A DNA stretch of 63,583 nt, the filler included, from Octopus bimaculoides (lineage: Eukaryota), in the NCBI RefSeq assembly GCF_001194135.2. It is 7 parts of 7 records of this genome, joined end to end, with 100 filler letters (N's around TTAATTAATTAA, not from the genome) between each part and the next. Parts side by side here need not be neighbours in the genome. Positions count along the whole stretch, not along the records: positions 43,064 to 55,859 come from NC_068995.1; 6 more parts are not named here. One strand, 5' to 3'. This document shows positions 1 to 63,583 of this stretch, piece by piece. Both the position numbers and the translations under genes were made by a program. The notes beneath the pieces were generated by a model. That model searched no databases. It had not been told where the DNA came from and worked only from the letters and a program-made list of their open reading frames with translations. Within the stretch, counting starts at the first letter, position 1. The number at the start of each line of letters is the position of its first letter.

Positions 1-329
1 AGTCAAATGACTGAAAGAAATAGAAGAGTAAAATAATTCGTCATAAAACCATTTTTTCCGAGAAAAAATATTTCCACAAAATAGTCCTGAAATTTGCTAG
101 AAATAGCAGCCAGAGTTTTACAGCAAAGTGTGTCACGTTGAAGGACACTCTAGGATGATTCAGTAAGAAATTAGGATGGCACGGGACGATCACGGTTGAA
201 ATCAATGGTTGGGCTATTTGCTAGAAATAGCAGTTAAATTTTCTACACTTAGGCCTACTACATTGAAGGACACTTTAGCTGACTCAGTTAGAAATAGAGA
301 TACCCATATAGAAATACACAGGGTGGTCA

Positions 330-453
330 CGGATGGTTCCGGGTTCAGTCCCACTGCGTGGCACCTTGGGCAAGTGTCTTCTACTATAGCCTCGGACCGA
401 CTAAAGCCTTGCGAGTAGATTTGGTAGACGGAAACTGAAAGAAGCCCGTCGTA

Positions 454-490
<37 letters not shown>

Positions 491-712
491 GTGTGTGTGT
501 GTGTNNNNNNNNNNTGTGTTTGTCCCCCTAGCATTGCTTGACAATCGATGCTGGTGTGTTTACGTCCCCGTAACTTAGCGGTTCGGCAAAATAGACCGAT
601 AGAATAAGTACTAGGCTTACAAAGAATAAGTCCTGGGGTCGATTTGCTCGACTAAAGGCGGTGCTACAGCATGGCCGCAGTCAAATGATTGAAACAAACA
701 AGTAAAAGAGAT
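330..712 (+). mobile_element. SINE family A. Other copies: ~8815-9110(-), 22190-22480(-), 35165-35530(+), 38505-38905(+), 42670-42830(+), 44640-45005(-), 46430-46790(-), 50712-51070(+), 56535-56748(-)
   Basis: Repeated core ggttcagtcccactgcgtggcaccttgggcaagtgtcttctactatagcc, an internal (TA)n(TG)n tract, and tail cagcatggccgcagtcaaatgactgaaac. Confidence 0.85.
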
Positions 713-1697
713 ATATGTCTGTCAGTTTAACTTAAAACTTTTCTGGAAGACTATATTGTTGCGGGTCCTTTGAAATTTGCTAGAAACAGCAGCTACGATA
801 TTTACTGCTGAGTCTACAATATTGAAGGACACTGGGTGATTCACTAAAAACAGCTGGCAGAAGCGTTAGCATGCTGTACGAAATGCTTAGTGGTATTTCT
901 GAGTTCAAATTCTACTGAGGTCGACTTTGCCTTTCATCCTTTCAGGGTCGATAAATTAAATTCCAGTGATACACTGATGTCGATGTCATTGACTAGTCCC
1001 CTCCACACCCAAATTTCAGGCCTTGTGCCTATAATAGAAAGGATTATTACTATTATTATTATGCATGTTGGACGAAATGCCTAGTGGTATTTCACTCGCT
1101 ACTGCGTTCTGAGGCCAACTTTACCTTCCATTCTTTCAGGGGGTCGATAAATTAAATACCAGTTGTATAATGGTGTCGATGTCATCGACTCATCCCCACC
1201 ACGAAAGAAAAGCAGCTGCCCTTGTGGTAAACTCTGAAACCATTTATTATCATCCATCAGAATTCGTTAGTGAAAAAACAACCGCTGAAGATAATTGCTT
1301 AATTATTAATTAAGATTGTTATAATAGAATTTTATTGGTTTAAAATGTACATCAATGTCACGCTGTTCACTCAAGTCATCTTTAATTTTATAATCACAAT
1401 TAATGTTCGTTAAATGGTTCTCATATGGTTTTTAAAAACTTTTCAGTCACATATGTGTGCGTGTATGTATGTGTGCATATGTGTGCGTGTGTGTGTGTAT
1501 GTGCGTAAATATATGTGTGTATGGGAGCACAGAGGTGAAATCATGGCTATGTCGTTAGGAAGCTAGCTTTGAAATGATGAGCTTTGGGGTTCAGTCTCAC
1601 GGCTGGGCATTTTGGGCAAGTGTCTTTTACTATGGTTCCAGACTGACCAATGCCTTATGTGTGAATTCGATAGATAGAAACTGTGTGAAACCCACAT

Positions 1698-1733
<36 letters not shown>

Positions 1734-1756
1734 CTCACACACACATATATATATAT

Positions 1757-1801
<45 letters not shown>

Positions 1802-1840
1802 TATATATATATACATACACACACATATATATATATACAT

Positions 1841-1875
<35 letters not shown>

Positions 1876-1964
1876 AGAGAACATTATCATTCCCAATAAT
1901 ATAGTGAGTGGCTGTAGACGTATAAGCCATTTGGCAAAGTTAATAATTGTATATAAGACATATA

Positions 1965-2336
1965 CAGTGATACCTCACAGTACGAGTTTAATTCGTCCCA
2001 TGACCAAGTTTGTTTTACGATTTACTCGTTTTACAAATCAATTTTCCCCAATGAAATTAATTAAAATATAATTAGTCCATTGCAGTCCCGCAAAAACCAC
2101 TCAAAAATAATTTATAATGCGTTTTAAAACAGTAAAAGGGGGAGTTACAATTAAAATGATAATTATAAAAACAGAGAATGCAAAAGAAATATGAAAACTG
2201 GTTTTATTAACTGAATTACTTTAAAGATGGGACGATTTGTGAGTTCGTACTGCGGATTTCTGCTCGTACTCTGAGACAGAAATTTGCATGAGTCTCAGCT
2301 CGTACAATGGGACACTCGTTCTGTGAGGTTCTACTG
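1965..2336. mobile_element. Tigger/Pogo-type MITE
   Basis: TIRs cagtgatacctcacagtacgag / ctcgttctgtgaggttctactg, with TA on the left. Confidence 0.65.
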
Positions 2337-4544
2337 CATACTTATGTATCGAAGGGTATTACAAAAGCACCTACTTTGACAAAAATAGAAGTCAAAATAC
2401 TTCTAAACCACCAAAGGTTAGAAGTGTTTTTAGTGAAAGAGGTACTTATATAGTACCCCACTATATATATATATAAATATTTATATTAATTTCTGGTAGA
2501 GATACTGTATTTCGTTATGCAACCATGATATATAACGAAGTATATTAAAAACTTATAAGAAATCAACACTGTGTCCTCCCTGTGTTAGCAATGCAATTCA
2601 CTCACTTTTTAAAGTTATTTCTACAGAAGTTTTCTATAGAAACTAGAGCCAGCACTGAATGTTACAATGTTTCATATATGAGTACGTCTATGTAAAACAA
2701 AGCAATCAAAGATAGAAAAACAGAACAATACACAGGAATGTAGGTACCTATATTTCTATTTTTGATCGCATTGTTTACCGAGATGTATTTGTCTGGGAAA
2801 TGTCATAGCTTTCAGCGTAGGCCCTAGATTCTCTAGAAAATTGGTAGTGATAACGTTAAAAAGTCATATAGATCTATGCTTACATTAAGGAAAACATCAT
2901 AATATCTTAACAATTGTTCAAGCCGAGGAATGGCTTTCATCTCCATTTTGGATGAAAACAACATGTTTTTTCCCCTGGCCCAAATCCAAACTCAAGTGAG
3001 ATAATCGCTCCAAGAGTAATGCCCCTTATTTTCTTAATGGGCCATTTTGTGAACTCCTGAGACATTTCATGAGACGTCTTGTGCTTTTTTTAATTCAAAA
3101 TGGAGAGGAACACCATTCCTCCATGTGATCAGGATGAAAAATTGTTAAGATATTAAAATATGTTTCTGAACATGAAACCAATGGTAGCCTTAATACACAA
3201 ATAAGGAAACTTTATCCACCAATGCAGTGTTGAGCGCTTTGACATTTATGAATATACGTGTGTGTGTGTGTGCGTGTGTGTGCATTTATACTACACACAT
3301 ACCTGTAATTACTCAGTGTAAATTTTTTTGTGTCAGTTATTGTCCTGTAATAACAATTCCTGGAATTCAGTGTCCTTGAATAAGTTTTAACAAATCACCA
3401 TCATCATAATTATTATTAATTAATTAATTAAATAAACACTGGAATGGTAGACTATGAAACATGGTGTAATATCAAACAAAATGTTTTTATTATTTAAAAA
3501 AAAATTAAAAAAATAATTAAACTGTTCTGTGCCACAGTTGGCACATGAGGAGTCTGTCCACACGCACCTTAGTGTCTCTCTGATAAGTGTTCATTTGGAC
3601 GGTTTCGGGTCGTGTGCCAGATGCGAAGTGTCACTTCGTGCCCCATCGCTCATTCTTCCTCCACTGTTATCATTAGAAACCAAAAAAAAAACAACAACAA
3701 AAAAATCCATCCAGTCCCCAGCTTATAACTGGTACGGTGTCCATCTTCTTTGGAAGAATAAATAGTAAAAATTCACGGCTGTCCTCAGGATTGAACTCAA
3801 AACGGAGACAACTACAATAATCACACCAAGACGCTTATGTCCGATGCTCCATTGATTTTGCTCACAGGTCACCTATAAATGGACAGAATACCTTCAGGTA
3901 GTTAATCACATCTTCACATTACTAGGTTCTGTGTTCAAATCACACCAAGGTTGATTAAAATTTTTCTTTTTTTTTCTAATTTTCTAATATTTGGCTTTTG
4001 GCAAGTCCGTTTGTAGTCTCTGCTTCGTTAAGGATTTCGATAATAATTTAATAATTACTGTATCATTCGTTTTCTGGCCAGCAGATTCTTAATTTTGTTT
4101 CTGTTTTACATAAGTATGTCCAAGTGTGAGAGTATTAGCAATTAATGATTAATTAAGGACTAGTTATTAATTAATTAATTAAATAAATAAATAAATAATT
4201 AATTAACTAATACAGAGTTTTGTTATTACAACATCTCATTAAGCTTGCTATTTCTTTTCTAAACATCCAAGTTCAATTCCTGCCAGGATACACTTCAGTT
4301 ACTTGTGTATGTATTTCTGTGTATATGTGTGCGTGTGTATGTATGCGTGTCTGCATGTGCTTGTGTATGTATGTGTGTGTGTTTGGGTATGTATGTGTAT
4401 GTGTGACTATGCATGTATATGTGTATATATGTGTGGGTATGTGTATATGTATATACATGTGTGTGGGTATGTATGTATGTAAATGTGTGTGTGTGTGTGT
4501 GTGTGTGTGTACATATGCATGCGTCTGTGTTCGTATATGTGTTA

Positions 4545-5020
4545 ATCTTTTAATTAATCCAGCTCCTCGTTATCACAAACATCTAACTTCATCATTCATA
4601 TCCTCGTTAAAGCATTACTCATTACCAGAGCCATAATTTTTGTTAATATCTGTCTTCTTACCAAACAATTTCTGTTAATTTAGCAAAACGTACTCTATGC
4701 ATTAATTAATTTAGTTTCTCGTTATCACAAACTTTTGCCTAAGTTCATTATTCATATCCTCGTGAAGATAGCACCCATTATTAAAGCCACAATCTACATT
4801 AATATCAGTGGTTCTTGTTCAAACATTTATGTTAATTTCATAAAGTATAATATATGCATTAATTAATTTAGTTTCTTGTCACAAGTTTTTTTCCTAAGTT
4901 CGTTATTCATATCCTCGTTGAGATAAAACTCATTATTGAAGCCACAAGTCTACATTAATATTAACAGTTTTTGTCCAACAATTTCTATTAATTTGACAAA
5001 ATATAACTATATAAAGTTAT
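4545..5020. repeat. Degenerate ~158-bp tandem repeat, 3 copies
   Basis: Units begin ttaattaat(c/t)..., contain ttcatatcctcgt, and start near 4545, 4701 and 4859. Confidence 0.75.
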
Positions 5021-5465
5021 ATAACTTTATATAGTTATCATTTCTGTATTTTCCTTGCATGTTCATGTATGTGTATGTGTGTGGTGGTGGTGGTGGCGAG
5101 GGGGGGGGGAGGTTGTAAATTAATTAATCACCACAGCTTCTTGTAACTCCAATTGACAAAATCTGATGCATATATTAATTTACTTTCTCATTATTACAAT
5201 TTCCAACTCCATTAGTAGTCGTCTCTGTGTTCAGGTGTTAGCTTGTTTAAAACCACAACCTTTAATTAACACTGGTCTTTGTCTGGTCAGTTGATTCCAG
5301 CAGTCTGTTTTTCCATGAGTGTGTCCATATGAGTCTTAATTCTTCATAATTACTAAGTCCATTATTTGTCTTCTAACTAAAACCATATCGTTTGTCAGTT
5401 CCATTCTTCTTTCACCTGGCTAATTATGGACGTGTGTTCTTGCATGCATTACTAAATTCAGATTC

Positions 5466-6430
5466 TTGTTATCACAATTATCAATAACTTTATCCATTTC
5501 TTCATTAAGATTTTATTTCTTGTTCCATCCACAACCTTTACTGGTCATTTCCTGGTTGGCCAAATCTTGTGGGTTTTTTTTTTTAGACATTTGCACATAT
5601 TCATGTATCCTCAACTTGTTAATGTACTTTTTGGTTAAATTCATTATTTGTATGCTCATTAAGGTTTTGTTAATTTACCAAAGCTGTAATCATTGTCAAT
5701 ACTGTTGAATATCTAACTGGCTGTGTCAGGTCTTAGTTCGTGTGTCTATGACTACTTCAAAGGATTTGGTTAATCTTGTTTTTGATTCCACCTTAATGTG
5801 ATCGCAAAACGTTTGTAAAAGATTTCCAATTGTTCTTGCTATTACAATTATCAACAACTTCTTTAAGATTTTACTCCAGCCACAACCTTCGCTGGTCACC
5901 TCCCAGCTGGCCAAGTCTCCTGTATTTTTATATGTGTGCGTATATCAGCAACTGTAGTAATTTCAATATATATACACTCATTAAGGCCTTGCTAATTACT
6001 AAAACTGTGATCATTGTCAGTATTATTGGTTATCTGACAGACTGAGTCAATCCTTAGTTTAGGTGTTTGCGACTGCTTCAATGGTTAAACTTGCTGTTCA
6101 TTTATTCCACATTAGTGTGATTGCTGGTCTGGTAGATTTTTGTATATAACTAATCTTTCACAATTATTAATAACTTTATCCATTTCTTCATTTAGATTTT
6201 GATTATTATTCTAGCCATAATCTTTGGTAGTCCATCTCCTGGCTGGCCAAGCTTTATGCTTGTATCGACAACTTATAATTTTTTGGTAAATCCATTATCT
6301 GTATGCTCGTTAAGGCTATGTTAATTATCAAAGCTGTGAGCATTGTCGGTATTACTGCTTACTGACTGGTTAATTTAATTCTTAATTTTGGATGCTTGTG
6401 ACTGCTTCAGTGTTTGGTTAAACCTGCTGT
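5466..6430. repeat. Degenerate ~320-370-bp tandem repeat, 3 copies
   Basis: caattat(c/t)aa(t/c)aactt...agatttt...ctggccaa recurs near 5475, 5842 and 6158. Confidence 0.7.
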
Positions 6431-7873
6431 TCTTTTATTCCACATTAATGTGATTGCAACAACTGTTCTGGTTGATTTTCCTATATTTCTGGACCTCCTG
6501 GTTTTTACTCTGTGAATGCATAGACATGCGTGTTGGTGTTCGTTAAAATTATGACTTAATTAATACAGGTTTTTGTTGCAATTCATGGTTAAGTTCGTTG
6601 TTCCTTTTCTTGTTCTTTTGTTAAACTATGGTCATTCATCAGCGTGTGTGTATGTTGTTAATTAATAAATTAGTCCATTTTACTGTTGCAATTTTGGGTA
6701 AATCCATTATTTGGTTCCTTGTGTTTTTTTTTTTTTTTCACCAGGGTCATTGCTCAGTGTGTGTTTGTGCGTATGTGCACTTGGATTAAATTGGTCCTGC
6801 ATTTGTTAACACAAATTTTGGTTAAACTCGTTATCTCTCCTCATTAATCAGAGTTAAACCATTCTCTTTATTGTCTGGCCAGCCAGTCAAACAATTCTTT
6901 TGCATAAACATTAATTAAATAAATTTAAAATCAATTAGCAATAACTCAACTTCTCATCGTTAATTTGGGACAAATTAATTATCCTTCTCGTTAACATGGC
7001 AGCGAATAATAGTTATCATTTCTGTATTTTCCTTGTATGTGTATGTGTGTGGTGGTGGTGGTGGTGGCGGCGAGGGGGGGGGTGTAAATTAATTAATCAC
7101 CACAGCTTCTTGTAACTCCAATTTTTAGGTAAAGTTCATTATTCATCTCGTTAAGGTAACACGTTTCATCACAACCACTGCTACAGGTATAGTTGTTGCT
7201 GTTGCTGTTGTGGTCTGCAAATTCTTCATGAGAAGGTGTATGTATGTATTAACTATGTAATTAACCACCTAATTATTCCGGCTACTGGTTATATTAATTT
7301 TGGGCAAAGTTCGTTATCCATCTCTTCGTTAAGGTATCAGACATCATCACAACAACTGTTACTATTTCTGTTGTTGTAGCAGCTGTTATTGGTGGTGGTA
7401 GCCAAAGTGTTGTCTTTGTTTTCTGACCGGCCAGTTCTTAACGATTGTGTGTGTTTTAATTAGTTATCTATTTAATTAATCCAGCTACTGGTTATGCTAA
7501 TTTTGTGGGGTAAAACTCGTCACCGATCTCGTTTCATCGCGGCAACTGGCAGACATCATTGTTTTGCTTGTTGCTGCCTTCTGGTCGGTCGGTCGGTCAA
7601 CTACGTGTGCATGCATGTTCGTATATATATGTGTGTGTATGTGAGTGTGTGTGTGTGTGTGTGTGTGTATGATTTAATTAATCATTGCAACTGTCCAGCT
7701 TCTTGAAATCTCAAGTTTGGGCGGTGGAGGTGAAAACTCGTTAGTTTGATCTCGTTATGATGGTCTTCATTATCTTTGGTCGTTTATTTCATTTTGGCCC
7801 GGCCCAATCTTGCTGTATGTCTTAATTAACAGAATGATCAAAATTAATTAATTGATTAATTAATCATTATTAA

Positions 7874-8734
7874 TTAATTAATCAGTTCAGCTTGTTGTTG
7901 TTGGTGTTGCGTTCTTTGATTAAGTTCGTTAATTTTCTCGTCATTATCTTGGCTGCTGCTGCTGTTATTGTCGTCGCTGTCATTGTGGTCCTGTGTTGGT
8001 TGTTGTTGTGGTTGCTGTTGTTGTGTTGGGTATTTGGTCTGGGTGAGAACCAGGAGTTCTTCAGCTTGGCTGTCGACCACGGACAACGAGATGAGGAGCT
8101 GCGCCGCATAATACGTAGTCATGATTAGCGTGTGAGCGTATGGCACAGGGTGGCGGAATTTATCAATGGCAATCGTGAAATCGGAGATGATGAAGAGGAT
8201 TGCCCCGGCGCAGCTGCAAAGCTTCGTCCACGTCCAGAGGTCGTCGAAAAACTGGACGCGTGCCACGGCCCTCCAGGCCATCGTGCAGATGAGCACGCCG
8301 TAGACGATGACCATGTAGTAGAGGATGCCACTGTTGGCGTCCAGCCCGGCGACCACGTAGGAGGACGAGATGGCGCAGAACACGGCAAGGACGGTCGCAG
8401 CGTACGGGTTGAACGGGCGCCACCCGAAGGCCCGCGCGTAGGCCGCCTGCGCGATGGCGAACATCACCATGCCGTGGATGAAGTAGGTCTGTTTCCACAC
8501 GAGGAACGCGTCGCCCAGGCAACTGAAGATGAGCCCGATGAGGATCCGGCGCGAATAGCGATAATAAATACTGAAACTCATTCCGTGCAGAAGGACGAAG
8601 AGCATGAGGGAGACGATGGGGAGGCATTTGAAGATGCAGCAGAAGATGCTGGGTGGGTTTTTGTCTTGGAACAACACAAAGTATAGAGCTACAGTCTTGA
8701 AGAATGGCACCAATTTCGGTCCAACACTTTTCAA
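7874..8734 (-). CDS. TMEM86A: Lysoplasmalogenase-like (YhhN/TMEM86 family) main coding exon; short first coding exon not located
   Basis: Translation LKSVGPKLVPFFKTVALYF...KCLPI...GLIFSCLGDAFLVW...GAILFIISDFTIAIDKF..PVPY...LIMTTYYAAQLLISLS closely matches TMEM86A. The ORF-track 'M' is the TTG of a splice acceptor (ttttctctctcttgttttgcag|TTG AAA AGT), so the exon starts at 8734 in phase 0. Stop TAA at 7874-7876. Confidence 0.95.
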   Translation of the reverse strand: MKSVGPKLVPFFKTVALYFVLFQDKNPPSIFCCIFKCLPIVSLMLFVLLHGMSFSIYYRYSRRILIGLIFSCLGDAFLVWKQTYFIHGMVMFAIAQAAYARAFGWRPFNPYAATVLAVFCAISSSYVVAGLDANSGILYYMVIVYGVLICTMAWRAVARVQFFDDLWTWTKLCSCAGAILFIISDFTIAIDKFRHPVPYAHTLIMTTYYAAQLLISLSVVDSQAEELLVLTQTKYPTQQQQPQQQPTQDHNDSDDNNSSSSQDNDEKINELNQRTQHQQQQAELIN

Positions 8735-9415
8735 CTGCAAAACAAGAGAGAGAAAAACAAAAAGGGGATAATTAGAAGAGACGAAGAAAGGGGTTAATAT
8801 TCTTTTTTTTTATTTTTTTACTTGTTTCAGTCATTTGACTGCGGCCATGCTGGAGCAACACTTTGACCCTGGGACTTATTTTCTTTAGCCTAGTGCTTAT
8901 TCCACCGGTCGATCTTTTGCCGAACCGCTAAGTTACAGGGACGTAAACACACTGATATCAGTTGTCAAGCTGTGATGGAGTGACAAACACAGACACAGAC
9001 ATATACATACACACACAGATACACACACACACATATACGTACAGATACACACGCACACACACATATATACAACAGGCTTCTTTCAGTTTCTACAAGGCTT
9101 TGGTTGGCCAATGGCTTAGACCACATTATCGAATGTATAGTATAGGAGTTACTATTAGTGGCTATAATCGTTGTTGTTTAGCCCCAGGTCAGTGGTGGTC
9201 CAGGTACACCAATGGTCAAAGACGTTCCAGTGGAGTAGGGTATGGTTTGAGGGAGATTTGGCTGCTGTTTCTAGCAGGGTGGACACCGGCGCCGAGTTCC
9301 CGAAATGGGACGATGGATTTGTTGAGAGGGACGAATGGAATTTTGTTGTCGAAAAACGGAAATACAGGAGGGAAGGGTGGGTGACGGGCTAGAGAGAGGG
9401 AGGGAGAGAGAGAGA

Positions 9416-9477
<62 letters not shown>

Positions 9478-9855
9478 AAAACGAAGTGAAAAGAGAGAGA
9501 AAGAAAGAAAGAAAGGAAGAAATTGAGAGAAAGAAAAGGAGAAGGAAGAGAAAGAGAGAAGGAAATTGAATGAGAGAGAGAGACAAAGAAAAAAGAAAAA
9601 TTGATAGAGAGAAAAAGAGAGGTGGAAATTGAAAGAGAGAGAGAGAGAGAGAAGTAAAAGAGGAAGAGATTGAGAGAGAGGGAGGAGGAAGGGAAGTAGA
9701 ATATTAAAGATGGGAGAAGGGGAGAGATGCAGACGATATATTAGGAGTGGTGGGTGACGGAGAGGGCGGAGTTTAATGTAGGTGAGTCACGTGGTTGGTT
9801 AACAAGTCACGAGGGTTGATTGGAGAGAAAGAGTGAGACAGAGAGATGTAGTGAT

Positions 9856-9888
<33 letters not shown>

Positions 9889-10937
9889 TGTAACAATAGA
9901 AAGGGAGTGTGAAAGCGAGAGAGAGAGAGAGAGAGAGAGAGAGCAGCGAGGGCAGAAACTGTGACAGCCAAAGCAAGTTATTTACACAATGGAGAATGGA
10001 CATGCTAAAAATAGCAGCCAAAATACCACAAATTAAAAAAAATGGATAATGGTGTCCAAGATATACAAGACGGGATGGTCACGGCTGGAATGCTTCTGAT
10101 GATAGGTTTTTGTCCGCTTGATCAGAACTGACCTGGGATCAACAACAATGGCAACGTCTTAGGTGGTAGTTCGATCTGCTAGAAATAGCAGCTAAATCGT
10201 CCTCGAATCACAGCAAGATACATTAGATAGTGTAGTCCAAGGTGGTGATTTCCTCCACAGAATCGACATAACTGCATTCCTCATCATCATCACCTTTTAA
10301 CGTCCACCTTCCATGCTGGCATGGGTTGGACGGTTTGACTGAGGACTGGTGAAACCAGATGGCCACACCAGGCTCCAATGTGATCTACAGCTGGATGCTC
10401 TTCCTGACGCCAACCACTCCACGAGTGTAGTGGGTGCTTTTTATGTACCACAGGGGTCAGTCAGGCGGCACTGGCAACGAGGAATGAGACCCATGAGGTG
10501 GGGTGGCCACAACAGGGAGTGTCCCTAGCCAGTCTCCAAGGCAATGCCTTTGCAATCATGTCCACGAGGTGCGGCTAAACACGCCATTTGTTCTGGGGTG
10601 TACAACCCCCTTTATTTTTGGGCCCTTTTCTCCATCTTTTGCTGCTTAATTCTACTTTCCCCTTTTTCTTTGGTTTCCTTGTTGAGGCAATTTTCTTTTA
10701 CTTGTTCCAGTCATTAGACAGCGACCATGCTGGGGCACCACCATGTTCCAGTCATTAAACTGCGACCATGCTGGGGCACCACCTTGAAGAGCCTTTAGGC
10801 AAATGAATCAATCCCAGTATTCGTCCCTTTTTTTTTTATAAGCCTGGTATTCATTCTATTGGTCTCTTTTTGCCGAACCATTAGCTTATGGGGACAAAAA
10901 CAAACCAACACCGGTTGTCAAACAACACACACACATA

Positions 10938-11305
10938 TGTTGTTGTTGGGACTCCGTCGCTTAACGACGTCGAGGGTTCCAGTTGATCCGATCAACGGAA
11001 CAGCCTGCTCGTGAACCTAACGTGCAAGTGGCTGAGCACTCCACAGACACGTGTACCCTTAACGTAGTTCTCGGGGATATTCAGCGTGACACAGAGTGTG
11101 ACAAGGCCGACCCTTTGAATTACAGGCGCAACAGAAACAGGAAGTAAGAGCGAGAGAAAGTTGTGGTGGAAGAGTACAGCAGGGTTCGCCACCATCCCCT
11201 GCCGGAGCCTCGTGGGGCTTTAGGTGTCCGGTCTGGGACTCGAAATCGCAATGCTATGACCGCGAGTCCGCTGCCCTAACCACTGGGCCATTGCGCCTCC
11301 ACGTT
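10938..11305 (-). mobile_element. tRNA-Arg-derived SINE (octopus OR-type), CpG-rich and apparently young
   Basis: Head GGAGGCGCAATGGCCCAGTGGTTAGGGCAGCGGACTCGCGG with A/B-box-like motifs, a unique body and an (AAC)n tail. Confidence 0.7.
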
Positions 11306-11828
11306 GGCAAGGTACTCGGTAAGAAAGGGAAACAAAATTGAAAGAAGAAACTACACACATATACGTATGCACACACGCATATAAGTACGCACACGCACAC
11401 ACACATATACACTCACACACGTATATATACATACAAGCACATACAAACACACACACACACGCACCCACATCCCCAAAACACAGTCACATGGTTACCTCCC
11501 CCCCCCCACCATCTCTAAACACTTATGTAATATCGAGGACAACTGACACCCCTTCCTCCACACTTATCTGTGTCTGCGAGTGTCTATGTGTGAAGTGTGT
11601 GTCTGTGTGTCACACGTACGTGTGAATTCATTTATCTCTCTATCCACTCGTCCATTCTGTCTTGTCTTGTCTATTCGTTCTTGCTTCTTTCTCTCTATCT
11701 GTTTTCCTCAGCCATCCCCTTGCCCCACCACCTTCTGTCTATTCATCTCTACAAATTCTTCCGTTTCCTCCATCTACCCGTATTTGACTGTCTCTATGTT
11801 CGTCTATCTATCTACCCATCTATCTATC

Positions 11829-11863
<35 letters not shown>

Positions 11864-11907
11864 CATTTATCTATCTATCCATCCATATATGTATGTATAT
11901 ATGCATG

Positions 11908-11955
<48 letters not shown>

Positions 11956-12954
11956 AACAATATATGAGTATATGCATATATATGTACATAAGAGAGACGA
12001 TTGCGCTGGTATGGACATGTGGTNNNNNNNNNNNNNNNNNNNNNNNNNNNNNNNNNNNNNNNNNNNNNNNNNNNNNNNNNNNNNNNNNNNNNNNNNNNNN
12101 NNNNNNNNNNNNNNNNNNNNNNNNNNNNNNNNNNNNNNNNNNNNNNNNNNNNNNNNNNNNNNNNNNNNNNNNNNNNNNNNNNNNNNNNNNNNNNNNNNNN
12201 NNNNNNNNNNNNNNNNNNNNNNNNNNNNNNNNNNNNNNNNNNNNNNNNNNNNNNNNNNNNNNNNNNNNNNNNNNNNNNNNNNNNNNNNNNNNNNNNNNNN
12301 NNNNNNNNNNNNNNNNNNNNNNNNNNNNNNNNNNNNNNNNNNNNNNNNNNNNNNNNNNNNNNNNNNNNNNNNNNNNNNNNNNNNNNNNNNNNNNNNNNNN
12401 NNNNNNNNNNNNNNNNNNNNNNNNNNNNNNNNNNNNNNNNNNNNNNNNNNNNNNNNNNNNNNNNNNNNNNNNNNNNNNNNNNNNNNNNNNNNNNNNNNNN
12501 NNNNNNNNNNNNNNNNNNNNNNNNAGACACCATTTCGAGCGTGGCCGTTTTCGTGCGGGTGACACGTAAAAGCACCCACTACACTCTCTGAGTGGTTGGC
12601 GTTAGGAAGGGCATCCAGCTGTAGAAACTCTGCCAAATCAGACTGGAGCCTGGTGTTGCCATCCGGTTTCACCAGTCCTCAGTCAAATCGTCCAACCCAT
12701 GCTAGCATGGAAAGCGGACGTTAAACGATGATGATGATGATGATGATATGTACATACCTTCATCTACATGTACATATAGATACATAACTGGGTACATGAC
12801 ATGGCAAAAGAACATGGACAAAATGATAAACAAGGTACAACAAACAAGCAAGCCACCTAGAAACATCTCCTTCATCAACTGCCACCATGTATACATGCAT
12901 GCATATATAAATACATATACATGTATGTACATATATGTATGTGTATATGCATGC

Positions 12955-12994
<40 letters not shown>

Positions 12995-14359
12995 ACACAT
13001 ATATATATCATTGCTATTTTCAGAAAACGTTGCTTTTTTCAGAAAACTGCAAAAATAGTTTCAACGTTCCATAGCAAAACCGTTTTACTATACTTTGACA
13101 ATTCTTCATATCTTGGCATCTGAAGCAGCTGGAGATACGATAGTTTGGCCAAAAGAATTGGCTATTGAAATNNNNNNNNNNNNNNNNNNNNNNNNNNNNN
13201 NNNNNNNNNNNNNNNNNNNNNNNNNNNNNNNNNNNNNNNNNNNNNNNNNNNNNNNNNNNNNNNNNNNNNNNNNNNNNNNNNNNNNNNNNNNNNNNNNNNN
13301 NNNNNNNNNNNNNNNNNNNNNNNNNNNNNNNNNNNNNNNNNNNNNNNNNNNNNNNNNNNNNNNNNNNNNNNNNNNNNNNNNNNNNNNNNNNNNNNNNNNN
13401 NNNNNNNNNNNNNNNNNNAGAAAGAACAAAAAATGTGTCTCTCTCATTAAGCTTTCGTTAATTAGTGTCTTTATAATATCTTTTGTTGACAATTAATGAG
13501 GTAAACTCAATTAGAGATGCAGATTCCATCACCTGTTTGAAACCTGTAAAAATTACCAATTACCCATTCATTTCAACTTGTTTTTCTACATGTGAAAATA
13601 TCGTGCATACAAACATAATGGCTAACAAAAAACCAGCAATAGATGTAGGTTATTTCTGGTCTCTCTCTGTGTCTCACATGCCCCTTTTCTTGTTCTTCCC
13701 TTTGGCAAGGTAACCTCGTATTTCCATTACAACAACACCTGTTTCTGTTCTCTTTCTCGTTAACTCTCTCTCCCTCTCTCTCTGACCAGGTAACCATGTC
13801 ACTCCTCTACAGTAAGACACCTGTTTCTGTCTCTCTCTGTCTCACTATAACCGTACATCGTCTGACACAAGATCCCCTCCTCCAAACAGCTCTGGTCTTG
13901 CAAAGTTTCTGGTGACCCAACCAATGCTGGTGCCACGTAAAAAGCATCCGTTCCACATTGTAAAGTGGTTGGCGTTTGGAAAGCTATCTAGCTATCAAAA
14001 AACCAAGCTAAAACTCACCCTACCTGTGCTGGTGCCACGTAAAAAGCACCCAGTCCACTCTGTGGCGTGGTTGGTGCTACAAAGGGCATCTAGCTGTAAA
14101 AAACCCTGCCAAAACTGACCTCACCTGCATTTAGCCCACTATGCAAGGTGGTTGGTGTTAGGAAGGGTATTCAGGCCTTGTTTTGCCCGAGGCTACAGTA
14201 GAAGACATGCAGTGGGAGTGAACCTGGAACCATGTGGTTGGTAAGCAAGCTACTTACCNNNNNNNNNNNNNNNNNNNNNNNNNNNNNNNNNNNNNNNNNN
14301 NNTTAATTAATTAANNNNNNNNNNNNNNNNNNNNNNNNNNNNNNNNNNNNNNNNNNNNG

Positions 14360-15090
14360 TTCAAAGAATCGTTGCTGTTTTTCATAACGACCGATTCTCT
14401 GCGAGTTAGCAAGGATATCTTATTTCAGGTGTTATTTCATTTCAGCTACTTCCTCTTTTTGTTATGTTTATATTTCTCTTGCATTTCTCTTCCCATTTTT
14501 TTTTTTAAATGAAGGCATATTGATTTAATCAACGATTTCGAGAACTTTTCTCTTATTTTCTCTTCCTGGGGCATTTCCATTTCGCAGCCTTTCTTTTTTT
14601 TTTACCACAAATTTAGTAAAACTTTGTAATCTGTGGTGTATGTTTTACTGCTAAATGTTCGTTAAAATATTCGGTCCTCATCGTATTCATTTATGATGTA
14701 TTTATGAATGAAGTACATCTTTCCTTCTTGATGTGGTTTTTCGGTGACCAAGTTTCTTTAGTAGATTCTTCAGTTTATATTTATTTCCTCTCCAAGAAAG
14801 TGGAATAGAATATCTGTATATTCTAGTGAGCATTTTTTCACAAGATATCGTCGGTGTACGGTAAATTTATTATTTCTCGGATACCATATGATTGTATCTA
14901 AATGTGCGACTCTGCAACAAGTTATTTTCCTGATATTTTCTTCAAATTTTGATAGCCACCTGCGCTGTATATGTTGGATTACAATATTATTGAAGGTATC
15001 TCCTAGGTGTTGCTTTAGGGCAGATATTTTTTTCAGCCACTATTCTATGCCATATCTGTGCGCCATTCATTACCAACAGATGTATTGCAA
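14360..15090 (-). mobile_element. Degraded R4/Dong-clade LINE, region upstream of RT
   Basis: EMK*HLK*DILANSQRIGRYEKQQRFF aligns with ETLKQKVQAKAQRKRSFEKRIRFY of the 57965 copy; many stops. Confidence 0.6.
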
Positions 15091-15822
15091 GTTTTAATAC
15101 GTGTTTAAAAAATGCTTGGACATTTGCAAAATATATCATTAATGCACTGCATCGATGCGTGTGATTTCTTTATGACAAAGTACAATGCATACAACCAACT
15201 CTGTTTTGAAATAATTCTGGCATATATTTTTTTCTTTATAAATAAAGCATTTAAGAAATGATGGCGCGCGGTGTGGTTTCATACTTTTAGCGTTTTAATC
15301 ATTATAATGTCGAATGAAAGAGGTTTAAGAATCGCTGTTTTAGTGCAGTAACTAAATATGGTGAGCTGTTGCTAGACTAATTTGTGTCGTTAGATGCTTC
15401 CCTACTGTCTTCTGCAATACCGTTCACAACTTCTAACAGGGAAGTATTGCTAGATCAATTTCTGTGATTACATGCTTCCATACTGCATCCGGCTTTATCA
15501 TTGACAATTTGTAATAGTATTTGGTGTTCTTCCAACTCTCGTCAAAAATGATCTGTTGTTTTTAAAACAGTTTTGAGAATCGAGAAAAATAAAATAAAAG
15601 AAACTAAAAAATCACTTCAAACTGAAATTGCAAATAATTTTTAAATTCTCTGTCGGATTGGTTCTATACAGAAAATATACGAGTGTTGAGTAATGGCGAT
15701 GACAGCTGCAATGAAGTCGTCGATTTGTTTGCATTTTATCTCTCTCTGTCTTTTTTTCTGGCAGCTTTTGACTAGATGTGGGGAGTATGGGTGGTGGTGG
15801 TGGTGGTGGTGGGGCGGCTTAC

Positions 15823-15955
15823 AGAAAATCAATTGACATTACAGGAATTGGAATAATAATTATAAATCTGCGTCAGCCATTTTGCAAATGAAGAAAGATG
15901 TCGGTTACTGAAGTTATTTTGAAGCAGCCAAGTGGAAGTCGTTTAAATTTAGGTG
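15823..15955. promoter_or_regulatory. Promoter/first-exon-like patch
   Basis: YY1-like GCCATTTT (~15877) and ETS-like GGAAGT (~15934). Minus-strand donor CT|gtaagc at 15822 and plus-strand ATG...AG|gtgag at 15898-15954. No transcript evidence. Confidence 0.25.
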
Positions 15956-16181
15956 AGATTTCGCCCCATTAATACTTTAACTCCTTTCATGGAATCTTGT
16001 GTTTCTTATGGGAGTGGGCGAGGGGGGGGGGAGTTTAATCCTTTGGTTAGTTTCAATCATTAGATCACAGCCATGCTGGAGCACCGCGTTGAAGGGTTTG
16101 ATCGAACAAATTCCACCTCACCGAACTCGGAATCATAGGGTAGCCCCGCGCTCTTAACCACTACGCCATATGCCCGTGGGC

Positions 16182-16261
<80 letters not shown>

Positions 16262-16270
<9 letters not shown>

Positions 16271-16680
16271 TCTGTTTTATTGGCCACAAGGGCTAATATA
16301 AATCAAAAATATGTAAGGACAAAGACAGGACGAAAAGTACAAAGGGGTTTTGTCCAAAACGAAAATGTCCGTGAAAACATTAAAATAATAACGAAAAATA
16401 TAACAAGTAAAACTCCCAATAGGGGGAGGCGCATCGAAAGGTTACTCGTGGAAAAACCCATAAAAGCCACGGGAGCCTCGTCAAAAGGGGGTAGAGAGCC
16501 CCTTCTCCTTTTATATTACCTTTTTTTTTTACAGGTGTAACCTCAGAATTGGTCCGTTCATACTGGCCATTTTACCGACAGTCACCCACCTTTCAATAAA
16601 TTTGCTACGAGACAACACTTCCCTCTCTACTCTCATCTTCCTTTTCAAGTGGAACTTGAAAAAGTGAATTAAAAAGAGAG
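16262..16680 (-). mobile_element. 3' end of an L1/Tx1-like LINE
   Basis: C-terminal ...REVLSRSKFIERWVTVGKMA...LHL*, then a 3'UTR ending ttagcccttgtggccaataaaacagaat and a (TAT)n tail. Confidence 0.6.
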
Positions 16681-16727
16681 AAACGACACGCGCGCGCGCA
16701 GGCAAGCATATATACATACATACATAC

Positions 16728-17000
16728 TAGTTCAGGTGTGTACCTGTAATTATTGGGGCCCTGGGATATGTAACACACTGCCTAAATACCAATCTTGAGA
16801 AATTAGGCTTCTCAAAACCAGAAAGGAGAAATGTAATTCGAAGACTACAGATCCACTCCATCACTGGAACTGTAAAAATCTGTAAAATTTTCCAGAAGTT
16901 TATCATTTAAATGTATATGAGCATGTCTAGACATGCAACTATATGCATGAGAATACATACATCAAGTAAAACATAGAAATCTGCACACATACATACATAC
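16728..17000 (+). mobile_element. R4/Dong-clade LINE 3' end
   Basis: VPVIIGALGYVTHCLNTNLEKLGFSKPERR...GTVKICKIFQKFII*, then a short 3'UTR and (TACA)n. Confidence 0.8.
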
Positions 17001-17331
17001 ATGCATGCATGCATATACAAGATATATACATCTGTTTATACATACACGCACGCACACAAACATATATATAGTTGTGTATGTATATGTGTGTGTGTGTTTA
17101 TAAGTACATATGTGTGTGTTTATTCATAGACAATGTGAAACGCATTGTGTGCGGGAAATGTTAGAGAACAGAATCGAGAGAAACGAAAGGTAATTTACAG
17201 CGAGTAGGGGAGGGAGGAAGGGCGAGACAGAGAGAGAGAGAGTGTGTGTGTGTGTGTGGGAGAAATATCTAAGAAAAGAAAAAGAGAGAGCGAGTAGAGA
17301 GAGAGCGAGTAGAGAGAGGGAGAGAGAGAAT

Positions 17332-17371
<40 letters not shown>

Positions 17372-18197
17372 NNNNNNNNNNNNNNNNNNNNNNNNNNNNN
17401 NNNNNNNNNNNNNNNNNNNNNNNNNNNNNNNNNNNNNNNNNNNNNNNNNNNNNNNNNNNNNNNNNNNNNNNNNNNNNNNNNNNNNNNNNNNNNNNNNNNN
17501 NNNNNNNNNNNNNNNNNNNNNNNNNNNNNNNNNNNNNNNNNNNNNNNNNNNNNNNNNNNNNNNNNNNNNNNNNNNNNNNNNNNNNNNNNNNNNNNNNNNN
17601 NNNNNNNNNNNNNNNNNNNNNNNNNNNNNNNNNNNNNNNNNNNNNNNNNNNNNNNNNNNNNNNNNNNNNNNNNNNNNNNNNNNNNNNNNNNNNNNNNNNN
17701 NNNNNNNNNNNNNNNNNNNNNNNNNNNNNNNNNNNNNNNNNNNNNNNNNNNNNNNNNNNNNNNNNNNNNNNNNNNNNNNNNNNNNNNNNNNNNNNNNNNN
17801 NNNNNNNNNNNNNNNNNNNNNNNNNNNNNNNNNNNNNNNNNNNNNNNNNNNNNNNNNNNNNNNNNNNNNNNNNNNNNNNNNNNNNNNNNNNNNNNNNNNN
17901 NNNNNNNNNNNNNNNNNNNNNNNNNNNNNNNNNNNNNNNNNNNNNNNNNNNNNNNNNNNNNNNNNNNNNNNNNNNNNNNNNNNNNNNNNNNNNNNNNNNN
18001 NNNNNNNNNNNNNNNNNNNNNNNNNNNNNNNNNNNNNNNNTATATATATATATATATACACATACATATATAGTGTGTTCGTACCTATGTGTAATTTGTA
18101 TGCGTGTAATATAAATATTTGCATACATATATATACATTAATACATACATACATATATATATATATGTACATACATACACACACACCCACACACATA

Positions 18198-18233
<36 letters not shown>

Positions 18234-18865
18234 TGCATGTATGTATGTATATAGTTTTATGAAACACGCACCTACGCACACCTTACTACGTATATGTGAA
18301 TTTGTGTGTATATTGTATACTTATATGTTGCACATACTTTTGTATTTATACGCATTTGGTTGTATGGGGGTGTATACATATGGTTTGAGTGTGAGTATAT
18401 GTGCACGCGCGCGTGTACATGTACATATATCTACACACACACATGCACACGTATATATATACGTAAACAAACTAACATTTGCTTTTTTTGGGGGTTTTTT
18501 CATAAGCGCCGAAATGTGTATATATGAACACAAATAAGCTGATTTATTTCCGAACGCAGAGATGCCATAAGAATTGTGGAAATATTAGGTATATTACCCT
18601 TACAAAGCGGGAAAATTTGTCAGCGAATATATATATACGAAGGGGTGCCGCGAAAGACCTGGCTGGAGGCCCAATCTTCCAACTTCTTTTACATGGCTTA
18701 GAAAAACTGAGGGACCGCTGCAATAAGTGTGCGAATCTGAGAGGAGAATATGTTGAATAAAGATATATTCGACGAACCGATCCTCCTGTATTTTCTTTTA
18801 CCCAAAGTCAGGAACTTCATGTGTGTGTGTGTGTGTATGTGTGTGTGTGTATGTGTGTGTATGCC

Positions 18866-19021
18866 TTGTTTCTCTACTTGTTTCTTTCTGTGTTCCTTTC
18901 TGTTGAAGAGCGTAGGCTCGAAACGTTAAAGACTTTCTCTATTCCCGAGCGTTATACTAATACATCTGTTTGTTTTCTACACCACCTGTCTTCGTCTGTT
19001 GTTTTTTTCGGGAATTCTCCC

Positions 19022-19022
<1 letters not shown>
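18866..19022 (+). mobile_element. ~155-bp interspersed repeat with a Penelope-type minimal-hammerhead-like motif; copies at 29036-29185 (+) and 42037-42185 (-)
   Basis: Three near-identical copies containing ctttCTGTTGAaGAGCgtagGCTCGAAACGTTaaag, each embedded in TA/TG microsatellites. Confidence 0.6.
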
Positions 19023-19071
<49 letters not shown>

Positions 19072-19138
19072 CACACACACACACAGACATGCTTATAGAT
19101 GTATTACGTAAGTAAATATTTATATTGATGGATATCTG

Positions 19139-19623
19139 ATTAACCTTGATTACCGAAGATTTTTTAGGATTTTTTGAAATATATTGAGTTAAGAAATGGA
19201 ATTAAGGAATAAAAGGTTAAACCAATGTTCCTTTTTTTTTCTATTTAAATCTTCATTTTTTTTTATGTATGTCGTATATGTTTACAATATAGTTGCTAGT
19301 TTTACATCTCATGTACGAAATGTATATATATATTTACGGTAAATGTGAAGCCTGACAAGTTTTATTTTACATAACAGGTAATCGTTTATAAAACATTTTA
19401 ATGTTTACGTTCTTGTACAATTCTGCAACACGTAATCATTGATGTCAATGTCTGATCGTAAAGAGCATCACGTCCCAGCTTCCAGTGACGGCATTTCAGC
19501 TGACGATGACGAAATCAAGGTAGACAACAGCGTAATCGAGACTGAAGATAACGAAATCTAGGCTGCCGATTATGAATTTGACGTTGACGCCGACAAAATT
19601 GACGATGACATTAGATGTGGAAG

Positions 19624-19625
<2 letters not shown>
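19139..19625 (+). mobile_element. Possible piggyBac 5' end with an acidic N-terminal ORF remnant
   Basis: TTAA-CC start; MSDRKEHHVPASSDGISADDDEIK...EI*AADYEFDVDADKIDDD from 19448; truncated by (TA)n and a gap. Confidence 0.25.
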
Positions 19626-19659
<34 letters not shown>

Positions 19660-19759
19660 NNNNNNNNNNNNNNNNNNNNNNNNNNNNNNNNNNNNNNNNN
19701 NNNTTAATTAATTAANNNNNNNNNNNNNNNNNNNNNNNNNNNNNNNNNNNNNNNNNNNN

Positions 19760-19796
<37 letters not shown>

Positions 19797-21051
19797 ACAC
19801 ACACACACGCACACACACATATTCAAGCACACACGAGAGATGTTGAAAAGATCCTCGTTTGGGTTAAAAGAAAATACAGGAAATCAGTTAATTATGATTT
19901 TATTCAAGATATTCTCAGATTCACGCATTTATTGCAGCGTTCTTTGAGTTTTTCTAAATCCTGTAAAAGAACTCAGAAGGTTGGGCATCTAACAAAGTAT
20001 TTCGTGATCACCTTAAAGCCAGGAACTTTTCAGCACCCACTCGTATATGTTTAGAGTTTGCTTTATAAAGCCCGTAGGTGAATTCTATACATGAATCTGA
20101 AGAGTCAATATTTTCAGTTTTCAGATATCGCATATTATATAATAATATTACAGGACTTCTGTAATACATACATACATGCATGCATACATACATGCATGCA
20201 TGCATGCATACATACAAATGGTTGTGGTGCTTGTGCCTGGTGTAACTTCATCAGACGGGTAGGCATGATGGGTATAATGGGTTCATATATTTTACTCCGG
20301 TGAGACTTTGATGGCATGCACTGCTCAATAATAATAATAATAATAATAATAACAACAATAATAATAATATATACATATGTGTGTGTGAGTGTGTCTGTTT
20401 GTTCACCACTACCGCTTGACAACCGGCGTTGGTGTGTTTTTCCCCCGTAACTTAGCGCCCCGGCAAAAGTACTAGGGTTACAGAAAAAATATTAAGCACT
20501 GGGGTTGATTCGACTAAAAATCAATTCTTCATGGAGGTGACCAGTATGGCTGTAGTGTCATTGAAATGAGGAGTAGATAGACAGCAGACAACTGATGAAG
20601 GATCTTTCTTTATGTTATTTGTCCTGTTTTCCATTTGTTCCTCTCGTTGTTTGCGTATTGAACACGTTTGTTTTTGTATTTTATGTTGTTTACTTTTGGT
20701 AACGTCCTGTACCCATAAATGCATATATATATATATANNNNNNNNNNNNNNNNNNNNNNNNNNNNNNNNNNNNNNNNNNNNNNNNNNNNNNNNNNNNNNN
20801 NNNNNNNNNNNNNNNNNNNNNNNNNNNNNNNNNNNNNNNNNNNNNNNNNNNNNNNNNNNNNNNNNNNNNNNNNNNNNNNNNNNNNNNNNNNNNNNNNNNN
20901 NNNNNNNNNNNNNNNNNNNNNNNNNNNNNNNNNNNNNNNNNNNNNNNNNNNNNNNNNNNNNNNNNNNNNNNTATATATATATATATATATATATTATTGA
21001 ATTGCATTATCATATTCTGCGTGAAATTAAATTATATAATTATTTACTCAC

Positions 21052-21209
21052 TGATAATTCCCCTCCTTCTTCACAGTCAATATTAAAATCAAGAAATTCC
21101 AGTTCTACTCTTTTGTCGTGGCCTCCTATTAAGTAAAATGCACAGGGTGGGGCAAATTCATCTGCAATATACCAGTAGTCTCCAGGTATGCTTTTCAGCT
21201 GGTTGCAAT
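21052..21209 (-). CDS. CRHBP: CRF-binding protein-like internal exon (158 bp): (x)CNQLKSIPGDYWYIADEFAPPCAFYLIGGHDKRVELEFLDFNIDCEEGGELS
   Basis: ttctttttcag acceptor, open frame of 2 nt + 52 codons, TCA|gtgagt donor. Aligns by eye with human CRHBP CLDMLSLQGQFTFTADRPQLHCAAFFISEPEEFITIHYDQVSIDCQGGDFLK, with three Cys at equivalent positions. Not in the ORF track because it has no start codon. Confidence 0.88.
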
Positions 21210-21273
21210 CTGAAAAAGAAATGGAAAGGAATCATAATTAGAGGCAATGAGATATTCGCTTTTTATTTGAATA

Positions 21274-21492
21274 CGAGGGGGTGATGAAAATTTCCCGGCC
21301 TTAAGGTTACCACGAAAACCCTGGTTGGAAGCCCAGCCTTCCGAGTTCTTTAACAGGCTTTAGAAAAAGTGAAGGACCGCTGCAATAGGTGTGTGAATCT
21401 CAGAGGTGAATATATTGAATAAAATCATAATTAACTGTTCCTCCTGTATTTAATTTTATCTGCAACCCAGGAACTTTTAAGCATTCCGCGTG
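21274..21492 (+). mobile_element. Mariner-derived MITE; other copies at 18636-18820 (+) and 19862-20045 (-)
   Basis: TA-cgagggggtgatgaaaatttcc TIR; the interior retains the mariner C-terminus (GLEKLRDRCNKCANLRGEYVE in the 18.7-kb copy). Confidence 0.75.
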
Positions 21493-21777
21493 TATATATT
21501 TGACATTTTAAAATCACTGTTTTAATAAATGTAGCAGTGGTCCTCAATATGGGTAAGATACTTAATGTACTGCGTGTATTAACACTACCACCTAGGTGTT
21601 GTATACGTTTATCGGAGCAACATTCAACTAAAAGCATTCAGATCCAGCTAGTTATCTTCCCGTTCATGCTTTTCCACTTGACGATTAGCAGTCAAGTATT
21701 CAAGCTGGATATCGTCATATATAAATCATACGATTTAGAAGGTTCTGAAACGTTTTGAGGCATTAACTATGCTCATT

Positions 21778-21917
21778 ATTTACATTATTTACATTTGACG
21801 GATATTTGTCGTCATCTTGATTGTTGTTAACACAGCGTTTCGGTTGATTTACCCTCCGTCAAATGTAAATAATATAAATAATGTACATAATTCATCATCT
21901 CTTAAATATACAACTGT
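21778..21917. mobile_element. 140-bp insertion with an internal 19-bp perfect inverted repeat, probably Penelope-terminal-repeat derived
   Basis: 16-bp flanking direct repeat attaactatgctcatt (21762-21777, 21918-21933); inverted repeat at 21784-21802 / 21855-21873. Confidence 0.5.
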
Positions 21918-22805
21918 ATTAACTATGCTCATTTTACTAATTCATTAAAAATAAAACTACATCTCATATTACTTATAAGTAAGTTAATAAAATGTTACTT
22001 GACCTACATCAAAAGGAAAACAAAGTTCTCTCTGTGAATGAGGAAACAATAGATTGGATACTGGAGGCTTAAAAAGTATGGTGGTCATGGCTGCTATATA
22101 TTTCATCACGAGTCTGCTTAAGTTTATCCTAGTTACCCAGCAGCAGCAGCAGCAACAACAACAACAATAACAAAAACAACAACAACGTATCTTTTATCTC
22201 TTCCTTGTTTCAGTCATTAGACTGGGGTATCACCTTGAAGAATATTTGTTTTAGTCGAATGGATTGACTCTAGTACTAATTTTCTTTTTAAAGCTTGGTA
22301 CTTATTCTATCAGTCTTTTTAGTCGACCCGCTAAATTACGGGGCGCAAGCAAACCAACACCGGTTGTCAATCGGTAGTAGGGGACAAACAAAGTAACAAA
22401 GCATACACACAAACATACGTACAGCTGGCTTCTTTAGTTTCCGCCTAAAAATTCCACTCACAAGGTTTTAGTCAGTCCAAGGTTATATACTAGAAGACAT
22501 AACATATGGTTGGGAAGCAAACTTCTAACCACACAGCAACGCCTGCGCCTATACATGCATAGATACATGCATACACACATACATACAAAATACATGCATA
22601 CAAACATATATACATACATGCATACAAACATATATACATACATGCATACAAACATACATACATACATACATATATACATACATACATACATTCATATATA
22701 CATACATACATACATACATACATACATACATAATACATACATACAAACATATATACATACATGCATACAAACATACATACATACATATATACATACATAC
22801 ATACA

Positions 22806-22839
<34 letters not shown>

Positions 22840-22849
22840 CTCATAATAA

Positions 22850-23225
22850 TAAGGAATACTGGTGGAATGTACCAGTGAAGACTTCAATAAAACGTAAGCA
22901 CAACAGACTTGATATAATGATTTGGAATAGAGAAGAGAAACCGTGCACAGTTGTGGAAATTTGCTGCCCAGCGGATGTTAACGTAAAGCTGAAGGTCAGT
23001 GAAAAAGAGAACACCTATGCTGTACTATTGAGAAATCTACAGTTACTCTATCTAGATTATAAGTTCAGCTTTATACCTGTAATTATTGGGGCCCTGGGAT
23101 ATGTAACACACTGCCTAAATACCAATCTTTAGAAATTAGGCTTCTAAAAACCCAGAAAGGAGGAAGCTAATTTGAGGATTACAAATCCAATCCATCATTG
23201 GAGCTCTAAAAATCTGTAAAACCCA
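22850..23225 (+). mobile_element. R4/Dong-clade LINE restriction-like endonuclease fragment
   Basis: HNRLDIMIWNREEKPCTVVEICCPADVNVKLKVSEKENTY...YKFSFIPVIIGALG (PD-(D/E)xK-type RLE). Nearly identical to the 16728 copy where they overlap. Confidence 0.85.
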
Positions 23226-24039
23226 GGCATTGAAAATCCCTCAGTAGGATGACTTGATCAGAATTGGGGATTTTCCTTAAGTATGGCTCTCAGCTGGGTA
23301 TAAAAAATAGTCTTATCTTCATCACAACTAGTCAAAGTAAATACATAGGTACTTATTAGAGTAGCAAACCGCCCACGTTAGAGGTGCAATTGTACAGTCA
23401 TTAGATGTGCATTTATAGGCACATAATACGTACTTACATACATACATAAATACATACATACATACATGTACACACACATACATATATGTACATACAAACA
23501 TGCACACACATATGTACAATCAACAAATGAGATTCANNNNNNNNNNCATATATGTTTGTGTGTGTACATATAAACACACACAAGTATGCGTATAGACACT
23601 TATATGTACTGGTTCACACACTCTCTCGTACAGACAAAACGCAGTGTATACAATCACATTCTCACAGAAAAAGAAATTTGTGTTAAGAAGAAATGTGTTT
23701 GGAAAAATGACACATCCATATCTCTGAATACTAATTTCAAACGAAATATATAAATTAGCTTGTAAGATTACAATCGCATAATCAAATTACATGTAAACTA
23801 GATCAGATGTAGTAATATTCGTTCCTTGCAAAAATGTAGCGTAAATTTAATATGCAGCCTGAGGATATATACAGAGGAAGACTAAGCACGTTCTAGCTTG
23901 CAGCAAGATATTGTGGGATCATTGTAGAGCAATCATTCGCAACCCACTCTTTGTGATTTACTTCTTCAGGTTCACCTAGTTTGTCACTTATTCTTTAACT
24001 CCCATGCAATGTTACAAGCTACAATTGTATATCTGCCTA

Positions 24040-24127
<88 letters not shown>

Positions 24128-25277
24128 TATCTATAAATATATACATATAAGTCCATTTGGCTTTTAACTAACATGACGCCCTTGGCGTTATATTATCTAA
24201 GAGGAAGACCCAAGTTGTAAAAGATGGAGACATAAGTTGTTAAAAAATTTTAAATAAACTTGTGGAGTATATAATAATGTGTAATGGGAAATGATTTATT
24301 TAACTCTTGACATGTGAATGTTTACCTTTACATGATAAATTTCAGATTGGTTACGAACAGCTGCATATATAATTCCTTACTTCAGTGCAACTTTCTTCAC
24401 AATAGAACGTTTTTTATACAGTAAATGTTATCAAAGAAATATCGTTTACTGTAAAATATTTCAACCAATGATAATAGCAATGACGGAAACTGCTATAAAT
24501 GCCTTGCCGTGAACTCATTTACATCCAGGTATACTCAACATACGAACACAATCAAACAAGTCAAAAAGGTTTTCACCACCACTTTCGAAATAAATCTGGA
24601 GTTTAAGAGACAAAGTTATTTATAACTACAAAATTATATGGTCTGATATAGAAACCACTCCCGGTAACATTAATCGCAACAAGTATTATCCCTACTTGGC
24701 CAAAAATTCAACACAGCAGGAATTTTTAATCTATTAAATTCTAAATCAGAGTTAACATCTACGTATCAACATCAAAGGAAGTTTTTTTTCTATGATTCTT
24801 CAAACTGTCGACCAGATCACGCGCTGCTTGCTCTTAATATTTTCGGAATCATTCGCATGTCTAAGTGATATCTTTCAGTTTCTAATGTTTTCATGTCTTT
24901 GACTTCTCTTCTCTACTCGTACAAAACAGAACGTCCTTTACATATGCTCAAAGCAGACTCTTACTTTTGAATGTTTAATATACGCCAGAATATTTACTTG
25001 CACTCACTATATGTTTTTCTTTATATTATCGCTTATAAACAATCATAATACTCTATAATATTTTTACATAGCATCATTGAACTTCATAGGATATATGTAA
25101 CACGACCATGTTTTAAAATCTAAATTTCGTTAGATGTATACTTTTTATTTTTATATATGCAGATGCACACGCTCTTTGTGTCTCACACGCAGATGTACAT
25201 ATATCTAAGAATGTGCATGTATGTATGTATGTATGTATGTATGTATGTATGTATGTATCTATCTATCTATCTATCTA

Positions 25278-25359
<82 letters not shown>

Positions 25360-25509
25360 AGCTTAAAAGCCGTTCCATCGGGCGGCTTTTAAACTAATAT
25401 ATAGCATTTAAGCAAGTGACATGGAATGGGAAGATCTGCGAACAAATCTCTGTCATGTTTTGCAGAATGTGTTGCAATTGCTTCCTCCAGGGTCATATCC
25501 CAATGATGA

Positions 25510-25960
25510 TCTTATTCGTCGCAAAAATTCATGTAAAAAAATCGCCGAAAAGAATCGCAGAAATGAAAACATAATATTGCAGTCCGGATTCAGCTCGGAA
25601 TACATTTAATTTACTCTCAGAGTTAGCCTTTAGATTATAAAAAATGTTATCGTACAAAAAAATTTGTCGCAAAAAGTCACGTAAAAATATTGCCGAAAAC
25701 AATCTCAGTAATGAAAATTGGTCAATCAAAAATATCAGGATTGTAGGTCCAGATTCAGCCCAGGATGTTTTTAATTTACAAAATTGACCTTTAGATTGCA
25801 AAAATTGTTATCGTACAAAAATATTTGTCGCAAAGAGTTACGTAAAATATTGCCGGAAACAACCACAGTAATGAAAACTTAGAAATCCAAAATTTCAGTA
25901 TTGTGAGTCCGGATTCGGTCCGGAATGTTTTTAATTTGCTCACGGAGCCAACCTGATTTC
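25510..25960. repeat. ~150-160-bp minisatellite, 3 copies
   Basis: gtcgcaaa...gccg(a)aaac...gaaaa...cc(g/a)gattc recurs near 25518, 25666 and 25827. Confidence 0.75.
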
Positions 25961-26375
25961 AAAATGATATATGTTGGGCTACAGCTTCTAGGAGTAATGT
26001 AGAAAAACGGTGACACACTGACATTCACATTTATCATATTATATTATATTATTATATTTTGCTAAGGCGGCGAGCTGGCAGAATTGTTAGCACACCAAGC
26101 GAAATACTTAACGGTATTTCGTCCGCCGCAAGGTTTTGAGTTCGAATTCTGCTGAGGTCGACTTTGCCTTTCAGTGTGTTGATAAAGTTAGTACCAGTTA
26201 CATACTGGAATCAATGTAATCGACTTAATTCCTTCCCAAAATATTTGAGGCTTTGTGCTTCTAGTAGAAAGGATTTATTAAAGTTGGAAAAGTGTGACAT
26301 TCACATCTATTATATCAGATATGTTTAATTTTGAGAAAGCTTTATTACAATTAAATTGTATTTTATATGTGGGTG

Positions 26376-26408
<33 letters not shown>

Positions 26409-26420
26409 ATATATATGCAT

Positions 26421-26457
<37 letters not shown>

Positions 26458-27513
26458 CATAGTCTCTATGCCTACTATTACTCTCCCCCCCCCCAATCAC
26501 GAGTAATAGTAGAAGTGAGACAGGGTCAAAGTGTGACACACTGACACACAAATTACTTTACATATTTATTATATCAAATATATATACATATGCACGTGTG
26601 TGTCTCAATATGTGTGTATATCTATGTACTGTATATTTCGTTCGCGACGGATCCGGCAGGGAGAGTGTTATGTATTAAGTCGATTAAATTGTGCTTAAAG
26701 TATATAAATTGCATATATAAAGTGCATTAGGTAATCATTGTATTCCAGTTTCTTTCACTTGGCAAAAAGAAAAACAACCACCCAGAGATACAGCAAAATC
26801 TGTTTCAACACACACACATATTAGATGAGGCAGCTAGTTAGCAGAGTTTCACTAAAAAGGAAAACAATAAATGTTATTAAACATGACTGAGAGTGTAAGA
26901 ATACCTACACCGCTAGAAATAACAGCTGTAGGGCATTGTTGCAATCAACGCACATAAATTTTATTCATACATGCTGGCAGCAGCCGTAGATGGCTGGAAA
27001 GTCGCTGTCGTGATATCCCTTCACCGTACCGTTTCAGGTTTAGAGCTAAGCATCGTCAAAAGGATCAGCACAGATCTCCAATTTTCGGACAACCAAGCCG
27101 CGAGCATATATGTTTGCTCAATAAACATTTATGGATGATTTAGCGAATTGCTAAAGTGTACACAAATAACTAAATGAGGCAGCTAGATAGCGAGTTAGAT
27201 TATACGTTCCTTCCTGTAGCACTCAGCGAGATTCTGTTACACAGAATGTGATTAGCCTAGCATAGGTGGAAGTCACTTTTGCCAGCTAAATGAAGTGAAG
27301 CATTATGAAATAAAGTGTCTTGCTCAAGACACAACTCCCCGTCGAGGATCGAACTAACGGCCTTACAATCCTGAGTCGAATAACTTCATCATTAAGCCAC
27401 ACGCTTGCAATCTGTATGCGCATGTATATACATACATACATGCATACATGAATACATACATATATATATACTTTATTTAAAAGCAGCAGAAATATAACAA
27501 AAAAAACCGTTAC

Positions 27514-27549
<36 letters not shown>

Positions 27550-28950
27550 NNNNNNNNNNNNNNNNNNNNNNNNNNNNNNNNNNNNNNNNNNNNNNNNNNN
27601 NNNNNNNNNNNNNNNNNNNNNNNNNNNNNNNNNNNNNNNNNNNNNNNNNNNNNNNNNNNNNNNNNNNNNNNNNNNNNNNNNNNNNNNNNNNNNNNNNNNN
27701 NNNNNNNNNNNNNNNNNNNNNNNNNNNNNNNNNNNNNNNNNNNNNNNNNNNNNNNNNNNNNNNNNNNNNNNNNNNNNNNNNNNNNNNNNNNNNNNNNNNN
27801 NNNNNNNNNNNNNNNNNNNNNNNNNNNNNNNNNNNNNNNNNNNNNNNNNNNNNNNNNNNNNNNNNNNNNNNNNNNNNNNNNNNNNNNNNNNNNNNNNNNN
27901 NNNNNNNNNNNNNNNNNNNNNNNNNNNNNNNNNNNNNNNNNNNNNNNNNNNNNNNNNNNNNNNNNNNNNNNNNNNNNNNNNNNNNNNNNNNNNNNNNNNN
28001 NNNNNNNNNNNNNNNNNNNNNNNNNNNNNNNNNNNNNNNNNNNNNNNNNNNNNNNNNNNNNNNNNNNNNNNNNNNNNNNNNNNNNNNNNNNNNNNNNNNN
28101 NNNNNNNNNNNNNNNNNNNNNNNNNNNNNNNNNNNNNNNNNNNNNNNNNNNNNNNNNNNNNNNNNNNNNNNNNNNNNNNNNNNNNNNNNNNNNNNNNNNN
28201 NNNNNNNNNNNNNNNNNNNNNNNNNNNNNNNNNNNNNNNNNNNNNNNNNNNNNNNNNNNNNNNNNNNNNNNNNNNNNNNNNNNNNNNNNNNNNNNNNNNN
28301 NNNNNNNNNNNNNNNNNNNNNNNNNNNNNNNNNNNNNNNNNNNNNNNNNNNNNNNNNNNNNNNNNNNNNNNNNNNNNNNNNNNNNNNNNNNNNNNNNNNN
28401 NNNNNNNNNNNNNNNNNNNNNNNNNNNNNNNNNNNNNNNNNNNNNNNNNNNNNNNNNNNNNNNNNNNNNNNNNNNNNNNNNNNNNNNNNNNNNNNNNNNN
28501 NNNNNNNNNNNNNNNNNNNNNNNNNNNNNAATACATACATATATATATACTTTATTTAAAAGCAGCAGAAATATAACAAAAAAAACCGTTACTATATATA
28601 TATAATATTTTAAATATCATTGCAATACAATAGTGTTACTTTCCAGCTAGGGGTTCAGGCGAATATACTGGCAAGATGTAGCAATATTTCAAAATTTCCG
28701 TCACAGGTGAATCTACCTGATGAGGACTAATCAAATTTACGATAAGAACCGTATTTTGGAAATTCCTAAACTCAAGTCCTAGATTATCAATTCTAGGTTT
28801 TCCAATTTTCCCATGTTCTTCCTAGAGGTAAGACAAAAAATGTTTCATTTGCCTCCCCGCATACATCTTTGCCATTTATACATTTCGGCGTATCGTTATC
28901 GACTGCTCTTTCCAGCAAACATTGGTGACTTGTAGCACTATTTCTTATTC

Positions 28951-28991
<41 letters not shown>

Positions 28992-29187
28992 TTTGTGTGT
29001 ATGTAAGCATATATATATATATATTTTTTTTTTCCTCTTCTTGTTTCTTTCTGTGTTCCTTTCTGTGTAAGAGCCTAGGCTCGAAACGTTAAATACTTTT
29101 TCACTTCCCGAGCGTTATACTAATACATCTGTTTGTTTTCTACACCACCTGCCTTCGTCTGTTGTTTTTTTGTGAATTCTCCCCATG

Positions 29188-29267
<80 letters not shown>

Positions 29268-30912
29268 AATATATATATATGTATGTATATGTATGTGTAT
29301 GCATATATGCATGTATGTACGTAATCATCTGCCTGAATTAACGGATGATTGTACACGCATCAGAAACTCATCTATTGCTTCGAACTATTGTCTAGGTGTG
29401 CCCTCCTAGACAGACGATAAATAATGCATTTTCAAAATTAATAAGTTATTGAACAAATAATAAATATATCGGGTCTTCTGTTGTACTTCTGCTGCTTCTC
29501 TGTTGGTTCAATTACATACTGTTACACTTATGTGTGGTATTGATTGTTAAAGTGTCTCTCTTATCGTCACTTTTAAAGCTTTAACTCTGACATTTCTAGC
29601 GTTACTACTGTAGCCTAATACCTTCCTTCTATTTTTACTGTCTTTATATCTCTGCTCATCTGTTCTATATCCATCACCTCTGCCATATCTTGCGTATGAC
29701 TTTAAACTGCATCCTGTAGTGCGAGTCCCACTATTTTGAGGAGTGTGGAACCACCTCTTTGCGACTATAGTGCTGGAGGCGTAGCTCCCGTGAGGTTCCA
29801 ATAAGGTTAATTAACATATTAGGGCTTGCCTACTTATGTATGTGATGACTGGATTCGGGTGTCTGGAAGAAACCATGCTTTAACATCGTGGAGGACAGCT
29901 GCAGCAATACGCTGTGAAGTGCAGCGAGCAAGATGCGTCAAATAAGACATTTGGTCATCCACTGCATCTTTTTCATTTCCCAGTTGTCTTGACCTGATCT
30001 TGTCGCTGATTTGAAGATGATCACAGTCGAGAGAGTGAGGTTGATGGTGTGCAACATTCATTCACTTTAAATAAAGTAAACGCTCAAATTAGCAGCCATC
30101 CTTAAAGATAACAAGATGATTCTCGTCGCTACAACGGACGAATAGGAAAACCTCGTCAGTCTCGTCTGTTGTCCATTCTTTTCCCCCTACAGTGTCAGTA
30201 GTCTGGAATGTCCACCCTTCTGATTTTCCTTCAATTGTAGACTCATTAATGTCACTGAGCTGAGAGGGTCTCACGAAGGTGTTAGTTACAGCCCTTTCCT
30301 CTTGGTCAAATATGTAAAAGTAAACGTGAAAAGTCTCACGGTCCAATCTTCGAAGATATGATCTCTCATGCGGAATTGACAGAAATTATTTTGGAAAACC
30401 TTCTCATAAGGACCTTGAGTTATTTCAGTTTGTTTCTGGTAATCAACTTAACGATGTAATGGAACGTATGGTTTATTGTTTTTTTAACCATACATTCAAG
30501 TCTGATTAGGTATAATTGCAAAGAATTTTTTCCTTCAGACAGGTCTATTTCTGATGAACGATATAGTACTACATGTTAATATTTTATGTTTTAAGGCAGC
30601 GAGCTGGCAAATCATCAGCACGCCGGGCAAAATACTTACCGGCGTTTTGCCCGTCTTTACGTTCTGAGTTCAAATCCTACCGAGATCGACTTTACCTTTC
30701 ATCCTTCTGGGGTCGATAAAATATGTATCGAGCTTGTTGGCTTTGTGCCAAGATTTGAAACTAATCCTTTTTTATGTTTTTATAATTATCTGGAATTGAG
30801 TTCTAAATATCAGATATTAAACTTTTTGGTATTGTTTGAATTTCGGTTCATTTATGATGTTCTACGAGTTTGACCTTCTGAAACTAGATTTCCTCCGATT
30901 TTATTTCGTATG

Positions 30913-31118
30913 CAGTAATCCCTCGACTATCGTGGGTGTTATGTTCCAAAACCCCACAGAAACAATTAAAATCTAAACAGATATAAATACCTATCGGCCG
31001 AAGAAACTCCCGATATACTGAGGAGTCCGCGATATAAATTTACCAGAAAATTTACCAGAAAACTCCGTGATGTATTGAGTGCGTGATAGGTGGACCGCGA
31101 TATGGTGAAGGATTACTG
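30913..31118. mobile_element. Tigger/Pogo-type MITE
   Basis: TIRs cagtaatccctcgactatcg / cgcgatatggtgaaggattactg followed by TA. Confidence 0.65.
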
Positions 31119-31379
31119 TATACACTTGTTGACATTCACACAATTCCTTACTAGCTATATCGTAATTCCATCTCAAGATCAGTTTGACTAATCTCTGGAA
31201 ATATATTTGTGACGTTTAAGAGCCAAAGGGTGTTATACGAAATACCAAAGTGGTGGCTTGTTTTAAAAAATCTGTTCTTTTGAAAAATTTCTAACGGAAG
31301 GAAAATCAACTAGTTTTTCGTTTTTTATGTCCTTCAAAACCAGTAAATTGGTGCTCAAATATTAAATCCCCTTCTAACA

Positions 31380-32040
31380 ACAGAAGAGGCGTGTTTTCAT
31401 CCCCTTGAAGATTTTTGCTAAGAAAGTTTCAATGGTTTATGTCCACCATAAAATGCTAAGAGTTTGTGAGAATTGTTTTATGAATTTCAAGCAAACCGTA
31501 AATCTTTTCAGTACAATACTATTAGAAAGTCACCAGACGCATGTTTTGATTAGTAGAGTCAATGTTTTGTAATGCAAGGAGCACTGCAGGTGATTTAGAC
31601 CTCTTGCTTTTATATTGTCTACAACTTTGGCAACGAAAGTCATAAATTCCATGCATTGTCAAGGGAAAGTTCGAGCGCAGAGTGCTTTTTCATGATTGAT
31701 AAAGTGAAAAGGTTGTCATTTTTTATTAAGTGAATACATCAGTGGATATTGAAGTCTTTTCTTTTCTTTCTGTGTCAAACTATTCAAAAAAGCCTGACAA
31801 ATAATATCTGCCCCACTTCTTCTTTAAATGGTGTCAATCCAGTCAATTATTCCCGAGAAACTTTTGAACTATACAATGTGATCTGTTGAACCTTATTTAC
31901 ATCAGATGACTCGTAAAAGTTAATTGAATATACTGGAGCAGGATTAATATCTTTTATTTTCTATTCGATAATTAATGCCATGTCAACGCCTCTTCTATTG
32001 ATTGTTCTTGCAGAGAGAATTTCTCTGATATTATTAAGTC
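31380..32040 (-). mobile_element. Degraded hAT (Charlie/SPIN, GTF2IRD2-type) transposase
   Basis: LSARTINRRGVDMA...YSINFYESSDVNKVQQI...INHEKALCART...FVAKVVDNIKARGLNH; multiple stops and frameshifts. Confidence 0.8.
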
Positions 32041-32704
32041 ATAAAATAAAACCTCGACAATATCTGTCAGGCACGCATTGACCGACAACGCTATGTTATA
32101 GCCGAATCTATTGTGTGTCTGACAATATATTCCTAGGCTGCAAATAAAAGTGAAAGGGGGCCGTGGCGTGGTGATCTCGTTTTATTGGTTAATTTTCAAT
32201 TCATTCAACCAATGAGCGATAGTTTGGCACGCAGCTGTCTTCGAGGATTTTGCCTTACTCATTTTCGCCTTCTCTTCGTTGCATGGAAGGTCGTTTAGAT
32301 TTTGTTAATTATTTTCTAAAAATTACTATTAATATATTTTTAAATAAATTGCTTTATAGTACAGCTTATAATATACTAGCTGGTGTTCAGTATCTCTCGG
32401 TATGATATTAATACAAATACGATAATTATTATCGATTTTATTGTACATTTCTTTTTATATCGTGAGAGTCACAGTATTTCAATTGGTCGGCGTTTGGGTA
32501 TCAGTTTAATAGAGGCTGTCACACCATTAGGAGAGATACGGTACATATATAAAATATTACAAGCGTTGCCTTAAAAAGTACGAAACTAGAATTGAAAAAA
32601 GCGCACGCTCTAAAGGAATAAAGAATGTAATAATAAACGTTGAAATGTATTGGACTAGTATCGTTGTTCCAAAATATTGGAATCACTATATGCTGTACAT
32701 TATT

Positions 32705-33350
32705 AAGGCAGCGAGATGGCAGAAACGTTAGCATGCCGGGCGAAATGCTTAGCGGTATTTCGTCTGCCGCTACGTTCTGAGTTCAAATTCCGCCGAGGTC
32801 GACTTTGCCTTTCATCCTTTCGGGGTCGATAAATTAAGTACCAGTTACGCACTGGGGTCGATGTAATCGATTTAACCCCTTTGTCTCTCCTTCTTTGTCC
32901 CGTCTATGTTTAGCCCCTTGTGGGCAATACAGAAATAAGAAACGTTTGCACGCCGAGCGAAATACTTAGCGGTATTTCGTCTGCCGTTACCTTCTGAGTT
33001 CAAATTCCACCGAGGTCGACTTTGCCTTTCATCCTTTCGGAGTCGATAAATCAAGTATCAGTTACGCACTGGGGTCGATGTAATCGACTTAACCCCTTTG
33101 TCTCTCCTTCTTTGTCCCATCTATGTTTAGCCCCTTGTGGGCAATACAGAAATAAGAAACGTTTGCACGCCGGGCGAATTGCATAAGCGTTATTTCGTCA
33201 GTCTTTACGTTCTGAGTTCAAATTCCTCCGAGGTCGACATTGCCTTTCATCCTTTCAGAGTCGATGAATTAAGTACTAGTTGCATACTGAGGTCGATCTA
33301 ATTGACTGGCCTCTTCCCCCAAAATTTCGGGCCTTGTGCCTAGAGTAGAA
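32705..33350 (+). mobile_element. SINE family B, three head-to-tail units. Other copies: ~850-1245, 26063-26280, 30595-30760, 39230-39560, 45625-45770(-), 61735-61955(-)
   Basis: Repeated gagttcaaattccgccgaggtcgactttgcctttcatcctttcggggtcgataaattaagtaccag; agaaacgtt recurs at 32721, 32938 and 33155 (217-bp period). Confidence 0.85.
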
Positions 33351-34812
33351 ACATATGTTGTACATTCTGTGGCATCTTTTTATCACAAGGAATTTGTTTA
33401 GTTCATCGAAATTAAATTATATTAGAAATTAAATTATATTTGAAATTAATTAAGTTAAATTGTCGTATACTCAATTTTAACAAGTCAGTCGAGTACAAAT
33501 ACTAATGTCATCTTTAAGCAATAATTCAATTTATGAAGGATATTTTTTATAATTTTACAAGTAATCAATCAAAAATAATTTAGTGGTACTTTGTTCAATT
33601 GGCATAACTATTCCATTAATATATGTATCATAATGCGAATTATCTTTGCTTATAATTATTTCGGTTTCGTACTTACGTTGTTATATTGATTTGACGTCAT
33701 CATAAATCCAGTTATTTTTTATTATCATGGTAATTTGCATGCAGTGTCAAATATGTTTTTATAACTTTGGTATGAAGAGTATCATTATGGATTTACTTAT
33801 TCGAAGTTAAAGATCATATTTTGTACATTTTCGAATTTTTATATTAAGAACTCGGTTTAATAATTATTGTAAAATCGCAATTCACACGAGTCTCTCTTCG
33901 TCTTAAGATACCACAGAATGTACACCATATAGTGATTCCAATATTTTTGAGCAACAAAGCTAGTCCCATACTTTTTAAGGTTTATTATGACATTCTGTGA
34001 CCCTTTTGAGCGTGCACATTTTTCAGTTCTAGTTTTTTATGTATGTCTCTTTCATATAATCTTCATCGGTAACAGATTTTCATTGATTTTCCCTAGGTTT
34101 CAAGTTTAGTCTCACAGCATAACGTCTTGGGCAAATGTCTTGTATTATAGTTCTTGGCCGACGAAAACCTTGAATGGCCGTGTGGAAACTGTACAGAAGA
34201 TCGTCATATATACACACACATGCATCTGAGTGTGTATGCTTATGTTATGTGTGCTTGTTTCTCCTCACTTGACAACCAGTGTTGGTTTGTCTACATCTCC
34301 TTAACGTAGCGGAAACTAAAAAAAAACAAAAACAAAAAAGAAACGCTACTGGAACTGATTTGATCAACTATATCCTTCAAAAGTGTATCCCAGCATGGTC
34401 GCAGTCCGATGACAGAAAAAAATAATATGTGTATGAACAAATAAAACTGCTTAGATTTGATATACAAAATATATGTACACGTATATATGGGAATAGAGAG
34501 AAGGCAAAGGTTGAAAATTTTCACACGATATTTAAGTATAAATTTATAAATGTTTATGTATCAACAGAGCAAACTTACACAGAGAACAAAGACACATTAT
34601 CTCCATATTTGCTCATCTCAATTCCACTCTTTACCGCGGGGATTTAATCCGCGATAAACCTTTCGCATTTCAAACCATTTGAGCGCCACAATTGCACTAT
34701 CAGAAGCATGAAACTTGTAGTAACTCGCATTTAAATCTTGTGTATCGTAAATGTTATTTATCTGACACTGGACGAAGTATATTTTTGTTGATCCCACCAA
34801 TAACGGAATAAA

Positions 34813-34851
<39 letters not shown>

Positions 34852-35562
34852 CCAGCATACACATATATAAATATAAATGAATGCGTGTGTTCTGCAAATA
34901 GTAAATGTGTTTGGTAGGTATAATCTGTCTTGTTTAACCCTCCCCATTTCCTGTCGTCACAGTACATTTGGCAGAACTCATATTGCTTTCAGCATTCAAG
35001 CCAGATTTCCTGTTCCCTTTCTACCGCCAAATAACGGAGCTGCTGTGAAAAAGGATCGTATGCATTACACTTCCTTCTCTGACGAAGCAGTTGAAGATAA
35101 AAATATTTTCTTTGTGCTTCAGATCAAATTCTTACAATTTATAAAAAATGTCTAAGATTGTCTATAGGCGCAATATGGTTGTGTGGTAAGAAGTATTCTT
35201 CCTGGTCATACGGTTCCGGCTTCTGTTTCACTGCGTGGCACCTTAGGAAAATGTCATTTTATATAGCCTCGGGCCGACCAAAGATATATGAGTGGATTTG
35301 GTATACGGGAACTGAAAGACCTTCGTATATGTGTGTGTGTGTGTGTNNNNNNNNNNNNNNNNNNNNNNNNNNNNNNNNNNNNNNNNNNNNNNNNNNNNNN
35401 NNNNNNNNNNNNNNNNNNNNNNNNNNNNNNNNNNNNNNNNNNNNNNATTGCGGTCGTTTCATTTGACTAGAAACATTCAATGCGGTGCCCCATCATGGCC
35501 GTAGTCTAACGACTGAAACAAGTAAAAGAAATTAAACAGGTAAAAGAGAAGATAATAATTAC

Positions 35563-35611
35563 CTATTTTTCCGGCGAGGAGACCAGCTTGTCTTCGAAAC
35601 ATTGCATGCCT
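35563..35611 (-). CDS. Candidate preceding CRHBP-like exon (49 bp): RHAMFRRQAGLLAGKI + G
   Basis: Strong acceptor (ttttttccttttcttcttcag) and AG|gtaatt donor. It ends in phase 1, so joining to 21209 gives ...GKI-D-CNQLKS. Support is splice signals and phase only; it lies 14 kb from the confirmed exon. Confidence 0.3.
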
Positions 35612-36319
35612 CTGAAGAAGAAAAGGAAAAAATATTTAGAAATAGTTACACGAGTTCCATTTCTCTTTTAAACCCAATACAACAAAGAATGCAAAACACC
35701 ACTGCAACTGGTACCACTACTACCACAAACACTTTTGCATAAATACTATAAATACTACGTCAGTCAAGACGTCTGCTACTAACAAAAGCCTAACACGGGC
35801 CAACGAGGGAACTGGTACGTGGTTGCTTGAGCTGCAAAAACTAACCGCTATATTTCGCTTCAAAGCACACCGTTACCATTTTTTTCGTAAAGAGGATATA
35901 CTGGGAAATGAACGATAATGAAAGCGATGGGGTGGCGAAAGCTGTGATGCCTTTATCAGATGTCGGTTCGGGAATGTGTAGTTAACGTACTTAATTCTCT
36001 AAGAGCCGAATCACTCTATTTGAAAATGGGAACTTGAGAGTATGAACAACCCATCATTTGAACTCGTGTCACTATAAAATAGACAAAACTTTGTTAGCAC
36101 CAATTGGCGAACTTAATTCATGCACTAATACTTAAATAGGGGATAACTTAATGTTATGAATTAAAACAATTCTTTACATAAGTAAATCCACACATTTAAT
36201 AAAAGAAATATCTACAGTTTAAATGATAAATCATGTCAAAAACAAAAAGGCACATGAAATAACTCTGAAGTGACTGTGTGAATAGCTCAGGCGTAGCTGT
36301 GGGATAAGAAGTTTGCTTC

Positions 36320-38504
36320 ACCGCGCACTAGCAGAACAAAGTGGTTCTTGTCAACTAAAGAGACAACACGGCTAATTCTGGCTCTGTTGTAAATTCCAGT
36401 TCATGAAAGAAAATTAGTAACGCGGCTAAAAGGTAGAAGTTTTGTTTTTGGGGTACAGTGGGGCTACGTTATTTTGTTGTTATTTTTTACAAATAAGGTA
36501 TCTCCACTGGCCTCGAGGCATTGTTTCCTCCTTTGGTTGCGTTTGTTTTAGTGAAGAATTATCGGTGGGCGTTACCTCGCCGCAAGAATTCTTTTCTATC
36601 TTTGATTTTTCTGAAGACTTTCTGTATTTGGAAGACTTTTTGTAGATGGTTTATTTGTTTATGAAAATAAGTGTTGCGGTTAACATTTGTTTTNNNNNNN
36701 NNNNNNNNNNNNNNNNNNNNNNNNNNNNNNNNNNNNNNNNNNNNNNNNNNNNNNNNNNNNNNNNNNNNNNNNNNNNNNNNNNNNNNNNNNNNNNNNNNNN
36801 NNNNNNNNNNNNNNNNNNNNNNNNNNNNNNNNNNNNNNNNNNNNNNNNNNNNNNNNNNNNNNNNNNNNNNNNNNNNNNNNNNNNNNNNNNNNNNNNNNNN
36901 NNNNNNNNNNNNNNNNNNNNNNNNNNNNNNNNNNNNNNNNNNNNNNNNNNNNNNNNNNNNNNNNNNNNNNNNNNNNNNNNNNNNNNNNNNNNNNNNNNNN
37001 NNNNCTGTGAACTTTGTTTGTTTTTGTTTTTTTTTGTTAATTATTATTTTTTGCATTTAAAACATGAACAATAGAAAAAGTTATACTGCTTTGGTGTGGG
37101 AAATTAACCCACCCAAAGAATGGGTGACAGATTTGGAAAGGAGGACGGTGGTTCTAAGGACTCATTCAAAGTCCTTGGATACCATTGTCCCGTTTACTCG
37201 GCTAGATATAGAAAAGGAGCTGGCGGAGTACATGCCGACGATAATGCATATCGCCAGGGGTTCTAAATATGCAACTATATGGTTGCTGTTTGGAACCCCG
37301 GAGATGGCGTGTAAGTTCGCCAGTCAGCCCCTGGAGGGAGAAAAAAAATTGTTCCTCCCCTCTTATTGTGGGAGAAAATGTAAGCGGGCGTTTGTCTGCG
37401 GGTTTCCACCGGGTTTAAAAGAGAGTTGGTTGGCGAAAACCATCCATAAGGGACTTGGTGGCACCAGAGACACTAAATTGTTAAATGTAAAATTGTTGCC
37501 ATTTGCTGACTGGGTCGGAGCTAAGGCCATATAAACGTTGTGGACCCAGTTAGACGATGACAGGTCATTCCAGACTATTTGACCATGGCAGGATCTAGGT
37601 ATCCTGTGATCCTTGAGGGACGCGCCCCCCAAGTTTCACAGATGCCTAGAGCCTGGCCATTTGAAGAAGGATTGTCGCCGGGACACGAAAGTGGCCCAGG
37701 AGCAGACACCCATTAAAAAAAGTAGTCCTGCTCGACATTAAAAAAAATGAGGAGACGGTGGCCTCAACAGAAAGAGGGGAAAAAGAGAAAGGCGGGCATT
37801 AATAGTAGCCCGCCGAAACCTCAAACAAATGTAGAGTTGGAAGAGGGATTGAGTCCCCCGGGTAAACCGGAAGAGTCTTCCTCTCCCACCAGAAAAAAGA
37901 AAAATAAGAAAAAGGTGCCAACGGATGTTGAACCACTGCCTGTTGGAATTGTGCCGCCGACGGTGGAAAAGTCTATCTCTTTACCGGAGGACGAAGAATC
38001 GTTGCTCTTCTACAGAGGGGGAGAGATAGAAAAGGAATGAGAAAAATATCCTAAGGGAGCAACCATGGCCTGCATGCGGGATCCCGAATGGCCTCTGCAG
38101 ATAGATGTGGAGGCCTTAATGTGGGACACATTACATGATCTATATGACTTCTGAGAAATGTTTGACGTGGTGCCGGGCGACGCCGACACGCCACTGGAGG
38201 TGTGCCTAAAGAAGGCGTGGGCGTTGGTGGGAATCGGACACCCAAGTGATGAGGAGGGTTATGCATGAAAGGTGAAGAAGCCTCAGTGATAGATATCATG
38301 AACAATATGAACATTTGTAAGAGGCTTGTTGCCTCATATAAGAAAACAATGCTTTCGGGGATCAAGCAATCGGCGGGCGTTGCTGTTTCCCCCCATTTAT
38401 TCATTATTATCACTTTCATCACACATACGATTATGTCTTTGTCCAGCCCGCAGCTTCTTTCTTTTTCTTCTATGTAAGGCCATCATGGCCAATAAAATGA
38501 AATA
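36320..38504 (+). mobile_element. ORF1-only (L1/Tx1-like) non-LTR retroelement inserted into a SINE
   Basis: 14-bp direct repeat aagaagtttgcttc at 36306-36319 and 38505-38518. T-rich 5' region, disrupted ORF1 (37064-~38040) with a gag-type knuckle RAPKFHRCLEPGHLKKDC (first Cys mutated), 3' end ggccaataaaatgaaata. No RT or endonuclease visible. Confidence 0.75.
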
Positions 38505-40788
38505 AAGAAGTTTGCTTCCAAATCAAACGGTTCTGAATTCAGTCCTACTGCGTACCACCTTGGGCAAGTGTCTTCTACTATAGTCCCAGGTCGTCCAAAG
38601 TTATGCGTAGATTCGGTAGACAGAAACGGAAACAAGTTCGTCATATATACGTGTGTGGGGGTGGGGGTAAATGAATGTATATGTATATATGTGTGTATGT
38701 ATGTATCTATGTGTATTAGTGTTTGTCCGCCATGCTTGACAACCGGTATTGGATTGTTTACGTCCCCATAACTTAGCATTTCGGTAAAGAGAACAATAGA
38801 ATGAATACCATGCTTAATAATATGTACGGTGTCGATTTGGAAGACTAAATCCTTCAAAGTTGTGTTTCAGCATGGTTGAAGTCCAATAACTGAAGCATGT
38901 AAACGATAAAAGAATGGTCTAGTGCAATATTTTGATCTAATTATCTTTCTACCTATCTGTCTGTCTGCATGGGGGCGTCCTGAGGGACAATAGAGGATCT
39001 AATGACAACCGTCAAGTTCTCAGTACTTTAGTTGCTTACAGTGTAAGTGAGACGAGCATTGCTCTCCATCCACATTACAAAACTCTATCCATCTTCATTG
39101 AACTGAATCACTGATCATAAAGTATATTTTCGAGGTAAACAGAGCAAAAATAGAAACCGGTTACGAAGGGTTGATGCGTTTGATGTAGGACAATGCAATA
39201 CTTATTTGGTAGGCAAGCCAACGAAGTGACAGAATCGTGAGAGCACTGGGCAAAATGCTTGGCAGCATTTCGTTCACTTTGTTCTGAGTTCAAATTTCAC
39301 CGAGGTCGACTTTGCCTTTCATCCTATCGGGTTCGTTCAAATAAGTCTCAGTGGATCACTGGGATCGATGGTTAGCGATATTTCGTCCACCTTTACGCTG
39401 AGTTTCAATTCCACTGGGGTTGACACTTTGCCTTTCATCCTTCCGAGGTCGTTAAAATAATTAGCAGTTAATCACTGGGGGGTGGGGTGGCATGTAATCA
39501 ACTCACCACCTCCCATGAAATTGCTGGCCTCGTAACAAAATGTGAAACTGATATCTATTTTGTTGGCTATCGATTCGTCTTTGAAACCTCAGACAAAATA
39601 CCGGTGCTTCGCATTTTGAGTTTAAATCTTGCCGAGATAACCTAGTATTTGTTCCTTCAGGTTTCAATGAATGAAGGACCAATGTCATGCAGTAAATCGG
39701 TAGCATCACTCGAGCGTCGTATTGGATTGCTTGCTCTACTGGTTCCTGTTCTTAGTTTTCTGAGTTGAAATTTTATCATGGTCATTAGCCAACTTTAGAG
39801 GTGATCACTCTGTAGCGTGCATTCAGTCCAGATGCCCAATTTCAGGACGTCTTCGTCTCCATTCACCATAAGTAGGCCTTATGAGTGATTTATGTACTTG
39901 GGCCCTTCGTCCTGACAACGGGAAAAAATTCTTATAAGCCTTACAGCAGCAGGAATAAAGGAGTAGAATGGAAAAAAATAGAACTCGAAGAATTCCATAA
40001 AGACAGAACTAAAAAAGAAAGAACGGGCAAAAGGAAAAGCAGCGGCAACTGTACAAGATTAGATAAAAATGAAGAGAAAGGAGGATGAGGAGGAGAGGGA
40101 GTAGGAGGCGATGTAAATAAGTAAGACAAAAATAAATCAAATTACTACAAATACGCGTAAAATTAGTCGCTCTTTATCCATTTATTACATTGTCCAATTC
40201 TGTCAATAGTCGCAATTTTGGTTAACTAGATATTACTGTTCAGCGCCATTCTGTTCGTCTTCTTTCTACTCCCTCTCTTATCAATTTTTTATCCATTATA
40301 TTAATAATAAATATTCAATTTCCTTCATTAATCACTCGTTATATTGGAAGAAAAGTGTATTTTAATGATGTCGTTGCTTTAGACAATTACAGTCATTTAG
40401 TTGATTAAGCACAAAGTGGTACACATCGGTCATGAAACATTTCTCGTGTTAGATTAAATTAGCAGAAATAGAGAAAACATTTTGATGGTAATTTATTTAT
40501 GCAGATTGAATAAATGCAAGGTAATGAAATATGTGTCACAACCCCAGATACATCATTTGCAACACACACACACACACACACACACGTATACATGCACTCA
40601 CATACACACGTATGTACGCCAAGCATACTAACATGCATATATACAACAATAGACATAGTCACAGCTCGAATTATCTTTAGTTTAAGTATTCAATGGACTC
40701 CACACTTCATTGTACCTTGTCTACTACTAAAACCTGGGGCCGACCAGAGCCATGTGAGGGGATTTGGTAGGCCCGTCCAATATATATA

Positions 40789-41859
40789 AACTGAACCACA
40801 AAAGAAATACCGCACACATACTGAATAGAAAGCAGTTTATTAACAGACTGCTATAGCATTGATTGAAAAGTGTTAATAAAGAAACCGTCTTTCCTAATGA
40901 TAAAACGTCATTTCCTGAAACATATTTGACGTCACCTAGTATCACGTGATGACGGAGTGTCCTGGATCCAAAGAGATGAACTCAATATCTCGTCTGACCA
41001 CAGTTAGCGTTGGTTATCGCCAAGCATCTTCTGTACATTGAATGCACAAAACGATTGATGAAGGCCATGAGGATAGCAGCCCCCACACTTAAAACTTGCA
41101 GTGAGTTGTGCCGCAGTTATCAGCCTTGGGCGGGTGCCATTTAGCCTTCTTTAGATTTCGTCTCTCAGGTGCTCTATGGAGTTCAAGTCCGGACTTAGTG
41201 CAGGCAATGGCAGTGCCTGGATGTTAAGCTGTTGGAGTAAGTCTGTTGTCAACCTGGCAGTATAGGCCCGGGCGTTGTCGTGCTAGAATTGTCTCTGCAC
41301 AAATGGGTCTGTGAGTCCGAATGGTCTGCCTAGCTGATTCCGTTGCCCTACGGATTCAGTCCTGCAAGTGCTGTCCGTGCATATGGTGATCTTGACGTGC
41401 CGTTGTAACCCTCGGTCGGCACTGCGTGGACGATCATCTGTGCTATTTCTGGCATTATTTCGTTCCCTCAGTCGCTCAATTGTCAGAATACTGCAATGAC
41501 CCTTGGATATTGACCAGCATAGAGACGTCAGATGGCTTGCTCCCTCTGATTTCATGTCATTCCTAGTATAGTTGCTGCGTTCAGGAAACGAATGACATCA
41601 TTTATACCCAATGATCGCAAGTTTTGCACGTGCATCTTGTTTTCATAAAAATACGTTCGCAAGCATTACCATGTTCACGAAAAGTGAGCGAGTTCGAACC
41701 CTACATGCAATTCTTGTATTTTCAAAAGAGAGATGTTGTGAGTCAGTGACATCTTCCTGGTGTCAAATTACGTAGAAATGTGATAAAATCCATATAATCT
41801 CAATATCGAGCGTGAAACAAATTATCATTTACAGTGCGACATTTCTTTTGTAGTTCAAT
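40789..41859 (-). mobile_element. Internally deleted Tc1-like element
   Basis: TIRs ctgaaccacaaaagaaataccgcac / gtgcgacatttcttttgtagttca in TA context. HTH remnant (RPRVTTARQD) joins directly to F*HDNARAYTAR...PALSPDLNSIEHL. Confidence 0.85.
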
Positions 41860-41999
41860 ATATATATATGTATATATATATATAGGTAAGTGGTAGGTTT
41901 GCCTCGATCCTTCAGGGGTAGTCTGAAGCATCCAACAACGGCTATCTAGTCCAACGAAAATGCTTTTTCTTGTATTTGTTGCTCCATTCTGCAAGTAAA

Positions 42000-42037
<38 letters not shown>

Positions 42038-42213
42038 GGGAGAGTTCACGAAAAAACAACAGACGAAGACAGGTGGTGTGGACAACAAATTGATGTATTA
42101 GTATAACGCTCGGGAATAGAGAAAGTCTTTAACATTTCGAGCCTACGCTCTTCAACAGAAAAGAACACAGAAAGAAACAAGGAGAGTATGTGTGCGGCAT
42201 TTCTTTTGTGGTT

Positions 42214-42259
<46 letters not shown>

Positions 42260-42826
42260 ATATATATACATACACACATACACACACACTTAATTATATA
42301 CATATATGTGTGTTTTTGTGTTTGTCTCCCGCCACCGACTGACAACACGGTTTAGTTAAAGAGACCGATTGATTATGTACCAGTCTTTAAGAACTATAAA
42401 TAGTAGTTTCGATGTTTTTCGTCTAAAATTTTCAAAGAATAGACCAAGCATGCCTGCAGTTCAATCAATGGAACAAGTATAAAAATAGAAAAGATATATG
42501 TATATCGAGTACATGTATGTTTGTTGTCTGTAGTATGAACCTGGTTCCATTAATTTATATTTCGCTTACCTGAACAAAAGACTAAAAATCTTTGGTATGA
42601 GAGAAATATATATCCATGTACTTGTACATCCTTTCTGCCCTTGACCGTTTGGTATCATGTTTTGCGTTTGGTGGCTGTGTTGTAAGTAGCTTGCTTACCA
42701 ACTACATGGTTCTGGGTTTAGTCCCACTGCGTGGCACCTTGGGCAAATGTCTTCTACTATAGTCTCGGGCCGACCAAAGTCTTGTGAGTGAATTTGGTAG
42801 ACGGAAACTGAAAGAAGCCCGTCGTA

Positions 42827-42867
<41 letters not shown>

Positions 42868-43103
42868 TAATTTTAGGGAAAATAACCAAGTTTCAAGAAC
42901 TCATCGATGAAAATCCACTATCACATGTAGAAAAATTAACAATTAAAAGGACAATAAATGAGTNNNNNNNNNNNNNNNNNNNNNNNNNNNNNNNNNNNNN
43001 NNNNNNNTTAATTAATTAANNNNNNNNNNNNNNNNNNNNNNNNNNNNNNNNNNNNNNNNNNNNACCATTTTGAGCGTGGCCGTTGCCAGTACCGCCTGAC
43101 TGG

Positions 43104-43395
43104 CTCCCGTAGGATTTTCGAGCGAGATCGTTGCCAGTGCCCCTGGACTGGCTTGTGCGGGTGGCACATAAAAGACACCATTTCGAGCGTGGCCGTTTTC
43201 GTGCGGGTGACACGTAAAAGCACCCACTACACTCTCTGAGTGGTTGGCGTTAGGAAGGGCATCCAGCTGTAGAAACTATGCCAAATTAGACTGGAGCCTG
43301 GTGTTGCCATCCGGTTTCACCAGTCCTCAGTCAAATCGTCCAACCCATGCTAGCATGGAAAGCGGACGTTAAACGATGATGATGATGTTGATGAT
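43104..43395 (+). mobile_element. Retroposon family C with (GAT)n tail (RTE-type 3' end). Other copies: 12526-12748(+), 48035-48187(+), 51070-51255(+), 54740-55085(-), 10290-10460(-)
   Basis: Repeated gagtggttggcgttaggaagggcatccagctgtagaaact...gcatggaaagcggacgttaaacgatgatgatg. Confidence 0.8.
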
Positions 43396-45065
43396 ATATA
43401 TATATATGCATGTATTTATATAGTAATGATATTATATAAATATATATAAAAGTACACACACACACATATATAAATATGTATATATATGTATGTATAGGGT
43501 TTTTTGGAAGTATGTGAATGTGTGTGTGAGATTAATTGGTTATTTAAGAGGTGTGTGTACAGAGCAGGTGTCTTGGATGTGAGAGTAGGTGTGCATCTGT
43601 GTATATATATATATAACATATATAGAATATATACATAACACACATATATAAGTGCATACGTATGTGCGCACAGGCATAGGTATATAAATGTGTATGTTTC
43701 TATATGAATAGTGAATGTGTAGGAGGTGTGTATATATATATATATGTATAGGTCCAACCCATGCCAGCATGGAAAGCGGACGTTAAACGATGATGATGAT
43801 GATGATGATATATATATACATGTGTAAACTGCTTGTCTATGTATGCGTAGTGTCTATATGGATATATGCGTGAGTGTTTAGGAGGTGTGTGTTTATGTGT
43901 GAGAGGTGCGTGTATGTGTGTTAGTATGACAGTAATTAAGCTATTTTAGTCAAGTGACAATAAAATATAATAAACATTTTGAGTGTATATCGAGGTGACA
44001 TATGGTGTATACAAGTCATTTTATATACACAAGTACACTATAAAAATACAAGAGCTACTTTTATGCACACACACAGGTACCGTGCACTGGTGTGTATAAC
44101 AAGTACGTTAAGATACTTCTAGAAAGTACCAGTCTGAGGGGTACTTTAATATGCACAAACACAGGGTGTCTCTGTGATATGATGTGACAGGGGTACAATA
44201 TAACGCCCCTTGTCTGAGAACTGACCCAGAGAGAGAGAGAGAGAGAGAAAGAGGAGGGAGGGAGAGAGAGAGAGAAAGAGGAGGGAGGGGGAGAGAGAGA
44301 GAGAAAGAGGAGGGAGGGAGAGAGAGAGAGATGGTTTTTCTGGCAAAGGAGAATACCATTAGTTTTGTTGCTAAACAAAATTTTCTCTTATGTAAGACAA
44401 CATCAATGAATGGTAATAACTTGTTATAATATGTATTCGTCCATCAGACTCAATTAACCATTAGTCATAGTGGGTCCCACTCTTACATAAACAGGAGCTG
44501 TGCAAACAAAGAGGGTACTCAGTTGCTAATGAAATCCCAATAAAGGATTGAAACTAATCTGGCTGAGACCTTCTTTGGCCAAGAAGACAAGGTTTAGTAA
44601 TGGCTAAAACTCTGCAGTACATAATAGCATCCTATATCTTTTATCGTTTACTTGTTCCAGTCATTAGACTGTGGCCATGCTGGGGCACTACCTTGAAGAA
44701 TTTTTTAGTTGAATGAATTGAGCCCAGGACTTATTTTTTTTTGTTTTTGTAAACCTGATACTTATTCTATCAGTCTCTGTTGCTGAACTGCTAAGCCATG
44801 GGATGTAAACACACCAACACTGGTTGTCAAGCAGCAGAGGGACACGCACAATGGGCTTTCCAGTTTCTGTCTATCAAATCCACTTAAAAGGATTTGGTCA
44901 GCCTGTGTCTATAATAAAAGACACTTGCCCAAAGTGCCATGCAGTGGGTCTGAACCTGGAACCATGTGATTCAAAAGTAAACTTCTTACCACACAGCCAC
45001 ACTTGCACTGCACGAACACACAAACATACATCCACACACACTGTATTTGAGTGAAATTGTTTTAC

Positions 45066-45236
45066 CTCTGTAAGTGAGAAAATCCTGCAAGATGTCCAAC
45101 ATCCGTGTCATCTGCGAAAACATCAACACTTTATGTCCAGCGTTCTTCAGATGTTGCAATAACTGATCAATTAGTTCCAACTTGCCACTAGAATTAACCA
45201 GATGCTCTCCAATTTCAAATGGTTCCTCTTCAATAC
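45066..45236 (-). CDS. CHD1L: CHD1L exon (171 bp): [57 protein letters not shown]; last visible exon
   Basis: ttctctag acceptor and G|gtaaaa donor; the EPFExGxHL..SGKL..LD signature distinguishes CHD1L from other SNF2 proteins; motif [13 protein letters not shown]. Confidence 0.95.
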
Positions 45237-45989
45237 CTAGAGAATTTGTCAATTGAAAATAATTAATTGGATCATCTCTTTCAGAATTCCACAGAACTGA
45301 TGATCCAATATCTTTAATCCAACAAGGTACAAAGCTATTTTGTAATTTCAATTCCTTTGTTATCACATTTCTGTTGAAGTAAATCAATTTTTTATTCATT
45401 TTGAAAAGAACAAAGAATTTAGTTAAATAAACTAGGGTTTGGAACGTAAAATTAAAATGAAATTTTGAAAGTTTTAGTTAAGATCATTTTAAAACATCAG
45501 GTTTGAATCATAGAACCAAGAATGGTTTAGGAAAGGTTAGTTTCAGAAGGATTAAATGAATTCATATAAAATGGTGTGTCTTGTCTAAGGTACACTTTAA
45601 CAATCACGATATTGTTGACGTCAGATATTCTTTTCTACTCTAGGCACAAGGCCTGAAATTCTGGGGGAGGGGGCCAGTCGATTAGATTGACCTCAGTACG
45701 CAACTGGTACTTAATTTATCGACCCTGAAAGGATGAAAGGCAAAGTCCACCTCAGTGGAATTTGAACTGTGTTTCTTTCAATTACTTCAAATACAACAAA
45801 GAATCTAGTAAAATAACTAAGTTATCATTCAGCTAGTGTGATAACTAAATTGTGACTAAGGTTTGGTGGAAGATTTTAATTCAAAACTTTTGGAAACAAG
45901 ACATTCGTATTACAGAGCCAGAAATGGTCTCAGCCAGGTTGGTATCAAAAGGGTTAAACACACAATCAAAGTGATCTGGAAGCTCCTTC

Positions 45990-46420
45990 TTCACAATCCA
46001 GATTATAGGCTCCGTACAGAAAGATGTTCTTGATAAATGCATTGAAGAAGGCTAGCCTTGTTGATTTTGAAATAATTGCCAGATGCTCTGAAATTTATTG
46101 CAAACACTCCAGCTCAATTATTGTGTGACAGGAAATCTTTCTCATTGTTAAAATGCAAAGGTACTTGACTGAGGTCACTGACTCGTTCGAGTTGAAGGCC
46201 ACTGTAGGAACCAACTGGTTGGCAGCTTACATTCTCATCGACAGCCACTGCACAGCACTGAGAAAAAGACTGACTCTGGTGACAACATTCTGAAGTCTTG
46301 GCACATGGCACAATCGATAAGCTGTGAGGGTGAGATCATCGACATGGTCAGGGTCTGAGAGACACCAGTTCTCATAAGTTCTACTAAATGGTAAGGTCTT
46401 TGTGTTGCAGGGCCTAGATA
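45990..46420 (-). mobile_element. Highly degraded LINE reverse-transcriptase fragment in a CHD1L intron
   Basis: DHVDDLTLTA..LQNVV resembles the YADD region; LERVSD and ...CIYQEHLSVRSL occur downstream in shifted frames. Confidence 0.4.
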
Positions 46421-47164
46421 TTCTTTTAGGCTTTTACTTGGTTCAATCATTTGACTGCGGCCATGCTGGAGCACTGCCTCGAAGAATTTTAGTCAAATGA
46501 ATTAACTCCGGCACTTAATTATTTCAAGCCTTGTATTTATTGGTCTCTTTTGCTGAACTGCTAAGTTACGAGAATGTAAACACTAACACCAACTGTCAAG
46601 TGGTGGTGGGAGACAAACACACATTATATACATGACAGGCTTCTTTCAGTTTCCCATCAACCAAATCCATTCACAAGGCTTTGCTTGGCTTGAGGCAACA
46701 GAAAATACTTGCTTGAGGTGCCACGCAGTGGGACTGAACCTAGAATCGTGATTAGGAAGCAAACCTCTTACAACAGAGCCCCGCCTGCAACTACGATATG
46801 TTGATGTATCTATATGTAGAGTGGTGTGTCTTGTCTAAGGTTTAACACTCTTGTTATCATAATACTGATGGCGTTAGGTAAGTTCGATATCTGTATAGAG
46901 TGGTGTATCTTGCCTAAGGGTTAACATTTTAGCAATTATAAAAGGTAACAATCCCAGTTTGTATTCTTAACAGCCAGGTGGACTGAGGTGAGATAGAATT
47001 AAATATGTTGACCAAACACCTTAGGATATGGTTCCTTTAGAATACCAGACCTGATCCCCATCCTGTCATGTTAGTTGGAAGTGATCAAGTTCAATCATGT
47101 GACTTCAGCAAACAGTGATGTACTGTGAGAAGGAAAGAATAGAAAGAGAGGAAGAAGAAAAAAG

Positions 47165-47232
<68 letters not shown>

Positions 47233-47302
47233 CTGGGGGAATGAAGAGGGGAGGGGGGAGAGAAAAGAAGAAATGTCAGAGTAACATTATATATACACTC
47301 AC

Positions 47303-47410
47303 CATCAAACAAGTAAGGATGGTTAACACATTTGCGAAGCTGTATAAAAATATTCATCATGTTATGTTGGCTGCGATCACCAGGTGCACAGCTGCTACTG
47401 AGGAATGCCG
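47303..47410 (-). CDS. CHD1L: CHD1L exon (108 bp): TAFLSSSCAPGDRSQHNMMNIFIQLRKCVNHPYLFD
   Basis: ttgcag acceptor and G|gtgagt donor; QLRKCxNHPYLF motif. Confidence 0.95.
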
Positions 47411-48000
47411 CTGCAATTGGGAAATAAAACATGCAGGTTTTAGTGTTTTTGTGAAGGCGACGGGCAATACTTGTGCAGTCGTCTCTCTTGCACACCACAT
47501 CTGATTCCTCTTGTGCCAACCTTTTCTCTCAAGATGCTTACACTCTGTCAAACATGCACAATGACATTGCACATCCAGCAACGCATACTGATTTCATGTC
47601 TTTCAAGCCTACGCATGTCCTCGGCTGTCACAGCCCATGCTTCACTGCCATGCAGCATAGCTGTTTGCACACAAGCATCAAAGGCGCATATATATATATA
47701 TATATATATANNNNNNNNNNNNNNNNNNNNNNNNNNNNNNNNNNNNNNNNNNNNNNNNNNNNNNNNNNNNNNNNNNNNNNNNNNNNNNNNNNNNNNNNNN
47801 NNNNNNNNNNNNNNNNNNNNNNNNNNNNNNNNNNNNNNNNNNNNNNNNNNNNNNNNNNNNNNNNNNNNNNNNNNNNNNNNNNNNNNNNNNNNNNNNNNNN
47901 NNNNNNNNNNNNNNNNNNNNNNNNNNNNNNNNNNNNNNNNNNNNNNNNNNNNNNNNNNNNNNNNNNNNNNNNNNNNNNNNNNNNNNNNNNNNNNNNNNNN

Positions 48001-48033
<33 letters not shown>

Positions 48034-48449
48034 ATCTAATTTGGCAGAGTTTCTACAGCTGGATGCCCTTCCTAACGCCAACCACTTGGAGCCTGGTGTA
48101 GCCATCCGGTTGCACCAGTCCTCAGTCAAATCGTCCAACCCATGCTAGCATGGAAAGCGGACGTTAAACGATGATGATGATGATGATATATATATATATA
48201 CACACACACACACATGCATATATACCTGCAGTATACTACCAACACAAAACCTTGCAGTTGTTTCTACCTCACTATGAACTCAAAGTTATGGTACCTGGCC
48301 AATCCTGGAGTCCTATGTGTTGATGTGCATAGATTCTAACACAGACAGACAGGCATACCCTCAGTTAAACAAACAAATAGACTGGTAAGTAACCAGATAG
48401 ACAAACAGCATCTCCAAACCTCAAATCAAGACAAAAAACAGCCCCTTAC

Positions 48450-48605
48450 TGTGATCCTTGGTGAGAATGGCTTTGTAGAGTTTCTTCTGTAATGCCGAGA
48501 GTCCATGAAAGAGAACAACTTCAGATTTGTTGGGGAGGTCAAGGACGGATTCCTTCACCCGGCGCAGCAGGAATGGTTTCAATATCTGATGCAACTCAGA
48601 CGTGG
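48450..48605 (-). CDS. CHD1L: CHD1L exon (156 bp): [52 protein letters not shown]
   Basis: tttttcag acceptor and A|gtaagg donor; phases 1/1 fit the flanking exons; [16 protein letters not shown] is CHD1L-like. Confidence 0.95.
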
Positions 48606-48719
48606 CTGAAAAATCAAACAAGGAATTTCATGAAGTGGTTTATTTCAGTTTATATTTTTATAGGGGTTGTTCCTGTTATTCTATGAGTCAAAAACATTCT
48701 AGCTATAACCATGCCATTG

Positions 48720-48880
48720 TTTGAGTACAACAATGAACCAGATATGTTGGTCGTTAGCTCGTTAGCCATTTCTTTTCTAAGGCTCAGTGTCCTGAGATTA
48801 GCCTTCAATATTTTGTCCCATGTCTTCCTGGTCTCCCTCTTCCACAAGTTCCATCCACTTCAAAGGATTGGCATTTCTGG
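48720..48880 (-). mobile_element. RTE LINE C-terminal fragment
   Basis: [21 protein letters not shown] resembles the RTE terminal pattern GRPRKTW...DLR.L.L. Confidence 0.5.
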
Positions 48881-49012
48881 ATGCAACATATAATGTGTGT
48901 GTGTGTGTGTGTGTGTGCGCATGTGTGTGTGTGTATGTGTGTGTGCAGATGGATGGGTCAATATAGCTAGCAAGATAAACAGACAAATGGATATGGATAG
49001 ATAAGTGTTCAC

Positions 49013-49169
49013 CTTTTTTGTCGGTTTGCGTTTGATATTTCTCAACAAAATAATCCTTCAGTTTCATGGGAAAAATCAGTTCAGAGACAAAATTTAACAA
49101 GGAAAATAATTCTTGGAGATTATTCTGGACTGGTGTTCCAGTCAACAGGATTCTTTGATGGACATTCCA
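49013..49169 (-). CDS. CHD1L: CHD1L exon (157 bp): [52 protein letters not shown]
   Basis: ttccag acceptor and G|gtgaac donor; motif [17 protein letters not shown]. Confidence 0.95.
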
Positions 49170-49420
49170 CTGGAACAGATAACGGTAACCATTTTAAACA
49201 CACATTTCATAACCATTTAATATTTCATGACCACACGAAATACATTTCAAATACATATTCAAAAGTCAACAAGAAACACACCTCACAACAGCCACGAGTA
49301 TTTCACAATTACACACACATCACAACTACAAACATTTCTCCGACTCAAATGACCCTGACCACATTCTTTCAAACACTGACCACACACACAAGGACACTGA
49401 TCTCTGTGTGTGTAAATAAC

Positions 49421-49532
49421 CTTCCTGTGATCCCACTATATCTCTTGTGTCCATAGCTAGCACTGGGAATTTCTAATTCCATATTCAGTGCAAACTATGG
49501 ACACACAAGAGATACAGTGGAAACACAGGAAG
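49421..49532 (-). other. 112-nt imperfect hairpin in a CHD1L intron
   Basis: Arms cttcctgtgatcccactatatctcttgtgtccatagctagcactgggaat and attccatattcagtgcaaactatggacacacaagagatacagtggaaacacaggaag around a 5-nt loop. Confidence 0.8.
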
Positions 49533-51627
49533 CTTAACAGAGAGAAACAGTCTTTGAATGTGGAAGATGCACAGGAGAAATACATGCTAAAGACATACAG
49601 AAAATGGATTTTTCTCAAATGTCCAGGAGGTTCCCTAAGAAACCTAATTAGCAGTGGAGGAGAATAGTTATTAGAATAAGAAGAGGATGGAGAAAGTTCA
49701 GAGATTGTTTGCCAACATAACGTGGCAGTCCTGGTTTAGGATGAATGTTGCTGTAATTTAGCCCCAGGAGACATTGTCTCCAGCTGGCTATATGACACGA
49801 TCTGTGTCCTTAAAGGCCAAAATTATTTGAAGTTTTCTAAGAATTTCACCTCAAATAAATGTTTCTAAATCATCATTTAGACAATATAGTATATTTACTG
49901 AATGAATCTTTCATCAATCATAACTGTGGTAAATTCAGTGAAGTTTATGCTTAGCTGAGGAGGTCAACATAATAAAGAAACATGTTGAAACATGCCAATG
50001 TACTTGCTAGAAAATTAAGATATTACGAGTCATTCATCCTTTACTTCAAAGTTCGATTGCACAATAAATAGATAAGGATTAGCCGCAGGAAAGGTATCAA
50101 GCTGTAAAATGAGACCTCAATGATATTTAATACCTTTGTCTAACCCATGCTGAGAAACAACTGACTAAAGTAGTTTTATTTTTCTCCACATAATCATTTT
50201 TAATTAACTTTTTAACAGTAACTTACCTGTCGATCAATCAGACCACCAAATTATTTCAAGTTGGTTAACTTTTTACAACTCTCTGTATTAAATAAGTCAA
50301 CACTAACTTATCTCTGTTCCATTTTACATTCAGAATATAGCACAAAACATTCAGCACCAGGTAAATAAAACATCCAAAGTTTCAGAGGAATCACACCAGG
50401 TGTTTGTTTAGAAAATATAAATGGATGTGCCGTTCACACACCCAAACACATTTAACACAACACAGACAAACACATACACAGAGATTTATTAAGACGAAGG
50501 AAGACATGTGCTGCAACTCACAAGAATACACGTGTTGAAGAACAATCTCTATGTTTGTGTGTGTGTGTGCGCACACACACACACACACACAGAGGAGGAT
50601 TCAGAAATCCTTTTACTGCTTAAATGAGATACAGAAATATTCTATTACATTTTTGTTTTTATTTATATATTTTTTATGCTGTCTTTGCAATTTTATTTAA
50701 TATATATATATGGGCACAGGAGTGGCTGTGTGGTAAGTAGCTTGCTTACCGACCACATGGTTCCGGGTTCATTCCCACTGCGTGGCACCTTGGGCAAGTG
50801 TCTTTACTTTAGCCTCGGGCCGACCAATGCCTTGTGAGTAGATTTGGTAAACAGAAACTGAAGGAAGTCTGTTGTATATATGTATCTGTATATATGTATG
50901 TGTGTGTATATGTTTGTGTGTCTGTGTTTGTCCCCCCCCCCCCATCGCTTGACAACCGATGGTGGTGTGTTTNNNNNNNNNNCCCCCCCATCGCTTGACA
51001 ACCGATGGTGGTGTGTTTACGTCCCTATAACTTAGTGGTTTGGCAAAAGAGACCGATAGAATAAGTACTAGGCACTGGTACCACATAAAAAGCATCCAGT
51101 ATACTCTGTGGAATGGTTAGCATTAAGAAGGGCGTTCAGCTGTAGAAACAATGCCTCAACAGACAGCTGGAGCCTGGTGCAGTCCCTAGCCTTACCAGTT
51201 CCAGTCAAGCTCTCCAACCCATACCAGTATGGAAAATGGACATTAAATGATGATGTATACACACATACTAACATATATTCTCTATGTGTGTGTGTATTCT
51301 TAAACAAGTATGTTGTTGACAGTGACTTCCCAGTTTTGGTCAGCAAGCTATCGTTGAATAGTCCGACAATGGCTTAGCTAGCCAAAACTTCGAAGTCACT
51401 GACAATAATATGCTTGTTTAAGACGAAGAAATTTGTATTCTACAAAAGTATAGAGTAACCGATCAGATTTATGTAAAAGTGTTTCCATTGTAACTGAACA
51501 TAAAAACAAAAATACATATACACAACACACATAGGTAACCTTCAAATACACAGAGAATGTATGAAGGAGTGTATAATATGAAGAGTGTATAATATGTGAA
51601 GAGTGTATAATATGAAGAGTAACTTAC

Positions 51628-51738
51628 TGAAACTAGAGTGGACCTGAGCATAGAGTCTTGGCTCTTCAGTCGGTGACCTTCATCGACAACCATCAAATGC
51701 CAAGATATCCTTTTCAGAAGCTCGTCTCGAAGACAAAT
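51628..51738 (-). CDS. CHD1L: CHD1L exon (111 bp): ICLRDELLKRISWHLMVVDEGHRLKSQDSMLRSTLVS (Walker B, DEGH)
   Basis: ttcctttTCAG acceptor and TCA|gtaagt donor; 37 codons; SNF2 motif II. Confidence 0.95.
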
Positions 51739-52639
51739 CTGAAAAGGAAAGAAAGAAATCATCAGCAACCTACCAGATCAGCTGACAGACCTAACCTATA
51801 ATCAAAGGTAATCCAGCTTTGACCATCCCATCTGTAAGTTATTACATATCCTGGATGGGTATTTCTCCTTGGCATTCTAAGATGAAATTCCAGCATAAAA
51901 TGTAGAAAAAAACTCATTAAACTCTAATTAGAAATAAATGATGTCCCTGGAGAAAAGTATTAAGGGACGTAATAGGGAGGTAATGGCAACCGTTAGGTTT
52001 GAACTCAAGACTTTTTTGTTTGTAGTTACGTAATCTTAATCTCACTGTGATTGTGCCTCATAAGTTTGCATTCGTCTTTGCATGGGTCTTCTCCAGAACA
52101 ATATTTGTAACGGTCATTTGGTCATTCGCTTCAAGAAGGTCAGGTTCCTGAGATTAATCTTCATTTCCTCTCAGGTTTCCTTAGGTCTTCCTCTTCTACA
52201 GGTTCCTTCCACCTGGATTGGTCACCATCGTTATCATTATTGCTTTAACATCCACTTTGGACGAGACTTTGATCCACCAGTATTTCATGGACAGATTACC
52301 CTTCCTGTTATCAATCCTTATAAATAAAGTTAGAAGATTTAGCTTTTGTACTTCTAAGATCTGAACTCAAAATTCTGCTGAAGAAGCTTTACTTATTGGT
52401 GTTCTGAGCCCAAATAAGTACCAGTTATATACTGTGACTATTCAAATAAATTTTTTAAACTTTTACACAAGGGGAAAATCTGCTTCGACAAATTCTGTCT
52501 GACCCATACTAGCATGGAAAAGTGGATGTTCATGATGACGATGACTATTTTATAAATCTGAAAACTGAATGTGATCTGTGTTGCCATGGATACATTCAAG
52601 CTCCACCCACTCCAATTTGAACAGAACATCCCAACTTAC

Positions 52640-52769
52640 CTCATATGTTGTTAACAGGACATCTAGGGAGGCATCTGCATCTGTTGCCGTGGAAACCATC
52701 TTCTCCAGAATCTCTTGCCGTGTATTCTTTTCTCCAATCAAACATTTCACTTTCAAATTGGGAGAAAAC
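52640..52769 (-). CDS. CHD1L: CHD1L exon (130 bp): (R)FSPNLKVKCLIGEKNTRQEILEKMVSTATDADASLDVLLTTYE
   Basis: ccag acceptor and GAG|gtaagt donor; SNF2 'DVLLTTYE' motif; phase 0 join to the next exon. Confidence 0.9.
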
Positions 52770-54220
52770 CTGGTTTGTTGAGGCAGTGATGATGATGATG
52801 ATGATGATAAAGTGTTGAGTGGAGAAGACAAGAAGAGAGGATGGAGACAATGTCAGTCAAATGATAATTAATGACAAAATTCTAAGGCCTTAATTAACCC
52901 ACAACATCTTGTATAACATGAATCAACCCAACAGTGCAATTATCCCTCAGTCTTAAAACCATCGAATCAAACCAGTCTCCTGTGAACTCTAATCTAAACG
53001 AAGAAACCATTCTTCTGTCCTTTATTTATATTATTTAATATTTGCTATTAAAATTAAGATGTGTGTTTGTTGTTGAATGGCCAGGATTTATTTTCAGAGA
53101 TTTCTTACCTCTCAAATTCCAATTGCCAATTTTCCAGCACTGATCGTGGACAGATAACAATGTCAGGTTTTTGAATCTTCTCTGTTTTGCGTAGGAACAA
53201 AATACATGCAATCGTCTGTGGAAAAAAACAAACAAAAATATGAAATTAAATTGCAGAACTTGACAACCTCTCTAATGATGGTGCCACAATAAAACATGAT
53301 CAGTACATGTTGTAAAGTGAATGGTAAATGAATGGAGAAGGTGTGAGGTTTATAAACTTCTCTAGCATTGGTGTCATGAAAATGTACCCAGTACATACTG
53401 TGAAGTGAATGGCAGATGGGTGAAGAAAGTAAGGGTTTGAGGTCCCATCAATCTTGTCTTGTGGAGGGATTATAATTCTTCTAGGGCTGGCACAACTCTG
53501 TAAAGTGACTGACAAGAGAAAGGGTGTCCAGCTATAGAAACGAACTTAAAAAGTGACAGATATGAACACCAGTCTATGAGAGCAGTGGCTCCCAATAAGA
53601 ACTCAGATTGTAATGCTTCCTCTAACTCATGCCAGCATGGAAAGCAGACATACAAATGATGGTGATGATGATGATGAACTATCTTGTCTAAAAATCAAAC
53701 ATTCTCTATTGCTAACTATTAATCTAGAAATCCATTTCAAGCAGCTGGAACCAAGTTTTCAGCACAGCCAGGCTTAAGAGGAAGCCAGCAGCTGTGTCAG
53801 GCAATGCCTGATACACTTACAACTTCAGCACTTTAAAACGTTCAACATATTTAACAGATTAAAAAGATATCAAAACATTTTTGGTTTAATATTTTGTTTC
53901 TCTCTCTCTCTCTCTCTCTCTAAACCCAGAAGAAATTTACTGTTATAACTTCCAACCTGCTTTCTCGACTTATTTCCTGTTTCCTATTTAACAGTTTCTC
54001 ATTTATTGAAATTCCTTAATCAGTTTTTCAATTGGTTAACTCTTTCCAGATAAACTATTCTGTAGTTTCTTCAATGAAGAAAAACACTGAACCAATTCTA
54101 TGAGCAACTTGACACTGGCTTGTCTGGTGTCTCTGCAAACCAACACATTATCACCATCATCATCATCCTGTTCCTTATCACAGTCATCTTCAACATTGTT
54201 ATCATGGCTTCACACACTCA

Positions 54221-54350
54221 GTTTTCTTCTAATTCAGAAGTGAAATGTTTGATTAGAGAGAATACATAGCAACAGATTCAGGATAAAATGGTTTCCCTGG
54301 CAACAGACACAGATATCACCTCCTTGACATCCTGATAACAAGATACCAGG
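54221..54350 (+). pseudogene. Inverted, decayed copy of the CHD1L 52640-52769 exon
   Basis: TTT TCT TCT AAT TCA GAA GTG AAA TGT TTG ATT AGA GAG AAT ACA TAG CAA CAG ATT CAG GAT AAA ATG GTT TCC CTG GCA ACA GAC ACA GAT aligns with the exon's sense sequence; contains a stop, indels and a lost donor. Confidence 0.9.
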
Positions 54351-55161
54351 CTGTTATTAAATTTTCTGCAAAAACAAAAGGTGAACATCTCTCTCTATAT
54401 ATTTAATTACACACACACACATACATACATATTGGGGGTGGCCCCGTGGGGGCTTGCTTACCACAGAGTTTCACGTTCTGTCCCACTGTGCAACACCTTG
54501 GGCAAGTATCTTCTGCAACAGCTGTCTACCAAATCCACTCACATGGCTGATCAAAGCCTTGTCAGAGGATTTCATATACAAAAACTGACAGGAGCCCACT
54601 GTATCATCATCATCATCGTTTAACGTCCGTCCTCCATGCTGGCATGGGTGAAACGGTTTGACAGTAGCCGGCCAGGCGGAAGCTTGCACCAGACTTCTGT
54701 GACTGTTTTGGCAGGGTTTTTACAGTTGGATGATGATCATCATCATCGTTTAACGTCCGCCTTCCATACTAGCATGGGTTGGACGATTTGACAGAGGACT
54801 GGTGAAACCAGATGGCTGCAACAGGCTCCAATCTGATCTGGCAGAGTTTCTACAGCTGGATGCTCTTCCTAACGCCAACCACTCAGAGAGTGTAGTGGGT
54901 GCTTTTACGTGCCACCGGCACGAGGGCCAGTCCGGTGGTACTGGCAACGTCCACGCTCAAATGGTGTTTTTTACATGCCACCTTCACAGGAGCCAGTCCA
55001 GTGGCACTGGCAACGACCTCGCTCGAATGTTTTTTCACATGCCAGTCAGGCGACACTGGTAACAATCACGCTCAAATGGTGCTTTTTACATGCCACATCT
55101 ACACCACCACTGCTACCATGTGGTTGCTCAACCTGCTAAAAATAGCAGCCAACTGCCTTAA

Positions 55162-55376
55162 CCCTTTCGTTATTGTATTTATTTTGCGATGCTCTTTGTT
55201 TCTTCAAATTAATTTTAAACATAACAAACAGTTTAGTAAAATAACTTAGTTATCATTTAGCTAGCGTTAAGAACATAAATTGTGACTAAGGTTTGGTGGA
55301 AGATTTTAATTCAAAACTTATGAAAACAAGACATTTGTACTCTGAGCCAGTTTCGGCTGGGTTGGTAACAAAAGGG
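55162..55376. mobile_element. piggyBac-type MITE; related partial copy ~45770-45957
   Basis: TTAA on both sides (55158-55161, 55377-55380) with ccctt...aaggg ends. Confidence 0.75.
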
Positions 55377-55559
55377 TTAAACAAATCAGGTGACATATGA
55401 CAATGTAGTACTTGATAGACCATGACTGCAAATAAAACTGGATGGTCATAGTCGGAACACCTTTGATTATGGGTCAATCAGGAAAGACATGGAACTAAAC
55501 AACAACAGACTGTCAAGAAAGGTAATTAACAGATTGAAGTATTTAGATAATTAAATCTG

Positions 55560-55859
55560 ACATCACAAAAGAAACAGGCTTGGAAGGACTGGAAGAACGG
55601 TGGTAGCAGGGAATTGTACCAATGTGCCAGAAGGGAGGCTAGGCGACAGGTTTATTTAGCCAGAGGGGAAGCAGATAAGGAAAGATTTGCCAATGTTCTG
55701 CGCCGTGAGGACCAAAGACTCGAGGTATTTCGTGTTGCAAGACAGTGTAGGAGAGAGAATAGTGATGTTGTAGGAGAGAAATGTGTTCGCATGGATGATG
55801 GTACGCTTGCATTAAATGAGGATGCAAAGAAAGAGGTCTGGAGATGCCACTACGATAGA
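55560..55859 (+). mobile_element. RTE-clade LINE fragment (endonuclease-RT linker)
   Basis: AWKDWKNGGSRELYQCARREARRQVY...VVGEKCVRMDDGTLALNEDAKKEVWRCHY. Confidence 0.75.
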
Positions 55860-55959
55860 NNNNNNNNNNNNNNNNNNNNNNNNNNNNNNNNNNNNNNNNN
55901 NNNTTAATTAATTAANNNNNNNNNNNNNNNNNNNNNNNNNNNNNNNNNNNNNNNNNNNN

Positions 55960-56042
<83 letters not shown>

Positions 56043-57805
56043 ATACGTGTGTGTAGACAAGACACATCTACATTGTTGCTCACTCGGGTCACACACTGCC
56101 TTCATTCAGCTCAACACGTCTGCACAATAGCTTCCCTTTTCAGTATGCTCACTCACCTCATCACCACCTCCGTAAATACTATCTTTAACACGAAGTCAGA
56201 CAATCAAGTTTTATATATATTAAGCACGTCTAAATCAACACGTTTTTCATTTTTTCTAATAGCTGGGAATCCTATAACTGGAACTAGCTTCAATGATTTC
56301 ACTGTCAGTAAGCGATTTCACTGACAATAAACGCTCCTGCCTCTGGTTAACCTCCGATTTTTTTCATTTGTGTGAAGGCATCCTGGTGCTCGTTAAAAGA
56401 ATGTTTCACAGTTAGAATTTTGAGATTAATGTATATCTGCAAACAGTTATGTGAGTGAATGTACATACGATTGCCTTTACAGAGGAAACAAAGACGGAAA
56501 TTTGAGAAGTTTTCTTCACTAACAAGTTACTGCGGTTGTCAAGCGATGTTGAGAGGACAAGCACACACACACAGACACATACACACATACATATATATAT
56601 ACATATATACGACGGGCTTCTTTCAGTTTCCGTCTACCAAATCCACTCACAAGGCTTTGGTTGGCCCGAGACTATAGTAGAAGACACTTGCCCAAGATGC
56701 CACGCAGTGGGACTGAACCCGGGCCCATGTGGTTGGTAAGCAAGCTACNNNNNNNNNNNNNNNNNNNNNNNNNNNNNNNNNNNNNNNNNNNNNNNNNNNN
56801 NNNNNNNNNNNNNNNNNNNNNNNNNNNNNNNNNNNNNNNNNNNNNNNNNNNNNNNNNNNNNNNNNNNNNNNNNNNNNNNNNNNNNNNNNNNNNNNNNNNN
56901 NNNNNNNNNNNNNNNNNNNNNNNNNNNNNNNNNNNNNNNNNNNNNNNNNNNNNNNNNNNNNNNNNNNNNNNNNNNNNNNNNNNNNNNNNNNNNNNNNNNN
57001 NNNNNNNNNNNNNNNNNNNNNNNNNNNNNNNNNNNNNNNNNNNNNNNNNNNNNNNNNNNNNNNNNNNNNNNNNNNNNNNNNNNNNNNNNNNNNNNNNNNN
57101 NNNNNNNNNNNNNNNNNNNNNNNNNNNNNNNNNNNNNNNNNNNNNNNNNNNNNNNNNNNNNNNNNNNNNNNNNNNNNNNNNNNNNNNNNNNNNNNNNNNN
57201 NNNNNNNNNNNNNNNNNNNNNNNNNNNNNNNNNNNNNNNNNNNNNNNNNNNNNNNNNNNNNNNNNNNNNNNNNNNNNNNNNNNNNNNNNNNNNNNNNNNN
57301 NNNNNNNNNNNNNNNNNNNNNNNNNNNNNNNCTGGAAACATGGGTATTTCGTTCAACATCCTTAAACAACCCTTAATCAGGAACATTTTGAGTGGGGAGG
57401 GTTACGCGACCTGCAGAAAGTGTTAACTGAGCTCCATCTACATAGGTCATTCGCTGCTTATTTTGATATGAGATCACCGTGTTACGCACATATGACTGTG
57501 ATGCATGTGCATGGTGCATCCTTATCAGACTGGAAGTCATGATGGGTATACTGTACTTCGTATATTTGTACCTCAGTTGGCAAGCACTGCACTCTCAATA
57601 ATAATAATAATAATAATAACAATTCCTTTTACAGTACGCATGACACTTGAAATTTTGGAGGAAGAAGCTAATCGATTAAATCGACCCTACAAAGATGACA
57701 CACAAAGTTGTCCTCGGTGGAATTTTGAGTTCACTATGTAAAGAGAAACGAAACGCAGATGTGCATTCGCTCAAGCGTGCTAGCGACTCAGCCAGCTCAC
57801 CGTCT

Positions 57806-57960
<155 letters not shown>

Positions 57961-57964
57961 AGAA

Positions 57965-58333
57965 GGGAGATATCAATATTAACTGAGCTACTCTCTGGAA
58001 ATGATATAAAATCAAGAAAAAGCAGGAAGATCGTGAGGAAATATGGACCCTCAACAAGAGAAGAACTAATGTCAGCGAATGAAACGCTGAAACAGAAAGT
58101 TCAAGCGAAGGCTCAGAGAAAACGCAGTTTTGAGAAAAGAATCAGATTCTACAGGCAAAATAAGATGTTCAAATCCAACGCCAAATCATTTTACAGGGAA
58201 ATAGGGAAAGAAAAAATAACCATTGAAAACCCACCCCCAATGGAAGAAGTTGAAAACTTCTGGAAAGGGATCTGGAGTGATGAGAAACCATACAATGAAA
58301 ATGCAGACTGGATCAAACGCACCCAAGATGCCT
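57965..58333 (+). mobile_element. R4/Dong-clade LINE fragment (pre-RT region)
   Basis: FYRQNKMFKSNAKSFYREIG...PPPMEEVENFWKGIWSDEKPYNENADWI; starts directly after a long (AAT)n array and ends at a gap. Confidence 0.8.
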
Positions 58334-58433
58334 NNNNNNNNNNNNNNNNNNNNNNNNNNNNNNNNNNNNNNNNNNNNTTAATTAATTAANNNNNNNNNNN
58401 NNNNNNNNNNNNNNNNNNNNNNNNNNNNNNNNN

Positions 58434-58513
<80 letters not shown>

Positions 58514-58726
58514 AATATATTTTTATGTATATATATATACATGCATATATATATGTATATATATGTATATATATTCATACATATGTATATATATATATAT
58601 ATGCATATGTATGTATATATTATATATGCATATGTATTTGTATATATATGTATATAAAAATATATGGAAATATATCTGAGCCTTGTTATATAGGATGGTG
58701 ACGTACACGTACTATATTATACCATA

Positions 58727-59380
58727 CTGCGAACGGACAGAACGGAAAGGAGCTATGGTGGACTTGCTCTATACATCCGTGAAGACTTCTCACCACAGGT
58801 CTTACTGTCATACTCAAATTCAGTATGTGACTCTCTAATTGTATACATAAGAGAACAAAATATAGTCATAAGTAATGCATCTCGCTTACCAGATGCTCCA
58901 AACCATACAGGCAAGTTTGAAATTTGCCTTACGCGAATTAAAGAGACTCTCATGAAACTGGAACACTACGTGAGCATATTACTTATATGTGATTTCAACT
59001 TCCACAATGTCAAGTGGCTCTCATGAATGACTCATTGCAAACAAGCACAGGTGCAGGCCCTGCTCAACTCTACCAATGCTCTATTCATGGAGCAGGTTGT
59101 GCTCAGACCAACTAGGGCGAATAACATTTTGGATCTCTGCTTCACAAGCAATACGGATATCGTTCATGATGTAAAAGTGACGCCGATATTAGTTTCTTAT
59201 CACAACATAATAGAGATGTCTATGATTGGACCAAAAGTAGCCAGAGACATACAGCCTAAAGGAAGCACCCAAAATCTCTCCAATCTGAACTTCCAGAAAG
59301 CAGACAAGAAATCGATCCAGAAAGAGATCCTCAGACAGGACTGTCCGAAATGTCTCTGCAACCTACTCCTCTGTCTTTAA
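58727..59380 (+). mobile_element. CR1-type LINE AP-endonuclease fragment
   Basis: GGLALYIRE...CDFNFHNVKW...QVVLRPTRANNILDLCFTS...VSYHNII; one in-frame stop. Confidence 0.85.
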
Positions 59381-59408
59381 GTGGTAAAATCTTACTAACA
59401 AGTCACTG

Positions 59409-59580
59409 GGTGAATGCTACTTCCAAAATGTTGCAGTCTATCAAGTTACCCTCACAACATCCGATGGCACAAAGATACAATAGCCCGGTATAACAGACAG
59501 CGACTCTAAGGAGAGATATACGCTGTATATGCGCTCCTTCAAGTGCAGGTACAGGAAAAACTGTACCTACCCATCTTTTC
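59409..59580 (+). mobile_element. Penelope-like GIY-YIG endonuclease remnant
   Basis: GECYFQNVAVYQVTLTTSDGTKIQ*PGITDSDSKERYTLYMRSF resembles the PLE pattern C...VIY..TT....YIG.TE..FK.RY..H..SF. Confidence 0.6.
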
Positions 59581-60323
59581 TTTATCAGAAAACTGCGACT
59601 ATCGAAATTAGTTTTCCAGAATTTATCATGTCATGAACATGCATTCTCCTTACTCACCTGGAACTCACTATTTTCAAGCCTGTCTTCGCGAGGCTTCACA
59701 TACTTCACAAACCTAAATTCCATCAACAGGAACAATAAACTATCTATTTATTGCGATCACAGTTACACCCTGTTAATCTTCATACCTCCTGCACACAAGG
59801 GGAAGTTACTTAATCACTGCTGTCCGTAGAACCTACAGTTCTCTCATCTTGGTCCCGCACCCTCAGCTTAAATTTTAGTTCCCCCTACTTAATGCTGCTG
59901 CTAATATGTCTGCATGTTCGAACTCCACTAAAACATGACCGACTTACTGATTCGTGCTAAGTATTCACCCTGCAAGTGCGATATACAAGGAGTTGATGTC
60001 GCTGATATATAAAAAATGCCGCAACTTGCCGCTAAGATGGCGCCAGTATCATGTCGATATCATATCCGAACATATAGAGCTAAAAATAAAGATAACTCGT
60101 CTCAGTTTTGGCAGAATTAATATCACATGACCTGATCTAAACAACTGGGGGCATAATACTTAGAAGCCATGCTGACTTGCTTTCAACCCTTCCACTCTGG
60201 ACATAAGATAGCGGGAGACGTGTCGGACGAACTCAAGAAACTGTAAGACATGTGAACTTGAGACGAATCGTTATTACATATTTACGTATGTATGCATATA
60301 CATAGACAGACAGACAGTCAGAC

Positions 60324-60386
<63 letters not shown>

Positions 60387-60399
60387 CAGATAGACAGAC

Positions 60400-60464
<65 letters not shown>

Positions 60465-60465
60465 C

Positions 60466-60594
60466 ATTTCTTTTATTAGCCACACAGGGCTCAACGAAGA
60501 TGGAACAAATACAATGTAGAGCTTTTCTTTTTGGGAGGAGGAAGGAAAAAAAAAAGAAAAAAAAAGAAAAAAAATGAAAAAAAAAGGGGGTGTG
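60466..60594 (-). mobile_element. 3'UTR/terminus of a related LINE
   Basis: Ends gagccctgtgtggctaataaaagaaat followed by (TATC)n; same terminal motif as the 16262 copy. Confidence 0.5.
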
Positions 60595-60723
60595 NNNNNN
60601 NNNNNNNNNNNNNNNNNNNNNNNNNNNNNNNNNNNNNNTTAATTAATTAANNNNNNNNNNNNNNNNNNNNNNNNNNNNNNNNNNNNNNNNNNNNTGATAA
60701 TAATAATCATAATCATAATGATG

Positions 60724-60787
<64 letters not shown>

Positions 60788-61301
60788 TTTGCCATATGGA
60801 TTGAAGACGTTGGGGACAGTAGAAAGACGAGCTGTATAGGAGTATAATACAGAAGAAAGTGAAACAGTCGGGAATCAAAGTCAAGTAGAAGAGTGAGATC
60901 AGCAATAACAGTTAAGATATATTGATAAGTAGTTAATAATGAAAATAACAGTACGGAACAAAATAAAGACAAGAAAGGGTTCTCAAAATGGGTGAGAAAC
61001 CACATAGGGTGATTTGGGCTATGCGTTTCTCATGCAAATCGGTGTATCCGATCTAGTAAATCATTCAATATTGTTATTATCTGTACAGTATTATTATGGA
61101 CAATTACAGGTGAGTCAGATACTGTTGAAGTTTTAACAAAGATTAAGGAGCGGTCTACTTTGACCCCACTTTTCCTCTCCATGTTAAGATTGTATACAAG
61201 ATAGGTATTTACCACAATCCATTGCATTTATTTAACTTTAATTTAGCCGAGTGAAGTCAATCGATTTATTCAGTATTACAAGATAGCAATACACGCGCGC
61301 G

Positions 61302-61343
<42 letters not shown>

Positions 61344-61344
61344 T

Positions 61345-61375
<31 letters not shown>

Positions 61376-61433
61376 CACACACAAACACACACGNNNNNNN
61401 NNNNNNNNNNNNNNNNNNNNNNNNNNNNNNNNN

Positions 61434-61493
<60 letters not shown>

Positions 61494-62490
61494 TTAAAAG
61501 CATATAAGATATACAGGAACATTTGAAACATTATGAAAATGATTAATGTAAATATGTAAACACCACAACGAAAAGAAATATAAGCGATCGATGTCAGTAA
61601 ATGCTCTTCACTGAACTCCGGTCCATATTGAATAAACTAAAGACGTTGGGACGAGGAAGTTTGTTTCTCCCAAACGACAGTAAATGAGGAAAAAGGAACG
61701 ATAAGAAGAGAAAAAATAGAATACTTGGTACAGTAGATAAATTATTGATTTTAAATTTTGGCACAAGGTTAGCAATTCCAGGAGAGGGGATAAATCGATT
61801 ACATCGATCTCAGTGTTCAAGTGGCACCTAATTTATCGACCTCAAAAGAATGAAAGGCGAAGTCAACCTCGGCGGAGTTTGGACTCAGAACGTGAAGACG
61901 GGCGAAATGCCACTAAACAGTTTGCTTGGCGTACAAACGGTTCTGCCACCTCGCCGCCCTCAGTAGATAAATTATCAATAGATGAACATATGGATGAAGT
62001 CAGAAACCAGCATAGAGACTCAGCTCAGTTTTTCTTTAGACTAATAATGCGGTGCATCACGAGTTTTTTTTTTTGTTGCTTAGTCAGAGGAAAAAACGCA
62101 ATGCGTCAGAGTCAATTGACACAACCTCTGAGATTGAGGGAGGTCATTGTGGTGGTGGTGGTGGTGAAATAAAGATCCCTCACAACTCTGAACGGTCTAA
62201 ATGCTTGTACCAGAATGGACTTTGCTAAGGGCACCCAGAGGTCAGTTGATTATGTTAAATAGGGAAATGGGTGTTGTGTACAACATACGAACGGTAACTG
62301 CCTCTCCGGTGAGTTTTTACATATTTTAGTTTCCGTTCGACAAATTTCGGTCACTAGGCTTGGGTTAAACCGAGACTGTTGTAGAAATCACTTACTTGCC
62401 CGTTGTGGTAGTCAGGAGGTTCGAACATGCGACTGTGAAGCCAAGTCCTTAACTACACGTCCATGCCTGGATCATATGTACACATTCGTG

Positions 62491-62596
<106 letters not shown>

Positions 62597-63583
62597 GAAG
62601 TTAATGTGTGCGTATATGTATATGTGTGCGTCCATGTTTGTGCGTGTTTATGTATGTATTTATGTGTGGCTAGATAAGAAAGAGGAGGGGAGGGAGAAGA
62701 CAGACAGAGAGCAGGACAAACGGTGTGGTGAAGAAAGAGAGAGAGAGAGAGGAGGTGAGAGAGGGGATGTATAGGGAGAGAAGGAGGAAGAGAAAGAAGG
62801 ATAGAGAGAGAGGAGGTAAGAGAGAGAAGGCTACACAGAAGAGGAGATTGAAAGAAGGATATAGAGTTTAGAGAAGCAAAGACTGAGAGGATAGGAGATA
62901 GACAGACAGACAAACAGACAGATAGATAGATAGATAGATAGATAGAGAGAGATAGAGATAGAGAGAGAGAAAGTGAGAGGCTGAGAATGAGATATTCTCG
63001 TTAATTAGTGGATGAGATTGAAAGTATTCACAAATGGAGGTGGGGGCGGGGAAGCAAACGAATCGCTGGATCTCAATGATGCGAGGGATTTATTCAAGAG
63101 TACAAAGTACTATCAGATCGGATTCTGTTTGAACGACGCACCAATTACAATGTTACTACTTAAGGAAACAAGTAGAGAGAAGTTGAGATCCCCCTTGAGA
63201 TGGAAGTGTCAAAAGGAGCCTTGGCATGTACCTTGATGTTATGGAAAACTGGCAGCTCAATCATTCTAAGATGAAATTGGTTAATGACGTTACAATGGAA
63301 AACTAGCCGTGACAAAGAGTCATACTATGGATGCAAAATTATGGGGTGAATGGAGAAATTTCCTGTGCAAAGACAAAACAGTGAAAATCAGCAAGGATTC
63401 GAGGTTTTCTTCTTTTCTTTTCTCCGGTTCGATCATGGGTCAAAAAAAAAAAAAAAAAGAGAGCGTCTTTAATGATATTGGTGTCAAATTTTGGCACACA
63501 GCAAAGCAATTTCGGAGAAGAGGGCAAGTCTATTACATCGACCACAAGTATATATATCTGTGTGTGTGTGTGTGTGTGTGTGT

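What the first reader, a model, noticed from the sequence alone, without database searches (positions are those of the whole stretch)
52640..54350. Inverted decayed duplicate of a CHD1L coding exon 1.45 kb away in the upstream intron
Seen: 54221-54350 (+) aligns codon-for-codon with the 52769-52640 (-) exon at roughly 75-80% identity by eye, and similarity extends ~100 bp into the upstream (CAT)n intron flank (from ~54115). In the CHD1L pre-mRNA this copy is antisense to the exon, so the two can form a ~130-230-bp imperfect duplex covering the whole exon and its 3' splice site. Established: ADAR recoding relies on intronic editing-complementary sequences, and coleoids recode extensively. Inference: an exon-derived ECS made by local inverted duplication, which could drive recoding or skipping in ATPase lobe 1 and suggests a general route to new editing sites.
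Basis: partly seen in the sequence, partly recalled or inferred. Interest (0 to 1): 0.72.

Follow-up and report, generated by a model that had tools for sequence, protein, structure and literature searches.

The report
Decayed inverted exon copy in CHD1L intron
A roughly 200-base stretch containing one coding exon of the chromatin remodeller gene CHD1L was copied backwards into an intron 1.45 kb upstream and has since decayed like junk DNA; it could still pair with the real exon in the unspliced RNA, but nothing here shows that the cell uses that pairing.

Summary
Window 54221-54350 (+) is an inverted, decayed copy of the 130-nt CHD1L exon at 52640-52769 (-). Identity is 77.5% counting gaps; alignment score is 111 against at most 32 for shuffled exons. 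Homology continues through the 3' splice site and an (ATC)n microsatellite to about 52830/54128.

Two corrections. The alignment has three indels, so it is not strictly codon-for-codon. Another coding exon (53109-53215) lies between the arms, so the copy sits in the next intron up, not the adjacent one.

The copy looks like neutrally decaying DNA:
- it has stop codons;
- mismatches fall 11/5/8 over codon positions;
- both CpGs are lost and GC has drifted to intron level;
- the intronic flank is more diverged (69%) than the exon part (80.5%).

The arms can still form a dominant duplex: 162 bp, -209 kcal/mol against -95 for shuffles. In a 2-kb fold, 112 of 130 exon bases pair with the copy, and both splice sites are covered.

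Editing, splicing effects, conservation and even the taxon could not be tested. The best reading is a neutral relic of a small local inverted duplication that probably acts as an incidental double-stranded RNA. A selected editing element is possible but unsupported.

The parts
52640..52769 (-). CHD1L coding exon A (130 nt, phase-2 start; SNF2 ATPase lobe 1, between motif Ia and the DExH box); the parent of the copy and the 3' arm of the RNA duplex
   Evidence: Splice sites and frame; CHD1L identity; 112 of 130 nt pair with the copy in the 2-kb fold
52770..52830 (-). Last ~61 nt of the intron between exons B and A, including an (ATC)n microsatellite (52786-52811) and the 3' splice site; also duplicated
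   Evidence: I2, I6; 34 of 49 non-microsatellite aligned positions identical
54221..54350 (+). Decayed inverted copy of exon A (pseudo-exon). It reads in the exon's sense on the + strand, so it is antisense within the minus-strand CHD1L pre-mRNA. It has stop codons and -3/+3/-1 indels, and homology fades at 54346-54350
54128..54220 (+). Copy of the intron flank, with a decayed and expanded (ATC)n tract and the former acceptor ...ACTCAG
   Evidence: (I6, I10, I12, I13)
53109..53215 (-). CHD1L coding exon B (107 nt, motif Ia region), lying inside the 1297-nt loop between the two arms; it has no copy of its own
52831..54127 (-). Loop between the arms (1297 nt): the rest of intron B-A, exon B and the 3' part of the upstream intron. 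It contains SINE-like repeats but no further homology between its two halves
   Evidence: inner alignment score 20, against a shuffle mean of 22.5

Best explanation
This is a relic of a small, local, DNA-level inverted duplication. A segment of about 190-220 bp was copied in reverse orientation 1.45 kb away. It held the last ~61 nt of an intron, an (ATC)n microsatellite and the whole 130-nt exon A of CHD1L. It landed in the intron upstream of the preceding exon B. The likeliest cause is template switching during replication or repair, but that is inferred. The copy has never been coding and has drifted as neutral intronic DNA, while the parent exon stayed under protein constraint. That difference is why the exon part is still about 80% alike and the flank about 69%. 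As a by-product, the CHD1L pre-mRNA carries two arms, 1.3 kb apart, that can form a ~160-bp imperfect duplex. It resembles a diverged inverted Alu pair: helices of up to 22 bp broken by mismatches and bulges. The duplex buries exon A and both of its splice sites and loops out exon B. I consider it most likely an unselected, incidental double-stranded RNA. If the animal has high nuclear ADAR activity, it probably attracts scattered low-level A-to-I editing in both arms, rather than acting as a tuned site-selective editing or splicing element. Shown here: the duplication, its limits, its decay pattern and its pairing capacity. Inferred: the mechanism of origin, neutrality, and any editing.
For: The copy includes intron sequence and the acceptor site, so it was copied from genomic DNA or unspliced RNA, not from mRNA. 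Homology is confined to this segment: nothing further on the inner side, no copy of exon B, only an unrelated SINE match on the outer side, and no exon C sequence after the copy. Only 1 of the 7 exons in the piece has such a copy. Decay signatures are: stop codons and three indels; mismatches at codon positions 1/2/3 of 11/5/8, with no third-position excess; 11 of 16 transitions AT-ward in the copy, CpG count 2 to 0, and GC 41.5% to 37.7% against intron values of 34-37%; and a flank at 34/49 = 69% against the exon part at 99/123 = 80.5%, as expected if only the exon is constrained. A longest exact run of 17 nt is not unusual at this identity (P = 0.45). Pairing capacity: cofold gives -208.8 kcal/mol against -94.9 +/- 4.8 for shuffled arms, with 162 intermolecular pairs. 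In a 2001-nt fold, 161 pairs link the arms, the mean probability that an exon A base pairs with the copy is 0.85, and forbidding the copy costs 164 kcal/mol.
Against: The neutrality tests have little power: about 24 substitutions, Fisher p = 0.16, binomial p = 0.21. They cannot exclude weak selection for pairing. Eleven of the 16 transition mismatches are G:U-compatible on the sense transcript, the direction that selection for pairing would favour, but this is not significant and is equally explained by AT-ward drift. A duplex that hides both splice sites of a frame-shifting exon (130 nt) in an essential domain might be expected to be harmful, yet it has persisted through ~20% divergence. So it is either harmless in vivo or useful. 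Homology ends within about 4 nt of the exon's 5' splice site, which is an odd coincidence for a random DNA breakpoint.
Confidence: 0.6

Rival explanations
1. One reading: the copy is a functional, selected editing-complementary sequence. It pairs with exon A in the pre-mRNA and directs ADAR to recode specific codons in CHD1L ATPase lobe 1.
For: The duplex is thermodynamically dominant and covers the exon. Of the 42 adenosines in exon A, 36 are base-paired and 29 would recode if edited; one (52753, K to E) sits opposite a C. Intronic partners kilobases away are an established mechanism (PMC5705066; PMC3479170, listed).
Against: There is no sign of constraint on the copy. The single A:C site has a disfavoured 5' G. 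No CHD1L editing record was found. Squid ADAR2 can edit mature mRNAs without intron sequence, and more than 70% of squid sites are edited more in the axon than in the cell bodies (PMC7192619). The taxon is unverified. CHD1L is a DNA-damage-response remodeller, not a typical neural recoding target (my own knowledge).
Confidence: 0.08
2. A long-range RNA structure that modulates splicing. Pairing hides exon A's splice sites and loops out exon B, which would promote skipping of a frame-shifting exon (unproductive isoforms) or back-splicing of exon B into a circular RNA.
For: The 3' splice-site G and the 5' splice-site GU of exon A are paired in the minimum-free-energy fold. The arms flank exon B, which is the geometry that favours looping-out or circularisation. 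Exon A is 130 nt and exon B is 107 nt, so both shift the frame if skipped.
Against: No transcript data are available. The arrangement sends mixed signals, because it both loops out exon B and blocks the acceptor it would be joined to. There is no evidence of selection. Both exons encode indispensable ATPase motifs.
Confidence: 0.1
3. The copy had a different origin: it was captured or carried by a mobile element, or reverse-transcribed from a partly processed RNA ending at the exon's 3' end, rather than made by a local DNA template switch.
For: Homology stops within about 4 nt of the 5' splice site, and an A-rich run (AAAAACAAAA, 54369-54378) follows about 20 nt later. Interspersed repeats begin at about 54436, and a LINE-like ORF lies at 55551-55859.
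Against: No target-site duplication or clear poly(A) tail is visible. No exon C sequence follows the copy, as it would in a spliced template. The copy lies 1.45 kb from its parent inside the same gene, which favours a local event. No other copy of the adjoining 53923-54127 sequence is present in the piece.
Confidence: 0.1
4. A hairpin-RNA locus: the duplex is diced into endogenous siRNAs that feed back on CHD1L.
For: Hairpin RNAs whose arms derive from exons of a parental gene are known in Drosophila; one example has ~200 bp of homology to an exon of its parental gene (PMC10317233).
Against: Those hairpins are near-perfect, whereas this one is ~77% with helices of at most 22 bp. Here one arm is the gene's own exon inside its own pre-mRNA. 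No small-RNA data are available.
Confidence: 0.03
5. A chance similarity or an assembly artefact.
For: The piece contains assembly gaps (47711-48000 and 50973-50982).
Against: The score is 111 against a shuffle maximum of 32, and BLASTN gives E = 2.5e-25. The copy is ~20% diverged with indels, which mis-assembly does not produce. The gaps are more than 1.6 kb away.
Confidence: 0.01

Closest known systems
Intronic editing-complementary sequences (ECS) of ADAR targets, e.g. GluA2 Q/R and R/G, Gabra3 distant element, Drosophila Syt1
   Same: An intronic element in the same pre-mRNA, complementary to a coding exon, which can lie kilobases away and form an imperfect duplex with it (PMC5705066; PMC3479170, listed).
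   Different: Known ECS elements are defined by observed editing and by conservation. They are usually short (tens of nt) and are not recognisable as copies of the exon. This element is a ~200-bp recognisable pseudo-exon, with no editing data and no sign of constraint, and it lies two introns upstream with another exon in the loop.
Inverted Alu (or other repeat) pairs in introns forming long imperfect dsRNA
   Same: About 160-300 bp of ~75-85% complementary duplex within one pre-mRNA. Such pairs are incidental ADAR substrates with scattered editing, and they can affect exon inclusion and circular RNA formation (PMC2533698, listed; PMC5705066).
   Different: Here one arm is a conserved, constitutive coding exon and not a repeat. 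Any promiscuous editing would therefore hit coding sequence, and the duplex hides real splice sites.
Hairpin RNAs / microRNA genes born by inverted duplication of target-gene sequence
   Same: An inverted duplication of an exon segment creates an RNA duplex homologous to the parent gene (PMC10317233; also Allen et al. 2004 for Arabidopsis miRNAs, cited from my own knowledge).
   Different: Those loci are separate transcription units with two derived arms, are near-perfect when young, and act in trans through Dicer. Here the parent exon is itself one arm, within the host gene's own transcript.
Small intragenic inverted duplications from replication-based template switching (FoSTeS/MMBIR-type events)
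   Same: A short segment is copied in inverted orientation a kilobase or so from its source, ignoring exon-intron structure. PMC4303224 (listed) describes replication-based rearrangements in DMD.
   Different: Those are usually recent pathogenic events with readable junction microhomology. This one is old (~20% diverged), fixed in the assembly, and its junctions are no longer legible.

Membership tests
ADAR editing-complementary sequence (ECS) | Complementary to the exon region and able to form dsRNA with it | tested here: met
   162 intermolecular pairs at -208.8 kcal/mol, against -94.9 +/- 4.8 for shuffles. The pairing persists in the 2-kb context with mean probability 0.85. These are thermodynamic predictions only.
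ADAR editing-complementary sequence (ECS) | Lies in the same primary transcript as the exon | tested here: met
   Exon B begins at a 3' splice site at CHD1L residue ~67, and no motif-I exon lies in 53216-55859. The transcript must therefore start upstream of the copy. This is inferred from gene structure, not from RNA data.
ADAR editing-complementary sequence (ECS) | A-to-I editing observed at exon sites within the duplex | not testable with these tools
   No RNA-seq is available. CHD1L is absent from the held cephalopod editing papers and supplements, and the main coleoid data set is not held.
ADAR editing-complementary sequence (ECS) | Editing depends on the element (deletion or mutation) | not testable with these tools
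   This requires a minigene or genome-editing experiment.
ADAR editing-complementary sequence (ECS) | Element conserved above the intron background, or co-varying with the exon | tested here: inconclusive
   No orthologous locus could be obtained. The within-locus pattern fits neutral decay but has low power.
Processed (retro)pseudogene fragment | Lacks intron sequence; has a poly(A) tail and target-site duplication | tested here: not met
   The copy carries at least 61 nt of intron plus the acceptor site. It is not followed by exon C sequence, and only a weak A-rich run lies nearby.
Neutral pseudo-exon from a local inverted segmental duplication | Homology spans coding and non-coding parent sequence, is inverted, and is nearby | tested here: met
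Neutral pseudo-exon from a local inverted segmental duplication | Loss of reading frame and an unconstrained substitution pattern | tested here: met
   Stop codons and indels; codon positions 11/5/8; CpG 2 to 0; GC drift to intron level; flank at 69% against exon at 80.5%.
Hairpin-RNA / endo-siRNA locus | Long near-perfect inverted repeat yielding Dicer-dependent small RNAs | tested here: not met
   The duplex is ~77% complementary with a longest helix of 22 bp. Small-RNA output could not be tested.
Reverse-complementary intronic matches that drive exon circularisation | Complementary sequences on both sides of the circularised exon | tested here: met
   The arms flank exon B, but the downstream arm extends into exon A. 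No back-splice evidence is available.
CHD1L / ALC1 (host gene) | SNF2 ATPase most similar to CHD1L rather than to other Snf2 subfamilies | tested here: met
   293 bits (E = 2e-86) to human CHD1L over residues 67-373, against 234 bits for ISWI. The top named database hits are CHD1L.
CHD1L / ALC1 (host gene) | C-terminal macro domain | not testable with these tools
   The piece ends within ATPase lobe 2, so the 3' part of the gene is outside it.

The most novel reading that the evidence does not exclude
The pseudo-exon is a selected, exon-derived editing-complementary sequence. A local inverted duplication of an exon instantly created a ready-made dsRNA partner, and later mismatches sharpened it from promiscuous to site-selective editing (or to temperature- or tissue-dependent exon skipping) in the CHD1L ATPase. 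The same route, exon to inverted intronic pseudo-exon, would then be a recurrent source of new recoding sites in coleoids. It would have been overlooked because published scans require at least 80% identity.
Probability: 0.07. Interest if true: 0.75.

Novelty: new member of a known kind. Interest (0 to 1): 0.38.

Why it matters
How editing-complementary sequences arise is poorly documented. An inverted copy of the exon itself would be the simplest possible origin, and it would give a concrete, datable example in which the partner's ancestry is still legible. The locus offers a cleanly testable case. It has one exon with a 160-bp partner and six sister exons without one in the same transcript, which serve as an internal control for editing and splicing. 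If the exon turns out not to be edited or skipped despite such a stable predicted duplex, that is informative too. It would show that long-range pairing across a spliced exon is ineffective in vivo. As it stands, the feature is most likely an ordinary neutral duplication relic.

Tried and rejected
(1) Orthologous loci: protein searches with the 79-aa and 297-aa exon translations found no cephalopod CHD1L. One search found nothing. In one search the hits were 35-63% identical (52-54% for the top five), all shorter than ~520 aa, and none was named as a cephalopod. A degenerate exon-A pattern against metagenome contigs found nothing. No comparative test was therefore possible.
(2) Taxon check: the LINE-like ORF at 55551-55859 matched only three unnamed short contigs. 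One is from assembly GCA_024449705.1, at ~76% DNA identity, and a literature search for that accession was empty. The interspersed repeats look like ones I remember from octopus genomes, but that is recollection, not a test.
(3) Published editing data: no held paper that mentions octopus or RNA editing also mentions CHD1L. The supplements of the metazoan editome study contain no CHD1L entry. The main coleoid editome paper is not held.
(4) A larger palindrome or a second copied exon: rejected.
(5) A spliced-RNA template, which would put exon C sequence after the copy: rejected.
(6) A hyper-edited retrocopy signature, meaning an excess of exon-A to copy-G changes: rejected. There is only 1 A-to-G against 7 G-to-A.
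(7) Known structured RNA at either arm: no Rfam match at either arm, and nothing in the piece reaches a gathering score. No tRNA-like SINE heads were found.
(8) My first self-BLAST with custom scoring missed the pair. Default BLASTN finds it, so the miss was a parameter artefact.
(9) Literature search for exon-derived ECS elements or inverted exon duplication: no direct precedent was found.

Full report
WHAT IS THERE. The usable piece (43064-55859) carries part of one gene on the minus strand. Stop-to-stop translation shows a chain of SNF2 ATPase exons, and I placed their splice sites. Exon B is 53109-53215, exon A is 52640-52769, and exon C is about 51628-51738. Exons D, E, F and G follow at about 49013-49169, 48447-48605, 47301-47370 and 45064-45231. 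Joined, they match human CHD1L/ALC1 residues 67-373 at 293 bits (E = 2e-86), well above ISWI at 234 bits. The best named database hits are also CHD1L.

THE OBSERVATION. The inverted repeat is real and lies at the stated coordinates. The repeat finder returns three collinear inverted pairs (I1, I2, I6). A gapped alignment joins them from 52853-52644 (-) to 54145-54345 (+), with 157 of 216 columns identical. For the exon alone, 100 of 129 columns are identical (77.5%), or 99 of 123 ungapped columns (80.5%). The score is 111, whereas 100 shuffled exons searched against the whole piece on both strands never exceeded 32. Default BLASTN reports 74.7% over 166 nt, E = 2.5e-25.

Three details need correcting. 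First, the copy carries -3, +3 and -1 nt indels and several stop codons, so it is not strictly codon-for-codon. Second, the flank homology reaches about 52830/54128. It passes through the acceptor site and an (ATC)n microsatellite that has expanded and decayed in the copy. Third, and most important, exon B lies between the two arms. The copy therefore sits in the intron upstream of exon B, not in the intron that abuts exon A.

LIMITS AND ORIGIN. Homology does not continue on the inner side: the alignment of the two halves of the loop scores 20 against a shuffle mean of 22.5. Exon B has no copy anywhere in the piece. On the outer side, the only match is a pair of ordinary SINE-like repeats. Nothing resembling exon C follows the copy. 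Of the seven exons, only exon A has a second copy. Because the copy includes at least 61 nt of intron and the acceptor, it is not a processed mRNA fragment. The simplest origin is a ~200-bp local inverted duplication at the DNA level, of the template-switch kind. At ~20% divergence the junctions can no longer be read, so this step is inference. One oddity remains. Homology fades within about 4 nt of the exon's 5' splice site, and an A-rich run lies ~20 nt beyond it. I therefore keep an RNA-mediated or transposon-mediated origin as a minor rival.

HOW THE COPY HAS EVOLVED. Everything measurable fits neutral decay of the copy alongside a constrained parent exon.
- Mismatches fall 11/5/8 on codon positions 1/2/3, with no third-position excess.
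- Eleven of the 16 transitions go from G/C in the exon to A/T in the copy.
- Both exon CpGs are lost in the copy.
- GC has fallen from 41.5% to 37.7%, towards the 34-37% of the surrounding introns.
- The non-microsatellite intron flank, where both copies are free to change, is 69% identical (34/49) and full of gaps. The exon part, where only the copy is free, is 80.5% identical. That is roughly the ratio expected without any selection on the copy.
- The longest exact run (17 nt) is unremarkable at this identity (P = 0.45).
- There is no excess of exon-A to copy-G changes that would mark an edited RNA template (1 against 7).
These tests rest on about 24 substitutions and are weak (Fisher p = 0.16; binomial p = 0.21). 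They fail to show selection for pairing, but they do not exclude it.

WHAT IT COULD DO IN RNA. Exon B opens with a 3' splice site at CHD1L residue ~67, and no motif-I exon lies between it and the end of the piece. The primary transcript must therefore run through the copy, which is antisense to exon A within it. Folded together, the arms give -208.8 kcal/mol against -94.9 +/- 4.8 for shuffled arms. There are 162 intermolecular pairs, in helices of up to 22 bp separated by mismatches and bulges. In a 2001-nt stretch of pre-mRNA, the minimum-energy structure still joins the arms with 161 pairs, and 112 of the 130 exon A bases pair with the copy. The mean probability that an exon A base pairs with the copy is 0.85. 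The acceptor G and the donor GU of exon A are paired. Forcing the copy to stay single-stranded costs 164 kcal/mol. The loop is 1297 nt and contains exon B.

In length and imperfection, the duplex resembles a diverged inverted repeat pair, the classic incidental ADAR substrate. It resembles much less the short, tuned ECS helices. Of the 42 adenosines in exon A, 36 are paired and 29 would change the amino acid if edited. The only A opposite C (52753, Lys to Glu) has an unfavourable 5' G. Both exon A (130 nt) and exon B (107 nt) shift the frame if skipped. Strong interference with splicing would therefore be costly, which argues that the structure is either rarely formed in vivo or tolerated.

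WHAT COULD NOT BE TESTED. I could not reach RNA data or an orthologous locus. The protein collection holds no cephalopod CHD1L, and a degenerate DNA pattern found nothing in metagenomes. Held cephalopod editing papers and supplements do not mention CHD1L, and the main coleoid editome paper is not held. The taxon is also unverified. A transposon ORF at the piece's edge hits only unnamed contigs at ~76% DNA identity. The interspersed repeats look octopus-like to me, but only from memory.

COMPARISON WITH WHAT IS KNOWN. The element works like an intronic complementary partner of an exon, so the ECS analogy is fair at the level of geometry. Membership cannot be claimed, however. The defining features are observed editing, dependence on the element and conservation, and all three are untested or inconclusive. 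Squid ADAR2 acts in the cytoplasm and axon, can edit mature mRNAs without intron sequence, and more than 70% of squid sites are edited more in the axon than in the cell bodies (PMC7192619). Genome-wide scans for nearby reverse-complement partners of edited sites already exist, but they require at least 80% identity (PMC9989829). This pair's full alignment would fail that filter. The closest evolutionary analogue is the birth of hairpin RNAs from inverted copies of exons of a parental gene (PMC10317233). Those are near-perfect, separate transcription units acting through Dicer. No known RNA family matches either arm.

VERDICT. This is a real, non-random, inverted pseudo-exon. It is best explained as a neutral relic of a small local inverted duplication that happens to give the CHD1L pre-mRNA a strong long-range duplex over a coding exon (confidence about 0.6). 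Interest is moderate. It is a tidy natural experiment with internal controls, but on present evidence it is an ordinary duplication relic.

Noticed in passing
window 51297-51423 and 49417-49536: Two near-perfect hairpins lie inside CHD1L introns. Their RNA minimum free energies are -57.4 (z = -9.6) and -76.2 kcal/mol (z = -13.4). Rfam gives only sub-threshold miRNA-like hits. They could be MITE-like palindromes or lineage-specific miRNA precursors, and they are much better dsRNA than the exon/copy pair.
   Followed up: partly
window 51213-51255, 52498-52548, 53621-53680 (+); 54603-54664, 54733-54794 (inverted): A SINE-like repeat family with a ...CCAGCATGGAAA...(ATG)n tail occurs several times in both orientations around the finding. 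These give further inverted pairs (I3, I4) nested outside the exon/copy pair.
   Followed up: partly
window 44912-45061, 46649-46834, 50628-50834, 54436-54600: A second interspersed repeat family (core ...GCACCTTGGGCAAGT.TCTTC...) is present. One copy starts ~85 nt beyond the pseudo-exon's end.
   Followed up: no
window 54903-55103 and 43064-43275: There are 66-nt tandem units (GCCAGTCCGGTGGTACTGGCAACG...). Similar sequence occurs in inverted orientation at the opposite end of the piece.
   Followed up: no
window 55551-55859 (+): An open reading frame resembling a retrotransposon protein, antisense to CHD1L, runs off the piece edge. Its nearest relatives are unnamed short contigs (61-71% aa identity; one from assembly GCA_024449705.1).
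   Followed up: partly
window 54346-54378: Homology of the pseudo-exon ends within about 4 nt of the position matching the exon's 5' splice site, and an A-rich run (AAAAACAAAA) follows ~20 nt later. This may be coincidence, or a hint of an RNA-templated origin.
   Followed up: partly
window 47711-48000 and 50973-50982; exons E/F (about 48447 and 47370): Assembly gaps are present. The reading frame does not join cleanly between exons E and F, so a short exon (human CHD1L ~residues 284-295) may lie in the 290-N gap.
   Followed up: no
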